This document shows, one piece after another, positions 1 to 64,000 of a stretch of 64,000 bases of DNA. Below the pieces are notes generated by a model that saw only the letters and a list, made by a program, of their open reading frames with translations, did not search any database and was not told the origin of the DNA. Position 1 is the stretch's first letter. Each line of letters starts with the position of its first letter. The DNA comes from an uncultured Planctomycetota bacterium. Lineage in GTDB: Bacteria > Planctomycetota > Planctomycetia > Isosphaerales > Isosphaeraceae. The DNA lies in assembly GCA_963737655.1 (NCBI GenBank), contig CAVTTN010000002.1, positions 4,384,001-4,448,000 on the forward strand, written 5' to 3'. The translations under genes and the position numbers were made by a program.

Positions 1-1311
1 GTGGCCGCCTACATCTGGAGTACCCTGGCCGCCGAGGACCTCGGCCTGATCGCCCACGACGACGCCAGCCGACGCCTGGGCAAGACCCTGACCAGCCTGG
101 CCAAGGCCGAGCGGTCCCACGGCTTCTTCTTCAACTGGTACGACCCGAAGACCGGAGCCCGCCTGCAAAGCTGGCCCGGCGGAGGGCCCGTCCGCCCGTT
201 CCTCTCCTCGGTCGATAACGGCTGGCTGGCCGCCGCCCTGATGATGGTGGCCAACACCCGCCACGAATTCCGTCCGGCCGCCGAGGCCCTGCTCGGCCCG
301 ATGAACTTCGGGTTCTTCTACGACCCCTTCGACCCCGCCGCGCCCGAGGCCCACCCGGGCCTCCTCCGAGGCGGCTACTATCCCGACGACCACGCCTTCA
401 CCACCTATCATTACGGGATGCTCAATACCGAGCCCCGGATCGCCAGCTACATCGGCATCGCCCGGGGCGACCTGCCCGCCGATCACTACTACCGGATGAC
501 CCGCGTCCAGCCTCCGGACCAGGGCCCGAAGCACTCCTACCTCGGCGTGACCGTCGACGAGGGGACCCGTCCTTACCGCGACGTCCGGATCGTCCCGAGC
601 TGGGACGGCACGATGTTCGAGGCGCTGATGGTCCCCCTGTTCGTCCCCGAAGCGGCCTGGGCCGAGCAGAGCTGGGGACGCAACCACCCGCTGTACGCCC
701 GGGCCCAGATCGAGTACGGGCTGCAAGACGCCCGACTCGGCTTCTGGGGGATCTCCGCCTCGACCGACCCGGACGGCGGCTACAAGGCCTACGGGATCCC
801 GGCCCTCGGCGCCTCGGACCCGAAGGCCAAGGCCCCGGCGATCGTCACGCCCCACGCCTCGTTCCTCGCCCTGCCCTTCGCGCCGAAGCAGGCCGTGGAG
901 AACCTCCAGGCCCTGGCCCTGGCCTTCCCCGCCGTTTACAGCCCCCTCGGCTTCTTCGACGCCGTGGACGTCGCCAACGGCCGGGTCGCCGAGCACCTCC
1001 TGACGCTCGATCAGGGGATGAGCCTGGCCGCCATCGCCAATGCCCTGCGGGACAACTGCCTGCAAAGGGCCTTCAGCGCCGGGGCCATCGAGTCGGCCGT
1101 CCGCCCCGTGATCGCCCCCGAGCACTTCGAATCGAGGGAGATCGCCCCGGCCGTCAAGGTCTCGCGACGAGGCCCGACGCTCGTCCCCGGGGCCGGCCTC
1201 CCCGAAGTCGTCTTCGCCTGGAGGGCCGCGAACCTCACCCCGGGCCTCCCCCGGCCGACCCTCCGCCGCCGGCGGATCGAACGCCGGGCCCTCCCGCCAC
1301 GGGCCTCCTGA
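1..1311 (+). CDS. Glucoamylase-like / GH144-type (DUF3131) glycoside hydrolase domain protein, 5'-truncated by window edge
   Basis: Motifs GFFFNWYD, SSVDNGWL, SWDGTMFEALM, WGISAS and TLDQGM are typical of this family; coding-like codon usage. Confidence 0.75.
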   Translation: MAAYIWSTLAAEDLGLIAHDDASRRLGKTLTSLAKAERSHGFFFNWYDPKTGARLQSWPGGGPVRPFLSSVDNGWLAAALMMVANTRHEFRPAAEALLGPMNFGFFYDPFDPAAPEAHPGLLRGGYYPDDHAFTTYHYGMLNTEPRIASYIGIARGDLPADHYYRMTRVQPPDQGPKHSYLGVTVDEGTRPYRDVRIVPSWDGTMFEALMVPLFVPEAAWAEQSWGRNHPLYARAQIEYGLQDARLGFWGISASTDPDGGYKAYGIPALGASDPKAKAPAIVTPHASFLALPFAPKQAVENLQALALAFPAVYSPLGFFDAVDVANGRVAEHLLTLDQGMSLAAIANALRDNCLQRAFSAGAIESAVRPVIAPEHFESREIAPAVKVSRRGPTLVPGAGLPEVVFAWRAANLTPGLPRPTLRRRRIERRALPPRAS

Positions 1312-1332
1312 TCGCGGCCGATCAGGAGGCCC
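1301..1332 (+). terminator. Perfect 14-bp stem hairpin overlapping the stop codon, possible terminator
   Basis: gggcctcctgatcg-cggc-cgatcaggaggccc; no clear U-tract. Confidence 0.45.
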
Positions 1333-1631
1333 TGTACCGCCTATTTAAACACCAATCATGCCCAAGAATCCGAGTGATTCGAGGGAGCCCGGCCCACTCC
1401 GTCGTGGGCCGGGTTGTTCCTTCGACCGAGTCCCGCCCCCATCGGCGGGAGGTCGCTCTCCCCAATCCATCTCGAAGCCCTCGGCCTGAGTGTAACTTTT
1501 CTTCAATGGTTTAACAAGGCGATCTGCCCAAATAAGGCGAGTTTCTTCCTCGATCGATGCCCCGGGCGGCGGTCTGGGAAATGCAGGTAAGGCCTGTCGC
1601 CGAAGGCGTCACGGGACCACAAGGGGGCACG

Positions 1632-2390
1632 ATGTTCGGCCTATCGAGGCGAGAGCGCCGGGAGAAGTGGCGGGCGGAGCCCTTCCCGGCCGAGTGGGTC
1701 GCGATCCTGGAGAAGAACATCCCGTTCTACAAGAGGCTCGCCGAGCCCGACCGGGCCGAGCTTCACGGCCTGATCCGGGTCTTCCTCGAAGAGAAGCACT
1801 TCGAGGGCTGCGGCGGCCTGGAGATGACCGACGAGGTCCGTCTGACCATCGCCGGCCAGGCGTGCCTGCTGCTCCTCCACCGCGAGACCGACGATTTCGC
1901 CCGGTTGATCACGATCCTCGTCTACCCGAGCGCCTACGAGGCCCCGGCCATCGAGCCGATCGGCGGAGGGGCGATCCTCCAGGGGCTTCAGGGGCGATTG
2001 GGCGAGGCGTCGGCCGACGGCGTGGTGATCCTGTCGTGGGACGACGTGGTTTCCGGCGCCTTCGACCCGAAGGACGGCCATAACGTCGTCCTCCACGAGT
2101 TCGCCCACCAGCTCGACATGGAAGACGGCCGGGCCGACGGCGCCCCGATCCTCAAGCACCGCTCCAAGTATGCGTCCTGGGCCCGGGTCCTCGGCGCCGA
2201 GTACGAGAACCTCCGCGAATCGGGCAAGAAGAGCGTCCTGGACGACTACGGGGGCATCAACCCGGCCGAATTCTTCGCCGTCGCCACCGAATGCTTCTTC
2301 GAAAAGCCGGTGCAGATGAAGAAGAAACACCCCGAGCTCTACGACGAGCTCCGAGCCTTCTACCACCTCGACCCCGAGGCCACCCTGTAG
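1632..2390 (+). CDS. mtfA: M90-family zinc metallopeptidase (MtfA-like)
   Basis: HEFAH zincin motif, NPAEFFAVATECFFE; G-rich RBS before ATG 1632. Confidence 0.85.
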   Translation: MFGLSRRERREKWRAEPFPAEWVAILEKNIPFYKRLAEPDRAELHGLIRVFLEEKHFEGCGGLEMTDEVRLTIAGQACLLLLHRETDDFARLITILVYPSAYEAPAIEPIGGGAILQGLQGRLGEASADGVVILSWDDVVSGAFDPKDGHNVVLHEFAHQLDMEDGRADGAPILKHRSKYASWARVLGAEYENLRESGKKSVLDDYGGINPAEFFAVATECFFEKPVQMKKKHPELYDELRAFYHLDPEATL

Positions 2391-2455
2391 GGTGCATGAA
2401 ATGCACCATCTTCGATCGGTCTCAAATCGAAGATGGTGCATTTCACGCACCCGAC
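2387..2455. repeat. REPIN-like doublet, family A (GTAGGGTGCATGAAATGCACC)
   Basis: Inverted arms 2387-2407 and 2435-2455 with a palindromic spacer; the same arm recurs at 12799, 37891, 49583 and 49609. Confidence 0.85.
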
Positions 2456-2471
2456 TCGCCTTCAACCACGC

Positions 2472-3818
2472 TCATTTCGCCGAGGCGACCGGAGGCAGGC
2501 CCATGTGCTTCGGCTCGTGGGCCGGCTTCGCGGAGGCCGGCGCCCGGAGCGTCTTCAGGAACGCGAGGAGGGCCTGGCGGTCGTCCGACCGAAGCTCGGT
2601 GAACCGCCTGGTGACCCCCTTGGCGTCCCCATCGTGACGGAGGATCGCCGCTTCGAGGGTCGGCGAGCTCCCGTCGTGGAAATAGGGGGCGGAATCGGCG
2701 ACTCCCCAGAGGGGGGCGGTCTTCCACTCGTCGGGCTTCGGGTGATCGACGGGCAAGGGGACGTCCGGGCTCTCGGTCACCCCGTAGCTGGAGCCGCTCG
2801 CCTCGCGGTCCTCCAGACGGTGGAGGAGGAAATCGCTGTAAAGGCCGCGGACCCCGCCGAGGTCCGGCGAGTGGCAGATCGCGCATCCGACCGAGGCGAA
2901 CACGACCTTGCCGCGCTCCGCCCTCGCCGAGCCGCTCAGGTCCGCCGGAGACCGTTCCTCGGGCCGGTCCAGGGTGTCGACGAACGCGACCAGGGCCCGG
3001 AACTGGGCCTCGCTGAGGTCGCGCTCGACGTCGGGATAGTCGCGGAAGCCGATCGGCCGGGCCTGGTCCCTCATCGGGTTGCCCAGCCCGATCTCGTTGG
3101 CGCACGCCGCCGCCACGAACTCGTCGAGCGTCGCGAACTGGGCCTTCCAGCCGAACTTGCCGATCCGGCCGTCGGGCAGGACGCGATATCGACCCGGCGG
3201 GCATCCCGTGAAGTCCGCCGTGAGCTCCCGCCCGATGCTCGCCATCGACGCCTTGAGGCTCTGATGAGCGATCGCCTGGCCGGAGATCCGGTCGATCCAG
3301 CCCACGCCAAACAGGGCCGTGGTATTCACGCTCTCGGTGCGGACCGGGTCGAAGTCCCTCGTGAGGATCTGGCACCCTCCAGAAAACCGGATGCCGTTGG
3401 GGACGATCGGGAAGGCCCGGTGGAGCTTCTCGCTGTTCTCCAGAAAACGATTCTCGACGGCGAAGAGGTGGACCAAACCGCCGGCGACCTCGGGCCGATC
3501 CTTCGTGGGGACCGCCTCGAAGGCCCGGACGTTCTGCTTCACCCCTCCGCCTCCGCCGACCCCGCCCTGGAAGTGGCAGGCCACGCACGATCGCCCATTG
3601 AACACCGGGCCCAGGCCGTCCCCCTTGGCCATCGCGTCGTGAGGCTGCCAGTCATGCTCGAACAACGCGGCGCCGGCCGCTTTGGTCGAGGCATCGGCCC
3701 GAGGCCCCCACAGCACCGGCATCCCCGGCGAAAAGACCCAGAACGCCCCCGCGCCGACGATCGCCGCCAGGCCCAGACCCACCCGCCGTCGGATTCGATC
3801 CAGAGCGTAACCATCCAT
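2472..3818 (-). CDS. Di-heme oxidoreductase family (DUF1111-like) c-type cytochrome
   Basis: Two CxxCH motifs (CVACH, CAICH), GLGPVFN, GKFGWKA, TAPLWGV, YFHDG; N-terminal hydrophobic anchor. Confidence 0.85.
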   Translation of the reverse strand: MDGYALDRIRRRVGLGLAAIVGAGAFWVFSPGMPVLWGPRADASTKAAGAALFEHDWQPHDAMAKGDGLGPVFNGRSCVACHFQGGVGGGGGVKQNVRAFEAVPTKDRPEVAGGLVHLFAVENRFLENSEKLHRAFPIVPNGIRFSGGCQILTRDFDPVRTESVNTTALFGVGWIDRISGQAIAHQSLKASMASIGRELTADFTGCPPGRYRVLPDGRIGKFGWKAQFATLDEFVAAACANEIGLGNPMRDQARPIGFRDYPDVERDLSEAQFRALVAFVDTLDRPEERSPADLSGSARAERGKVVFASVGCAICHSPDLGGVRGLYSDFLLHRLEDREASGSSYGVTESPDVPLPVDHPKPDEWKTAPLWGVADSAPYFHDGSSPTLEAAILRHDGDAKGVTRRFTELRSDDRQALLAFLKTLRAPASAKPAHEPKHMGLPPVASAK

Positions 3819-3932
3819 CGTCGTCGCCCCCCGAGGACCGATCAGCCCACCCCAACCTCGGACAACTGTAATCCGGCGGCCCGACTTTGACAAGTGTCAA
3901 GGACCGGATTCGGATCGACCGCGTTCCACTCC

Positions 3933-3989
3933 GTAGGGCAGGCCTCGGCCTGCCGATCCGCGAAGACGGCAGGCCGAGGCCTGCCCTAC
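3933..3989. repeat. REPIN-like doublet, family B (GTAGGGCAGGCCTCGGCCTGCC)
   Basis: Perfect inverted 22-nt arms; recurs at 21383 and 48610. Confidence 0.85.
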
Positions 3990-4008
3990 GGAGGGCCCGC
4001 CTGGGGAA

Positions 4009-6909
4009 TTACCCCAGGGTCACCTCGACGCGGGCCAGTTCGTGCGCCGTGAGGTCGATGGGGACGGCGTCGCCTTGCACGGGCAGGTCGATCAGGAGCT
4101 CGCCGGTGAAATCGGTTTGCCTGGCCGCGATCGGGTCTCGGAAGAATCGGATTCGGCTCCGGCAGGCCCGTCCGGCGGTCTCGGCCAGGAGGAGGGCGAG
4201 GCCCCAGCCTCGGCCGTCCCCGGTCCGTTCGACGAACTCGACGCCGATCGTCGCGATCGCCGGATTCTCGACCGCGATCAGCCAACCCACCGGCCCGGAC
4301 TTCGGCGGACCGGCCGTCGTCGGCACGATCACCGGGGGCGAGATCCGTTCCAGGGCCGCGAGATAGGGGTGTTCGAGGTCCAGGGCCACGCCCACCGAGA
4401 ACGTCCGGGCCGTCTCTCGGCCCGCGATCAGGAGCGTATCGAGCATCCGCGAGCCGTGGCGCTTGTGGTGCGCCAGGCCGCCGAGCAGGAGGGCCGTCTT
4501 CTGCCGGCGAGTGCCGATGTCGAGGGCGTCGGGCGTCTCGGGCCGTTCGGCCGAGGTCTCGGTCGGATGGAGATGGACGGTCCGTCTCAGGGTCGAGCTG
4601 GGGTCGGGCCAGGCCCAGCGACAGGCGAGGTACTTCGACCACGGGTCGGCCGCCGCGATCGTCTCCCGCCACTTCGAATCCACGTCGGAGAGGGTGATTT
4701 CCAGGTCCAGGGTCGTCCGACCGGCCCAGAGGCGGGCGACCTGGCGAAATCGGGCGAGCGCCCGGCCGTCGATCGGGTCGAGGATCGCCCCTTCGGAGAC
4801 CGCCTGCGCCAGCGAGGGCCCGGCGTATTCGACCTCGAACCGATCGCCGACCATTTTCGAGTTCGCCGGCTGGCCGTCCGCGCCGATCAGGCCCGCGATC
4901 ACCAGTTGCTGGGCGACTCTTGGGGTCGGCTCGCCCCGGCCCCGGATCGCCCGCAGCCCTCCGCTGGTCGGGTCGAACTCGACCTCCATCGACTCATTTC
5001 GAAGCGTCCGGCCGTCGGCCGAGACCGCTCGTTCCGACGTGGCCGGCGAGAAGGCCGACGGGTCGGGCTCGCGGGGCACCCAGGCGAAGCCGAAGGCGGG
5101 GAGGTCCACCACGCCCACGGTGCCGAGCTCGGTCATCTGGGCCGATCGCAATGGCCCCTCGGGCCGGAGGTCGTCGGCCGCCCCGGGCAGGACGACGGCC
5201 GCCCTCCTCGCCATCCCCGACGGATTCACGACGAGGAACCCGGGCCGCCCCCCCTGCCCCGTCCCGACGATCCCCCGGGCGAGCCTCTCGCCCGCCATTT
5301 CCGTCTCCTTCTCGATCGCGGAGGACTCGGCCAGACGGCCCGTCTCCAGGTCGATCTCCAGGGCGTCGAACGGCCCGACCGGCAGCCCTTCCGGCTCGGG
5401 AAGCTCGGTCTCGGCAGGCCGGGGCGGCGAGGAGAGCGCCTTCGCCAGCGCATCGACGGCCATCAGCCCGTCGAAACCCGCCCGGAGCCTCGCGTGCCTC
5501 GCCTTCCGGGAGATCGGCTCGGGGTCGTCGCGGGCGATCGCCTGCGCCAGATACGGCGAGACGTATTCATCAGCTTTCGGCGAGAACGTGTCCCAGGGTC
5601 GATCGCTCAGGTGGAAATAATCGCCCAGGGTCGCCCATCGCGAGAGGACCGGCGAGAACGCCGCGACTCGTCGCAGGTCGCGATACCAGCCGGCCACCGG
5701 GTTCGGCCAGTGGGCCATCGGCACGGTCGCGACGTGGTCGTCTCGCATCGATCGGGCGATCCGCCAGGGCAGGCGGGCCCCTTCGCCGGGGCGGTCGGCG
5801 GCGATCGGCGGCCGGGTCAGCGATTCGAGGTTGGTGGCGTCCGGGCCTTCCCAGAGCTTCTTGGACTCGATCGGCACCGGGAACCGCCCGGCGTCGAGGC
5901 CCAGGTACACCGCGAACCGGAACCCGAACCTCTTGGCGATCTGCGGACGTTGAGGAGACAGCGCAAATCGCCGGGTCGCCAGCGATTCCACGTCCCGATC
6001 GTCCAGGTTCGCCCGATAGACCCGCCGGGCATGGCGGAACTGCCAGAGGACCGAGGGGAGCGGCAAGAGCGGCTCCTCGGTCTCGGCATACGGCCCGCCG
6101 ATCACGTCGGCCCAGCCTTCGTTGATGGCTTCGCGAAGTCTTTCGAGCGATCCCGGGTCGCGTTCGGCCTGGGCCTCGATGGCGTTCGCCGCCGCCAGGA
6201 CCGTGAACGGGGCGCGGGCCGCGAGGCTGTCGGCCAGGGCGCCTCCGGGCAATGCCGGATCGAGCAGCACGAAATCGATCAGGTACGAATCGACGGGATA
6301 GAACCGCTCCCGGGCCTGGGTGAGCACCTCGAACGCCGCCCGCAAGTGGTTCGTGGCCGTCGGGCGATCGCCCGAGACCCACGCCTTCGCGCCGTTCAGG
6401 GATTCGCGGGTCAGGCTCTCGACGTCGAGGCAATCGGCGTGGCCCATCCCGATCGTGAGGTCGCGCAACCACCATCGGGCCGACCCCAGGGCGAGGAAAT
6501 CCAGGGCGATCGGATCGTCGGACGGCCCGATTTCCGCGCCGGGTTCGAGGAGTTCCAGGACCTTCCGGGCGACCGCGAACCGATCGATCTCGCCCTCGAC
6601 GATCGAGGCGCCGAGCTCCTCGGCGATCGAGCGATACTCGGCCGGCAAGCTCGGCCCGGCGCCCTCGGCGACGACGCGGATCTCGCCCGATCCGGGCGAA
6701 TGGGCGAACTCGGCCGGCTCGATCGCCGGGATCTCGGCGAGTCGTCCGAGGAGTGCCGGGTGCCACACGGCGGAGACGGCCGCCCAGGTCGCCTCGGCCT
6801 GGCGGTCGGGCATCGACGCCGGGGGCTCCTGGCCGTCGAGCAAGATCATCGCCACGAGCCTCCGGCCCGGGGGCGACTCGGGGGAATCCGTCGGTCCGTC
6901 CTCGCTCAT
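4009..6909 (-). CDS. Large GH38 (alpha-mannosidase)-like protein, apparently degenerate
   Basis: GGPYAETEEPLL..SVLWQ, PQ.PQI..FG, WEGPD and VVNPS..R segments resemble the GH38 layout; catalytic motifs not recognisable. Confidence 0.55.
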   Translation of the reverse strand: MSEDGPTDSPESPPGRRLVAMILLDGQEPPASMPDRQAEATWAAVSAVWHPALLGRLAEIPAIEPAEFAHSPGSGEIRVVAEGAGPSLPAEYRSIAEELGASIVEGEIDRFAVARKVLELLEPGAEIGPSDDPIALDFLALGSARWWLRDLTIGMGHADCLDVESLTRESLNGAKAWVSGDRPTATNHLRAAFEVLTQARERFYPVDSYLIDFVLLDPALPGGALADSLAARAPFTVLAAANAIEAQAERDPGSLERLREAINEGWADVIGGPYAETEEPLLPLPSVLWQFRHARRVYRANLDDRDVESLATRRFALSPQRPQIAKRFGFRFAVYLGLDAGRFPVPIESKKLWEGPDATNLESLTRPPIAADRPGEGARLPWRIARSMRDDHVATVPMAHWPNPVAGWYRDLRRVAAFSPVLSRWATLGDYFHLSDRPWDTFSPKADEYVSPYLAQAIARDDPEPISRKARHARLRAGFDGLMAVDALAKALSSPPRPAETELPEPEGLPVGPFDALEIDLETGRLAESSAIEKETEMAGERLARGIVGTGQGGRPGFLVVNPSGMARRAAVVLPGAADDLRPEGPLRSAQMTELGTVGVVDLPAFGFAWVPREPDPSAFSPATSERAVSADGRTLRNESMEVEFDPTSGGLRAIRGRGEPTPRVAQQLVIAGLIGADGQPANSKMVGDRFEVEYAGPSLAQAVSEGAILDPIDGRALARFRQVARLWAGRTTLDLEITLSDVDSKWRETIAAADPWSKYLACRWAWPDPSSTLRRTVHLHPTETSAERPETPDALDIGTRRQKTALLLGGLAHHKRHGSRMLDTLLIAGRETARTFSVGVALDLEHPYLAALERISPPVIVPTTAGPPKSGPVGWLIAVENPAIATIGVEFVERTGDGRGWGLALLLAETAGRACRSRIRFFRDPIAARQTDFTGELLIDLPVQGDAVPIDLTAHELARVEVTLG

Positions 6910-6913
6910 CGGG

Positions 6914-7638
6914 TCAGGCTCCGAGCGAGGTCTTGAGCCCCCGCAGGTCGTCGGAAAGGATCTGGACGGTCCCCTTCAGCGCCTCCACTTCCGCCCGGAG
7001 CGCGGCGAGCTCCTCGCGGAGGGAGGGATCGGCCGGGGCGGCCGGGCGCGGGCCGGTCGGGGCTCGTCCTCCGAGATTACCGGCATCCTCGAGACCTCCT
7101 GGCGGACCAGCTCCAGCTCGGCCGGCGGGTAGAGGTTGTGCGTGACCATCACGCCCCGCTTCTGGCCGGGAGGCGTCAAGAAGACGATCAAATCCAGCGA
7201 TTGGAGCGTCTTCAGGACGTTCTGCAACGTCTCCAGCTCCGGGATCGGCTCCATCCGCGAGGCCCGGGCGCGGAGGTCCCCCTCGGTCTGCTTGCCCCGG
7301 AGCATCAATTCGGCCAGCACGGCCATCTCGACCGGCTTGTTCCTCAGGCCGAACCAGTCGTAGAGCGAATGCTTCCACTTCGGCACCCGGCCGCTCCCCT
7401 CGACGATCACCACCGCGCCCTTCTTGCGGAGGCCCTGGAGGATGTCCTCCACGTCGTCGGCGTCGAAGTTCGTGACCGGGTCGCGATTGGTCTTCTGGTT
7501 CGACCCGGTCACGATCGCCGCGACGGTCATCGGGTAATACTCGGGCGTCGTCTTCTGCTTCTCGACGAGGACACCGAGAACGCGGCGCTCCCGATGGTTC
7601 AGGGGCACCCATTGCCGGTCGGTCGTGGGGACGCTCAT
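6914..7638 (-). CDS. DUF480 (YceH-like) protein; apparent 1-nt frameshift near 7045
   Basis: ERRVLGVLVEKQKTTPEYYPMT..NQKTNRDPV; coiled-coil C-terminus (LREELAALRAEVEALK..SLGA) continues in another frame to 6914. Confidence 0.8.
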
Positions 7639-7706
7639 GGCACTCGCATCGGGTCAGGGGGGAGGTGGAGACGATTTCCGGACCGAGGGGCGATCGCGTC
7701 CCGAGG

Positions 7707-8226
7707 TCAGGGCAGGTCGATGGCCAGGGCCTCGTTGACCCGGTTCGTGTAGTTGGCCAGGGCGACCGTGGCCGTGAGGCTCGGCGAGCTCCGCGTCGGA
7801 AAGCCGCTCCTTCAGCGCCGCGATCACCGAATCCTCGGCCCGGACGTTCTTCGAGACCTGCTCGGCGAACGTCATGACGAGCGACTGGAGGTCGTCGAAC
7901 GCCGACGCCGGGCCTCCCGAGATGACCTCCCCGACCTGCTCGTCGGTCAGCCCGACCTTCTTCGCCGACTTCGTGTGATAATGCAGGCAATAGGCACAGT
8001 CGTTGACGGCCGACGCCTTGAGGTACGCGAGCTCGCGGAGCTTCGGGTCGAGCGTCATCTTGCCCTGGGCGGAGTTCATCGCCATGAACGCCTGCAAGAC
8101 CGCAGGGCTGTGCGCCAGGACCTTGAAGAAGTTGAGCATGGCGCCGGTCTGGCGCTCGACGTTGTCGTAGATCGGCCGGAGCGCCTCGGGCGCGGCGTCC
8201 TTCTCGACGTAGGAAACGTGGCCCAT
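7707..8226 (-). CDS. Carboxymuconolactone decarboxylase / AhpD-family peroxidase-related protein; apparent frameshift near 7780
   Basis: NDCAYCLHYH motif, AGGAGG RBS; C-terminus TATVALANYTNRVNEALAIDLP lies in the shifted frame. Confidence 0.8.
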
Positions 8227-8310
8227 GATGCGAACCTCCTGGCTCGTGGCCGGATCGATCTCACGCCGCGCCGCCATCCTAGCCCGACCGGGGGCGATCC
8301 TCAAGCGGGG

Positions 8311-8518
8311 GAAGAAGACCAACCGCCAGGACGCCAAGGCCGTCAAGTAAGGAAGGACGAGGAGACGAATAACAAAAAATAATTCAATTTTGAATCGAAA
8401 AATATTGCTTAAATTAACAATATTGATCTTCTCCGATCTTCTCATTCCCTCTCGTCTTCTCGTCCCCTCTCATCTTCTGCTCTTGGCGGCCTTGGCGTCT
8501 TGGCGGTTGGTCTTCTTC
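8311..8518. repeat. MITE-like element: 37-bp inverted repeats around an AT-rich core
   Basis: 8311-8347 matches the reverse complement of 8482-8518 at 35/37; arms built from CGCCAAG-like units. Confidence 0.75.
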
Positions 8519-8521
8519 GCT

Positions 8522-9307
8522 TCAGAAGCGATCCAGCCGGGCCTTGATGGCCGAGAACTGCGCCGCCTGGTCGCCGTCGGGCTCGGGCCAGATGGTGAGG
8601 AAGCCTCGATAGTCGATCTCCTCGAGGGCGCCGAGGTATTCGGCCCAGTCCAGGGCGCTGCCCCGGGGGCCGAAGCCTCGCGAGCCTCCGACGATCCTCG
8701 AGGCGCCGGCGGCGTCGGTGGCGTAGGCGTGGGCGACCCACCCGGCGAGGTCCCGGGTCGAGGCCACGGGGTCGTGGCCCATCTTCAGCAACGATCCCGG
8801 GTCGAGGCTGGCCGCCAGCCCGGGATGGGCCAGGCCGTTCAAAACCGCCGCCAGGGCCGATCCGGGCTCGGCCCCCGTCTCGATCGCCAGGCGGACCCCG
8901 CGATGGTCGGCCCGTTTCCCCAGCTCCGTCAGCGCGTGGAGGAAGATCGGCCGCTTCGGGCCGTCTTCCGGGGGGACGGCGCCGACCCTGGCCAGGACGA
9001 GCTTCGCCCCCAGGTCGAACGCCAGGGCCATGGCGCGCTCGGACCTCGCCAGCCGGGTCTCCAGGTCGTCCTCGGTGTCGAACCCTCGGCGGGTGGGCAG
9101 GTGGAGGCCGATCATCGCGAGCTCGGTCGATCGCAGGGTGTGGCGGAGGTCCCGGCGGCCGGTCTCGGAGAGGCGGTCGGGGGAAAGCTCGCCCGAGGCG
9201 TCGAGGATCACGCCCTTGGCCCCGAGCCGGGCCGCCTCACGAAGGAGGTCTTTCGGGGAGCGGTCGGGGTCGCTCTGGATGCGGAGACCGATCGGAGAGC
9301 GGATCAC
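8522..9307 (-). CDS. Sugar phosphate isomerase/epimerase (xylose-isomerase-like TIM barrel)
   Basis: LAIETG, SLDPG, HAYATDA, LDW.EYLGALEEIDYRG; GTG start is approximate. Confidence 0.75.
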   Translation of the reverse strand: MIRSPIGLRIQSDPDRSPKDLLREAARLGAKGVILDASGELSPDRLSETGRRDLRHTLRSTELAMIGLHLPTRRGFDTEDDLETRLARSERAMALAFDLGAKLVLARVGAVPPEDGPKRPIFLHALTELGKRADHRGVRLAIETGAEPGSALAAVLNGLAHPGLAASLDPGSLLKMGHDPVASTRDLAGWVAHAYATDAAGASRIVGGSRGFGPRGSALDWAEYLGALEEIDYRGFLTIWPEPDGDQAAQFSAIKARLDRF

Positions 9308-9406
9308 GGCGGGGGCTCCGATTGACGAGACGGTTCGCCGGGGCTGAAATGGTCGGGTGTTGTCCTCATTGAAACGCGGGCGCGGGGTCGGCGACCAGGG
9401 GGATTC

Positions 9407-10878
<1,472 letters not shown>

Positions 10879-10882
<4 letters not shown>

Positions 10883-11706
10883 TCTGGGTCCGGGGGGAGA
10901 TCGTCCCGGACGACGCGCTGAAGGTCAGCGTCCTCGATCGCACCTTCGAGCACGGCCTCGGCCTGTTCGAGACCCTGAGGACGTGGAACGGCCGGCCGAC
11001 GTTGCTCGATCGCCACCGGGAGAGGCTGCGGAAGTCGGCCTCCGAGCTGCACGTCCCCCTCGACGAGTCCGCCCTGCCGGACGATCGGGCCGTCCTGGCC
11101 CTGATCGAGGCCGAGGGATTCTCCGGAGACGCCATGCTGCGGATCACCCTGGCCGGAGGCCGGAACGAGTCGGAAGCGGCGAGCCTCTGGATGAGGCGAA
11201 TGCCGCTCCCCCCGCCGATGCCCCCGGGAGGGGCTCGCCTCCGATGGTCGCCGCTCGGATTGTCGAGGTCCGACCCGATGGCCCGCCATAAAGGCCTGAA
11301 TTACTGGTCCAGACGGCTCGCGTTCGAGGAGGCCCGCCGGTTCCTCTGCGACGAGGCGCTCCGCCGGACCGACGACGGGCTCGTCTGGGAGGGCTGCCGG
11401 ACGAACCTGTTCGTCGTCCTCGGCGGCTCCCTGGTCACGCCCGGACTGACCGGGCCGATCGTCCCGGGGATCATGCGAGGATTGGTCCTCGAACGGGCCG
11501 AGGCCCTGGACATGCCGGCCCGCGAGGACGACCTGACGGCCGAAGCCGTGAGATCGGCGTCCGAGATCTTCCTGACCAACGCCGTCCGGGGGATCATCCC
11601 GGTCGGCTCGCTCGACGAGTCGCCCAGGGCCGCGCCCGGGCCCGTTACCCGCCGCCTCCGCGACGATCTCTGGCGATGGTTGACCCGCGAGGAGCCCCTC
11701 GAATGA
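10879..11706 (+). CDS. pabC: Class IV aminotransferase / 4-amino-4-deoxychorismate lyase
   Basis: DRTFEHGLGLFETLR, HKGLNY, EGCRTNLF, PGIMR, EIFLTNA. Confidence 0.75.
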
Positions 11707-12802
11707 GGACCGTTTCCGAGATCTCGGCCTGGATGGAACGGTTCGCCCCGAAGAGGCTGGCGGAGTCGTGGGACAACGTCGGATTGCTCCTGGGCGACCC
11801 GTCGGCGAGGGTCGAACGGGTGATGACGTGCCTGACCGTGACCCCCGAATCGGCCTCCGAGGCGATCGACGAATCGGCCGGCCTGATCGTCAGTCATCAC
11901 CCGATCCTGTTCCGCCCCACCCAGCAAATCCGGGCCGATCGGTCGGATTCGGCCCCGGTCTGGAACCTGGCGAGGGCGGGCGTGGCGGTCTACAGCCCCC
12001 ACACGGCCTTCGACAACACCGAGGGCGGCATCAACGACGGACTTGCCCGGAGGCTGAGGCTCGACGCGGTCAAATCGCTCCGGCCGCCGCCGCCGAGCCC
12101 GCGATTCAAGGTCGTGGTCTTCACCCCGCAATCGGACCGCGAGGCGGTCCTGAACGCGGCGTTCTCGGCCGGCGCGGGGCGGATCGGCGACTATCAGGAA
12201 TGCTCGTTTTCGACCGGCGGCCACGGCACCTTCTTCGGCACGGAGGGGACCGAGCCGACGGTCGGCGAAGCGGGGCGGCGGGAGCGGGTCCGCGAGTGGA
12301 AGGTCGAGTTCGTCTGCCCCGGCGACCGCCTGGCGCGGTCCTGGCCAATGTCCGCAAGCATCATTCCTATGAGGAGCCGGCGATCGACGTCCTCCCGCTC
12401 CACGAGGGGTCGTCGGGGCCCGGAGTCGGGCGGATCGGCCGGTTGCCCGGGGCGAAGACCCTGGGGGAGCTCGCCTCGGACGTCCGCCTCGCCTTGCGGT
12501 GCCCTTCCCCGCCCCAGGTCGTGGGCGACCCGTCGCGGAGGGTCGAGCGCGTGGCGATCGCCTGCGGGGCGGGCGACGACTTCGTGAAGGACGCCGACCG
12601 CCTCGGCGCCGACGTCCTGCTGACCGGCGAGGCCCGATTCCACAAGGCGCTGGAGGCGCAATCGCGAGGGATCGGCCTGATCCTCGCGGGCCACTTCGCC
12701 ACCGAGAGGCCGGGCGTCGAAGACCTCGCGCAAACCCTCTCGGCCGCGTTCCCCGACCTCACCCTCTGGGCCAGCCGTCGCGAGAAGGACCCCATCCTGT
12801 AG
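11703..12802 (+). CDS. NIF3-family (GTP cyclohydrolase 1 type 2-like) protein with PII-like insert; apparent frameshift near 12335
   Basis: AESWDNVGL, SHHP, HTAFD in the first frame; HSYEEPAID, CGAG, GHFATERPG in the second frame. Confidence 0.85.
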
Positions 12803-13016
12803 GGTGCATGCAATGCACCAACTCGCGGCGGCCGAAGGCCGCCTACCATTTCCCGCCTACCATTTCCCGCCTACCATTTCCCGCCCACCATTTCCCGTCT
12901 ACCTTTTCCCGCCCACCATTTCCCGCCCACCATTTCCCGATTTCCGCAGACCTCGCGGGAAGATCCCCCGAGCGGCCGATGGCCGCCGCGTGCCGGGTGC
13001 ATTTCACGCACCCGAC
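12799..13016. repeat. Family A REPIN-like element enclosing a tandem array
   Basis: Arms 12799-12819 and 12996-13016; inner stem cgcggcggcc / ggccgccgcg. Confidence 0.8.
12841..12945. repeat. Tandem repeat, 7 x 14 bp (GCCYACCATTTCCC)
   Basis: Seven contiguous near-identical units at 12841-12938 plus a partial unit. Confidence 0.95.
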
Positions 13017-13017
13017 G

Positions 13018-13046
13018 AAAAAACCCCCGGGAGGACCGGGGGTTGC
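13018..13046 (-). terminator. Intrinsic terminator for the 13075-13374 gene
   Basis: Minus strand reads aacccccgg-tcctc-ccgggggtttttt: GC stem plus T-run. Confidence 0.7.
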
Positions 13047-13074
13047 GGAGGGACGATCGCGGTTCGAGCCGGTC

Positions 13075-13374
13075 TCAGGACGCGGAGGCCGGCTCGGCGG
13101 CTTCGCCCGCGCCCTTGCCGGTCCGGGTGGTGGGGACGGGGAGGTAGGACTGGTGCTCCCACTGGCCCGCCCAGGCCAGCCCGGCCCAGCGTTGCAGCGA
13201 GATGTTGCGGACGGTCGGGCGGTCCTCGTCGCGGATCACCTCGCCCCAGGCGCCGGCGTAGGCGGCGCGGACCTGGGCCGAGCTGCCCCCGACGCAGAGG
13301 AGCCGTTCGCCGCCCGGTGCCAGGCAGGCAACGGCCCGCCAGTCCTGGGCGGCCGTGGATTCGGTCATGCTCAT
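13075..13374 (-). CDS. Small hypothetical protein (99 aa)
   Basis: Coding-like codon usage, own promoter candidate and terminator. Confidence 0.65.
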   Translation of the reverse strand: MSMTESTAAQDWRAVACLAPGGERLLCVGGSSAQVRAAYAGAWGEVIRDEDRPTVRNISLQRWAGLAWAGQWEHQSYLPVPTTRTGKGAGEAAEPASAS

Positions 13375-13546
13375 CGTTCAAATGTCCCCGCCAGCCGGGT
13401 TGCCTCGGCCCGGCCAGGTCGGCCGAACCAAGAGACCTCCCGACGGGTCTTGCCAAACAAGGAAGGCATCATCAATCGGGTGCGGAAGGCCCGGGGAGAT
13501 GCGGCCCCGGACCTCGGAAGGAGCCGGAAGGGGCCCGGCTCCTTCC

Positions 13547-13575
13547 ATCTTATGCCGCCGAGGGGCCCTGGACAA
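13547..13575 (-). promoter_or_regulatory. Candidate sigma70 promoter
   Basis: TTGTCC-17 nt-TAAGAT on the minus strand. Confidence 0.45.
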
Positions 13576-13799
13576 CCAAAGAGGAGGCGCCTGACCTCGC
13601 CTCCGCCCCGGGCAGGGGCCAGGACTCCAGCCTTCGGCCGGGCCTGGCGGGGAGAGGGACCGGGACGTTCAACCCGGCTCGTGGCCGACGCTCTTCATAG
13701 GATGGGAGGACCAGTGAGGCCCCCTGGCGACGCCTGGCCATTCTAGCCGCCGCCCCGCCCTGGACGAAGCAAAAAATTCTTCGAGATTTTTTGGAACAC

Positions 13800-14794
13800 T
13801 CAACCAGGGCTTCCTAGCCTCAACAACACCTTCCCCTTGCGACCGACCACCTCGGCCGCCCGGCTCGCCTCCACGACCCGATCCATCGGGAAACTCGGCC
13901 CCACCTCCGTCGCCAGGACGCCCGATCGAACCTGCCGGCCGATCTCCCGGAACATCGCCAGGGACGCCGGGATGCTCCGGCTCCTCATCCAGTGCCCGAG
14001 CCAGAACCCCTCCACGACCCTCTTGCCCGAGATCATCCGCCTCGGGTCGATCCGCAGGGGCTCCCCGGACAGCGTGCCATACACCACCAATCGGCCATCT
14101 TCGGCCAGGGCGTTGAAGGCGCCCGTCCCGGTGTCGCCGCCCACCGGGTCGATCGCGAATGGCACGCCTTGCGGGACGATCGCCCGGACCTGCTCCTCGA
14201 TCGGCCCCTCGGACGACGCGATCACCCGATCTCCCCCCAGGACTTCGAGTTCCGCCTTCGCCTCCGACCGGCGGACGACGTTGATCGTCTTGATCCCATC
14301 AAGCTTCGCCAGCCGGATCAGCATCTTCCCCAGCTCCGACCCGGCCGCGGTCTGGAGGAGCCAGGCCCCCTTCGGAACCCGCAAGACATGGCGGATCAAG
14401 GCCAGCGCCGTGGCCGGGTTGACGAAATAGGACGCCACCTGCTCGTCGGGGATGTCCGGCGGCACGGGCCGGGCCTGGCGGGCCGGGATCACGGCATACT
14501 CGGCCCAGTTCCCCCCGGCCGAGTTGATCACGGTGACCCGCTTCCCCTTCGCCAACCAACCGAGGAGCCGGGGCCCGCCTTGTCCACGACCCCCACGCCC
14601 TCGAACCCCGGCGTGCTCGGCAGCCTGGGCAAGACGCCATAGCGGCCCTTCACCACCAGCAAATCCGACGGGTTCACCGGGCTGGCGATCATCCGGACCC
14701 GCACTTCCCCGGGGCCGGGCTCGGGCGTCGGAACCTCGCGGACGGTCAGGACTTCGGACGGATCGCCGAAGCGATCGAAGACGACGGCTTTCAT
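13800..14794 (-). CDS. MDR-superfamily (quinone oxidoreductase / enoyl reductase-like) dehydrogenase; apparent frameshift near 14570
   Basis: [28 protein letters not shown], then [19 protein letters not shown] in the second frame. Confidence 0.85.
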
Positions 14795-14916
14795 CGGGTC
14801 GAGGGGGTTCCGGGATCGGGTTCGGCGGGGATCGATGGCGATCCCCGGTCCGGTCCAGGAGTTTGACAGGATCGGCCGCCCCCGCCAAGCCTCCCGGCTC
14901 CGCGATTCCCCCCGAA

Positions 14917-15300
14917 TCAGGCGCCGGCGAACCCGACCTTCTGCTGCGCCTCCTTCACGATCGCCGCATGGGCGTCGGCTCCGAACTTCTGGCCGATCTC
15001 CTTCTCCATTCGGCGGTTATAGCCTTCGACGTGCAGCCGCAGCCTCTCATCCACCACGCAGCCGGCGACCCCCTGGAGGCTCACGCCCAGCCGGTCCCTC
15101 ATCAGGGTCGAATACTCGGTGAACCAGGGAGCGGGCAGGCCATAAGTCTTGAGCCGGAGGACGCCCGCCGCCACGTCGCGCTCCGCCTCGGCCTCCCCCT
15201 GGCGTTCCGGGTCCGGGCCGGGCCGCAATGCCAGCCCGAGGCTGGAGACTGCGATCAGCCCCACTCCGCCGAACAGCATCCGCCGCCTCGTCGCATTCAT
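14917..15300 (-). CDS. Hypothetical membrane-anchored or exported protein
   Basis: TRRRMLF followed by a hydrophobic stretch; GCVVD motif. Confidence 0.6.
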
Positions 15301-15463
15301 GGAGATCATCCTCCCGGGCCGTTCGATCCGCCTTTCGTCTCTCCATTCGACCGGGAAACTCCTCCCGGTTCAATCCCCCGCCGCCGTCTTGGGTTCTCGG
15401 CCTCGGCGGGCTATCGTGAGGGCCGCTCGCTGCCCCAAAACGTGACGAGATCGAGGCCCGTCC

Positions 15464-16365
15464 ATGCCCTTCGACCCCCTGGTGACCACCGACTGGCTCG
15501 CCGACCACCTGCATGATCCCAACGTCCGCGTGATCGACTGCCGGGGTTCGGTGACGACCCGGCCCGTCGCGCCGGGCGTGGAGGACGCCTTCTATCGCGG
15601 GGCGATCGACGAATATCTCGCAGCCCACGTCCCGGGCGCGGTTTACGTGGATTGGACGAAGGACATCATCGATCCCAACGACCCCGTTCCCGTCCAGGTG
15701 GCCCCTCCGGACCCCTTCGCCGAGGCGATGGCCTCGCGAGGGGTCGGCGACTCGACCCACGTCGTCGCCGTGGACCACATGGGCGGCCAGTTCGCCACCC
15801 GGTTGTGGTGGGCCCTGACTTATTATGGCCATGACGCCGTCTCGGTGCTGGAAGGCGGCTGGAATCGGTGGGTCGAGGAGGAGAGGGCCGTCGAAGCCGG
15901 GCCGGTGAGCGTCGATCGCCGCGAGTTCACCCCGAAGGTCCGCCCGGGATGGCGGACGACGTCCGAAACCCTCGCGGCTCGGCTGGGCGAACCGGGCTTG
16001 CAGGTGCTCGACGCCCGCGATTCCGGCCAGTTTTCCGGGGCGAAGCGGCGGGGGCCCCGAGGCGGGCACATCCCGGGGGCGATCCACGTCCCGAGGGAGC
16101 GGTTCTTCGCGGAGGGGGGCGGGTTCGTCTCGCTGGACGAGGCCCGGTCCACCTTCCGGGAGGCCGGCCTGGCCCTGGACCGGCCGATTGTCGCTTATTG
16201 CAATGGCGGGGTGGCCGCGACCGTCCCGCTGTTCTTCCTCAGCCGGCTGGGCGCGGCCTCGTTGAGCAATTACGACGGCTCCTGGAACGAGTGGGGCGCC
16301 GGGCCGACCTGCCGGTCGAGCCCGCGCCCTCGCCCGCCGACCCGGCGAATCCTCCGAAACCGTGA
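15464..16365 (+). CDS. Tandem-domain rhodanese / sulfurtransferase (SseA-like); apparent frameshift near 16298
   Basis: LVTTDWL, HVPGA, ATRLWW, GHIPGA, active-site YCNGG, YDGSWNEW. Confidence 0.85.
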
Positions 16366-16496
16366 GCCTCGGTCCTTGCGGACGGGGCGGCCGATCGCCA
16401 TAGTGCAACATCTCGGGCCGGGCCTTCCGCCTCTCCGTCGCTTCGCCCGACCGATCCGCCGACCCCTTCCCTCGGCCTCCAGGGGAGCCCTTGCCG

Positions 16497-17126
16497 ATGA
16501 CCGAACCCGACACCAAGCACCGGGCCGGGCCCAGCCGCCGCGACTTCCTCCGAGGCTCGGGCCTCGCCGCCGCGACGGCCGTCCTGACCGCCGAGGCCCT
16601 CGCCCCCGTGGCCGAGGCCCGGGCCGCCGACGAGGGGGCCAAGGTCCTCTCGGGCGACGTGCCCGTGACCCTCAGCGTCAACGGCCACGACATGAGCTGC
16701 ACCGTCGAGCCGCGCAGCACGTTGCTCGACACCCTCCGCAATCGCCTGGACGTCACCGGACCCAAGAGGGTCTGCGACCGGGCCAGTTGCGGCGCCTGCA
16801 CCGTGATCCTCGACGGCGACCCGGTCTATTCCTGCACCACGCTGGCCGTCGCCTGCCCGGGTCACAAGATCGAGACCCTGGAGAGCTTCGACACCGGGGC
16901 CAGCGGCGTCCCCCACGCCTTCCATCAAAAAGACGCCCTGATGTGCGGCTACTGCACCCCGGGGTTCGTCACCGCGTGCAAGGCGATGCTCGACAAGAAC
17001 CCCGACCCCTCCCCGGAGGAGGTCCGCAAGGGTCTCGACGGCAACATCTGCCGGTGCGGCACCTACGTCGGCGTGATCGAGGCCGCGCTCGCCGCGGCCA
17101 AGGCCCTCAAGACGAAGGGAGCCTGA
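16497..17126 (+). CDS. Xanthine-dehydrogenase-family 2Fe-2S subunit with Tat signal (PaoA/YagT-like)
   Basis: SRRDFLR Tat motif; CDRASCGAC..C and CGYC..CRC. Confidence 0.9.
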   Translation: MTEPDTKHRAGPSRRDFLRGSGLAAATAVLTAEALAPVAEARAADEGAKVLSGDVPVTLSVNGHDMSCTVEPRSTLLDTLRNRLDVTGPKRVCDRASCGACTVILDGDPVYSCTTLAVACPGHKIETLESFDTGASGVPHAFHQKDALMCGYCTPGFVTACKAMLDKNPDPSPEEVRKGLDGNICRCGTYVGVIEAALAAAKALKTKGA

Positions 17127-17129
17127 ACC

Positions 17130-19274
17130 ATGGCCTCCTGGCCCGAAACCCCCCGCCTGATCGGCAAGAGCACCCTTCGCCTCGACGGACTGGCCAAGGC
17201 CAGCGGCCGGGCGAAGTACCCGAGCGACGTCCGGCCCGACGGCACCCTGTTCGGCGTGATGCTCTACAGCCCCTATGCGCACGCCAAGGTCAAGAGCATC
17301 GACACCGCCCCGGCCGAGAAGATGCCGGGCGTGAAGGCCGTCCACGTGATCGCCGACGCCGGCGCCACGCTCCGCTACCAGGGCGCGGATATTGCCGCCG
17401 TGGCCGCCGAGACCGAGGAGCAGGCCCGCGACGCCGCCCGCGCCATCAAGGTCGAGTATGAGATCCTCCCTCACGTCGTCCTCGAAGAGGACGCGATGAA
17501 GGACGACGCCCCCAAGGTCCAGGGCCGCTCCAACGTCCAGAAGGGCCGGGCCCAGGTCACCAAGGACCCCGAAGCCGCGATGAAGGCCGCCGAGGCCGAG
17601 GGCGCCGTGATCGAGGGCACCTATTCCGCCCCGGTCATCACCCACGTCTGCCTCGAGACCCACGGCCTGACCTCGAAGTGGAGCGAGGACGCGATCACCG
17701 CCTGGGCCAGCACCCAGTCGGTCATGGCCACCGCCGACGAGCTCGCCCAGCGGTTCAAGATCGCCAACCCGAACGTGACCGTCCTGACCGAGGTCATGGG
17801 CGGCGGGTTCGGCTCGAAGTTCGGCGCCGACGTCTGGGGCGTCACGGCCACGGAGCTGTCGAAGAAGGCCGGCGGCAAGCCCGTCCGCATGTTCCTCGAC
17901 CGCGTCCAGGAGCACCTCGCCGCCGGCAACCGGCCGAGCGTCACGGCCACGATCAAGCTCGGCGCCTCCAAGGACGGCAAGCTCTCCGCCCTGATCGCCG
18001 ACAGCCACGGCACCGGCGGCAACACCGGAGGCGCCGACGTCCTCCTGCCTTATGTCTACGCCGTGCCGAACGTCTCGCGGACGCATTCCAACGTCTTCGT
18101 GAACGCCGGCAACGCCCGGGCGATGCGGGCGCCCCGGCACCCGCAGTCCTGCATCGTCATGGAATCGGCGATGGACGACCTCGCCGAGAAGCTCGGCATG
18201 GACCCCCTGGAGTTCCGCGTCAAGAACCTCCCGGCCGGCGACTTCAAGACGCCGTACTACAACGATCAGGTGGCGATCGGCGCCAAGCTGATCGGCTGGA
18301 AGGACCGCAAGCCCCGGAAGGACAACGGCAAGGGGCCGATCTCCCGAGGCTTCGGCATGGCCCTCCACACCTGGGGGGGCGGCGGCCAGCCGGATAAGAA
18401 GGTCGGCTGCACGATCAGCCCGGATGGCTCCGTCGAGGTCCGCTCGGCCACCCAGGACATCGGCACCGGCGCCCGGACCGTCCTGGCGATCATCGCCGCC
18501 GAGGTCCTCGGCCTTGAGGTCAAGGACATCACCTCCAACATCGGCAACTCCACCTTCCCGCCCGGCCAGGGCTCGGGCGGCTCGACCACCACGCCGTCGA
18601 TGAGCGCCCCGTGCTACGACGCCGTGACCAAGGCCCGCGACGCCTTCCTCGAGAAGCTCGCCAAGGGCCTCAACGAGAAGAAGGACGACCTCTCGCTCGA
18701 AGGCGGCAAGCTCCTGGTCAAGGGCCAGCCGGCCATGTCCTGGAAGGACGCCTGCCGGAAGCTCGGGACGATGCCCATCTCGGCCGAAGGGGTGTTCGCC
18801 GACGGCCTGACCTCCAGCGGGGTGGCCGGCTGCCAGTTCGCCGACGTCTCGGTGGACGTCGAGACCGGCGTCGTGAAGCTCAACAAGATCGTGGCCGTCC
18901 AGGATTCCGGCCTGATCATCAACAAGCTCGCCTGGACCAGCCAGGTCTACGGCGGGGTGATCGGCGGGCTGAACTACGGCCTGTTCGAGGAACGGGTGAT
19001 GGACCCGGCCACGGGCATCATGCTCAACCCCGACATGGAGCTCTACAAGCTCGCCGGGGCCAGCGACATCCCCGAGATCATCGTCGAGGCCTACGAGCCG
19101 CCCGCCGTGAAGGCCCGGGGGGTGATCGGCATCGGCGAGCCGCCGACGATCAGCACCGCCGCGGCCATCGGCAACGCCGTGAGCAACGCCATCGGCGCCC
19201 GAGTGACCCGCTGGCCCATGTCCCCCAAGAACGTCCTGGACGCCCTGGCCTCGGCCAAGAAGAGGGAGTCGTAA
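17130..19274 (+). CDS. Xanthine-dehydrogenase-family molybdopterin-binding subunit (PaoC/YagR-like)
   Basis: MGGGFGSK, MRAP, DIGTG, SGGS, QVYGG, GIGEPP. Confidence 0.9.
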   Translation: MASWPETPRLIGKSTLRLDGLAKASGRAKYPSDVRPDGTLFGVMLYSPYAHAKVKSIDTAPAEKMPGVKAVHVIADAGATLRYQGADIAAVAAETEEQARDAARAIKVEYEILPHVVLEEDAMKDDAPKVQGRSNVQKGRAQVTKDPEAAMKAAEAEGAVIEGTYSAPVITHVCLETHGLTSKWSEDAITAWASTQSVMATADELAQRFKIANPNVTVLTEVMGGGFGSKFGADVWGVTATELSKKAGGKPVRMFLDRVQEHLAAGNRPSVTATIKLGASKDGKLSALIADSHGTGGNTGGADVLLPYVYAVPNVSRTHSNVFVNAGNARAMRAPRHPQSCIVMESAMDDLAEKLGMDPLEFRVKNLPAGDFKTPYYNDQVAIGAKLIGWKDRKPRKDNGKGPISRGFGMALHTWGGGGQPDKKVGCTISPDGSVEVRSATQDIGTGARTVLAIIAAEVLGLEVKDITSNIGNSTFPPGQGSGGSTTTPSMSAPCYDAVTKARDAFLEKLAKGLNEKKDDLSLEGGKLLVKGQPAMSWKDACRKLGTMPISAEGVFADGLTSSGVAGCQFADVSVDVETGVVKLNKIVAVQDSGLIINKLAWTSQVYGGVIGGLNYGLFEERVMDPATGIMLNPDMELYKLAGASDIPEIIVEAYEPPAVKARGVIGIGEPPTISTAAAIGNAVSNAIGARVTRWPMSPKNVLDALASAKKRES

Positions 19275-19279
19275 CCCCC

Positions 19280-20251
19280 ATGAAAGCCTTCGAATACGCC
19301 GGGCCCTCGACCGTCGAGGACGCCCTGAAGGCCCTCGCCGGGGCCAAGACCGCCGAGCCCCTTTCCGGGGGGACCGACCTGATCTCCCGGATGAAGGACT
19401 ACGTGGCCGAACCCGACCGCGTGGTCAACCTCAAGGGCATCAAGGCCCTCGCCGGGATCTCCTCGGGAGACAGGGGCCTGACCATCGGCGCCGGCACGAG
19501 GCTGGCCGACGTGGTCGCATCCAAGGAAATCCAGAAGGAATTCCCCGCCCTCCACCAGGCGGCCCTGGAAGTCGGCACCCCGCAGATCCGCAACATGGCC
19601 ACCGTCGGCGGCAACCTCCTCCAGAGGCCCCGCGACTGGTACTACCGCAACGGCTACGGCCTGATCGCCAAGAAGGACGGCAAGAACCTCCTCCGCGACG
19701 GCGACAACCGCTACGGCGCCATCTTCCTGACCGAAGGCGACGCCCTGTTCGTGAACCCCTCCAGCCTGGCCGTCCCCTTGATCGCCCTCGGCGCCACGGC
19801 GACGATCGCCGGCGAGAAGGGGGAGCGGACGGTCCCCGTCGAGAAGCTCTATCAGGTCCCGAAGGCCGATTCCGACCGCGAATTGACCCTCGCGCCGGGC
19901 GAGATCCTCACGAAGATCACGATCCCGGCCGCGAAGGGCAAGAACGCCTCGTATGAGGCCCGGCAGAAGCGTGCCCACGACTGGCCGCTGGTCCTCTGCT
20001 CGGTCGCCGGGATCGGCGAGAGCCCGAGGGTGGTGATCTACGGGGTCGCCCCGATCCCCTGGAGGAGCGAGGCCGCCGAGGCCGCCCTCAAGGGCAAGGA
20101 GATCACCCCCGAGACGGCCGAGGCCGCCGCCGAGGCCGCCGTCAAGGACGCCAAGCCCCTGTCGCAGAACGGCTACAAGGTCGCCCTGACGAAGACCGTG
20201 GTGAAGCGCGCCCTGCTCGCCGCCGTCGGCAACCGCTACTGGGAGGCCTGA
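19280..20251 (+). CDS. Xanthine-dehydrogenase-family FAD subunit (PaoB/YagS-like)
   Basis: SGGTDL, TPQIRNMATVGGNL, GVAPIPWR, PLSQNGYK. Confidence 0.9.
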   Translation: MKAFEYAGPSTVEDALKALAGAKTAEPLSGGTDLISRMKDYVAEPDRVVNLKGIKALAGISSGDRGLTIGAGTRLADVVASKEIQKEFPALHQAALEVGTPQIRNMATVGGNLLQRPRDWYYRNGYGLIAKKDGKNLLRDGDNRYGAIFLTEGDALFVNPSSLAVPLIALGATATIAGEKGERTVPVEKLYQVPKADSDRELTLAPGEILTKITIPAAKGKNASYEARQKRAHDWPLVLCSVAGIGESPRVVIYGVAPIPWRSEAAEAALKGKEITPETAEAAAEAAVKDAKPLSQNGYKVALTKTVVKRALLAAVGNRYWEA

Positions 20252-20254
20252 CCC

Positions 20255-20497
20255 ATGCTCGACCCGCAAACCCAGGACGAAACGGCGGGCCTCCCGATCG
20301 TCGGCGCCCCCTGCCGCCACCTCCGCAACAAGTCGATGTACGTCTTCACCGACGTCGAGCCCGGGATGTCGTCCGAAGGCCATCAGGACAGCATTTGCTG
20401 GTGCCTCCAGACGATGACCGGCTTCGGCCCCGACGACGAGTTCGTCGACGCCCACGAATGCCGCAACCCCAGCCGATCCTGCTTCGAGCCGGTCTGA
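20255..20497 (+). CDS. Small Cys-rich hypothetical protein (80 aa, 5 Cys)
   Basis: Starts 3 nt after the FAD-subunit stop with a GGAGG RBS; CRHL..CWC..C..C. Confidence 0.75.
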   Translation: MLDPQTQDETAGLPIVGAPCRHLRNKSMYVFTDVEPGMSSEGHQDSICWCLQTMTGFGPDDEFVDAHECRNPSRSCFEPV

Positions 20498-20531
20498 GCC
20501 GAACTCGGAGCGTCGCGAAAAACCTCACTCA

Positions 20532-20573
20532 ACGGGCACGGACGATCGGTCAAACCCGGTCGTCCGTGCCCGT
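20532..20573. repeat. 18-bp stem hairpin (REP-like or terminator) after the molybdoenzyme operon
   Basis: acgggcacggacgatcgg-tcaaac-ccggtcgtccgtgcccgt. Confidence 0.55.
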
Positions 20574-20612
20574 CTCGCGTTCCGACCTGCAAGAATTTGC
20601 GCCGACGGCCGA

Positions 20613-21356
20613 ATGACCCTCGCAGGTCGAGACGAGACCCGAGGCTTTCCCGGAGCGAGGACGATGCCCGATCCCATCGGTCCTTCGGTCAGCTATGTCC
20701 CCGCCACGACGGCCGTCCTGGTCGTCGGCGATCGGCCGATTCCGCTCGAAGAATGGCCGATGGCTCGGTCCGTCGCAGAGCGTCACGCGATGGAGACCAG
20801 GCAGGAGGGGGCCGACCTCCTGGCGATCGAGCCGAAGAGGCGCAGCGTGATCGGGGTGATCGTGCTGAGCATCCTGATGTTCCTCGGCGGGAGCTTGCCG
20901 ACCGTCGTGGCCACGTCCCTCGACCTGCCCGGCTGGCTCTCGATCGTCATGGGCCTGGTCACCCTGGCGGGCCTCCTGTTCCTGGTCCGGCTCCAGCTCT
21001 CGGGCCTGCGGTCGATCCGGTTCGACAGGGCGGCGGGGCGTCTGGTGATCGATCGCCGGGTCGGCTTCCGACGAAGGACTCGGACCGAGGCGAGCTATCC
21101 CCTCGAAACGGTCCTGGCGGTCCAGCTCCTGTTCAACGGCTTGCATAGCGTGTCCGAAACGCTAGGACAGGGCGACCAGCAATCGACCTCCTACCGCCAA
21201 TTCTTCGGTTATGAGCTCAATCTCGTCCTCGATGACCCGAACCAGAGGCGCCTGAACCTGTTCAGCATCGCCGACTGGGCATGGATTCGACGGACGGGTC
21301 AAACCCTCGGGGCCTTCCTCCAGGTCCCCGTGATCGACAAGCTCCATCACGGGTAG
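20613..21356 (+). CDS. Hypothetical membrane protein (2 TM); start uncertain
   Basis: Two hydrophobic helices then YELNLVL..RLNL..LGAFLQVPV. Confidence 0.7.
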   Translation: MTLAGRDETRGFPGARTMPDPIGPSVSYVPATTAVLVVGDRPIPLEEWPMARSVAERHAMETRQEGADLLAIEPKRRSVIGVIVLSILMFLGGSLPTVVATSLDLPGWLSIVMGLVTLAGLLFLVRLQLSGLRSIRFDRAAGRLVIDRRVGFRRRTRTEASYPLETVLAVQLLFNGLHSVSETLGQGDQQSTSYRQFFGYELNLVLDDPNQRRLNLFSIADWAWIRRTGQTLGAFLQVPVIDKLHHG

Positions 21357-21382
21357 AGCGGTTCCCGGTAGGTTGGATATCG

Positions 21383-21441
21383 GTAGGGCAGGCCTCGGCC
21401 TGCCGTCTTCGGGGGCCTCGGCAGGCCAAGGCCTGCCCTAC
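21383..21441. repeat. Family B REPIN-like doublet
   Basis: Inverted arms with 1 mismatch; the right-arm CTAC is the TAG stop of the acyltransferase. Confidence 0.85.
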
Positions 21442-22562
21442 GAGACGCGTCGTGCGCAATCCGCTCGCGAACCGCTTTGGGCCGAAGGGGTCCGAGCCGG
21501 CCGGACGTGGGGCGAGGGGATCGCCAAGGGCGGCGTCTCGGCCCCCGGGGCGTACCGCACCCGGTCTTTCAGCGCGAGCAAAGGGCGCTCGACGAACCGC
21601 CAGGAGAGCGCCGCCACGCTCAAGCTCATCGCCAGTTTCGTCAGGTCCCTGAGCATCGGCCGGGCGATCTTCAGGTCATCAAACGTCCACTCGACGAGCC
21701 GGAAAATCGGGATGTGGTAGAGGTACAGGCCATAGCTCATCATCCCGAAGGCCACGAGCCAGGGGGCCCTCAGGGGTCGGAGCCACGACCGCCCCGAGGA
21801 CAGGACGACCGCGCCGACCAGCCCGGTATACAGGACGGCCAGCCGGGTGAACCGCAGGCCCACGGCCACCTCCGACCATCGCGCCGATCCTCGGGTCATC
21901 GCCTCGATGGGCAGGGCGGCCAGGATCGCCGCCAGGGCCAGGGCCCCGATCAGTCGCGCCCTCCGCGTCTCCACCCATCGGTGATCGGCGAGGATCGCGG
22001 CGAGCAAGGCGCCTAATACAAGGCCATCACACCGCGACAAAAGCAGGTAATTCGGCATCCCGCGGACCCGGAACACGGCCGACATCGCCATCAACGCCGG
22101 CGCCAGCACGAACAGCCCCCGACGGCCGACCCACCAGACCAGCAGCGGCCAGATCAGGTAGAACTGCTCCTCGATCGCCAGCGTCCACAGATGCCCGAAC
22201 GCCCGGGAGAACGGCGGCATGCCCACGCCAAAATAGTCGTGGACGCACTGGGTGTAGGTCAGGTAGTACGGCAGGGCGTCGAGCGGGGCGGGGTGCGTCC
22301 CGAACCGATTCACGACGAGGAAGACGGCGAAGGTCAGGTAGTAGATCGGGAAGATCCGCAGGGCCCGCCTCGCATAGAAGACCCGGAAGCCCCCGGGCCG
22401 GCGGATCGAGCCCAGGAGGACCGTCGTGATCAGGTAGCCCGAGAGGACGAAGAACAGGTCCACGGCCGAGGCCATCGGCTTGAAGTGGAACCGCCAATGG
22501 AACAGGACGATCACCGCCGCGGCGATCCCTCGCAACCCATCCAGTTCCGAGATCCGTCTCAT
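21438..22562 (-). CDS. Acyltransferase-3 family (OafA/YrhL-like) membrane O-acyltransferase
   Basis: ELDGLRGIA, VDLFFVLSGYLI, RRALRIFP, HLWTLAIEEQFY, SYGLYLYH. Confidence 0.9.
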   Translation of the reverse strand: MRRISELDGLRGIAAAVIVLFHWRFHFKPMASAVDLFFVLSGYLITTVLLGSIRRPGGFRVFYARRALRIFPIYYLTFAVFLVVNRFGTHPAPLDALPYYLTYTQCVHDYFGVGMPPFSRAFGHLWTLAIEEQFYLIWPLLVWWVGRRGLFVLAPALMAMSAVFRVRGMPNYLLLSRCDGLVLGALLAAILADHRWVETRRARLIGALALAAILAALPIEAMTRGSARWSEVAVGLRFTRLAVLYTGLVGAVVLSSGRSWLRPLRAPWLVAFGMMSYGLYLYHIPIFRLVEWTFDDLKIARPMLRDLTKLAMSLSVAALSWRFVERPLLALKDRVRYAPGAETPPLAIPSPHVRPARTPSAQSGSRADCARRVS

Positions 22563-22818
22563 CGCGAATCGTCCCCTTCGTCGGTCCGGCTCCTTCGACG
22601 GATTTCGGCCCAGGACACCCCAAAATCGCCGGACCGTCAACCGGAGAAATCGCGACGGGGCCGTTGAAAGGAAGATTCGCGAGGCCCTCCGACTCCCGAT
22701 CGTGCCCGCTTGACGCTTGCCCGATGAGCCGCGGAGTCTTAAGATCATCGGGGCCGAGACCGCGCCGCCGTCGGCAATCCTCCCGACGGAGCCGGTCCCC
22801 CTTTGGGTGAGATGATCG

Positions 22819-23310
22819 ATGAGATTCGCGATCCCGGGGATTCCCCTGCTGGTCACGATCGAGAGGCGGCCGAGGGAGGCCGCGAAGGGCCGAATTCGCG
22901 ACCTGATGGCCTGGATCGCCTTCGTCGCCGTGATCCTGGCCGCCGGGATGTTCATCGCGAGCCTGCCCGACCGCGTGAAGGGATTCCGGGCGATGGCCAA
23001 CCGGAATCGCGACGCCGCCTTTCAGGCCGAGTTCGCCCTCTCGACCCAGGAATCGACGCGGAAGAACTTCGAGAGCCGGGCCCAGTTGCTCGATCGCCGA
23101 GGCGCCGAGATCGCGAAGGAAGGAGACGCCGGGACCGCCGATTCGTTGCGGAGGGAGGCGGCCACCTATCGCGCCATCGCCAGGGCTCAGGCGGACGAGG
23201 CCGGGCGGTCCCGCAAGCGGATCGCCCACTTCCAGACGCTCGCCGACAAGTACGCCAAGGCCGCCGAACGCCCCTATCTGCCCGTCGGCCCCGACCCCTC
23301 CGAACCCTGA
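22819..23310 (+). CDS. Hypothetical single-TM helical protein
   Basis: RIRDLMAWIAFVAVIL N-terminal TM; helical body ending KYAKAAERPYLPVGPDP. Confidence 0.65.
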   Translation: MRFAIPGIPLLVTIERRPREAAKGRIRDLMAWIAFVAVILAAGMFIASLPDRVKGFRAMANRNRDAAFQAEFALSTQESTRKNFESRAQLLDRRGAEIAKEGDAGTADSLRREAATYRAIARAQADEAGRSRKRIAHFQTLADKYAKAAERPYLPVGPDPSEP

Positions 23311-23738
23311 TCGGCGAGCCGGTCGTACGGGACGATGTTCTGCCACTCGTCGGCGTCGGACCGGGCGACGACCGCGACCACCGGCTCCTCGTCGCTGAGG
23401 TTGAAGACCTCGTGGGGGACGCCGGGCTCGATGAACAGGAAGTCGCCGGCCGAGTTCTCCACCACGTTCTTCAGCCCCGGGCCGTACTCGTGCCGGACCC
23501 GGCCCTGGAGGATGTAGAGCATCAGCTCGAAATCGACGTGGATGTGCGCATAGGCGACGCCTCCGGGCGGGATCGTCGCCACGTTCATCGACAGCTTCTT
23601 CGCCCCGACGTTCTTGGCCGAGAGGCCCACCTTGTAGTGGATGCCGTTCCAGTCCCGGCAGTTGCCCGAGGCGCGGATCACCGAGATCCCGTCGCGGCCC
23701 TCGACGTCCCGGGCCAGGTCGATCGGTTCGGACGGCAT
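23274..23738 (-). CDS. Cupin domain protein
   Basis: HIHxxxE..GDFLFIEPGVPH. Confidence 0.85.
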   Translation of the reverse strand: MPSEPIDLARDVEGRDGISVIRASGNCRDWNGIHYKVGLSAKNVGAKKLSMNVATIPPGGVAYAHIHVDFELMLYILQGRVRHEYGPGLKNVVENSAGDFLFIEPGVPHEVFNLSDEEPVVAVVARSDADEWQNIVPYDRLADQGSEGSGPTGR

Positions 23739-23757
23739 GTTCGGCGGCCCCCTCGTC

Positions 23758-24168
23758 TCACTTCATCGCGAGCAGCTCGATGGTACGCTTCACGAACGCG
23801 GAGGCGGCGGCGAGGTTCTCCTCGGGCGGCCTCTTCATCCCCTGGGCCCGTTCGAAGGCGTGGACGTGGGCCGGGTCGAGCAGGCCGCTCTTCACGTAAA
23901 GGTCCTCGCACGCGAGCAGGAGGCAGCGGAGGCCCATCTCGCGGTAGCCCTTGTTGTAGACCAGGGCGCGGAGGCAGGAGAACATGGCCTCATAGCTGAG
24001 GAAGCTGATGTCCGCGCGGTCCCCCTGGCCGGTGAAGTTGATGTTGGCCGCGGCCTCCAGCCGGTCGGCGGCGGTGGACATCAGGCCGCCCACTCGGGTC
24101 GGCGCGTCCTTGTCCTCGACGAGGTACGGGCTGTCCAGGCACTTCGGGAAGGTGTTGATAATCGCCAT
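23758..24168 (-). CDS. HEPN-domain-like protein
   Basis: A..L..A...SYEAMFSCLRALV..G pattern of HEPN folds; no adjacent nucleotidyltransferase. Confidence 0.6.
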   Translation of the reverse strand: MAIINTFPKCLDSPYLVEDKDAPTRVGGLMSTAADRLEAAANINFTGQGDRADISFLSYEAMFSCLRALVYNKGYREMGLRCLLLACEDLYVKSGLLDPAHVHAFERAQGMKRPPEENLAAASAFVKRTIELLAMK

Positions 24169-24223
24169 CGGCGAGGGCCTCGATTCGATCGGATCGCGGA
24201 GGGAAGGTCCGGGAGGTCGCTCG

Positions 24224-26104
24224 TCAGTCGTCCTGGGGCTTGGCCTCGCTCGACTTCGGCCGGTCCTCGGCCTTCGGCGAGGCCGGCGGGGTGGCCGAGG
24301 CCTTGCCCTTCCCTTTGCCTTGCCCCTTGCCCTGGGCCTTCCCCTTCGGGGCGCCCCCGCCCCCGCCGCCTCCGGGAGGGCCTCCGGCCTTGCCCTTGGG
24401 CGCGGAGCCTCCGGCGGAGGCGCCTCCGCCCTTGGCGGTGAATTCCGCCGCGCCTTTCTTGGCCTGCTCCAGCCGTTCCTCCGGGGTGGTGCGGAACCCG
24501 GGCTCGGCCGAGGTGGCGTGGCGAATGTCCCCCAGGGGGCGGGTCTTCGAGGCGTCGGTCATGGCGCGGAGCAACGGGGTCGGGTAGAGGCCGCACCCCA
24601 CCGCCACGGCCGTGGCCGCGACGACCGAGACGGTCACTCCCAGGGGGGCACGGCCCGTCGTCGTCGAGCGGGCCGGGCGGAGGAACATCGCCTTGAGCAC
24701 CCGGACGTAATAAAACGCCGAGACCACGCTGTTGAACAGGCCCAGCGCCACCAGCCACGTCAGCGTGATCCGCCCCTTCTCGCCCGTGTTCATGGCTTCC
24801 ATGAACATGTAGAGCTTGCCGAAAAATCCGGCCAGGGGGGGCATGCCGATCAGCGAGAGCATCAGCAGGACGATGCACACGGCCAGGAACGGCGAGCGGG
24901 AGCCGAGGCCGTCAAGTTCCGCGATGTCGTCCCGGCCGGTGTCGCGGACGATCCACGCCGCGACGGCCAGGGCCCCGGCCGTCGCGAAGGAGTAGACGAC
25001 CAGGTAGAACAGGACCGGCCCGGTGTCCATCTTCTGGGTGGTCGAGACGCTCGCCGCCAGGACGCCCACGAGCATGTAGCCGGCGTGGGCGATCGAGGAA
25101 TAGGCGAGCATCCTCTTGAAGTTCTTCTGGGCGAGCGCCGCGAAGTTGCCGAACGTCATGGTGGCGGCGGAGATCGCGGCGATCAGGCCGATCCAGCCGG
25201 GGCTGGTGAGCTCGCCGGGCCTCATCGCCCAGGGGGCCAGGCCGCCGACGAGAACCTTGATCATCGCCACGAAGCTGGCGATCTTCGAGCCGGTCGCCAC
25301 CCAGGCCGTGACCGGGGCCGGGGCGCCCTCGTAGGCGTCGGGCGCCCATTGGTGGAACGGGACGGCCGCGATCTTGAACCCGAACCCGACCAGCACGAGC
25401 AACACCGCCACCGCCCCGGCGAGGTTCCCCTGGAGGCCCTTCGGCGCCGACCCGCCGGCGAGCAGGCCCTGGATCGCGTCGATCCGCGTGCTGCCGGTCA
25501 GCCCGTAGATCAGGCTGAGGCCGAAGAGGAACAGGGCCGAGGAGACCGACCCGTAGACGAAGTACTTGAGGCCCCCCTCGGCCGACCGCCGTTTGCCCTT
25601 TTCGAACGCGGCCATCATGTAGAGGCAGAGGGTCATCGTCTCCAGGGTCAGGAACAGCGTGAGCAATTCCTCCGAGGCGACCAGGAGCATCATCCCCACG
25701 CCCGACCAGCAGAGCAGGGCAAAATACTCGCCCCAGTGCTCGGTGAAGTCCCACGCCATCGACTGCGCGACGATCAGCGCGAGCAGGCCGAGGAGCGTGA
25801 GGTCCATCCAGCTCGTCACGCCGTCGCTGGTCAATACGCCGGAGAACAACGAGACGTAGAGGCCGGCGGTGTTGAAGCCGCCCCTGTCGGCCGGGAGCAT
25901 CATCGCGACCTGCAGGCCGGCGATGCCGACGACCCCGAGCAGGGTCAGCCAGCCCAGCCGCCCCCTCCGCTCCGGGCCGGGCTTCTTGCGGAGCAGGGCG
26001 AAGTCGTACATCAGGACGATCAGGCCGAGCGCCGTCAGGGCGATCACCGGGGCGATGAAGAAGAGGTCCCCCTTCAGGGCCTCGATCGGGTCGAAGTCTT
26101 TCAT
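24224..26104 (-). CDS. nuoN: NADH-quinone oxidoreductase subunit N with low-complexity C-terminal tail
   Basis: EGGLKYF, FKIAAVPFHQWAPDAYEGAP, KRMLAYSSIAHAGY. Confidence 0.92.
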   Translation of the reverse strand: MKDFDPIEALKGDLFFIAPVIALTALGLIVLMYDFALLRKKPGPERRGRLGWLTLLGVVGIAGLQVAMMLPADRGGFNTAGLYVSLFSGVLTSDGVTSWMDLTLLGLLALIVAQSMAWDFTEHWGEYFALLCWSGVGMMLLVASEELLTLFLTLETMTLCLYMMAAFEKGKRRSAEGGLKYFVYGSVSSALFLFGLSLIYGLTGSTRIDAIQGLLAGGSAPKGLQGNLAGAVAVLLVLVGFGFKIAAVPFHQWAPDAYEGAPAPVTAWVATGSKIASFVAMIKVLVGGLAPWAMRPGELTSPGWIGLIAAISAATMTFGNFAALAQKNFKRMLAYSSIAHAGYMLVGVLAASVSTTQKMDTGPVLFYLVVYSFATAGALAVAAWIVRDTGRDDIAELDGLGSRSPFLAVCIVLLMLSLIGMPPLAGFFGKLYMFMEAMNTGEKGRITLTWLVALGLFNSVVSAFYYVRVLKAMFLRPARSTTTGRAPLGVTVSVVAATAVAVGCGLYPTPLLRAMTDASKTRPLGDIRHATSAEPGFRTTPEERLEQAKKGAAEFTAKGGGASAGGSAPKGKAGGPPGGGGGGGAPKGKAQGKGQGKGKGKASATPPASPKAEDRPKSSEAKPQDD

Positions 26105-26171
26105 CGGCGGCGCCTGGGTCCTGCGGGTCGGGTCGGGTCGATGCGCGGTTCAGAGCCAGGGAGAGGGGGGA

Positions 26172-26501
26172 TCAGCCGGCCATGCTGTCGAAGCGGTCGA
26201 TGTCGGCGGCCTTCCAGCGGCGGTAGCACAGGAGGATCAGGCCGATCCCCACGGCGACCTCGGCCGCGGCGATCGTGATGACGAAGATGGCCATCATCAC
26301 CCCGGTCAGGGGCCCTTCGCCGGCGGGCGGGGTGCCGTACCGCCAGAAGGCGATGAAGTTGATGTTCGCCGCGTTGAGCATGATTTCGATCGCCATGAGC
26401 ACGGCGATGGCGTTGCGCCGGGCCATCACGCCGAACAGGCCGATGGCGAACGACGCGGCGGCGAAATAGAGGAACCAGCTCAGGGGGATGTCGTCGGTCA
26501 T
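26172..26501 (-). CDS. nuoK: NADH-quinone oxidoreductase subunit K
   Basis: RRNAIAVLMAIEIMLNA, AAAEVAVG; ATGA overlap with nuoJ. Confidence 0.92.
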   Translation of the reverse strand: MTDDIPLSWFLYFAAASFAIGLFGVMARRNAIAVLMAIEIMLNAANINFIAFWRYGTPPAGEGPLTGVMMAIFVITIAAAEVAVGIGLILLCYRRWKAADIDRFDSMAG

Positions 26502-27292
26502 GCCTGGCCCCTGTCGGGGGTCTCGGGGGAGAGCTTCGCGCCGGCCAGGGTCCCGGCGACGGCGTGGCCGTTGGTCGGGTCGGGCGAGGCCGGCCCCTCG
26601 GTGCCCCCTCGGCCGGTCTGCGCGGCGCCGAGGCGGAAGTGCGGGTCCTTTTCGTCCGATTGCGCCAGGGCGATCGCGCCGACTAGGGCCGCCGTGAGCA
26701 ACAGACCTGCGACCTCGAAGGGGATCACAAATCGTCGGAGCATCTCGTCGCCCACGGCCTTGCCCATGTTGGCGATCGCGGCCGATCGGCCGTCGGTCGG
26801 CGGGGCGTCCGGATCGGGCGGGACGAACTTCGGCCTCTGGGCGAGGATCGACCACGCCGGGTTCCCGCCCAGCCCTTGCTCGCGGGCGATCCCGGTGGCC
26901 AGCATCGCCAGGAGGCCGAAGGCGATCACCCCGGCCGGCAGCTTCCTCATCCAGTGCCCGCCGGTCGTCTCGTCCCCCTGGATGTTCCGGGTCAGCATGA
27001 TCCCGAACATCAGGATGATGGCCACCGCCCCGATGTAGACGAGCACCTGCATGGCGGCCATGAACTCGGCTTCGAGCAACACGAACGTGCACGCGACCAG
27101 GAAGAAGAACCCCACGAGGAACAGGGCCGCGTGGACGAGGTTCCTCGCCACGACCGTCCCCACCGCCGTGAGCAGGCCGAGCGAGGCGATCACCAGAAAG
27201 AGGATGCGGATCAAGGGGTCGGACTCCCGGGAGATTCGGTCCGCCGATGTCGCGGAGAGAGAGAGGGGGTCGAGGGTCGTCGGATGGATCAC
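26498..27292 (-). CDS. nuoJ: NADH-quinone oxidoreductase subunit J
   Basis: NLVHAALFL, QVLVYIGAVAIL, PFEVAGLLL; GTGA overlap with nuoH. Confidence 0.9.
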   Translation of the reverse strand: MIHPTTLDPLSLSATSADRISRESDPLIRILFLVIASLGLLTAVGTVVARNLVHAALFLVGFFFLVACTFVLLEAEFMAAMQVLVYIGAVAIILMFGIMLTRNIQGDETTGGHWMRKLPAGVIAFGLLAMLATGIAREQGLGGNPAWSILAQRPKFVPPDPDAPPTDGRSAAIANMGKAVGDEMLRRFVIPFEVAGLLLTAALVGAIALAQSDEKDPHFRLGAAQTGRGGTEGPASPDPTNGHAVAGTLAGAKLSPETPDRGQA

Positions 27293-28593
27293 TTCCTGGC
27301 GAAGGCATAGTCTCGGCGGAGGGGGGCGGCCAGGGTCGGCGCCTCCTCGCGGGTCGCTCGGTTCAGCCAGAGGACGAAGGCGACGGCGAGGATCTCCAGG
27401 GGGCCCGTGTAGATCCAGCCCCAGAGCTTGTCCATCGCGGTCGGCAAGTAGTCCGGCAGGTGGCCGATGGTCACCTCCTGCCAGATCGCCGCGATCACCA
27501 GGTTGAGGATCGCCAGCGGGATCATCGTCTTCCACGCGAACCCCATGAGCTGGTCCACCCGGAGCCTCGGCAGGGTGACGCGGACCCAGAACATGAAGAA
27601 CACGTAGAAGAACACCTTCGTGAAGAAAATTCCCGTGGTGATCGCGTTCACCAGGACGAACGACGGCACGGTGTCGGTCAGGATCGAGCGGAAGTCGAAG
27701 AACGGCAGCGAGCCGCCGCCGAGGAACAGGCTGGTCCCCAGGCAGCTCACGCCGAAGACGCTGAGGTACTCGGCCAGGAAGAACAGGCCGAACCTCATCC
27801 CGGAATACTCGGTGTGATAGCCCGCGATGATCTCCGACTCGGCCTCGGGCAGGTCGAACGGCGTCCGGTTCACCTCGGCGATGTTGGCGATCGTCAGGAG
27901 GATGAACGACACCAGGCCCGGGGGCGAGAAGAGGAACCAGCCGTCGTCGAGCTGGCGGTTGAGGATCGCCACCATGCTCAGGCTGCCGGTCCAGAGGATG
28001 ATGGGGACCGTCGCCAGGACCTGAGGCACTTCATACGAGACGAGCTGGGCCACGGCCCTCATGGCCCCGAGCAAGGAGTACTTGTTGCGGCTCGACCATC
28101 CCGCGAGGAAGATGCCGAGGCTCGAGATGCTCGAGACGGCGATCAGGTAGAGCAGGCCCGAGGGCAAATCGACCGGGACCAGCCCCGTCACGCGGTTGCC
28201 GACCTTGCCGCCGAAGCCGAACGGGATCACGGCGAGGACCAGGAACGCCGAGACGAGCAAGATGACCGGCGCCAGCAGGTGGACGACGGCATCGGCGGCC
28301 TTGGGGACGATGTTTTCCTTGGTGATCAGCTTCAGGGCGTCGGCGATCGGCTGGAGGAGGCCGAGAGGGCCCACGCGGTTCGGGCCGATCCGGTCCTGGA
28401 ACCTCGCGGCGACCTTGCGCTCGGCCCAGACCATGTAGGCGACGATCCCGGGGAAGGCGCCGAAGAACGCCAGGCCGAGCCACGCCAGCCAGATCACGTG
28501 CTGGCGGGTCAGGGGGCCGAGCATCGGCTCGTCGATCCACGCGGTCGAGGAGGCGGCCTCCTGGGCCAGGATCATCGGCAGGGCGAAATTCAC
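27289..28593 (-). CDS. nuoH: NADH-quinone oxidoreductase subunit H
   Basis: ERKVAARFQDRIGPNRVG, QPIADALKL, NRTPFDLPEAESE, PRLRVDQ. Confidence 0.95.
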   Translation of the reverse strand: MNFALPMILAQEAASSTAWIDEPMLGPLTRQHVIWLAWLGLAFFGAFPGIVAYMVWAERKVAARFQDRIGPNRVGPLGLLQPIADALKLITKENIVPKAADAVVHLLAPVILLVSAFLVLAVIPFGFGGKVGNRVTGLVPVDLPSGLLYLIAVSSISSLGIFLAGWSSRNKYSLLGAMRAVAQLVSYEVPQVLATVPIILWTGSLSMVAILNRQLDDGWFLFSPPGLVSFILLTIANIAEVNRTPFDLPEAESEIIAGYHTEYSGMRFGLFFLAEYLSVFGVSCLGTSLFLGGGSLPFFDFRSILTDTVPSFVLVNAITTGIFFTKVFFYVFFMFWVRVTLPRLRVDQLMGFAWKTMIPLAILNLVIAAIWQEVTIGHLPDYLPTAMDKLWGWIYTGPLEILAVAFVLWLNRATREEAPTLAAPLRRDYAFARK

Positions 28594-28636
28594 CGTGGAG
28601 GCTCCCCATCGCGGACCGATTCCCGGATCAATCCGA

Positions 28637-28996
28637 TCAGACCCACCGCAAGACGCCCTTGGCCCAGGCGTAGGCCAGCCCGATGGCCAGCATCGCGAGG
28701 AAGATGACCATCTCGACCAGGGCGAACGTCCCCAGGGCCCCGTAGCTGACCGCCCAGGGGTAGAGGAACACCGTCTCGATGTCGAACACCAGGAACATCA
28801 ACGCATAAATGTAATACTGGATGCGGAACCGGACCCAGGTCTCCCCGGTGGTCAGGAGGCCGCACTCATACGTGTCCCCCTTCGACCGCGATGTCTTCCT
28901 CGGCGCCACGATCGCCACGACGACCAGGGGGGCGACGGCGAAGCCGATCGCGCCGAGGAGGAGCAGGCCGATGAAGAGGTAGGACGAGAGGATCAT
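28637..28996 (-). CDS. nuoA: NADH-quinone oxidoreductase subunit A
   Basis: YECG, FLVFDIETVFLYPWA, YAWAKGVL. Confidence 0.95.
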   Translation of the reverse strand: MILSSYLFIGLLLLGAIGFAVAPLVVVAIVAPRKTSRSKGDTYECGLLTTGETWVRFRIQYYIYALMFLVFDIETVFLYPWAVSYGALGTFALVEMVIFLAMLAIGLAYAWAKGVLRWV

Positions 28997-29019
28997 GGGG
29001 TGTCCCGAGGGAATCGAAT

Positions 29020-29304
29020 CTAGAGGGGCCGGACCTCGGTGTTCTCGTCCAGGGCGACGACGGTGATCTCGCCGTCGTCCTTGAGGAGGCGGAGGGTGGG
29101 CTGGCTGACGTACATCGCCTTGCCGCCCATCTCCATCCCGCCGACGGGCCGGAGGCCCTCGGCCTCGACCGTGCCGGTCACCTCGGTGGTCCAGCGGCGA
29201 TGCCCCACGCGGACGTGCTGGACCACGCGGACGGCCGTCCCGGGGGCGTATTTCGGAGGCGGAGGGGTCGGAATCATGAGGTCTCTCGGCTCAGGAGCGG
29301 ACAT
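29020..29304 (-). CDS. Small hypothetical beta-rich protein between nuoI and nuoA
   Basis: Co-oriented, coding-like codon usage. Confidence 0.65.
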   Translation of the reverse strand: MSAPEPRDLMIPTPPPPKYAPGTAVRVVQHVRVGHRRWTTEVTGTVEAEGLRPVGGMEMGGKAMYVSQPTLRLLKDDGEITVVALDENTEVRPL

Positions 29305-29361
29305 CCTAACGGTGGGGGCAGGCGGGGGCAAGGGGCGCGACCGGCGACTTTCGCCGGATCG

Positions 29362-30060
29362 TCACGCCTTCGCCTTCGAGGGGGCGGCGGCGGGCTTCGC
29401 GGCGGTCGCCCCGAGCGCCTTCTGGAGCCTCTGGTCCTTCTTCTTCTGGACCTTTCCGCGCTCGGTGACCTCGTCGGAGGACGCCCACGCCTCGGGGTGG
29501 GTCTTCGCGTAATACTCGGTGGAGACCAGCAAGTCCTGGAGGCTGAAGATGTGCGTCTGGTGCCTCTCGAAGTTCGAGAGCTCGAAGTTCTGGTCCATTT
29601 TGATGGCGTCGAACGGGCAATACTCGGAGCAGAGCCCGCAATTCATGCAGACGTCCATGTCGATGAAGAAGTCTTCGGGCAACGGCACGGGCGCGCCGTT
29701 GGGTCCCTGGGCGTGGGTCATCCAGATGCATTGCGGCGGGCAGACCTTCGCGCAGATGTTGCACGAGGTGCAGCGGACGTTGCCGTCGGCGTCGTCGTAG
29801 ACGAGCATCGGCAGCATGCGGAACCGCTCGTAGACCGGCAGGCGCTCGTCGGGGTACTCGACGGTGAAGAGGCCCTCGGTGGTGGCGTCCTGCCGGATCG
29901 TGGGCTGCGACCCCCGGGTCTTGGGGCCGAACCAGAGGTCGAAGAACTGGTGGCCGCCGCCTCGACGGCGGAGCGTGGCCCCGTCGCCGACGAAGAACGT
30001 GCGGACGAACCGACGGAGGGTCACCCAGTGGCCGATGAACAGGCCCTTGCCGAAGCTCAT
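29362..30060 (-). CDS. nuoI: NADH-quinone oxidoreductase subunit I
   Basis: TVEYPDE..RFR; two CxxCxxCxxxCP motifs. Confidence 0.9.
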   Translation of the reverse strand: MSFGKGLFIGHWVTLRRFVRTFFVGDGATLRRRGGGHQFFDLWFGPKTRGSQPTIRQDATTEGLFTVEYPDERLPVYERFRMLPMLVYDDADGNVRCTSCNICAKVCPPQCIWMTHAQGPNGAPVPLPEDFFIDMDVCMNCGLCSEYCPFDAIKMDQNFELSNFERHQTHIFSLQDLLVSTEYYAKTHPEAWASSDEVTERGKVQKKKDQRLQKALGATAAKPAAAPSKAKA

Positions 30061-30707
30061 GAGGTCCTTCCTTTGTCGCCGACAGGTCCGGCGCCGACGG
30101 CCTCGGGGGCGTCGCCCGCGCAGTGGATGAGGATTCCGAGGATCTTGCCGATACGTTCGATGTGGTACTCGTGCTCATCCAGGGCCAGGGTCGCCCCATC
30201 GAGCCGGAGGAACTGCCAGAGCGATCCGGTGGTGACGGCCCCGTAGATCAGGTCGGCAGGCGACCCGTCCCTCTCGTTGAAGACCCGGGCGCCGACCATC
30301 GCGGCGGCGCACTGGCCCAGGCCGAGCTGGATGTTATCCCGTTTCGCCTCGATGACCACCAGGACCGGGGACACCAGGAACATCTGCTCGGGGGACCTCG
30401 CCAGGAGGAAGTCGCAGACGCCGGAGAGGCCCTGGGAGGCGTCGGCCGCCAGCTCGATCCCGGAGAACAGCGCGACGCGGCGGCCGAGGCGCTCGCGGAC
30501 CTCGACCAGGATCGGCGCCACGAGGAATTCCGATCGCGCCTTTTCCGTGTTATTGGCCAGCGCGAGCGGGTAGTTGCGGTTCAGGGTCCCCGTGAGGTAG
30601 TCGCCCTCCTCGGATTCCGGGACGTCGGCGAAGAGGTCCGGAGTCGGGACGACCGACAGGCCGAACCGGCGGGTGGCTTCCTTCAGGGTGAAATCGCCGT
30701 AAGACAT
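30057..30707 (-). CDS. Hypothetical PD-(D/E)xK restriction-endonuclease-fold-like protein (paralog 2)
   Basis: EKARSE..GVCDFLL..IEAK..GLGQC..GAVTTG..WQFL; stop overlaps the nuoI ATG. Confidence 0.7.
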   Translation of the reverse strand: MSYGDFTLKEATRRFGLSVVPTPDLFADVPESEEGDYLTGTLNRNYPLALANNTEKARSEFLVAPILVEVRERLGRRVALFSGIELAADASQGLSGVCDFLLARSPEQMFLVSPVLVVIEAKRDNIQLGLGQCAAAMVGARVFNERDGSPADLIYGAVTTGSLWQFLRLDGATLALDEHEYHIERIGKILGILIHCAGDAPEAVGAGPVGDKGRTS

Positions 30708-30712
30708 GCCGA

Positions 30713-31576
30713 TCAACGCCCCCCCGGGTCGTCCGGGGCCTTGGCCTCGGACTTCTTCTTGGAGCGGCTCGACTTGGATTTCGACGACGGGGTCGCCGAA
30801 CCCTTCGAGGCCGCCGACGAGGGCGGTTCGGCGAGGCTGGGGTCGATCTTGGCGAGGTCGAACGGCTCGCCGAGCAGGGCGTTGAAGGCGTCCTTCTGGC
30901 CCTTGCTGAGGATCGCGCCGATCCGGCCGGAGGCGGTGTCGCGGATCATCGCGGCCTGGCGGCGGAGGGCCGGGCCCTGGGCGGCGTCGGCCTGGCCCAT
31001 CAGCGTCGCCTGCCGGGCCAGGGCGACGACCTGCCTCTGGCCGAGCCTCCATTCATTCACGATCTGGGAGATCCGCTCGTACTGATCGGGCTTGACCTTG
31101 ATCCGGGCGGAGACCTCGGGCCGGGAGACCGACAGCGGGCCTTCGATCCGGTAGACGATCTGCTGGAGCCGCTCGGTCTGCTTGGGCTTGAGGACCTCGC
31201 CCACGGCCTTCTCGTTCTCCTGGCGGAACCTGGACCACGCCGCGAACAGGGCCTCGGGGTCGTTCGCCCCGCCCAGGACCGACGCCCGGAACAGGTCGGC
31301 CCCTTTCATGGTCATTTCCTTGTAGATATCGAACACCTCGGTCTTCTGCTCGGCGGTCAGCTTCAATTCCTCCTGGACGGCCGGCGCCTGGATCACCAGC
31401 AAGACGTTCGCCCCCTCGGGCCCGAGGACGTTGCCGGTCCGGGACGACCGCGGGGAGGAAGACTTCGCCGCGGTATCCTCCCCCTTCGCGGAATCCTTCT
31501 CCTTCGCGGTTTGCGCCAGGCAGGGAACGGCCCAGGCCAGGAGGACCGCCAGCGCCGCCGGTCGGATCGTCGCCAT
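30713..31576 (-). CDS. Secreted helical protein with LTxxQ-like (Spy/CpxP-like) repeats
   Basis: Signal peptide; VQEELKLTAEQK, VLKPKQ.ERL.QI, ILSKGQK..LLGEPF. Confidence 0.7.
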   Translation of the reverse strand: MATIRPAALAVLLAWAVPCLAQTAKEKDSAKGEDTAAKSSSPRSSRTGNVLGPEGANVLLVIQAPAVQEELKLTAEQKTEVFDIYKEMTMKGADLFRASVLGGANDPEALFAAWSRFRQENEKAVGEVLKPKQTERLQQIVYRIEGPLSVSRPEVSARIKVKPDQYERISQIVNEWRLGQRQVVALARQATLMGQADAAQGPALRRQAAMIRDTASGRIGAILSKGQKDAFNALLGEPFDLAKIDPSLAEPPSSAASKGSATPSSKSKSSRSKKKSEAKAPDDPGGR

Positions 31577-31623
31577 GAGTCGTTCCTCCCCAGGGGGCCG
31601 TGCTCTGCCGGGTCGATCCGCCT

Positions 31624-32232
31624 TCATGCCGCCCTCCCCCCGACGCAATGCAGGAGGATGGCGAGGATCTTGCCCGGGACGTCGATCGCGTATTCTTCAG
31701 GATCGAGGACGAGCTCGGATCGGTCGAGTCGCAGGAAACGCCAGGCCGTCCCGGTCGTCACGGCGCCGAAGACCGTCGATGGACCTTCGCCTTCGGTTTC
31801 ATTGAACGACTGGACGGCGACCATCTCGGCGGCGCACTGGCCCAGTCCTGGCTTGACGTTGTCGTTCTTCGCCTCGACGACGGCGAGGACCGGGGCCGTG
31901 ACGAGGACCTTCAATCGGGACTTCGTCAGCAGATAAGCGCAGACCCCGTTCAGTCCTCGGGCTTCGTCGACGTGGAATTCGACTCCCGAGAAGAATCCGA
32001 CCGCGCCTCCCATCCTCCGGCGGGCCTCCAGGAGCATCGGGGTGACGATCAATTCCGATCGGGCCTTTTCCGTCCCGATCCCGACGGCCAGGGGGACGCA
32101 CTCCTCCAGGAGGCTGTGAAGGGTCGGCCCGATATCAACCGGATCAAATCGTCCGAAAATGTCGATTTCATCGACGATCTTCAGGCCGAACTCCTTGCGG
32201 ACCCGATCGAGGGTGAACTGGTGATAGGCCAT
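31624..32232 (-). CDS. Hypothetical PD-(D/E)xK restriction-endonuclease-fold-like protein (paralog 1)
   Basis: EKARSE..GVCAYLL..VEAK..GLGQCAAEM..GAVTTG..WRFL; co-linear with 30057-30707. Confidence 0.7.
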   Translation of the reverse strand: MAYHQFTLDRVRKEFGLKIVDEIDIFGRFDPVDIGPTLHSLLEECVPLAVGIGTEKARSELIVTPMLLEARRRMGGAVGFFSGVEFHVDEARGLNGVCAYLLTKSRLKVLVTAPVLAVVEAKNDNVKPGLGQCAAEMVAVQSFNETEGEGPSTVFGAVTTGTAWRFLRLDRSELVLDPEEYAIDVPGKILAILLHCVGGRAA

Positions 32233-32247
32233 CGCCCGGAAGTCCTC

Positions 32248-34989
32248 TTAACGATCCACCTCGCCCAGGACGATATCCAGGCTGCCGAGGATGCCCACCA
32301 CGTCGGCGATCGTGTGGCCCAGGCACATCTGTTCGAGGGCCGTCAGGTTGATGAAACTCGGGCTGCGGACGTGGTAGCGGTACGCCGTGCCCGAGCCGTC
32401 GGCCAGGACGTAGAAGCCCAGCTCGCCCTTGGGCGCCTCGCTCCTCGAATAGGCTTCCCCGGCCGGGACCTTGATCTGGTACGACTTCTTCCCCGGCAGG
32501 ATCGGCCCCTCGGGCAGGTCGCGCACGGCCTGCTTGAGGATCTTCACGCTCTCGCGCATCTCCAGGAGGCGGACGACGTACCGGTCGTAGATGTCGCCGT
32601 GGGTCCCGGTGACGACCTTGAAGTCGAAGCGGTCGTAGATCGAGTACGGGGCGGCCCGGCGGATGTCGTAATCGACGCCCGAGCCTCGCAGGACCGGCCC
32701 GGCCGTCGAGAACGCCGTCGCCTGCTCGGCCGTGAGGACGCCGATCCCCTTGCACCGATCCAGGACGATCTCGTTGCCCGAGAGGTAGCGGTCGAGCTCG
32801 TCGATCCGCCGGTCCAGGCGGTCGAAGACGATCGCCTTGCACCGCTCGGCCCAGCCCTTGGGCAGGTCGAACGCCACCCCGCCGAACCGGAAATAGTTGC
32901 ACATCATCCGGCTGCCGGCCGCCCACTCGAACAGGTCGAGGATCAGCTCGCGCTCCTCGATCGCGTACAGGGCGGGGGTGAAGAACGCGCCCAGGTCGTT
33001 CAGGAGGAACCCGATCGACCACATGTGGCTGGCGATCCTCGTCAATTCGGCCATGATCACGCGAATGTATTCGGCCCGTTCGGGCACCTTCGCGTCGTCG
33101 CCCATCAGTTGCTCGACGGCCAGCGCGTAGCCGAAGTTATTGGCCATGCTCGTCAGGTAGTCGAGCCGGTCGGTGAACGGGAAGTTCATCAGGAACGTGT
33201 TGCGTTCGCCGATCTTCTCGTGATTGCGGTGCATGTAGCCCATCACGGGCTTGAGCCCGACGATCGTCTCGCCGTCCACGCGCAAATTCATGCGGAAGAC
33301 GCCGTGGGTCGAGGGGTGTTGCGGCCCCATGCTGACGATGAACTGGTCGGTGTCGAGCTCGGAGACCTCGGCCCCGCTGGGCAGGAGGTACTTGCCCTTG
33401 GTGTCGTCGCCGGGGTCGAGCTTGTTCCAGCCGTCGTAGCCCTTGGGCACCTTCATGTTGGTGCCGTGGGGGCTGAACTCCTCGGCCCGGAAGTGCTGGC
33501 CGTCCTCGACCCGGCTGTCGAAGACTTTTGTGGGGCCTTCGTAGTACGGTTCGAGGTAGTCCTTGCGAAGGGGGTAGTAGGCGAACCCCTCCCACATCAA
33601 AATTCGCTTGAGCTCGGGGTGCCCGGCGAACCGGACGCCCATCATGTCGTAGACCTCGCGCTCCTGGAAGTCGGCCCCTCGCCACACCGAGACGACCGAC
33701 GGCACCTCGCCCTCCCCTTCGGCCTCGGCGCACCTCACGCGGAGCTCGATCAGCTTGCCGGGGTTGGTGGTGCTGTCGACCTGATAATTGACCTCGATGC
33801 AATCCTCGTAGTGGACGCTCTGGAGGCTCGCCAGGTAGTCATACTTGATCGGGTTGCGGTCGCGGAGGTAGAGGCCGACCGCGACGAGCTTCGCCGGCTC
33901 GATCAGCAATCCGGCCATGACGACCTGGGCGGTCCCGGCGCCGAATTCGGCGTTGATCCGCTCCTCCAACTGCTTCAATTCGAGGTCGCCGAGCCAGACG
34001 AGGCTGGGCCGGGCCTCGGCCGTCTTGATCTTCTTGCCGGCCTTGGCGGCGGGCTTGCCGGTGTCCTTGACCGGGGTCGGGACGGCCGCGGCGTCGGCGT
34101 TCGGGCTGTTCGCCTCGGCCTTCGCGGGGTCGGCCTCGGCCACGTTCTTGGCCTTGGCCCGCAACTGGTCGAGCTTGCTCATCGGCTTCGGCGCCGAGTC
34201 GGCCGGCTCGGGCGTCGGGATCTCGACGGCCCCCGGGGCCGGAGGGGGCTGCGGCGCCGGGATCCTCGCGGGCTTCTCCAGGGTCGCCTCGCGGGCCTCG
34301 ACCAGGCCCATCGCCGTCCTCTCGGCCGTCATCTCCAGGGTCCGGAGGTCGATCAGGTCGGGCCCGAGCACCGGGATCGGCACGTCGCGCTCGACCTGGC
34401 CGTTATACCACGGGGACTGGGTGATCTTCTCGCCGTCGATCTTCTTCTGGAGCATCATCAGGCCGTTCAGGAGCGCCTGGGGCGTGGGCGGGCAGCCGGG
34501 GACGTACACATCGACCGGGAGATACTTGTCGATCCCCGAGACGACGTTGTACCCCTCCTTGAACGGGCCTCCGCCCGAGGCGCAGGCGCCCATGCTGATC
34601 ACGTACTTCGGCTCGGGCATCTGGTCGTACAGCCGGGCGATCATCGGCATCATCGTCTTGGTGACGGTGCCCGAGACGATCATCACGTCCGCCTGGCGAG
34701 GGGAGCCGCGGAAGACCTCGGCGCCGAACCGGGCGATGTCGAACCGGCTCGACGCGGTGCAGATCATCTCGATGGCGCAGCAGGCCAGGCCGAAGCCCAG
34801 GGGCCACAGGCTGGAGCGGCGGCCCCAGTTGTACACGAGGTCCACGATCCCGCCGGCGCCGACGAGCTTCTGCCACGTCGTGGTCACGACGTGCTGCTCC
34901 AGCTCCTTCTGGAGGCCGGGGTCGATGACGGTCATCCACTCCGGGCGGGTGGTGGTGAGCTCGGCGCGGGGTTCGAGGGTGGTCGCCAT
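32248..34989 (-). CDS. nuoBCD: Fused NADH-quinone oxidoreductase subunits B-C-D (913 aa)
   Basis: NuoB ([18 protein letters not shown]), NuoC ([17 protein letters not shown]) and NuoD ([24 protein letters not shown]) in one stop-free frame. Confidence 0.92.
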
Positions 34990-35181
34990 GATTCGGATTC
35001 GCTCGGCTCGGCTCGGGATCGTCCGGGGCGGGGCGGACCGGGTTCGGCCTCGTCGTCGATCGCGGACGATCACCGACGGGCGCCCCGGGGCCTTGCGTAT
35101 GGTAAGCATCCGGCATGGGGCTTGCCAGGGGGTAGCGGCCGACCCCTTCCCGACCTTCCCGGCCCGGACCATAATGGCAGG

Positions 35182-35406
35182 ATGGATCACTCCCGGTTCC
35201 AGATCAGCGTGGCCGCGATGCTCGCCCTGGTGGCCTGCCTCGCCCTGAATTTCTGGCTCTTCCGCCTGGGGGTGATCTGGGGACTGCTCGGCCTGAACGT
35301 CACCAAGCACGTCGCCATCGCCTTCGTCTGCCAGGCCATCGGCCTGAACCGCAAGGTCCAGCGGCCACCGACGCCCAAGCCCCGGCCCGAGCCGTCGTCG
35401 AATTGA
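35182..35406 (+). CDS. Small hypothetical membrane protein (74 aa), possibly leaderless
   Basis: [14 protein letters not shown] hydrophobic N-terminus; CATAAT -10-like box ends 6 nt before the ATG. Confidence 0.6.
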
Positions 35407-35440
35407 ATGGGCTCGGGTCGCGGCGATTCCCTTTGCCGGT

Positions 35441-35488
35441 CCCCTCTCCCCCGTCGCGGCGGAGAGGGTTAGGGTGAGGGTGAGGGGG
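35441..35488. repeat. CCCCTCTCCC...GGAGAGGGTTAGGGTGAGGG-type palindromic repeat
   Basis: Hairpin plus AGGGT tail; related copy inside pabB (9725-9750). Confidence 0.65.
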
Positions 35489-35569
35489 CCGCAGCCCAGG
35501 ACGCTCCGGGCAAAGTCCCGGCCCCAAGAGATCGCCCCGTGGTCACCCGATGGCGGTCCCATCTCCCCC

Positions 35570-37852
35570 ATGATCCCCCGGCCGACCCTCCCCCTGCCCT
35601 GCCTCGTCGCGATGGCCGTCGTCGGCCTGGCGCTCGGCGGATCGTGGTTCGGGTACGAGCCGGTTGGCGGAGACCCCGACAAGCTCTATCGGCCGATCAA
35701 GGCGGAGCTCGCCCGGTCGCTGGCCGAGGGCCGATTGCCGTTCTGGAGCGACCGCTTCGGCCTGGGCTGCCCTCTCGTGGCCGAGAGCCACGTGGCCGCG
35801 TTCTACCCGCCGAACTGGCTGGTTTACCGCGTGATGCCCGTCGCCCCGGCGTTCCGGCTGATGCTCTGGCTCCACTCGGTCGCCCTGGCCGGGACGATGT
35901 ACCTTTATGCCCGATCGCTCGGCCTGACGCCCTGGGGGGCGGCCCTGGCGTCGGTGGCGTTCTCGCTCTGCGGGTTCTCGGCGAGCCACTGCGTCCATGA
36001 GCCGTTCTATGGCGTGATGCCATATTTACCTCTGTGCCTGTACCTCGCCGACCGCTTCGCCGGGACCGGCCGGATCGCCTTCGCGGCGGGATTGGCGCTG
36101 GCGTGGGGCGTGCAGATCACCCTGGGACATTTTCAGATCCCGATGTGGACCGGAGGGGCTCGCGCTGGTCCTCGGCGGCTGGCGGGCGATCTGCGAGGGC
36201 CGACCGTGGCGGATCGTCGGCCTCGGGATCGCTCTCGTCGGCGGGATCGGCCTGGCGGCGGTCCAGATCGTGCCGACGTATGAACTTGTGAAGGTGGCCG
36301 GGTTCGGCCGCCCGCTGGCCCAGTTGATGAATTATCGGTCCCCTCCCGAGCACCTTTCCGGCTGGGCGGTGCCAGAATTGTTCCTGGCCCGGGATGGTCA
36401 CTCGAACGACGCCTACTGGTCGCGCCTGGCCACGACCCCGGGCGAGTCCTCGGCCTACGTCGGGACGGTCCCCCTGGTCCTCTCCTGGGTGGGGATCGTC
36501 GCGGCCCCTCGCGACCGCCGCTTCACCCCCTGGCGGCTGATCGTCCCGGCCGGTCTCGCCCTGGCGAGCATGGCGAGCTGGTGGCCCGACGGATACTGGA
36601 TCGTCTTGCAGGTCCCCGGTTTCGGGCTGTTTCGCGCCCCGGGACGATACACGTTGCTGACCAGCCTGGGACTGAGCTTGCTCGCGGGTCGGGGGCTGGA
36701 CCGGACGATCTCGGCCCGACGCTTCGGGATCGGCCTGGGCCTGGCGATCCTGGCGGGAGCGGCGAGCTTCGGATGGTCGATGCTCCTCGCCAGCCGAACC
36801 GATTATCGGGCGAGCTTCGGCGCGGACACTGTGACACTCCGAATCGCTTCGGCCGCGGGGGCCTGGGCGGTCGGCCTCGGGGCGGTCGTGGCCTGGCGGA
36901 TGCGGAGGCTCCCCGACTGGGCCCCGGTCGCCGTGGCGGCCCTGGAACTGTCGATCCTCTTTCATCTCGGCTCATCTCGATGGCAAAAATCGGTCGATCC
37001 GACGACGGACAGCCCGATCCTCGCCCGGCTCGCGACCGAGCCCGACGTGGGCCTCGTGGCGGGCCCGGTGGGGAACGTGCCGGTCCGATTGGGCCTGGCC
37101 ACGGCGTTCCCCGACTTCGGGATCACGCCACCTCCGCCGAATTACCTCCTCGAATCCGCGCGGACGCCTCCCGGGCAGAACGACCCGGCGTCCCTCCGCT
37201 GGCAGCGCCGGTTCGGCGTGACCCACGGCGTCTGGCACCTGGGAGACGAAACCCGAAATGCCGAAATCTTGATCGAAGCGCCCGACCCGGCCCTCGACCG
37301 GCTGCTGGACGAACGCGCCGGACCTCCCTCGCGGTGGAAGCTGGCGAGGATGGCCGGGGCGTTCCCCCGGGCCCGGGTCGCGACCCGGAGCGTCGAGGTG
37401 GAGGACTGGGGCGCGATGTACGTCCGTCTCACGTCGCGCGACGACCCGGAGGAAGTCGTTTATGAGACGGCCGACCGGCCGCGCGAGGCCGGCGGCCCGA
37501 GGGCGAAATCCGCCCGGCTGATCGCCTTCGACGGCCGATCGGCCGAGGTCGAGCACGACGGCGAGTGCGACCTGGTCGTCCGCCGGACGTATTACCCGGG
37601 GTGGATGTTCCGGATCGACGGCGGCCCGAGGCGCCCGTCCTCAAGGCCGACGGCGGGTTGCAGGCCGTCCGGTTGGCGGGGTCTGGCGTTCATAACGTCA
37701 CATTTGTGTATCGGCCGACGGGAATGGGTCGGGCGATGGGGATTTCGGGGATTTGTTTTGTGGTTATTTTGATGTTTTTCGGTTTGACAATTTTTGGTTT
37801 CAGATCTCGGGTCGGCGGGGGCGTGATCGGCGGGCCGCCGAGAGGGTCGTGA
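35570..37852 (+). CDS. YfhO-like GT-C membrane glycosyltransferase; apparent frameshifts near 36158 and 37628
   Basis: GRLPFW..G.P..AE..FYPPNW, AYVG, FRAPGR, YYPGW..IDG; pieces 35570-, 36270- and 37565- are contiguous. Confidence 0.75.
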
Positions 37853-37861
37853 CGACGGGGC

Positions 37862-37911
37862 GGAGGGCGGGTTTCACCCGCCGGGTTGTTGGTGCATTTC
37901 ATGCACCCTAC
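37862..37911. repeat. Hybrid REP doublet: GGAGGGCGGGTTTCACCCGCC arm plus inverted family A arm
   Basis: 37862-37882 palindrome; 37891-37911 is the reverse complement of GTAGGGTGCATGAAATGCACC. Confidence 0.75.
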
Positions 37912-38307
37912 GTCATTGCATAAAACATGACGGTTCTTCGATCCTTGGGAAAGTTGACTGCGCTCTTCGCGTGAAATCGTCGGAAAGGGCGGTTTTTGCA
38001 GGGGATTCGCGGTGGCAACGACTCGTGCGCGCGGATTTTGCTTCACGTTTGCATGATTTTTAAAATTGGACGCAAATGCCGTCTGAAAATGGGTTTGGGG
38101 CGATCGGCCCTCCCGTCACTTTGCATCGCAAAGTGCCAGCGAGGGCAGCCTCGCCCGCCGCTCGACGATGCCTCGCGAGCGAGGTTCCCGGGTGGCGACA
38201 ATCGTCCGATTTCGCGGATTGGGTGATCGCGCCCGGGGACGGTCGCGATGGTTTCCGGGAGGGCGTTGATCGATTCGCGGGGAACGGGGGTGGGTCGTGG
38301 GATCGTC

Positions 38308-39045
38308 TCAGAAGAATTCGTCGATATTTGGGGTGATGACCAGCTCGGGCACGTTCGCGCGGGGCGGGAGCTTGACGAGGAACTCGACGGCGGCGGCCAC
38401 GTCCTCGGGCTGCAAGATCGCGTCGAGCCGCTCCTGGGGGACTGCCACCGGCCGATTCTTGAGGATCGGCGTGTTCACCTCTCCCGGGTAAATCACCGTC
38501 GATCGAATCCCCCGCGAGTGCTCCTCCCGTCCCAGGCCGATCCCCAGGGCGCTCTGGCCGAACTTCGAGGCCGAGTAGCCCACCCCTCCGAGCAGGCTGG
38601 CGCGGACACCGGCGATCGAAGTCACCTGGATCACCAACCCCTTGCGACGTTCTCGCATCGAAGGCAGCGCAAAATGAACGACGTTGAACGCGCCGGTCAG
38701 GTTGGTGGCGATCATCCGGTCCCAGTCGGCGGGGTCGAGCACGTCGAGCTTGCGGTTGCGGACGTTGATCCCGGCGTTGCAGACGAGGACGTCGATCGAG
38801 CCGAAGTCGTCGAGGGTCCGCTTGACGATCCCTTCGACGGCCGGGCGGTCGGCGACGTCCCCGGCCTCGATCCGAAGTCGCGACGCCGCCTCGGGTTCGA
38901 GCCCGGCCTTCACGGCGTCGAGCTTGGCCGGATCGCGGCCGACGATGGCCACGCGGAGGCCCATCCGGGCCAGGGATTCGGCGATCGCGCGGCCCATCCC
39001 GCTGCCGGCCCCGGTCACGAGGGCCGTTTCATAAGTGGTGGTCAC
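38308..39045 (-). CDS. SDR-family oxidoreductase
   Basis: TGAGSGMG, NAG, YSASK, PGEVNT. Confidence 0.9.
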   Translation of the reverse strand: MTTTYETALVTGAGSGMGRAIAESLARMGLRVAIVGRDPAKLDAVKAGLEPEAASRLRIEAGDVADRPAVEGIVKRTLDDFGSIDVLVCNAGINVRNRKLDVLDPADWDRMIATNLTGAFNVVHFALPSMRERRKGLVIQVTSIAGVRASLLGGVGYSASKFGQSALGIGLGREEHSRGIRSTVIYPGEVNTPILKNRPVAVPQERLDAILQPEDVAAAVEFLVKLPPRANVPELVITPNIDEFF

Positions 39046-39152
39046 GGTGGGGCGTTCCTGGGTGTCGCTCGGGAGGTGGGGTCGGACCAGATCCGCTCCA
39101 GAAAACACGAAGACCGCCCCGAAGGGAAGGGCCCAGGAGTCCCAGGCCCCTC

Positions 39153-39190
39153 CGGGTGGCCTGCTTACGTCTTCGTAAGCAGGCCACCCG
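39153..39190. repeat. Family D palindrome, single hairpin (GGGTGGCMTGCTTACG)
   Basis: cgggtggcctgcttacg-tctt-cgtaagcaggccacccg; related to 54279 and 60168. Confidence 0.8.
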
Positions 39191-39208
39191 AGGGGGCGCC
39201 ATCACTTC

Positions 39209-39345
39209 CTCTGTAGAAAACCCGCTTGAAGAAGTCGATCGAGTAGGTCCGACTTCAGTCGGGCCTGCAGAAACGCCTTATTTTGTGGGCCCGACTGAAG
39301 TCGGACCTACTCGATTCCTCTTCATCACCGGGTTCTTCTACGGAG
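39209..39345. repeat. Nested element: CTCTGTAGAAAACCC terminal IRs enclosing a family C REPIN (GTAGGTCCGACTTCAGTCGGGCC)
   Basis: Inner arms 39243-39265 and 39288-39310; second copy at 60328-60463. Confidence 0.85.
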
Positions 39346-39358
39346 CAGCCCTCACTCC

Positions 39359-40835
39359 TCACTTACCGGGCTTCGTCGAGAAGCTCGGGTAGAACTTGGC
39401 GAGGTAGGCCGAGACCAGGCTGGCGAAGCTGGGCGAGGAGGTCGTCGGCGGCGTGACCACGACGGAGGCCGGCGGTGAGGCGGAGGTCGAGGCTCGTCGT
39501 CGTGGTGGTGGTCGAGCCGGTCGTCTTGGGAGGCGTGGGGGTCTGCGGAGGAGGCAGGGGCGCGATCGTGCTCGTCGGGTGGGGCGTGGTGAAGAGTTCG
39601 ACGTTGTCGTAGTGGAACGTCGTCGGGTCGGTGACCTTGGCGGCCTGGTAGACCGAGGAGTTCCCCGAGTTCGAATAGACCTGGACGAGGTTGAAGTTGA
39701 TCGTCCCGCCCGCGCCGTTGGAGAACCCGGCCATCGGGTCCTGGATCGCGGTCGAGGGCACGGTGGCGGTCAACTGGCCGTTCAGGTACACGTTCGTCTG
39801 GGGGGTGGCCTTGGCGGGGATCAGCGACGCGGCCTTGAGGATGTCGATGCGATCGTAGCTGGCGTGGGTGGCGGGGTCATACACCTTCACCGAGCCGTTC
39901 TGGAGCCAGGATTCGACGCTGGCCACGCTGGGCAGGGTGCCGAATCGCTGCTGGTAGATCTGCTGGAGGAGGATGATCCCGCCGGTGACCTCGGGGGCGG
40001 CGTAGCTGGTGCCCTCGACGGTCTGATAGCCGTTGAAGCTGGTCACGACGATCCCCTGGCCGGGGGCGGCCAGGTCGGTGGCGGCGCCTCCGCCGTCGGC
40101 CGGGTCGAGCCTCTGGGCGTTGGGCACGATCTGGTCGCCCAGGGTGGTGCCGGTCACGCTGATGGTCTCGGACAGGATCGCCGGGAAGCCCACGCCGGGG
40201 CTGCCGTTGAAGCTGTTGCCCGTGGCCACGACCACAGGCACGTTCACCTGGTCGAGCTCGTGGATCAGGGTCGCGAGCTGCTGGCCGAGCGAGTTGTCGT
40301 TGCTGAAGAAGTCATACGAATAGTTGCCGCCGTCGGAGATCGAGAGGTTCACGACGGAGATATGGTCCTGGACGCGGTGGTCCAGGGCATACTGGAGGGC
40401 CCGGAGGACGTTGGAGAAGTCGCCGGAGCCGTCGTCGGCGAACACGCGGAGGGCCACGATGTTCGCGCCCGGGGCGACCCCGGGGTGGTTCGGGTCGACC
40501 CCGGCGACGATCCCGGCGGTGCTGGTGCCGTGGTCGGAGACCGGATACGGATTGGAGACGTTCTTGGTGAAGTCGTAGCCGTCGGAGACCTTGTGGCCGG
40601 GCCCATAGGTGGGATCGGAGCCGAGGTCGGGGTTGGTGTAGGCCACTCCGGTGTCGATCATGGCGGCGGCCAGGCCGGTGCCGTCCACCCCGTAGGCGGT
40701 TCGCGTGGCGGTCGCCTCGATCAGGGCGTCGGCGGCGCTCACGCCCCCGGAGAGGACCAGGCGGGCTTCGAGCGGTTCAAGGCGGGGGCGGCATCCGGTC
40801 CGTCCTGTCCGTCGCTGGGCTCGATTCGAAATCAT
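39359..40835 (-). CDS. S8 subtilisin-like serine protease with LEPR-XLL-type N-terminal motif; probable frameshift near 39492
   Basis: RPRLEPLEARLVLS; triad IDTG / HGT / GTSYAAP; Thr/Pro-rich tail. Confidence 0.85.
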
Positions 40836-41409
40836 GGTCGGCTGCTCCCCGGACGGCCGCCTAACCCTCGGCGCTGGCCGCCCCGCGATCCGGTGGTGAA
40901 CGCCCCCCCTCCGTGGCGCGGCCCGGGGCGATCGCAGGGTTGCCATCGTCTCGGGTCGCGGTGCCGAGGGCCCATGCCGGACCCTGGCTGTCGGGGCGCA
41001 ATCGAGTGGGAAGAACGGTGGCGTTTCCCGGGCGAAGGCGCCCGGTCCGGCCCCGAAAGGCGGGGAACTCCCCGGGAGGGCGGCCCCGGTGCGGGTCGCC
41101 CCGGCCCATCATGAGCCGAGCGCCCGGGGACGGGGTCGTCCCGGGAAGCTCCGGTCGGTCGCATCCTGCGGAGGATTCGGGCCGGGGATGGCCCGAGGGG
41201 GAAGGGACGCGCCCTTCCAGGTCGCGCCCTCGGGCGGGGTGGCGCCCCGCCCTCTCCGTTCCGATCGCCGAGGCCGCCCGAACCGCGTTGCCGGGCCCGG
41301 GGCTTTCGGCTATATCCGTCGCCTGTCCCGCGGTCGGCCCCTCGCCGATCGGAGGGGCTGTCTCGCGGTGTTCCCAGTATCGGATCTGACCTCGGAGGAG
41401 ATCTGGCCA

Positions 41410-42156
41410 ATGAGCGAAATTCTCGCCGTGATCCCGGCCCGATTCGCTTCGACCCGCCTGCCCGGCAAACCCCTCCTGTCCGCCACCGGAAAGCCCCTGA
41501 TTCGCCACGTCGTCGAGGCCGCCCGGCGCGCCAGATGCCTGGATCGGGTGATCGTCGCCACCGACGACCCCCGAATCTATCAGGTGGTGACCGGCTTCGG
41601 CGGAGAGGCCGCGATGACCCGGGCCGACCACCCCAGCGGGACCGACCGCGTGGCCGAGGTCGCCTCCGCCATCCCCTCCGCCTCGATCGTCGTGAACGTC
41701 CAGGGAGACGAGCCCGAGATCGCCCCCGAGGCCATCCAGGCCGTGGTGGAAATGCTCCAAAACCACCCCGAGCTGAACATGGCCACCATCGCCACCCCGA
41801 TCCGCGACGAAACCGTTTACCGAGACCCGGGTTGCGTCAAGGTCGTCCTCGACGGCAACGGCCGGGCCCTGTATTTTTCCCGGAGCCCGATCCCCATGCA
41901 CCGCGACGGCCCCCCCGATTCGGGCGTCTGGGGCCTCCTCCACCTCGGCCTGTACGCCTACCGTCGCGAGTTCTTACTCAACCTCGCCCAATTGCCCGTC
42001 TCCCCACTCGAACGGGCGGAGAAGCTGGAACAATTGCGGGTCCTGGGCGCCGGCGCCGCCATCGGCGTAGCCACGATCGACGAGCCGAGCGTGGGCATCG
42101 ACACCCCCGAGGATTACGAGCGGTTCGTCCGCCGATGGAACGCCTCGGCCGCCTGA
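41410..42156 (+). CDS. kdsB: 3-deoxy-manno-octulosonate cytidylyltransferase
   Basis: IPARFASTRLPGKPL, SGTDR, NVQGDEP, YFSRSPIP, LEQLR. Confidence 0.95.
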   Translation: MSEILAVIPARFASTRLPGKPLLSATGKPLIRHVVEAARRARCLDRVIVATDDPRIYQVVTGFGGEAAMTRADHPSGTDRVAEVASAIPSASIVVNVQGDEPEIAPEAIQAVVEMLQNHPELNMATIATPIRDETVYRDPGCVKVVLDGNGRALYFSRSPIPMHRDGPPDSGVWGLLHLGLYAYRREFLLNLAQLPVSPLERAEKLEQLRVLGAGAAIGVATIDEPSVGIDTPEDYERFVRRWNASAA

Positions 42157-42188
42157 AATCCCCGTTGATACAGTACTTGCGAGCGATC

Positions 42189-43073
42189 TTAACGACTCCA
42201 CGGCGGGACCGGCGGCAACCGCGCCTCGAACCGGCGGATTCGATCGGCCAGGAACGGCCCGGCGAGGGTGCCGGCGAAGAATCGGGGCAAGCCCTCGTCG
42301 AGGAAGACCTTCCAGGACTCCTCCTCCTCGCCCGGGAGGATCGGGAAGAACAGGGCGCCGACGGCGTCGGCCGCCTTGCGGTCGCCGGGGGCGTCTCCGA
42401 CCATCACGGTTCGCTCCGGTTCATATCGGCCCGCCGTACATCGGGCCAGGATCTCTCGCTTCGATCCCATCTCCTGGCCTCCGATCCACGCAACCCGTTC
42501 GGCCAGGCCATGTTCGGCCCATTCTCGCCGGAGCGCCTCGGTCGGAGTGGCCGAGACGACCACCGCATCGGCGCGGCCGACCAGGAAATCCAGGCAATCC
42601 CGAACGAATGGGAAAGGCGGGACGTTGCGGACCAGGGCGCCAATGGCCCGGTTCACGTCCTCCGACCAGGCCAGGGCGGTCCGGAGGTCGGGATCGCCGG
42701 TCCCCTCGAACGCCTCCCGCAGAGCCGGGTTGGCCAGCCGGGTTTCGCGGGCGACCCAGGCCCGGAGCCCCTCGGCCCGGGGGACTCGGACCCCTCGCCG
42801 GACGATTTCGGGACGAGTGGCCAGGAGGTCCAGGACCTTCAGGTAACCCGGGAAGCGATTCACGCCGCGATCGACCGAGGCGAGGTTGACGAACTCGGCC
42901 GTCTCGCGGGCGAATCGGCCCACGGAGGCCAGCCCGAAGTGCTGGATGAACAAGGGGATGAAGCATTCCTTGTGCTTCAGGTCCATCGTGTCGAAGGCGC
43001 AGCCGTCGCTATCGAGGCCCACGAAGAACTCGGCCGTCTTCGGGAACGGCGGCGGGGGATCGGTCGAGGTCAT
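42189..43073 (-). CDS. HAD-family hydrolase
   Basis: DSDG motif I, VVSAT, MVGDAPGD. Confidence 0.85.
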   Translation of the reverse strand: MTSTDPPPPFPKTAEFFVGLDSDGCAFDTMDLKHKECFIPLFIQHFGLASVGRFARETAEFVNLASVDRGVNRFPGYLKVLDLLATRPEIVRRGVRVPRAEGLRAWVARETRLANPALREAFEGTGDPDLRTALAWSEDVNRAIGALVRNVPPFPFVRDCLDFLVGRADAVVVSATPTEALRREWAEHGLAERVAWIGGQEMGSKREILARCTAGRYEPERTVMVGDAPGDRKAADAVGALFFPILPGEEEESWKVFLDEGLPRFFAGTLAGPFLADRIRRFEARLPPVPPWSR

Positions 43074-43267
43074 GTCCGGATAGGTCTCGCGGGGTGGTCC
43101 GATCGGTCGTCATCCTGGCAAGACGGGGAAGGCTTGCCAAGGGGGGCGGCCCGTCCCGGAGGCCATCTCCCTTCAAGTTGTCCGATCTGCTATCATGAAT
43201 GAAGGAAAACGATCGTCCCGCGACCGAGACGCCCGCCGCCTCTCCCCTTCCGATGCCGGGACCTCCC

Positions 43268-45073
43268 ATGCTCGTTGACCCGAAATATATTCGCAACTTC
43301 TCGATCGTGGCCCACATCGACCACGGCAAGAGCACCCTCGCCGACCAGCTTTTGTTGCAGTCCGGGGCGATCACCCAGCGGGAGTTCCGCGAGCAGCTCC
43401 TCGACGACATGGATTTGGAGCGCGAGCGGGGGATCACCATCAAGGCCCGGGCCGTGGCGATCAACTACACGCTCGACGGCCAGGATTATGAATTGAACCT
43501 GATCGACACCCCCGGCCACGTCGATTTTCACTATGAGGTGTCGCGGAGCCTCGCCGCGTGCGAGGGGGCGATCCTGCTCGTCGATGCGTCCCAGGGGGTC
43601 CAGGCCCAGACGGTCGCCAACGCCTACGCGGCGATCAACGCGAACCTCACCATCGTCCCGGCCCTGAACAAGATCGACATGCAGGCCGCCCGGCCCGACG
43701 AGGTCAAGGAGGAGATCGAGCAGACCCTGGGGATCGACCGCTCCGAGGTCCTCGCCGTCAGCGGCAAGACCGGCCAGGGCGTCCCCGAATTGTTCCGGGA
43801 GTTGATCGAGCGAATCCCGGCGCCGTCGGGGAAGGTCCATGCCCCGCTTCGGGCCCTGATTTTCGACTCGAAGTTCGACGATTATCAGGGCGTGATCACC
43901 TATGTCCGCGTGGTGGACGGCGCGATCAAGGTCGGGCAAAAAGTCCGCCTGATGGCCGGGGAGACCGAGCACGAGGTCACGGGTCTGGGCCGGTTCCGCC
44001 CCCATTCGGTGCCGTGCGACGAGCTCGGGGTCGGCCAGGTCGGCTACGTGACGGCGAACATCAAGAGGCTCTCCGACGTCCGCATCGGCGACACGATCAC
44101 CGACGCCCGAACCTCCGCCTTGCAGCCTCTGCCCGGCTACCAGGAGCCGAAGCGGGTGGTCTATTGCGGGCTCTTCCCGGCGACCCACAACGAGTTCGAG
44201 GACTTGCGCAACGCCTTGCAGAAGCTGTCCTTGAACGACGCCAGCTTCACGTTCGAGCCCGAGACCTCCGACGCCCTGGGGTTCGGCTTCCGCTGCGGGT
44301 TCCTCGGGATGCTCCACATGGAGATCATCCAGCAGAGGCTGGAGCGCGAGAGCAACCTCTCGCTGGTCCAGACCGCGCCCAACGTCACCTACGAGATCCT
44401 CACCAGGAAGGGCGAGACGCTCTACATCGCCAATCCCACGCGAATTCCCGAGCCCGGAGACATCGAGGAATTCCGAGAGCCGGTCGCCCGGGTCAGCTTC
44501 ATCCTGCCGAGCGAGAACATCGGCGCGATCATGCAGCTCTGCTCCGAGCGTCGCGGGACGTATCTCAAGACCGAATACATCACGCCGACCCGGGCGATCC
44601 TCGGCTACGAGCTGCCCCTGGCGGAGATGATCTACGACCTCTACGACAAGCTCAAGAGCGCCACCAAGGGCTACGGGACCATGGACTACGAGGTCATCGG
44701 CTATCGGCCGAGCGACCTGGTGAGGCTCGACGTGCTGGTGGCCGGCGAAAAAGTGGACGCGCTGTCGATCGTCGTCCATCGCGATCATGCCTATCGCCGG
44801 GGCTTGCGGCTCACCAAGAAGCTCAAGGGCGAGATCGACCGCCACCAGTTCGAGGTGGCGATCCAGGCGGCCATCGGCACGAAGGTGATCGCCCGGGAGA
44901 CGATCTCGGCGCTGCGGAAGAACGTCACGGCCAAGTGCTACGGGGGCGACATCACCCGGAAACGCAAGCTCCTGGAGAAACAAAAGGAAGGCAAGAAGCG
45001 TATGAAGCAGGTGGGGAACGTGGAGATCTCCCAGGAGGCGTTCCTCTCGGTCCTGGACGACAGCGACGGTTGA
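43268..45073 (+). CDS. lepA: Elongation factor 4 (start could be 43252)
   Basis: IRNFSIVAHIDHGKSTLAD, GFRCGFLG, KCYGGDITRKRKLLEKQKEGK. Confidence 0.97.
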   Translation: MLVDPKYIRNFSIVAHIDHGKSTLADQLLLQSGAITQREFREQLLDDMDLERERGITIKARAVAINYTLDGQDYELNLIDTPGHVDFHYEVSRSLAACEGAILLVDASQGVQAQTVANAYAAINANLTIVPALNKIDMQAARPDEVKEEIEQTLGIDRSEVLAVSGKTGQGVPELFRELIERIPAPSGKVHAPLRALIFDSKFDDYQGVITYVRVVDGAIKVGQKVRLMAGETEHEVTGLGRFRPHSVPCDELGVGQVGYVTANIKRLSDVRIGDTITDARTSALQPLPGYQEPKRVVYCGLFPATHNEFEDLRNALQKLSLNDASFTFEPETSDALGFGFRCGFLGMLHMEIIQQRLERESNLSLVQTAPNVTYEILTRKGETLYIANPTRIPEPGDIEEFREPVARVSFILPSENIGAIMQLCSERRGTYLKTEYITPTRAILGYELPLAEMIYDLYDKLKSATKGYGTMDYEVIGYRPSDLVRLDVLVAGEKVDALSIVVHRDHAYRRGLRLTKKLKGEIDRHQFEVAIQAAIGTKVIARETISALRKNVTAKCYGGDITRKRKLLEKQKEGKKRMKQVGNVEISQEAFLSVLDDSDG

Positions 45074-45175
45074 TCGCCGCCCGATCCTCCGACAGGGGGA
45101 GCCCTCCGGCGCGCGGTTGACGCTTCTTCCTAGAGAGATGCCGGGCTCGTCGATCACGGCGGAGAGGGCGATTCG

Positions 45176-46678
45176 GTGGAGCTTGGCCAGACGATCACTC
45201 CCGAGGCCCCCCCGGCGGCGCCCGAGCCCGCCGGGCCGGTCGCGCCTCCCCGGCCATCGGTCGCCCCCTCGGTCCGGGTCGGCCTGTCGGCCCGCTCGAC
45301 GGTCGAATTCCTGATCATCCTGTTCATGGGCATCCTGTTCGCCCGGGCGTTTGCGGCCGAGGCGTACATCGTGCCCACCGGGTCGATGGCGCCGACCCTC
45401 CTGGGGATGCACCGCGACTTCGTCTGCCCGAACTGCGGCAAGCGGTTCTCGCTGGGGATGGACGAGGACGGCCGGCTCGGCCGCCCGGTCTGCCCCAACT
45501 GCGGGCAGACCGAGCTCGCCGAGGCCCCGGCCTCCGACGGCCTGGGGGACCGCCTCCTGGTCCAGAAGTTCGTGTACGACCTCCGCCCTCCTCGCCGCTG
45601 GGAGGTCGCCGTCTTCCAGAACCCGGCCGACCCGAGCCAGGCCTACGTGAAGCGCGTGGTGGCCCTGCCCGGCGAGGCGATCCAGCTCGCCGGGGGCGAC
45701 GTCTACATCGACGGCCGGATCGCCCGCAAGACGCTGGCCGAGGCCCGGGCCATGAGCGTCCCGGTCTACGACCACGACTTCACCCCGAAAGACCTCGGCC
45801 GCTTCCCCCGCTTCAGCTTCCGTCGAGGCGAGTTCCGCCGGATCATCCCGTCGGGCTGGAAGGCCGAGGGCAGCCGGTTCGTCCGCGAGCCGACCGGCCA
45901 GGTCAGCGACCTCCCCGACTGGATCTCGTATCGCCACTGGCAGGCCGACCGCGCCAATTACGGCCCGATCCGCGACTTCATCGCCTACAACGGATCGGAC
46001 ATCGCCGGGGAGAACCGGGTCCGCGACCTGATCCTGACCACGCGATTGGTCCTCGGCGAGGGCTGTTCGGCCGTCACGGTGAGGATCGACAGCGGGGCCG
46101 ACCGCTTCCTGATCACCCTGCCGATCACCGGCCCGGCGCCGATCGAGGTCCGCCGCAACGGCCGGTTCGTGCCCACCGAGCCGCTCGGCCCGAGCCTGGG
46201 GAAGCCGGCCAAGGGCCCCCGGACGCTGGAAGTGGCCGTGGTGGACCACCGCCTGACCGTGGCGATCGACGGCTCGCCCGCGTTCGAGCCGGTCGATTAC
46301 GACGACCCTCACGACGGCCCCCCCGGAGGCCCCGGGCCGGTCGCCCTCGGGGTGATCGGCGACGGCCGGGCCGAGGTCCTGTCCTGGAAGCTCGACCGCG
46401 ACGTTTATTACACCGCCGCGCTCGCCCAGTCTCCCCGGAGGCCGTTCGCCGTCGAGGAGCCGTACGTCCTGGGTCGCGACCAGTATTTCGTGCTGGGCGA
46501 CAACAGCCCGGTGTCCAATGACTCGCGGTTCTGGCCCGATTCGCCGGTCGTCACGCTCGACCGCTTCCTCGGCAAGCCGTTCCTGGTCCACCTGCCGAGC
46601 CAGGCGGTGCCGCTCCAGGTCTTCGGCCGGTCGCTTTACTGGATTCCCGATCCCCGGGAGATTCGGTACATTCGTTAG
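45176..46678 (+). CDS. lepB: Signal peptidase I with Zn-ribbon and large insert
   Basis: PTGSMAPTL, CPNC..CPNC, YVKR, GDNSPVSNDSR. Confidence 0.9.
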   Translation: MELGQTITPEAPPAAPEPAGPVAPPRPSVAPSVRVGLSARSTVEFLIILFMGILFARAFAAEAYIVPTGSMAPTLLGMHRDFVCPNCGKRFSLGMDEDGRLGRPVCPNCGQTELAEAPASDGLGDRLLVQKFVYDLRPPRRWEVAVFQNPADPSQAYVKRVVALPGEAIQLAGGDVYIDGRIARKTLAEARAMSVPVYDHDFTPKDLGRFPRFSFRRGEFRRIIPSGWKAEGSRFVREPTGQVSDLPDWISYRHWQADRANYGPIRDFIAYNGSDIAGENRVRDLILTTRLVLGEGCSAVTVRIDSGADRFLITLPITGPAPIEVRRNGRFVPTEPLGPSLGKPAKGPRTLEVAVVDHRLTVAIDGSPAFEPVDYDDPHDGPPGGPGPVALGVIGDGRAEVLSWKLDRDVYYTAALAQSPRRPFAVEEPYVLGRDQYFVLGDNSPVSNDSRFWPDSPVVTLDRFLGKPFLVHLPSQAVPLQVFGRSLYWIPDPREIRYIR

Positions 46679-46762
46679 GGCGGCCCTCGGCCTCCGCGGG
46701 GCCCGCGCCCCTGCGGACCCGCGATCGCCCAGGACGACGCCGAACCCTCTCCCCGGGACGAC

Positions 46763-48577
46763 ATGCCGATGAGCCTCAAGAGCGACCCGACGAAGGCGAA
46801 GGCCCAGGCCCTCCCGGCCCCGGAGAAGGAAAAGGAGAAGGACAGGAAGAAGGAGAGCTGGCGCGACCTGATCGAGCAGCTCGTCGTGGCCTTCATCCTG
46901 GCCGTCCTGATCAAGGGATTCGAGGCCGAGGCGTTCGTGATCCCCACCGGGTCGATGGCGCCGACCCTCTACGGCCAGCACAAGGAGGTCACCTGCCCGG
47001 AGTGCGGCGAGCTGTTCGCCGTGAACGCCTCGGAGGAGGCCGACGACAGCCGGGGGCTGTTCGCCCAACCCGGCCCGTTCCACCAGATGCAGCAGGTCGT
47101 CGCCGCGAGCTGCCTGAACTGCCGGTACAAGGTCACGAAGCTCGACGAGACGCCGAGCTTCAAGGGGGACCGCATCCTCGTGATGAAGTTCCTCTACAGC
47201 CTGCCGGGCTGGCTCGGCGGGGTCGGCCCGCAACGCTGGGACGTGGTCGTCTTCCACTACCCCGAGCAGCCTCAGGTCAACTACATCAAGAGGCTGGTGG
47301 GCCTGCCCGGCGAGGTCCTGCGGGTCTATTTCGGCGACCTCCTGACCCGCCCGCCCGGCCCCGAGGGCCGGTTCCAGATCCAGAGGAAGCCGCTGGTCCA
47401 TCAGGAGGCGATGCAGCAGCTCGTCTGGGACGACTCCCACCGCCCGAAGGCGTTCGCCGACCTGCCCGAATGGCGGCGATGGGCCGGCCTGGGCGAGACC
47501 GGGGCGAAGACCTGGACCGAGCCGGCTCGCGGGACGTTCCACGCCGAGGGGCCCGCCTCGGACTGGGCCGAGCTCCGCTATCGCAACCTGATCCCCGACC
47601 CCAAGCAGTGGAACCGCGCCCTGAGCGGCCAGCCCACCGGCCCCCCCCGGGCCTCGCTGATCACCGATTTCTATGCGTATAACTCGGGGATCAACGGCGA
47701 CCGCAAGACCAGCGACCCCGAGGGCTGGTTCCAGCCCCACTGGGTCGGCGACCTGACCGTCAAGGCCCGGATCAAGGCGAACCCGGCGAAGGCCGGCACC
47801 CTCCGGCTCGAATTGATCGAGGCGGGCGTGCCCAACCGCTGCGAGATCGACCTGACCACCGGATCGGCCACGATCACCCGCTCCGGCTCGCCGATCGCCG
47901 AGCCCGTCGCCACCGCGATGAGGGCCGACGGCCGGTTCCACGACGTCGCATTCGCCAACGTCGACGACCGGTTGACGCTCTGGGTCGATGGCGGCCTGCC
48001 GTTCGGCGACGGGATCACCTACGACGACAAGCTCCCCAAGCACCCGACGCCCACCGGCGCGGACCTCGCCCCGGCGGGGATCTCCGTGAAGGGCGGGGAC
48101 GTCGAGGTGACCGGCCTTGTCCTGAAGAGGGATATCTACTATACCCAGGACCCCGGCTATGCCGACTACTCGAGCCTGGGGATCTCCTGGCCGGTCTCCT
48201 CGGGCGACCCCGACCGGAGGATCGCCGACTTCCTGGAGATCTTCTCCGACCCCGCCAAGTTCTCGGCCTTCGCCGAGCTGAAGTGGACGGACTACGAGAT
48301 CGCCCCGGGTCGGTACATGATGATGGGCGACAACAGCCCCCGGAGCAAGGACGGCCGAGGCTGGAAACACGAGGACCGCTACGACCCCGACCGCCCCGAT
48401 CAGGGTTGGGACACCAGCGGGCGGAACTCGTGGGAAGTGCCCGAATCGCTCCTGATCGGCAAGGCGTTCTTCGTCTACTGGCCCCACGGCGTCCCGATCT
48501 GGCCGAACAAGGGGATCACCCGAGACTTCCGCGTCCCGTTCCGGCCGTATGTCGAACGCATGAAATTCATCCGCTAG
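46763..48577 (+). CDS. lepB: Second signal peptidase I with Zn-ribbon and large insert
   Basis: PTGSMAPTL, CPEC..CLNC, YIKR, GDNSPRSKDGR. Confidence 0.9.
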   Translation: MPMSLKSDPTKAKAQALPAPEKEKEKDRKKESWRDLIEQLVVAFILAVLIKGFEAEAFVIPTGSMAPTLYGQHKEVTCPECGELFAVNASEEADDSRGLFAQPGPFHQMQQVVAASCLNCRYKVTKLDETPSFKGDRILVMKFLYSLPGWLGGVGPQRWDVVVFHYPEQPQVNYIKRLVGLPGEVLRVYFGDLLTRPPGPEGRFQIQRKPLVHQEAMQQLVWDDSHRPKAFADLPEWRRWAGLGETGAKTWTEPARGTFHAEGPASDWAELRYRNLIPDPKQWNRALSGQPTGPPRASLITDFYAYNSGINGDRKTSDPEGWFQPHWVGDLTVKARIKANPAKAGTLRLELIEAGVPNRCEIDLTTGSATITRSGSPIAEPVATAMRADGRFHDVAFANVDDRLTLWVDGGLPFGDGITYDDKLPKHPTPTGADLAPAGISVKGGDVEVTGLVLKRDIYYTQDPGYADYSSLGISWPVSSGDPDRRIADFLEIFSDPAKFSAFAELKWTDYEIAPGRYMMMGDNSPRSKDGRGWKHEDRYDPDRPDQGWDTSGRNSWEVPESLLIGKAFFVYWPHGVPIWPNKGITRDFRVPFRPYVERMKFIR

Positions 48578-48609
48578 CGCCGGGTCCTTGATGTGTCGGA
48601 AGTTTTTTC

Positions 48610-48673
48610 GTAGGGCGGGCCTCGGCCTGCCGTCCCGGCCCGGATCGGATCGGCAGGCCGAGGCCTGCCTTAC
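48610..48673. repeat. Family B REPIN-like doublet (slightly degenerate)
   Basis: gtagggcgggcctcggcctgcc ... ggcaggccgaggcctgccttac. Confidence 0.8.
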
Positions 48674-48752
48674 GATGTGCGGAAACACCGAGTCCCGAGG
48701 CTGAGGGCGGGCGAACCCCACCCGACGGCCCTCGTCACGGAGGACGAGCCCC

Positions 48753-49586
48753 ATGCCCCTGCTCCAGGTCCGCAACCTTCAGAAGTGGTACGGCCGCCGG
48801 CAGGTGGTCTGCGGGGTCGATTACGAGGTCGAGGCCGGCGAGGTCGTCGGCCTCCTCGGCCCGAACGGCGCGGGCAAGACCACCAGCTTCCGGATGACCA
48901 TCGGCCTGATCACGGCCGACGACGGCCAGGTCACCTTCGACGGCCGGGACATCACCGGCCTGCCCATGTTCAAGAGGGCCCGGGCCGGGATGGGCTTCCT
49001 CGCCCAGGATTCCAGCGTCTTCAAGCAGCTTTCGGTCGAAGACAACCTGATGGCGATCCTGGAGACCCGCCCCGGCCTCAATCGCAAGGAACGCAGGAGG
49101 CGGCAGGACGAGCTCTTGAGCCAGTTCGGCCTCACGCACATCCGCAAGACCAAGGCCAACCGCGTCTCCGGCGGGGAGCGCCGCCGGTTGGAGATCGCCC
49201 GGAGCCTGATCACCGAGCCCAAGCTCATCATGCTCGACGAGCCGTTCGCCGGCATCGACCCGAAGACCGTCGGCGAGATCCAGGACGCCGTCCGGGCCCT
49301 GGCCGAGGTCCACGGCCTGGGCATCCTCATGACCGACCACCAGTTCCGCGAGACCCTGGAAGTCACCGACCGCTGCTACCTGATCCGAGAAGGCCGGGTC
49401 TTCGCCCGGGGCAACCGCCAGGAGATCCTCAACAACCCGGACGTCCGCCGCTACTACATCGGCGAGAGGTTCGACGTCGGCCACCTCCTCGACGGCCCCA
49501 AGCGCCCCGGCCACAAGCCCCTGCCCCCCGCCGGACCCGACGAGATCGTGCTCGACCAGGACGGCGAGGAGCCCCAAACCCCGTAG
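48753..49586 (+). CDS. lptB: LPS export ABC ATPase
   Basis: GLLGPNGAGKTT, SGGERRRLEIAR, LDEPFAGIDP, TDH..RETL. Confidence 0.92.
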   Translation: MPLLQVRNLQKWYGRRQVVCGVDYEVEAGEVVGLLGPNGAGKTTSFRMTIGLITADDGQVTFDGRDITGLPMFKRARAGMGFLAQDSSVFKQLSVEDNLMAILETRPGLNRKERRRRQDELLSQFGLTHIRKTKANRVSGGERRRLEIARSLITEPKLIMLDEPFAGIDPKTVGEIQDAVRALAEVHGLGILMTDHQFRETLEVTDRCYLIREGRVFARGNRQEILNNPDVRRYYIGERFDVGHLLDGPKRPGHKPLPPAGPDEIVLDQDGEEPQTP

Positions 49587-49707
49587 GGTGCATGAAATGC
49601 ACCGTCATGTGGGGTGCATGAAATGCACCAACCACGCGGCGGCCCTCGGCCGCCCACCCTTCTCTCACGCTCCCCCGTTCCCTCACGCTTCCCCCGTTCC
49701 CTCACGC
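49583..49707. repeat. Two direct family A REP arms followed by an 18-19 bp tandem duplication
   Basis: Arms 49583-49603 and 49609-49629; ctcacgct(t)cccccgttcc twice plus a partial unit at 49664-49707. Confidence 0.8.
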
Positions 49708-50754
49708 CGACCGCCGGGCCCCAATCGCCGCCGCGATCTGATCCCGAACGACCTTCCAGACCCGCCCCGAATCCAGCTCATCCAGGCATTCCATCCGGTC
49801 ACATTTCTTCAAGCAGCTCGCGGCGCACCAGATCTCCGTCGAAACCGACCGGGCCATCGGCCCGAACGGGCCGGTCAACCTCGGGCTCGTGCACAAATAA
49901 ACGCCCACCACGCGCGTACCGGTGGCGGCGGCGAGATGCAACGGCCCGGTGTCGTTCGAGACGACGCAATCGGCGTCGGCCATCACGGCGGCGAGGCCCG
50001 GGAGCGTGGTCTTGCCCGAGAGGTCGAGGATCGGCACGTCTCCCAGCCCCTCTTTCAGGGAATCGACGAGCGGGCGGTCCTCCGGCGCCCCGACGGCGAT
50101 CAGGCCCGCGCCGAACTCCTTCGCCGCACGTCGCCCGATCTCGGCGAACTGGCCCGGCGGCCATCGCTTCGTGAGCCACCGGGCGCCGACGTTCAGGACC
50201 ACTCGCGGCCGAGGGACGCCGAAAAGGGCCGCTTCCGCCCCGAGCCGATCGGCCTCGGACATCGCCACGACGAACCTCGGCGCAACGTCCGCCCCGAATG
50301 CCCCGGCCACCCTCATCAGCCTCTCGACGGCATGCGTGGGGCCTTCGGGCATCGGGATGCGGTGCGAATAGAACCGGGGGGCGCCCTCGCGAGCGTCGGC
50401 CAACCCCACGCGGACCGGCGCGCCGGTGGCGGCCGTCATCAGGCCCGATCGCAGGAGGCCCTGGAGGTCGATCGTCAGGTCAAATCTCCGGCGACGCAGC
50501 CCCATCAGGAACCGGCCGAACTCGGCGAGGCCCGAGGGGTTCAGACCGACCTTCCCGCGATCGAACGGGATGACCTCATCGAGGTCCGGATGGCCGTCCA
50601 CCAGGCCGCGAAGCCCGCGATTGACGACCCAGGCGAGATGGGCCTCCGGCCACAACGCGCGGAGGGCCGAGAGGACGGGCAGGGCGTGGACGACGTCGCC
50701 GAGCGAGCTGGGCTTGATCAGGCAGACCCTCGCGGGCCGGAGGCGGTCGAGCAT
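49702..50754 (-). CDS. GT9 ADP-heptose:LPS heptosyltransferase (WaaC/WaaF-like)
   Basis: IKPSSLGDVVHALP, DLQGLLRS, KRWP, NDTGPLHLAAA. Confidence 0.9.
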   Translation of the reverse strand: MLDRLRPARVCLIKPSSLGDVVHALPVLSALRALWPEAHLAWVVNRGLRGLVDGHPDLDEVIPFDRGKVGLNPSGLAEFGRFLMGLRRRRFDLTIDLQGLLRSGLMTAATGAPVRVGLADAREGAPRFYSHRIPMPEGPTHAVERLMRVAGAFGADVAPRFVVAMSEADRLGAEAALFGVPRPRVVLNVGARWLTKRWPPGQFAEIGRRAAKEFGAGLIAVGAPEDRPLVDSLKEGLGDVPILDLSGKTTLPGLAAVMADADCVVSNDTGPLHLAAATGTRVVGVYLCTSPRLTGPFGPMARSVSTEIWCAASCLKKCDRMECLDELDSGRVWKVVRDQIAAAIGARRSA

Positions 50755-50859
50755 GTCGGGAACTCCCTTCCCCTCGGCTCCAATCCGGCGGTATCGTAGC
50801 GGTTCCGGCCGGACCGGGCAATTCCATGTCCCGATCGCGGACCCCGCCCGTCGCGAGGC

Positions 50860-51813
50860 ATGCTCATGGTCCTCGTCCTGCTCGCCGCGTTCCTGGTCGT
50901 GGAGAAGGGGGAGGCGGCGTTCGTGCCGACGGCCTCCGAGGCGACGGTCCCCGAGACCTTCCGCCTGCCGGCGGCCCGGTTCGGCTACGAGGTCGAGCTC
51001 CTGAGGACCGACCCCGGGTTCACCGTCTCGGCCGTGAGGTTCCCCTCGCCCATCACGTCGCCCGACCCGGAGAACGACACGGTCCACGCCGAGCTCTTCC
51101 TGCCCTCCGCCAAGGGGCCGAAGCGGCCGGCGGTGATCGTCTTGCACATCCTGGGCGCGGATTTCGCCCTGTCGCGGTATCTGGCGGCGCGATTGGCCGA
51201 GGAGGGCGTGGTCGCCCTGTTCGTGAAGCTGCCCTATTACGGGGAGCGCCGGCCGAAGGGGAGCGGCCAGAAATTCCTCTCGACCGACATCGGCCGATCG
51301 GTCGGGGCGATGAGGCAGGGCGTGTGCGACGTCCGCCGGGCCGCCGCGTTCCTGGCCGGTCGGCCCGAGGTCGATCCCGAGAAGCTGGGCGTGACCGGCA
51401 TCAGCCTCGGCGGGATCGTCTCGGCCACGGCGGCGGCCGTCGATCCGAAGCTGAACAAGGCCGCGCTGCTCCTGGCCGGCGGCGGCCTGGCGGAGATCCT
51501 CTGGACCATGCCCGAGGCCGCGAAGTATCGGACGCTCTGGCTCGCCTCGGGCCGGAGCAAGGCGGACCTCGCCGCCCTGACCGCCCCGCTCGACCCGCTC
51601 ACCTATGCCGAGGGGTTGCGGGGCAAGACCGTCCTCATGATGGCCGGGACGGTGGACGAGGTCATCCCGCCCTCGGCGGCGAGGGCGCTCTGGGAGAAGG
51701 CCGGCAAGCCGCCGATCGTCTGGCTCGACTGCGGCCACTATTCCGCCGCCGGATTCCTGCTGCCGGCCGTCCGCCAGACGGTCCACTTCTTCGCCGAGGA
51801 CGTTCCGAGGTAG
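50860..51813 (+). CDS. Alpha/beta hydrolase, probably exported
   Basis: GISLGG nucleophile elbow, DEVIP, GHY. Confidence 0.85.
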   Translation: MLMVLVLLAAFLVVEKGEAAFVPTASEATVPETFRLPAARFGYEVELLRTDPGFTVSAVRFPSPITSPDPENDTVHAELFLPSAKGPKRPAVIVLHILGADFALSRYLAARLAEEGVVALFVKLPYYGERRPKGSGQKFLSTDIGRSVGAMRQGVCDVRRAAAFLAGRPEVDPEKLGVTGISLGGIVSATAAAVDPKLNKAALLLAGGGLAEILWTMPEAAKYRTLWLASGRSKADLAALTAPLDPLTYAEGLRGKTVLMMAGTVDEVIPPSAARALWEKAGKPPIVWLDCGHYSAAGFLLPAVRQTVHFFAEDVPR

Positions 51814-51881
51814 GGCCGGGCCCGGGAATTGCGGTCGAATCCCGCACATTCGATCGCGTTTCCCCTCCCCAGGACCGAGCC

Positions 51882-52106
51882 ATGACCGCCACGAGCCAGG
51901 ACGCGGTGATTTCCCGGAGCCAGCCCTCGAGTTCGGCCTCCCCGGCGTTCGAGAAGGGGCAGAGGCTGGTTTGCGCCTCGTGCCAGTCGGAGATCGAGAT
52001 CCTGAACCCCTGCACGTGCCGGCCGCCCGCCCAGGAATTGCTCTGCTGCGGGCAGCCGATGATGCCCTCGACCGGAGTGGCCGTGAACCTGAACGTGGAC
52101 GGCTGA
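51882..52106 (+). CDS. Small desulforedoxin-like metal-binding protein (74 aa)
   Basis: CASC...CTC...LLCCGQPM. Confidence 0.65.
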   Translation: MTATSQDAVISRSQPSSSASPAFEKGQRLVCASCQSEIEILNPCTCRPPAQELLCCGQPMMPSTGVAVNLNVDG

Positions 52107-52404
52107 TCGGACCGGCCGAATCCGAATCCGATGGCCCCTTCCCCCGCCCGAGGGGTCCCGGGAAGGAAACGACCCGGGGCGATCCCCGCTTGCTTGACGC
52201 TTCGGGAGGGGGCCGCTAGGATGGCGGCGGTCCGGCGGCGGGGTGGGGCTGTCGCCGTCCGGCCGCCGCGAGTGCGGACGGTTCACGGATGAAGGGAAGT
52301 CCGGTTCGAAGTCGGTCCGATCGTTCGGGTTGCGGTTCGGCGAACGCGATCGCGGGATGATTCGGGGCCGCTCCGGTCCGGCGGGATGGCGGGGATGGTC
52401 GGCG

Positions 52405-53286
52405 ATGCACCCACTCGACGAGTTCCGCGGGTTCGTCACGGAGGGGGAAGAGCTCGCCCCCCTGACCTGGTTCCGCCTCGGCGGGCCGGCCCAGTTCCTC
52501 GCCCGGCCCCGAGGGGTTGAGGACCTCGCCGCCCTCCTGGCCCGATGCCGGGAGGCCGGCCTGCCCTGGCGATTGCTCGGCGGAGGCTCCAACGTCCTGG
52601 TCCGAGACGAGGGCGTGGCCGGCGTCGTGATCCACTTCGAGAGCCCGGCGTTCTCCGACGTGAAGGTCGAGGGCCGGACCGTCGAGGCCGGCGCCGCGGT
52701 CCCCCTGACGGCCCTGATCTCCCAGACCGCCCGCGCCGGCCTCGGCGGCCTGGAAGCCCTCACCGGCATCCCCGGGACCGTCGGGGGCGCCCTGCGAGGC
52801 AACGCCGGAGGCCGCGGCGGCTCGATCGGCCGATTCGTCCGAAGGACCACCGTGCTCGACCCTTCGGGCGAGGTCCGCATCCTCGACCGCGACGACGGCA
52901 GCTTCGGAGACCGCCTCTCCGGCCCCGAGGAGCCGGTGATCCTCTCGACCGAGCTGGAGCTGGAACGCGACGACCCCGAGTCCGTCGTCCGGCGGATGAG
53001 GCGGATCTGGATCGTCAAGAAAGAAAATCAACCGTATGGACATCAATCCTCGGGGATGATCTTTCGCGACCCCTCGCCCGACCTCTCGGCCCGCGTCCTG
53101 ATCGAGCAGTCCGGCATGAAGGGGGCGAAGCACGGAGGGGCCGAGGTCTCGGAGCGGCACGCCAACTTCATCGTCGCCCAGCCCGGGGCGACGGCGGCCG
53201 ACGTCCTGGCCCTGATCGACCTGATCCGCCGCCAGGTCCGGCTCCAGCTCGGGCACGACCTGGAATTGCAAATCCAGGTCTGGTAA
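52405..53286 (+). CDS. murB: MurB-family FAD protein (catalytic residues apparently substituted)
   Basis: TWFRLGGPA, LGGGSNVL, GIPGTVGGA..NAG, HANFIV. Confidence 0.85.
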   Translation: MHPLDEFRGFVTEGEELAPLTWFRLGGPAQFLARPRGVEDLAALLARCREAGLPWRLLGGGSNVLVRDEGVAGVVIHFESPAFSDVKVEGRTVEAGAAVPLTALISQTARAGLGGLEALTGIPGTVGGALRGNAGGRGGSIGRFVRRTTVLDPSGEVRILDRDDGSFGDRLSGPEEPVILSTELELERDDPESVVRRMRRIWIVKKENQPYGHQSSGMIFRDPSPDLSARVLIEQSGMKGAKHGGAEVSERHANFIVAQPGATAADVLALIDLIRRQVRLQLGHDLELQIQVW

Positions 53287-53332
53287 GAGTTTGGCCCGAG
53301 GAGGGCAAGCCAGCGCGCGAAGGAGGCCGACG

Positions 53333-54265
53333 GTGACGGATCGCCTCGAATCGTCGGCGACCGGACCGCCGCCCGACCGCCCTCGGCCATTCGGCCGGTT
53401 CGTCCCGCCGTTGCCTCCGCCTCGACGGCTGGCGCCGCGCGCCCTGATCGCCGCCGCCGGGCTGGTCCTCCTCGCCTGGCTCGGCCAGAAGGCCGCGCGA
53501 TGGGTCGGCGACTACCTCGCGGCCCAGCCGGCCTATCAACTCCCGTTCGCCGACATCGAGCTGGAGCCGCCCCCTCCGCCGTTCCTGAGGGACGGCAAGG
53601 CGACGATCCTCGACCGCGTGGCCAGGCAATCGAAGCTGCCCGACCCGATCCCGGTCCTCAACGTCGACCTCGGCGAGATCACCCGGGCGTTCGCCCTGAA
53701 TTCGCCCTGGATCAGCCGGGTCGAGCCGGTGATCCGCGAGCATCCGAACCGTTTGATCGTCCACGCCGTCTATCGCGAGCCGATCGCCCGGCTCGACGCC
53801 CGATCCTCGCTGGCGATCGACGCCGAGGGCGTGGTCCTGCCCGGCAACGAACTCGTGCCGGGCTTCGCCGAGTCGCTCGTGCTCCTCGGGGACCTCAAGA
53901 CCCCGATCGACGCCTCCCCCGGCCTGATCCTGGGAGGCAAGACCGGCGAGCCCGACCCCGAGATCGCCTCCGCGCTCCGGCTCGCCCGGTTCTTCCGAGA
54001 AAAGGCCGGAGCCGGCCCGAAAATCGACCTGATCTCGCTCGGCCTCGGCCCCGGACGAGTCTATGTAAGGACATCCGACGGCCTCAAAGTCTTCTGGGGA
54101 GACGCCTCCCGCGACGACCCCAACGCCCGGGAATCGGCCCACCGGCGATGGGAGCTCCTCACACGATGGGTCCAGGAGCACCCGGGCGAAGGCTCGAAGG
54201 ACGGCAAGGTCCTCCTGTTCACCCGCGACGGCGTGAAAAAAGTCCGGCCGGACGACGGTTCCTGA
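53333..54265 (+). CDS. FtsQ/DivIB-like bitopic protein
   Basis: One TM then a POTRA-like PWISRV..REHPNRLIV..YREPIA segment; directly follows murB; AGGAGG RBS. Confidence 0.6.
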   Translation: MTDRLESSATGPPPDRPRPFGRFVPPLPPPRRLAPRALIAAAGLVLLAWLGQKAARWVGDYLAAQPAYQLPFADIELEPPPPPFLRDGKATILDRVARQSKLPDPIPVLNVDLGEITRAFALNSPWISRVEPVIREHPNRLIVHAVYREPIARLDARSSLAIDAEGVVLPGNELVPGFAESLVLLGDLKTPIDASPGLILGGKTGEPDPEIASALRLARFFREKAGAGPKIDLISLGLGPGRVYVRTSDGLKVFWGDASRDDPNARESAHRRWELLTRWVQEHPGEGSKDGKVLLFTRDGVKKVRPDDGS

Positions 54266-54278
54266 CCAGGATCGATCG

Positions 54279-54367
54279 CCGGGTGGCATGCTTACGTCCG
54301 CATAAGCATGTCTTCGGTCAAGCCCCAATCGAAGACATGCTTATGCGGACGTAAGCATGCCACCCGG
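54279..54367. repeat. Family D doublet, perfect 38-bp inverted repeat
   Basis: ccgggtggcatgcttacgtccgcataagcatgtcttcg plus a 13-nt loop plus its complement. Confidence 0.9.
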
Positions 54368-54519
54368 CCAAATTACGGTTCTGATCCGACCGCCGGGAAG
54401 ATCGGCCCGGGGGATGTCCCGTTGGGGTGATCGATGGGCCCTCGCGCGCCGGTCGATCGCTTGATGAGCTCCCTGTGTGGCGACCGGGTCGGATGGATGG
54501 ATGGATGGAGGCTGGGGTC

Positions 54520-56475
54520 ATGGCGAGCCGATTGGGGTCGAGCTGGTTGAATCGGGTCCGTCAGGTCGCCGCGCCCACTCATGGCGGCCGGTTCAGCAAG
54601 TTCGCGCTCCTGGCCGAGAAGGCCAACGCGATGGAGCCGATCCTCGAAAAGGAGACCGACGCCCAGCTCCAGGAACGGGCCCGGCAGCTTCGCCTGAAGG
54701 CCCGCCAGGGGGATTCGCTCAATACGCTGCTCTCCGAGTCGTTCGCGCTGACCCGCGAGGCCGCCAAGAGGACGATCAAGCAGAGGCATTACGACGTCCA
54801 GTTCGTCGGCGGGGCGGCGATCCATTATCGGTCGATCGCCGAGATGGAGACCGGCGAGGGCAAGACCCTGGTGGCCACGCTGCCGGCCGTCCTGAACGCC
54901 CTGCCCGGCAAGGGCGTCCACGTCGTGACGGTCAATGACTACCTCGCCCAGCGAGACGCCGAGTGGATGACCCCGGTCTACAAGCTCCTGGGGATGAGCG
55001 TCGGCTGCATCCAGACGGGCCAGCAAGACCCCGTCCGCCGCGCGGCGTATGCGTGCGACATCACCTACGGGACGAGCAAGGAGTTCGGCTTCGACTTCCT
55101 CCGAGACGAGCTCAAGCGGTATCAGGCCGGCGGGCAGAAGCATCGGAAGTCGTTCGAGGAAGCGTTTTTGGGGCGAGTCACGGCCGATGGCGGAGGCGGC
55201 CAGCCGGTCCAGCGAGGCCACTTCTTCGCGATGGTGGACGAGGCCGACTCGATCCTGATCGACGAGGCGAGGACCCCCCTGATCATCGGGGCCAACAACC
55301 AGCCGACCCAGGAAGAGGCCGCCGCTTATTATGGGGCCGACGAGCTCGCCGCGACCCTGGTCCGCGTGAAGGACTTCAAGTACGACCCGGCCGAGCGCAA
55401 GGCCGAGCTCAACGCCGCCGGGCGCCGGAAGGTCCAGGCCAAGGCCGGCCATTCGGCGTTCGTCACCCTGACCGTCGATCAGCTCTACGAGTACGTCGAG
55501 CGTGCCCTGAGGGCCCAGATCGCCTATCTCCTGGACCGGGATTACGTGGTCCAGGAGGGGGAGGTGGTGATCGTCGACGAGTTCACGGGCCGGATGATGC
55601 CGGGTCGTCAGTGGCAGGACGGCCTCCACCAGGCGATCCAGGCCAAGGAGAGGCTGGAAGTCACGCTGGAGACGATCACCGCGGCGCGAGTGACGGTCCA
55701 GGACTTCTTCCTCCGATACAAGAAGCTCGCCGGGATGACCGGCACGGCCCATTCCGACGCGAGCGAGCTTCGCCGGGTCTACAAGGTCCACGTCTTCCCC
55801 GTCCCCACCAACCGGCCCGGCCGCCGGATCTGGGAGCCGGACCGGATCTTCTCGAACGAGGCCGAGAAGTTCCAGGCGGTGGCCGACCGGATCGTCGAGA
55901 TGAACAAGTCGCAGGTGCCCGTGCTGGTGGGGACGCGGTCGATCGAGAAGTCGGAGAAGCTCTCGGCCCTGCTGACCAAGGCGGGGATCGAGCACCAGAT
56001 CCTCAACGCCAAGAACCACGCGATCGAGGCCCAGATCGTGGCCCAGGCCGGGCAGGCCGGGCGGGTGACGGTCGCCACCAACATGGCCGGCCGAGGGACC
56101 GACATCAAGCTCACGCCGGAGGTCACGGCCAAGGGCGGCCTGCACGTGATCGGCACCGAGAGGCACGAATCGCTGCGGATCGACCGCCAGCTCGCCGGCC
56201 GTTGCGCCCGCCAGGGCGACCCGGGGCACGCCCAGTTCTTCGTGTCCCTGGAAGACGAGCTGTTCGAGGCGTTCGGCGAGAAGCCGGCGGCCCGGCTCCG
56301 CAAGAGGTACAAGGAGCGGGGCGAGCTCACGACCCCGGCCTGGAGGCGGGTCGTCTTCGCCGCCCAGGCGAAGAAGGAGCGGCAGCACCGCCGGGACCGC
56401 AAGCTCCTGATGGTCTACGAGAAGCAACGGGCCGAGATGAGGAAGAACATGGGCCTCAACCCCGTCCTCGGCTGA
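54520..56475 (+). CDS. secA: Short SecA paralog (about 651 aa) lacking the C-terminal wing/IRA1/CTD region
   Basis: EMETGEGKT, VNDYLAQRD, DEADSILIDEARTP, GMTGTA, TNMAGRGTDI, RIDRQLAGRCARQGDPG. Confidence 0.9.
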   Translation: MASRLGSSWLNRVRQVAAPTHGGRFSKFALLAEKANAMEPILEKETDAQLQERARQLRLKARQGDSLNTLLSESFALTREAAKRTIKQRHYDVQFVGGAAIHYRSIAEMETGEGKTLVATLPAVLNALPGKGVHVVTVNDYLAQRDAEWMTPVYKLLGMSVGCIQTGQQDPVRRAAYACDITYGTSKEFGFDFLRDELKRYQAGGQKHRKSFEEAFLGRVTADGGGGQPVQRGHFFAMVDEADSILIDEARTPLIIGANNQPTQEEAAAYYGADELAATLVRVKDFKYDPAERKAELNAAGRRKVQAKAGHSAFVTLTVDQLYEYVERALRAQIAYLLDRDYVVQEGEVVIVDEFTGRMMPGRQWQDGLHQAIQAKERLEVTLETITAARVTVQDFFLRYKKLAGMTGTAHSDASELRRVYKVHVFPVPTNRPGRRIWEPDRIFSNEAEKFQAVADRIVEMNKSQVPVLVGTRSIEKSEKLSALLTKAGIEHQILNAKNHAIEAQIVAQAGQAGRVTVATNMAGRGTDIKLTPEVTAKGGLHVIGTERHESLRIDRQLAGRCARQGDPGHAQFFVSLEDELFEAFGEKPAARLRKRYKERGELTTPAWRRVVFAAQAKKERQHRRDRKLLMVYEKQRAEMRKNMGLNPVLG

Positions 56476-56495
56476 TCGCCGAGCCGCTCGCTCGG

Positions 56496-57143
56496 TTACA
56501 GGAAGTCTTCCGGGCGGCTCAGGTAGCGCTCCGGCAGGGGGTCCACGATCGGCGGGGGGACGTGGACGAAGACGCGGGACGGGAGGTTGTGGGCGACGAG
56601 CGTCAGGGCGCCGACCATCACGTTGTCCCCCACGACGATCGGCCCCACGAGCACGGCGCCGGTGTAGATCCGCGCCGCCCGGCCCACGCGGGGCAGGCCG
56701 ATCTTGCCCGGCGACCCGCCCAGCGTCACGTTGTGGAAGACGAACGAGGCCGGGCCGACGACCGCGCCGTGGCCGATGACGATCCCCTGGGGATGCGGCA
56801 GGATCAGCCCCCCGTAGAGCCGGGACGTCGCCGCGATCGAACACGTGTACACATGGCGGAGCCACCAGAAGATGCAGCCGGCCAGGATGCGGCCGGGCAG
56901 GCCGAGCCGGTAGTAGCACTGGTGGGCGACGCGATGCAGGAACATCACGTGGAACCCGGCCGAGCGCACGGCCGTCTTCAGCCACCGGCCCAGGGGGCGG
57001 CCGACCCGGGCCTCGGGCGCCACGTGGGCGTCCAGGTCCTGGCGGACGCACGACCAGAACGGCAGGGGGCCGCTGGAACACGGCTCCGACCAATCCGGCG
57101 GCGGCGTCATCGTCGTCGGCGTCGGCGGATGGTCGAGCATCAC
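56496..57143 (-). CDS. Serine O-acetyltransferase-like hexapeptide-repeat acetyltransferase
   Basis: PHPQGIVIG, HNVTLGG, VGDNVMVGA. Confidence 0.8.
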   Translation of the reverse strand: MMLDHPPTPTTMTPPPDWSEPCSSGPLPFWSCVRQDLDAHVAPEARVGRPLGRWLKTAVRSAGFHVMFLHRVAHQCYYRLGLPGRILAGCIFWWLRHVYTCSIAATSRLYGGLILPHPQGIVIGHGAVVGPASFVFHNVTLGGSPGKIGLPRVGRAARIYTGAVLVGPIVVGDNVMVGALTLVAHNLPSRVFVHVPPPIVDPLPERYLSRPEDFL

Positions 57144-57170
57144 GAGAGGGGCGCTCCCCGGGACCGGCGG

Positions 57171-57362
57171 TCAGATCCGGCTGTGAATCAGGAGCAGGAC
57201 GGCCGTCGTGACGACCATCAGCGCGACGATCGTGCCGAACAGCCGGGCGGCGTGGAGGCCGATCTTCCGCCACGACTCGTGTCGAGAGGCCGAGTAAACC
57301 AGGCTGATGGCCAGGGCCAGGGGCAAGACGTACCAGTAAATGTTGATCGCATCGAGCCTCAC
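57171..57362 (-). CDS. Small membrane protein
   Basis: Two hydrophobic segments, SLVYSASRHE; ATGA overlap with the upstream gene. Confidence 0.7.
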   Translation of the reverse strand: MRLDAINIYWYVLPLALAISLVYSASRHESWRKIGLHAARLFGTIVALMVVTTAVLLLIHSRI

Positions 57363-57934
57363 GACCCCACCTCCGCCGCCAGGTCGGCCTTGGGCTTGGA
57401 CGAGGCGACCGGCGCGGCCGCCTCCGCCTGGGCCTGGATCGGAGAGGCGGCCGGCTCGTCCTCGTCGACCTGGGCCGGGCCTTCCAGCGCGTCGTAGATG
57501 GCCAGGATATTCAGGAACCCGGCGATCTCGGTATACACCGTGCCGACGTCCGTCAGCTTCCCGAGCCGGGGGAACAGCCCGTTCAGGACGTTCCCGGGTG
57601 GCTCCGCCAGGAACCCTCCGAGGATCGGCTCGTAACCGTAATGCGCCAGGGTGGCCTGAACCAGCCCGGGGAACGCGGCCAGGCCGACCCAGAACTGGGC
57701 GAGGTACGCCCAGCGGAAGTCCTCGGTATTACGCAAGGGGTTCAGCCACCGCCAGAAGACGATCTTGCCGTCTCCCATCGCGAACCCGAGCAGGTACAGG
57801 CCGAGGATGCACACGGCATAGAGGATGCCCTTGCCTCGCCGTCCCTGGTAAAAGTGCCCGAGACCCGGCACCAGCCACGCCAGGAACCCAGCCAGGTAAC
57901 GATTCTTCAACGGCACGGGCGACGGACGGTCCAT
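57359..57934 (-). CDS. TM2-like membrane protein of unknown function
   Basis: LAWLVPGLGHFYQGR..KG; IAGFLNILAIYDA. Confidence 0.75.
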   Translation of the reverse strand: MDRPSPVPLKNRYLAGFLAWLVPGLGHFYQGRRGKGILYAVCILGLYLLGFAMGDGKIVFWRWLNPLRNTEDFRWAYLAQFWVGLAAFPGLVQATLAHYGYEPILGGFLAEPPGNVLNGLFPRLGKLTDVGTVYTEIAGFLNILAIYDALEGPAQVDEDEPAASPIQAQAEAAAPVASSKPKADLAAEVGS

Positions 57935-58061
57935 CGGATGGAAGTCTCGGAGTCCAGGGAGGTTCGGCGTGGGGAGAGCTTCGCCGCATGCCCATCATAT
58001 CATGACGCGGGGCCGTTCGGCCAGATCGAAGGCGGTCTTTGCCGGGAGCCGGCCGGGCCCC

Positions 58062-58847
58062 CTAATCCGGTGGGAGGCATTCCCCCGCGATCCCGTCCAC
58101 GACCTCGGGCCCGACGATCTCCAGGCCCCGGGCGGCCCCGGCCATCAGGGAGAGCGACCCGAGCCGGTTGATCGCCGCCGGGACGCCCTCGGCCAGGGCG
58201 TGGAGCCGGCTCAGGGCCCGGGGGGTGAACGCGGGGTCGTCCCGACCCGAGCGCGCGAGCCGGGCCCGGACGTAAACTTCCGCCTCGCCCCGGGTTAAAG
58301 GGCCGAGCCGGACCGCCAGCTCCCCCGGGTCGTGGGCCCCCCGCGCCGGCCCTCGGCCGATTTCCAGGATCGTCAGCCGCGACGACGGGTGAGGATCGAC
58401 GTGCGCCAGGCGGTCCAGGAGCGCGCGGCCCTCGGGTTCGGAGCCGTCCACGTCGTCGATCGCCAGGACGACCGAAAGCCCCTGGATCCTCGCCAGCCGG
58501 ACGGCCGTCCGGACCGCCTTCCACGCCGCCGAGGGGCCGTCGGCCGGGCCGATCGGCCGGTGTCCCAGGCCCGAGGCGAGGTCCAGGAGGACGGCCTCCG
58601 GGCCCGAAGCGGCCGAGGCCGTCGCGATCCTCCGGGAGGGCCGGCGGACCTCGGCCAGCGCCGTTCGCAGGACGGTGGTCTTGCCCAGACCGGCCGGGGC
58701 GACCAGGCGGAGCCGCCTCTCGCCCGATTCGACCGCGTGAGCGGCCCTCGCCACCGCCTCCGACGCCCCGGGCAAGGGCACGAACGGCCCGACGACCGGC
58801 TCGAACGGATCGGTCCGAAGCTGCCAGTGGGACAGGACTCGCACCAC
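58062..58847 (-). CDS. ExeA-like AAA ATPase
   Basis: APAGLGKTT Walker A, LAIDD Walker B, GVPAAIN. Confidence 0.75.
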   Translation of the reverse strand: MVRVLSHWQLRTDPFEPVVGPFVPLPGASEAVARAAHAVESGERRLRLVAPAGLGKTTVLRTALAEVRRPSRRIATASAASGPEAVLLDLASGLGHRPIGPADGPSAAWKAVRTAVRLARIQGLSVVLAIDDVDGSEPEGRALLDRLAHVDPHPSSRLTILEIGRGPARGAHDPGELAVRLGPLTRGEAEVYVRARLARSGRDDPAFTPRALSRLHALAEGVPAAINRLGSLSLMAGAARGLEIVGPEVVDGIAGECLPPD

Positions 58848-58949
58848 GGAGGATTCGCTCCCGGAGGGGGTTCGTGTCGTACCGATCCGTCATTGCATCG
58901 GGTAGGATGGGCCGGGAGCTTTCGTCTTTGACGATTTGGAGGGGCGGAC

Positions 58950-59666
58950 TTGGCGGATCGGTATTTCGGACCCGCGCCGGACGGCCTGGGCCGGGTGGTC
59001 CTCGACCCGGACGAGGCCCGGCACCTCGCCCGATCGGCCCGCCGGACGGTCGGCGACGAGGTGGAGGTCTTCGACGGCCGAGGAGGAGGCTGGAGGGCCC
59101 GGGTCGAGGCGATCGACCGCGACCGGGTCACGCTCCTCGCCCTCGAACCGATCGACGATCGGGCGGTCCCGTCCCCGATCGCCCTGGCCGTGGCCGCGCC
59201 GAAGGGGGACCGGCTGGATTGGCTGGTCGAGAAATGCACCGAGATCGGCGTGGGCCGGCTGACGATCGTCCTCAGCGAGCGTTCGGTCGTCGATCCCCGG
59301 GGCTCGAAGCTCGACCGCCTCCGCCGGACGATCCTTGAGGCGAGCAAGCAATCCGGCCGAAACCGATTGATGACGCTGGACGGCCCGACCCCCCTGGCGA
59401 CGGTCCTTTCTCGAGACCCCGAGGCCACCCGGCTGATCGCCCATTCGGGGGGAGTCCCGGCCTCGCGATGGCCCGGGCCAGCCCCGGGCGTCCCGGCGGT
59501 CCTGGCGATCGGCCCGGAGGGGGGATGGACCGAGGCGGAGCGGGACCTGGCCGATCGGCTCGGCTGGGTCCGGGTCGGGCTCGGCCCGACGAGGCTCCGG
59601 GTGGAGACGGCGGCCCTGGTCGGGGCCGCGGCGTGGATGGCTCGAACTGGAGGGCGAACGACGTGA
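58950..59666 (+). CDS. rsmE: 16S rRNA m3U1498 methyltransferase
   Basis: EKCTEIGV, EASKQSGR, IGPEGG, LGPTRLRVETA. Confidence 0.92.
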   Translation: MADRYFGPAPDGLGRVVLDPDEARHLARSARRTVGDEVEVFDGRGGGWRARVEAIDRDRVTLLALEPIDDRAVPSPIALAVAAPKGDRLDWLVEKCTEIGVGRLTIVLSERSVVDPRGSKLDRLRRTILEASKQSGRNRLMTLDGPTPLATVLSRDPEATRLIAHSGGVPASRWPGPAPGVPAVLAIGPEGGWTEAERDLADRLGWVRVGLGPTRLRVETAALVGAAAWMARTGGRTT

Positions 59667-60136
59667 CGACCAGCCTCGGGGTGATCGCGACCTTGCTCGG
59701 CCTGGGCCTCTTCGCCGGGGTCCTCAGCGGGATGTTCGGCATCGGCGGGGGGCTGGTGATCGTCCCGGTCCTGGTGATCTTCCTCGGCCTCTCGCAGAAA
59801 GAGGCCACCGGCACGTCGTTGTTCGCCCTGCTCCTGCCCGTCGGGTTGCTCGGCGTGCTCGAATACTGGAGGAGGGACGAGGCGAAGCTCCAGTACGGCC
59901 TGTTGATCGCCGCCGGCCTGTTCATCGGGGCCTACTTCGGCGCGAGGATCACCCACGGCGTCTCCGACCTGACCCTCAAGCGCATCTACGCCGCATTCCT
60001 GATCGTCGTCGCGGGCTGGTACCTCTTCCTGACCACCGAGAGCGGCCAGAAGATCATCCCGCCCAAGGTGCCCCCGGCCCGCAAGGCGGGGCCGGCTCCG
60101 GAGGGCGTCGGGCCGGGGGAAGCGATCCGCCAATGA
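59663..60136 (+). CDS. Half-size TauE/SafE (TSUP) family membrane protein
   Basis: SGMFGIGGG..VP, ATGTSL; about 4 TM. Confidence 0.8.
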   Translation: MTTSLGVIATLLGLGLFAGVLSGMFGIGGGLVIVPVLVIFLGLSQKEATGTSLFALLLPVGLLGVLEYWRRDEAKLQYGLLIAAGLFIGAYFGARITHGVSDLTLKRIYAAFLIVVAGWYLFLTTESGQKIIPPKVPPARKAGPAPEGVGPGEAIRQ

Positions 60137-60167
60137 CGGCCCGGAGGACTCCCCGACTACCAGGGCG

Positions 60168-60252
60168 GGGTGGCCTGCTTACGTCCTCGTAAGCATGTCT
60201 TCGGTCAGGCCCGAATCGAAGACATGCTTACGAGGACGTAAGCATGCCACCC
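60168..60252. repeat. Family D doublet
   Basis: Near-identical to 54281-54365, including the loop. Confidence 0.9.
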
Positions 60253-60327
60253 GACCCCTCAAGACCCGTCGCCCGTGATCCGCTCCAGCCAGGGCAGACC
60301 CGTCGTCGCGAGGGCCTCTCGGAGCTA

Positions 60328-60463
60328 CTCTGTAGAAAACCCATTGAGAATGAGGAAACGAGTAGGTCCGACTTCAGTCGGGCCGACGAAAATCCCTTGT
60401 TTCGTCGGCCCGACTGAAGTCGGACCTACTCGTTTCGATGCTTCGAAGGGTCTTCTTCAAGAG
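60328..60463. repeat. Nested terminal-IR plus family C REPIN element (second copy)
   Basis: ctctgtagaaaaccc ... gtaggtccgacttcagtcgggcc ... ggcccgactgaagtcggacctac ... gggtcttcttcaagag. Confidence 0.85.
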
Positions 60464-60467
60464 CCTC

Positions 60468-60878
60468 TCAGAGCCACTTGCCGCCGCTCTTGTCCTGATA
60501 GATCGACCAGACGTAGCCGTCGGGGTCTTTCAGGGCGAATTCCCGCCATTCCCAGGACTGATCGACGGGGTCGCCCGAGACGGCGAGATACGCGCCTTCG
60601 TCGATGCAGTGCTGATGGAACGCGTCGACGTCCTCCACCCGGAGCTGCAAGTGGAGGCCGACGCCGACCCGCGTATCCTGGAACTCGTCCTCGTGCCCCT
60701 CCTGGGGGTGGAGCATCAGGCTGAAGTCGCCGATGCGGAGGACGGCCAGGGTGATCGGCCCGCCTTCCTCCTCGGCGTGGACCTGGGCGATCTCGGCGCC
60801 GACGACCTCATTATAGAATTCGATCGATTTCTCGATGTTATCGACGTAGAGGAACGCGCTGGTGACCCGGGCCGTCAT
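60468..60878 (-). CDS. VOC / glyoxalase-family protein
   Basis: LYVDNIEKSIEFY..VEDVDA..W..REFALKDPDG. Confidence 0.88.
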   Translation of the reverse strand: MTARVTSAFLYVDNIEKSIEFYNEVVGAEIAQVHAEEEGGPITLAVLRIGDFSLMLHPQEGHEDEFQDTRVGVGLHLQLRVEDVDAFHQHCIDEGAYLAVSGDPVDQSWEWREFALKDPDGYVWSIYQDKSGGKWL

Positions 60879-60978
60879 GCCTTGGCTCTCCGTCGAATCG
60901 CCGTCGAGGGCCGAACTTCGGCGGAAGATACCCCGGACCGCCTCGTCATGCAATGCGGACCGGATCGGGGGGCCGGGT

Positions 60979-61161
60979 CCGGTTCCTTCTCGGAGGAGGA
61001 TTCCTCGGGAGCGTCCCGGGTGGCGGGGATTCCCCCGGAGTCACGCCCCTCTCGGCCGCGCGACATCCGCCGGACCCGCGAGGGGCGGACCACCGGCCCC
61101 GAAGGCCGAACCCGTTCCACCGAGCACGCTTCCGAGGAATCCTCCGTCGAGAAGGAACCGG
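60979..61161. repeat. Imperfect 45-bp inverted repeat between divergent genes
   Basis: 60979-61023 pairs with 61117-61161. Confidence 0.65.
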
Positions 61162-61250
61162 CCTCGCCCCGCCCGGACCGGGGACTTCCCTTCGGCCCAT
61201 CTGGTGCTTATGCTTGGCCCCGCGACACCCCTCTCGTGCGAGGAACCGTC

Positions 61251-62204
61251 ATGACCGCCGTCGGACAGACCTATCGGGCCTCCGGGCCGATCGATGTTCG
61301 CTCGATCCTGACCACCACGATTCTCGGCGCGGTCGTCGCCGTGGTGGGCGCGGGGGTGGTCTGGCTCTGGGAGATCAGCCCGATCCCCACCCTCGTCCTG
61401 CTCACGCCGATCCTCCAGGGGGCGGTCGTCGGCGGGGCCCTGGGCTTCATGATCGGCCGGCTCCACCTGAGGAACCCCCGGCTCGTCGGGTTCGTCGGCT
61501 TTCTCTGCGGGCTGTTGAGCATCACGCTCGTCCACTACGGCCACCACCTCCACCTCGTCGGCCAGATCGCCGAGAACCTCCGCGAGCAGGCGGCCGGCGC
61601 CCCTCCCGAGGAGCGCGACGCCATCCTCAAGGAACTCGACGCCCATCCCACCGAGGTCGTCGATCAGGTCCTTCTGAGGGCAACCGGGCACTCCGGGTTC
61701 CTCGGGACCATGATGCTCCGCAACGAACAGGGCGTGATGATCAAGAACAGCACGGTCAACGGCGGAGGGCTGTGGGCCCTCTGGGGATTCGAGGCGCTTC
61801 TCGTGGCCGGTGCCGCCGGAGCGATCGCCGGAAGTCGCGCCGGCCAGCCCTATTGCGAAGATTGCCACGCCTGGCACGTCAAGAGCGCCGAGGTCCTGAC
61901 CGTGGGCGGAGGCCACGCCGAGGGGCTCGTCCAGGCGCTCCGAGACGACGCCCCGGACCGCCTGGACGGGTTCCGGGCCCAGGCCCACGAGGTCGATCCG
62001 ACGACCCAGGCCGTCGTCGATCTCCACTCCTGCCCCGGCTGCGACACGACCTTCGCCGACGTCCGCCATCGGTCCCGCAAGGGCAAGGAGACCAAGGAGA
62101 AACAACTCCTGGGCGCCCTCGCCATCTCGCCCGAGATGCTCCAGGCCATCCGCGCCGAGCCGACCCCTCCGCTGGCCCAGCCCGCCCCCGAGACCCCGGC
62201 GTGA
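61251..62204 (+). CDS. Hypothetical membrane protein with C-terminal CxxC..CxxC
   Basis: Four TM segments; CEDC and CPGC. Confidence 0.75.
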   Translation: MTAVGQTYRASGPIDVRSILTTTILGAVVAVVGAGVVWLWEISPIPTLVLLTPILQGAVVGGALGFMIGRLHLRNPRLVGFVGFLCGLLSITLVHYGHHLHLVGQIAENLREQAAGAPPEERDAILKELDAHPTEVVDQVLLRATGHSGFLGTMMLRNEQGVMIKNSTVNGGGLWALWGFEALLVAGAAGAIAGSRAGQPYCEDCHAWHVKSAEVLTVGGGHAEGLVQALRDDAPDRLDGFRAQAHEVDPTTQAVVDLHSCPGCDTTFADVRHRSRKGKETKEKQLLGALAISPEMLQAIRAEPTPPLAQPAPETPA

Positions 62205-62294
62205 CGAGATCCTCCCCAGGCGTCCCGGCGGCCGGACCGCCGCCATCTGAGCGGCCCTTTCCCGAAGGGTCGAGCAAGTCAGGAGATACCGGTG

Positions 62295-63014
62295 TCACCA
62301 TCCTCGATTCCGAATCCGCCGCCCGGGGTGAGCTTTCCGGACCTCGGCATCCGTCGGATCGATTCGTGGAGGTACTCCGCCTCTCGGCGGATCTCGGCCA
62401 ACGGGCGGGAGGACGGCACGCGTCCGAGCTCGCCACGCAATCCCGCAGACGACCAGCGCCAGGACGCAGGCAGCGATCCCCGGTCGGGGCGGGTTGAGGC
62501 CGTCAAAAGCCCGCGATGGGATCAGCGCCTTGCCCGTCCACTCCGGTGATGAGGCCAGGATCTCGAAATCCTTGACCTCGACCTCTCCGGAGGCGTCGAT
62601 GATCTGGACGAGCTTGCCCGAGTGACCGACGGGGCGAATCGCGACGAAGTGGCCACTCGGACCCATTTGAAGATGGACGATCGCCGGTCTGTCGATGGGC
62701 CAGACCCTCTCGTCGAGTCGGACGCCGCGGAGGCAAAGGCCGAGGGAGGACGCAGCCGTGACGATCTCAGAAAGCGAACGGTTGTCTGACGGCTTATCGC
62801 CCATCGCACGAGCCACGGAAGACAGAGGAGCCGGAATCTCCTCCAATTGGCATAAGACGTACAGCGAGGCGACACTACAAGGCGGAGTGTCCGTGTTCGT
62901 AACGACCTCCGCGCTCGATGCCTGCGGCCCTCCACCCAGGAAGCAGAGGACGAGAAGGGAGGGTCGAGAGATCGCCTTCGAGATCCTGCCCAAAGGGCAT
63001 GTGATGGCTGGCAT
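62295..63014 (-). CDS. C39-like cysteine peptidase domain protein with C-terminal TM
   Basis: CSVASLY..SLSEI..A..LGL..PAIVHL..GHFV..IID. Confidence 0.7.
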   Translation of the reverse strand: MPAITCPLGRISKAISRPSLLVLCFLGGGPQASSAEVVTNTDTPPCSVASLYVLCQLEEIPAPLSSVARAMGDKPSDNRSLSEIVTAASSLGLCLRGVRLDERVWPIDRPAIVHLQMGPSGHFVAIRPVGHSGKLVQIIDASGEVEVKDFEILASSPEWTGKALIPSRAFDGLNPPRPGIAACVLALVVCGIAWRARTRAVLPPVGRDPPRGGVPPRIDPTDAEVRKAHPGRRIRNRGW

Positions 63015-64000
63015 CACTCCCTCCACTTTCGGAAACCGGCGACGATGAGGCAGGCCGACCCGATGGTGAGCAAGCCCAGCCGGGCCGCCCCGGCCCAAGT
63101 CCACGATTCGCGCGAAGGGGCCGAGGCTTCGAGCGCCTTCGCCTGGCCATCGGCTTCCGCGATCACGCGGCGGATCCGATCTTCCACGCCTCTTGGGCCG
63201 GATCGTCGAGGCCCCTGGGCCTCGAATCGCTCCTTCGATTTCCGGAGTCCGTCCGAAGCCGGGGTCGCCTCCCAATCCAGCGAGAAGCGGCGGTCCGGGA
63301 GATCCTGATTGACGCGGACGCTCCCGTCCACGACCTCGAACGTCTCCTCGAAGACGGGCGTCTTGAGGAACCTGATCCCCGTGGGCTCAATCGTCAGGAA
63401 AGAGAGCCGCCGGCCGCGAACCGGTAGCCAGAAGACCTTATCACCGACCTCGAATCTCCCCAGACCGATCTCGTCGGCCTGCATCCGAAGGTTGTCGGTA
63501 TCAAAATAGTCGTATCGCAGGGGGTTCGCCCCTCGCTGCATGTCCAACCAAAACTTATGCGTATAAGCATCTTTCTGAAACCCGGGCGGCCGGTACACGA
63601 TTTCGACCTTGAGGCACATCCGCTCCGAGCAGCGTTCCCATCCGGCCACCCGTACGTGATAGAGGCTCGGGTCCTGTCTCAGGAGCAGGAGGAAGTGAGG
63701 GAGCAGGAAGATCCGAAGCGGCGAGCGCTGCTCGTCCAAGGAGCCGATGTACCCAGAGACCGCCTCGCGCCGGGACAACTGGAGCCTGCCGTCGGGCCTG
63801 CGATTCTGCCCCCGGACCGAGCCGTTCAGCAGGCATTTCGTCGCGTGCGTCAGGGGAGCGGTCGGGTTGGAAGGCTGGACGTAGACATCGATGTGGGCGG
63901 CGTCGTCCCGACGATAGGCGAACGCCCCCTGATACGACTCCTCGAAGGGATCATGAGCGCCGGGAGGCACCTTGGTTTTTCGGTAGCGGTGATACATGCT
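63014..64000 (-). CDS. Hypothetical exported-type protein with C-terminal TM, 5' end outside the window
   Basis: Open frame to the window edge; KFWLD..G..P, VNQDLPD..F; TGATG coupling to the C39 gene. Confidence 0.65.
   Translation of the reverse strand, partial: SMYHRYRKTKVPPGAHDPFEESYQGAFAYRRDDAAHIDVYVQPSNPTAPLTHATKCLLNGSVRGQNRRPDGRLQLSRREAVSGYIGSLDEQRSPLRIFLLPHFLLLLRQDPSLYHVRVAGWERCSERMCLKVEIVYRPPGFQKDAYTHKFWLDMQRGANPLRYDYFDTDNLRMQADEIGLGRFEVGDKVFWLPVRGRRLSFLTIEPTGIRFLKTPVFEETFEVVDGSVRVNQDLPDRRFSLDWEATPASDGLRKSKERFEAQGPRRSGPRGVEDRIRRVIAEADGQAKALEASAPSRESWTWAGAARLGLLTIGSACLIVAGFRKWRE

Follow-up and report, generated by a model that had tools for sequence, protein, structure and literature searches.

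The question raised by this locus is whether an operon of complex I-like genes without nuoL, nuoM, and nuoEFG encodes a complete enzyme with one antiporter-like subunit, or part of a larger enzyme whose remaining genes lie elsewhere in the genome. The operon is found in a 64,000-nucleotide stretch of DNA (the window) from an Isosphaeraceae genome referred to as G000, with all of its genes on the minus strand between positions 23274 and 34989. It begins with a nuoBCD triple fusion (32248-34989; the Q-module, 913 amino acids, with PF01058, PF00329, and PF00346 assigned by Pfam/NCBIfam), followed by genes for a nuclease-like protein (31624-32232), a signal-peptide protein (30713-31576), and a second nuclease-like protein that is 47% identical to the first (30057-30707). 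Pfam gave no match for the first nuclease-like and the signal-peptide proteins. The product of nuoI (29362-30060), recognized by Pfam/NCBIfam, has a pair of [4Fe-4S] motifs and ends in a basic C-terminal tail that is conserved, and the next gene is a small SH3/Tudor-like barrel open reading frame (ORF) of 86 codons including the stop (29020-29277 from its likely start). These are followed by nuoA (28637-28996; PF00507), nuoH (27289-28593; PF00146, passing NF004741), nuoJ (26498 to about 27230, the start codon being uncertain; PF00499), nuoK (26172-26501; PF00420), and nuoN (24224-26104), the sole antiporter-like gene in the operon. NuoN scores 371.6 bits with TIGR01770 against a cut-off of 332.6, falls under the NuoM and NuoL cut-offs of the NCBIfam models, and ends in a low-complexity Gly/Lys/Ala tail. 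The last two genes encode a HEPN-like (UPF0332-like) protein, assigned from fold and alignment (23758-24168), and a cupin (23274-23738; PF07883).

This gene order and orientation agree with the first-pass annotation, as do the two boundaries that it proposed, a divergent gene on the plus strand (35182-35406) and a gene convergent with the operon (22819-23310). The divergent gene encodes a 74-amino-acid membrane protein and is a conserved neighbor outside the complex; in another family genome, G081, it adjoins the SH3-like gene with no nuo genes nearby. A sigma-70 consensus scan of positions 23000 to 35500 did not find a promoter. The nuoK gene does run almost directly into nuoN, with 67 nucleotides between stop and start, and the reported lack of nuoL and nuoM was confirmed by tblastn searches of the window with NuoL and NuoM, which matched nuoN only. 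Because L and M are missing from every one of the 37 family loci where nuoK and nuoN are both found (44 loci were looked at, a few of them from the same or near-identical genomes), this layout is neither a chance arrangement nor an assembly event.

The missing subunits are encoded outside the window, 2.35 Mb from the operon on the same chromosome, by an orphan pair on the plus strand consisting of nuoL (G000 C2:2052621-2054996; 791 amino acids) and nuoM (C2:2055062-2056828; 588 amino acids). A canonical nuoA-N operon is also present; A, B, C, D, H, I, L, M, and N are thus each represented twice in the genome, J and K twice according to the operon maps, and the canonical E, F, and G once each. 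All 11 noncanonical subunits are thereby encoded, nine in the window and two by the orphan pair. A separate DabA locus at C2:5.35 Mb was rejected as the source of the missing L and M, and the orphan pair has no DabA (PF10070) neighbor as part of a DAB inorganic-carbon pump. A promoter-like element, whose pattern was picked post hoc, is conserved in 18 of 21 regions upstream of orphan L-M, compared with 9 of 43 regions upstream of B and 1 of 16 upstream of canonical A; no convincing upstream motif is shared between the operon and the orphan pair.

Window-type NuoD occurs in 57 of 61 family genomes, as does the orphan NuoM (one per matching genome), and both loci are missing from the same four, G081, G083, G084, and G108, which belong to three genera. 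Each of these four has one complex I NuoD and one NuoH and has kept the canonical complex, and the family searches found no orphan L-M in any of them. These losses reflect no more than three independent events, and draft assemblies make up two of the four genomes. G108 lacks both loci and its congener G109 has both, and G084 retains just a diverged nuoN (36% identical). An additional weak hydrogenase-like locus was observed in G081. In a mirror-tree comparison of all 10 shared genomes, the residual rates of orphan L and M correlated negatively with those of window N and H (-0.36 to -0.70). When G021, with its fast L and M, was left out, orphan L gave values of 0.33 and 0.42 against window N and H versus -0.40 and -0.58 against canonical M and N, and orphan M stayed near zero (0.07 and -0.22).

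On this genomic evidence, the operon and the orphan pair very probably constitute a split second complex I of 11 subunits without the NADH-binding N-module, and we infer that they would assemble into one enzyme. In an alignment of the D part of nuoBCD to Thermus thermophilus Nqo4 (2FUG chain 4), the His/His/Tyr residues that we take to form the quinone site coincide, and none of the CxxC ligands that presumably bind NiFe were seen; a group 4 membrane-bound NiFe hydrogenase (Ech/Hyc/Hyf) was rejected on the latter ground. Orphan NuoM and window NuoN have charged axis residues that line up with those of solved subunits, and the conserved Glu/Lys positions of NuoN align with NdhB/Nad2. The genome contains three NuoF-like genes, one canonical, one with a molybdopterin formate dehydrogenase-like partner, and one with a NuoG-like/cNMP partner. 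No dedicated NuoE/F/G could be assigned to the second complex among them: the profile of the NuoEF plus NuoG-like/cNMP locus (C2:1.29 Mb) was run across the family, and its presence in 24 of 61 genomes, including three of the four without the complex, excluded it as an orphan N-module. A 2-oxoacid:ferredoxin oxidoreductase was likewise rejected as a co-occurring donor, since the profiles do not match, and no ferredoxin source tracking the complex was found: POR_N scored above its cut-off in 45 of the 61 genomes and was missing from several that carry the complex. Electrons would probably enter from ferredoxin or flavodoxin at NuoI and pass to quinone with proton pumping, the direction of flow and number of pumps being those predicted for an enzyme in which orphan NuoL and NuoM would supply the two missing pumps. 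The suggestion that L and M are encoded elsewhere is supported, and, with no second nuoEFG belonging to the complex, that of a second quinone-reducing module with an unassigned donor stands. The first-pass annotation had also anticipated that a coevolving orphan nuoL-nuoM locus would make this a simple split operon. Such a pair does exist and matches the operon in presence or absence across all 61 genomes, but a simple split is a slight understatement, given that the halves differ in ancestry and that the NuoL carries a long helix of the '2M' type.

A split 11-subunit complex I without an N-module is an already known kind of enzyme. According to Moparthi and Hagerhall 2011 (PMC3144371), 11-subunit complexes that lack a designated donor occur widely, with planctomycetes among the holders, and have the same A-D and H-N set, no dedicated E/F/G, and no NiFe ligands; here, by contrast, the genes are divided between two places separated by 2.35 Mb, the break falling between K-N and L-M, with a triple BCD fusion and mixed ancestry. 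The Anaerolineae '2M' complex I, described by Chadwick et al. 2018 (ISME J 12:2668, as relayed in PMC7117926 and section 10 of PMC9040806), has a NuoD about 70% identical to that of the window and in the same clade, and shares a nuoBCD-I block, a long helix HL in NuoL, and a canonical 14-subunit complex alongside. It differs in having B plus CD (50 of 54 loci) and A-H-J-K-L-M-M-N in one operon, whereas the present complex has BCD as a single chain, a detached L-M pair with one nuoM, and a NuoL outside the Anaerolineae clade. In other Planctomycetia, the second complex (I-A-(B)-C-D and H-J-K-L-M-N) has L and M that are sisters of the orphan pair and likewise combines a long HL with a single nuoM, but this sister relationship to the genes studied here does not extend to its Q-module or, with less certainty, to its A-H-J-K-N. 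Two Acidobacteriota metagenome-assembled genomes (MAGs), G041 and G042, share the BCD fusion, the HEPN-like gene, K directly before N, and a separate long-HL nuoL; their complex is in three pieces (BCD-I-HEPN-A-H, J-K-N, and L-M), and their L groups with the host's canonical L and not with the planctomycete orphan. What is new is the chimerism, the long-HL NuoL with a single nuoM, and the HEPN-like gene that travels with the complex. No description of the split Isosphaeraceae layout was found among titles and literature listings, and Chadwick et al. 2018 may already list planctomycete long-HL NuoL.

The complex is probably stitched together from two ancestries, as judged from protein phylogenies. 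Window NuoD and NuoI group with their Anaerolineae and Acidobacteriota counterparts (SH-aLRT 100 and 99), and orphan L and M are sisters of the L and M of other planctomycetes' second complexes (SH-aLRT 100 and 99), where their orthologues lie inside H-J-K-L-M-N runs at 10 loci from other families (nine with H and N in the fetched stretch). Grouping window NuoD with the planctomycete second complex was rejected (p-AU 9e-10), as was grouping orphan L with Anaerolineae 2M L (p-AU 7e-5), and the former placement was marginally rejected for window A-H-J-K-N (p-AU 0.039), which was positioned from a quick tree. Anaerolineae as the sister lineage is weakly supported, at 87/71 for window A-H and 85/67 for window J-K-N. 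Orphan M shares a clade with the two NuoM types of Anaerolineae 2M complexes (SH-aLRT 99); the AU test for NuoM is a weak one, since these two types were constrained to group together with it. None of 400 other Planctomycetota genomes had a window-type NuoD at an E value of 1e-135 or below. The trees are unrooted and narrowly sampled, covering four lineages; single-gene trees used subsamples of 41 to 45 rows out of 82 to 138 sequences, concatenate trees used 37 to 40 units (three long branches were dropped from the A-H and J-K-N sister trees), AU tests used 27 to 29 rows under LG+G4, and frameshifted or short matches were dropped by length. A plausible history is that the family ancestor took up BCD-I-(HEPN)-A-H-J-K-N from an Anaerolineae/Acidobacteriota-type lineage, that most of the native planctomycete second complex was then lost, and that the native L-M pair would have been retained under its own promoter.

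Among the genes interspersed with the nuo genes, the HEPN-like gene travels with the complex. The two nuclease-like genes and those for the secreted, SH3-like, and cupin proteins are, judging by their distribution, passengers. The HEPN-like gene is found in 56 of 61 family genomes, being missing from all four complex-less genomes and from one fragmented genome; in the Acidobacteriota-type relative it immediately precedes nuoA at all 10 metagenome loci. The best fold matches of its product are HEPN proteins (TM of about 0.6, E of 0.04 to 0.3), and among 23 aligned sequences there is no R-x4-6-H RNase motif and no conserved His. An RNase toxin with an MNT partner was rejected for want of this motif and because the neighbors are nuo genes; the protein is a candidate dedicated accessory or assembly factor. 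The SH3-like ORF, modeled with a pLDDT of 92, has generic SH3/Sm-like matches (Z up to 6.6), belongs to a Planctomycetota family, is retained in four of four genomes without the complex, and occurs without adjoining nuo genes in eight of eight loci from other families. It is probably a resident gene and not a subunit; an NdhS-like ferredoxin-docking role was rejected because of this generic fold, the absence of NdhS among the best 50 matches, and its retention without the complex. Nuclease-like genes occur in 5 of 44 other family loci, with three further paralogues elsewhere in the genome, and the signal-peptide and cupin genes in 1 of 44 each. The nuclease-like label of both passengers is a tentative one, drawn from a PD-(D/E)xK-type motif, Pfam giving no match.

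The orphan NuoL contains a helix-HL extension of about 25 residues at the same column as in Anaerolineae 2M NuoL, where the defining insertion is about 26 residues. The spacing between its C-terminal anchors is 74 to 75 residues in 18 of 21 orphan L sequences, near the 77 to 78 residues of Anaerolineae 2M L (11 of 13) and unlike the 49 to 50 residues of canonical family L (15 of 16). No second nuoM of the complex was found by the family search of 61 genomes or in the PF00361 inventory of G000. Since it has been suggested that the HL extension reaches across a fourth pump (Chadwick 2018, as summarized in section 10 of PMC9040806), the split complex could be a four-pump variant (L-M-M-N) that uses orphan NuoM twice or borrows the canonical NuoM and translocates more protons for each electron pair, in the way suggested for 2M complexes, and the clade that orphan M shares with both 2M NuoM types is in keeping with this. 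However, the extension is also found in operons with one nuoM, namely in 10 of the 11 second complexes of planctomycetes, in 4 of the 9 canonical operons of Anaerolineae, and, according to PMC9040806, in Manganitrophaceae complexes of canonical gene content, and it may be a relic; we regard four pumps as unlikely. A fuller version is unlikely. It would have a hybrid ferredoxin-linked complex with the native L-M docked onto an imported Q-module and proximal arm, a long HL that lets one nuoM fill two positions, and a catalytically dead HEPN protein as a dedicated assembly factor. If true, a four-pump '2M' enzyme would be invisible to gene counts, as would many others encoded by one-nuoM, long-HL operons.

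Cyanobacteria exchange NdhD and NdhF between complexes, as touched on in PMC8235220. The Q-module and NuoN of the window might similarly work with canonical L/M or NuoEFG, with orphan L-M giving the canonical complex a second option for its distal module. Two complexes do coexist in one membrane, and the best solved match of orphan NuoL is cyanobacterial NdhF (444 bits versus 330 for T. thermophilus), but window and canonical NuoD are 38% identical and the basic tail of window NuoI is missing from canonical NuoI. Moreover, the four operon-less genomes kept the canonical complex and lost orphan L-M, so orphan L-M depends on the operon and not on the canonical complex, and such mixing is very unlikely. 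That BCD-I-A-H-J-K-N alone forms a quinone reductase with NuoN as its sole antiporter-like subunit, orphan L-M serving elsewhere, is extremely improbable: the fixed K-N adjacency, which recurs in two Acidobacteriota genomes where J-K-N stands by itself, the differing ancestry of L-M, and the lack of rate covariation across all genomes would suit it, but the two loci are kept or lost jointly, the L-M orthologues are complex I subunits in other planctomycetes, and both Acidobacteriota genomes have a further nuoL of the long-helix type, which in G041 belongs to an L-M pair without a following nuoN.

With orphan L-M present in the same genomes as the operon, the one-pump reading of this complex I falls, and a split 11-subunit enzyme is the reading that we prefer. 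The Isosphaeraceae would thus offer, across the family, a natural case of a complex I divided between N and M. Its two halves have separate origins and yet disappear jointly, which implies that the M-N interface tolerates exchange. Because cultured members of the family (Singulisphaera, Paludisphaera, Aquisphaera, and Tautonia) carry both loci, the donor of an N-module-less complex in aerobes with a canonical complex I and the role of the long HL with one nuoM could be tested in one organism.

Minus-strand gene order in the window operon (23274..34989) was borne out by ORFs, Pfam and NCBIfam: nuoBCD, a nuclease-like gene, a signal-peptide gene, a second nuclease-like gene, nuoI, a small SH3-like ORF (29020-29277), nuoA-H-J-K-N, a HEPN-like gene (23758-24168), and a cupin gene. 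nuoN closely follows nuoK (67 nt), as the first-pass annotation had claimed, and no L or M sequence was found anywhere in the window. Our BCD query started at 34908, 27 codons inside the start at 34989 chosen earlier, and BCD residue numbers used here are full-protein numbers minus 27. The nearest named records to the operon are Isosphaeraceae. The C-terminal tail of NuoN (24224-24600) is long and of low complexity (Gly/Lys/Ala/Pro), and its relatives likewise have extended C-termini (about 540-680 aa). A neighboring YfhO-like membrane protein (35474-37772) is split over overlapping ORFs (35474-36283 and 36270-37772) and is possibly frameshifted.

A genome-wide count in the source genome (7.6 Mb, three contigs, 88% completeness by markers) gave one 14-subunit nuo set and one 11-subunit set in total. 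On contig C2 (CAVTTN010000002.1), the canonical nuoA-N operon lies at 3.09-3.11 Mb, the window operon at 4.41 Mb, and an orphan nuoL-nuoM pair at 2052621-2056828, with 39% (L) and 38% (M) identity to the canonical counterparts. The earlier suggestion that L, M, E, F, and G might be encoded elsewhere is supported for L and M. Two further NuoEF-like genes were assigned to other enzymes. At C2:1293636-1297459, a NuoEF fusion precedes an Fe-S protein that resembles the NuoG N-terminus and has cNMP-binding domains but no molybdopterin domain, an arrangement found in 24 of 61 family genomes. A DabA (PF10070) locus with two antiporter-like genes (C2:5352774-5359066) is a DAB-type inorganic carbon pump, in which the 5' part of dabA seemingly is frameshifted or starts late.

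Our family sample comprised the source genome and 60 genomes of at least 90% completeness. Window-type NuoD and orphan NuoM each occur in 57/61 genomes and are missing from the identical four, in which family-level searches detected one complex I NuoD and one NuoH per genome and no orphan L-M pair. These absences, spread over three genera, look like secondary losses: one genome lacks both loci while a congener has both (G108 and G109), another (G084) still has, behind the small ORF, a nuoN that has diverged, and another (G083) has kept the small ORF together with a nuclease-like gene. The joint losses represent at most three events, and kin are not independent. A control gene, the NuoEF/NuoG-like type, showed no matching pattern. 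Rate covariation gave a mixed signal, which ran against a link between orphan L/M and the window operon when all 10 genomes were used. According to the first-pass annotation, an orphan nuoL-nuoM locus co-evolving with these genes would make this a simple split operon. Shared presence and absence across the 61 genomes is what we found; the window operon is genuine and conserved, but by that standard its complex I genes are split. Separately, a weak locus resembling a hydrogenase turned up in one of the four genomes without the complex (G081). The orphan NuoL of G021, on contig C127 and 45% identical to that of the source genome, sits on a very long branch, and the window-type operon there evolves normally. 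G074 carries the whole operon twice, on contigs C18 and C41, one copy with frameshifts, possibly a binning artefact (7% contamination).

The order BCD-I-ORF-A-H-J-K-N-HEPN is conserved in the family, and L and M are absent from all 37 loci that have both K and N; in one locus (L174), the block after nuoI is inverted. The best matches of orphan L/M in other families of the class sit in a second operon made up of I-A-(B)-C-D and H-J-K-L-M-N, two runs that are contiguous in G026, G031, and G036. The cut between K-N and L-M is not unique to planctomycetes, because two Acidobacteriota MAGs likewise have K directly before N, and the L-M pair of Acidobacteriota genome G041 is followed not by nuoN but by a gene that we take, from its sequence, to be atpI-like. 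Upstream of orphan nuoL, 18 of 21 family loci share a strongly conserved promoter-like element of two hexamers ~19 nt apart with conserved flanks (C2:2052520-2052550, about 100 nt upstream), which might serve as a promoter consensus in this family. An operon of Isosphaeraceae type, with NuoD 85% identical, also occurs in a record under the title Candidatus Kuenenia, a label that is possibly wrong.

The two halves differ in ancestry. Both NuoD and NuoI fall among BCD-type proteins of Anaerolineae and Acidobacteriota, apart from the planctomycete second complex (rejected for window NuoD, p-AU 9e-10), and no window-type NuoD was found at E<=1e-135 in 400 other Planctomycetota genomes. Orphan L and M fall with the second complex of planctomycetes, and placing orphan L with Anaerolineae L was rejected (p-AU 7e-5). 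The concatenated A-H-J-K-N tree sets four N-module-less groups against canonical complexes (SH-aLRT 99). The J-K-N tree unites the planctomycete second complex with Acidobacteriota (100/99); window A-H-J-K-N is not sister to the planctomycete set, a pairing that was marginally rejected (p-AU 0.039), and the links of window A-H and J-K-N to Anaerolineae are weak (87/71 and 85/67). The simplest reading would be that the operon was taken up at the base of the family and the native L-M retained. Any naming of a donor lineage would be provisional, since the trees have no root and draw on four lineages. Two features, the HEPN-like gene and the fusion of B, C, and D into one chain (Anaerolineae have B plus CD), point more strongly to the BCD-I-HEPN-A-H lineage of Acidobacteriota type than to Anaerolineae.

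The HEPN-like protein is similar in fold to HEPN proteins, and their RNase motif is absent from its alignment. Its gene occurs in 56/61 family genomes and is missing from all four without the complex. Among close relatives in metagenomes, the Acidobacteriota-type gene stands immediately before nuoA in 10/10 loci, with nuoI upstream in the 6/6 long enough to show it. We regard the protein as a reasonable candidate accessory or assembly factor dedicated to the complex. The SH3-like small ORF is a resident planctomycete gene; the nuclease-like, secreted, and cupin genes (5/44, 1/44, and 1/44 family loci) are passengers. The nuclease-like family, for which no Pfam family was found, has five copies in the genome (window 30057-30707 and 31624-32232; C2:4260646, 2936869, and 2531152) and in relatives has repeatedly entered the stretch from nuoD to nuoI.

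The quinone-site residues are intact in NuoD, in which NiFe ligands were looked for and are absent; NuoI has both [4Fe-4S] motifs, and window NuoN and orphan NuoM retain charged axis residues, all presumably with the roles customarily assigned to them. NuoI also has a basic C-terminal tail common to the Anaerolineae and Acidobacteriota relatives, which canonical NuoI lacks (over the final 45 residues, median net charges of +5, +4, and +2 in the groups with the tail versus -1 to -5 in canonical NuoI). Such a tail would suit an acidic ferredoxin, for which a methanogen FpoI would be a precedent. One POR_N gene exceeds the cut-off in the source genome, and POR_N genes do not track the complex across family genomes. 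Electrons would most likely pass from reduced ferredoxin or flavodoxin through NuoI and cluster N2 to quinone, with protons most likely pumped through N, M, and L; electron flow in reverse would be possible.

The long helix (HL) of orphan NuoL is ~25 residues longer, with the same insertion site as in the NuoL of Anaerolineae complexes with two nuoM (2M). The extension is more likely a relic: it occurs in 10/11 planctomycete second complexes and in 4/9 Anaerolineae operons (L253-L260, L280) that encode a canonical 14-subunit complex and have one nuoM, and PMC9040806 (section 10) describes it from complexes whose gene content is canonical. Double use of the single NuoM, a novel case, ranks below this; a long HL was proposed to span a fourth pump (same section of PMC9040806, citing Chadwick 2018), and orphan nuoM is single copy in each of the 57 genomes. 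As far as the accessible parts of these sources go, 11-subunit complexes are widespread, planctomycetes included (PMC3144371), detached nuoBCDI is already published for Chloroflexi 2M complexes (PMC7117926), and the Isosphaeraceae case is not covered in PMC4453560 and PMC8235220. A literature search, with Chadwick 2018 outside its reach, found no description of the Isosphaeraceae layout. What deserves note in this family is the probable chimerism of its second complex, the long helix with a single nuoM, and the HEPN-like companion.
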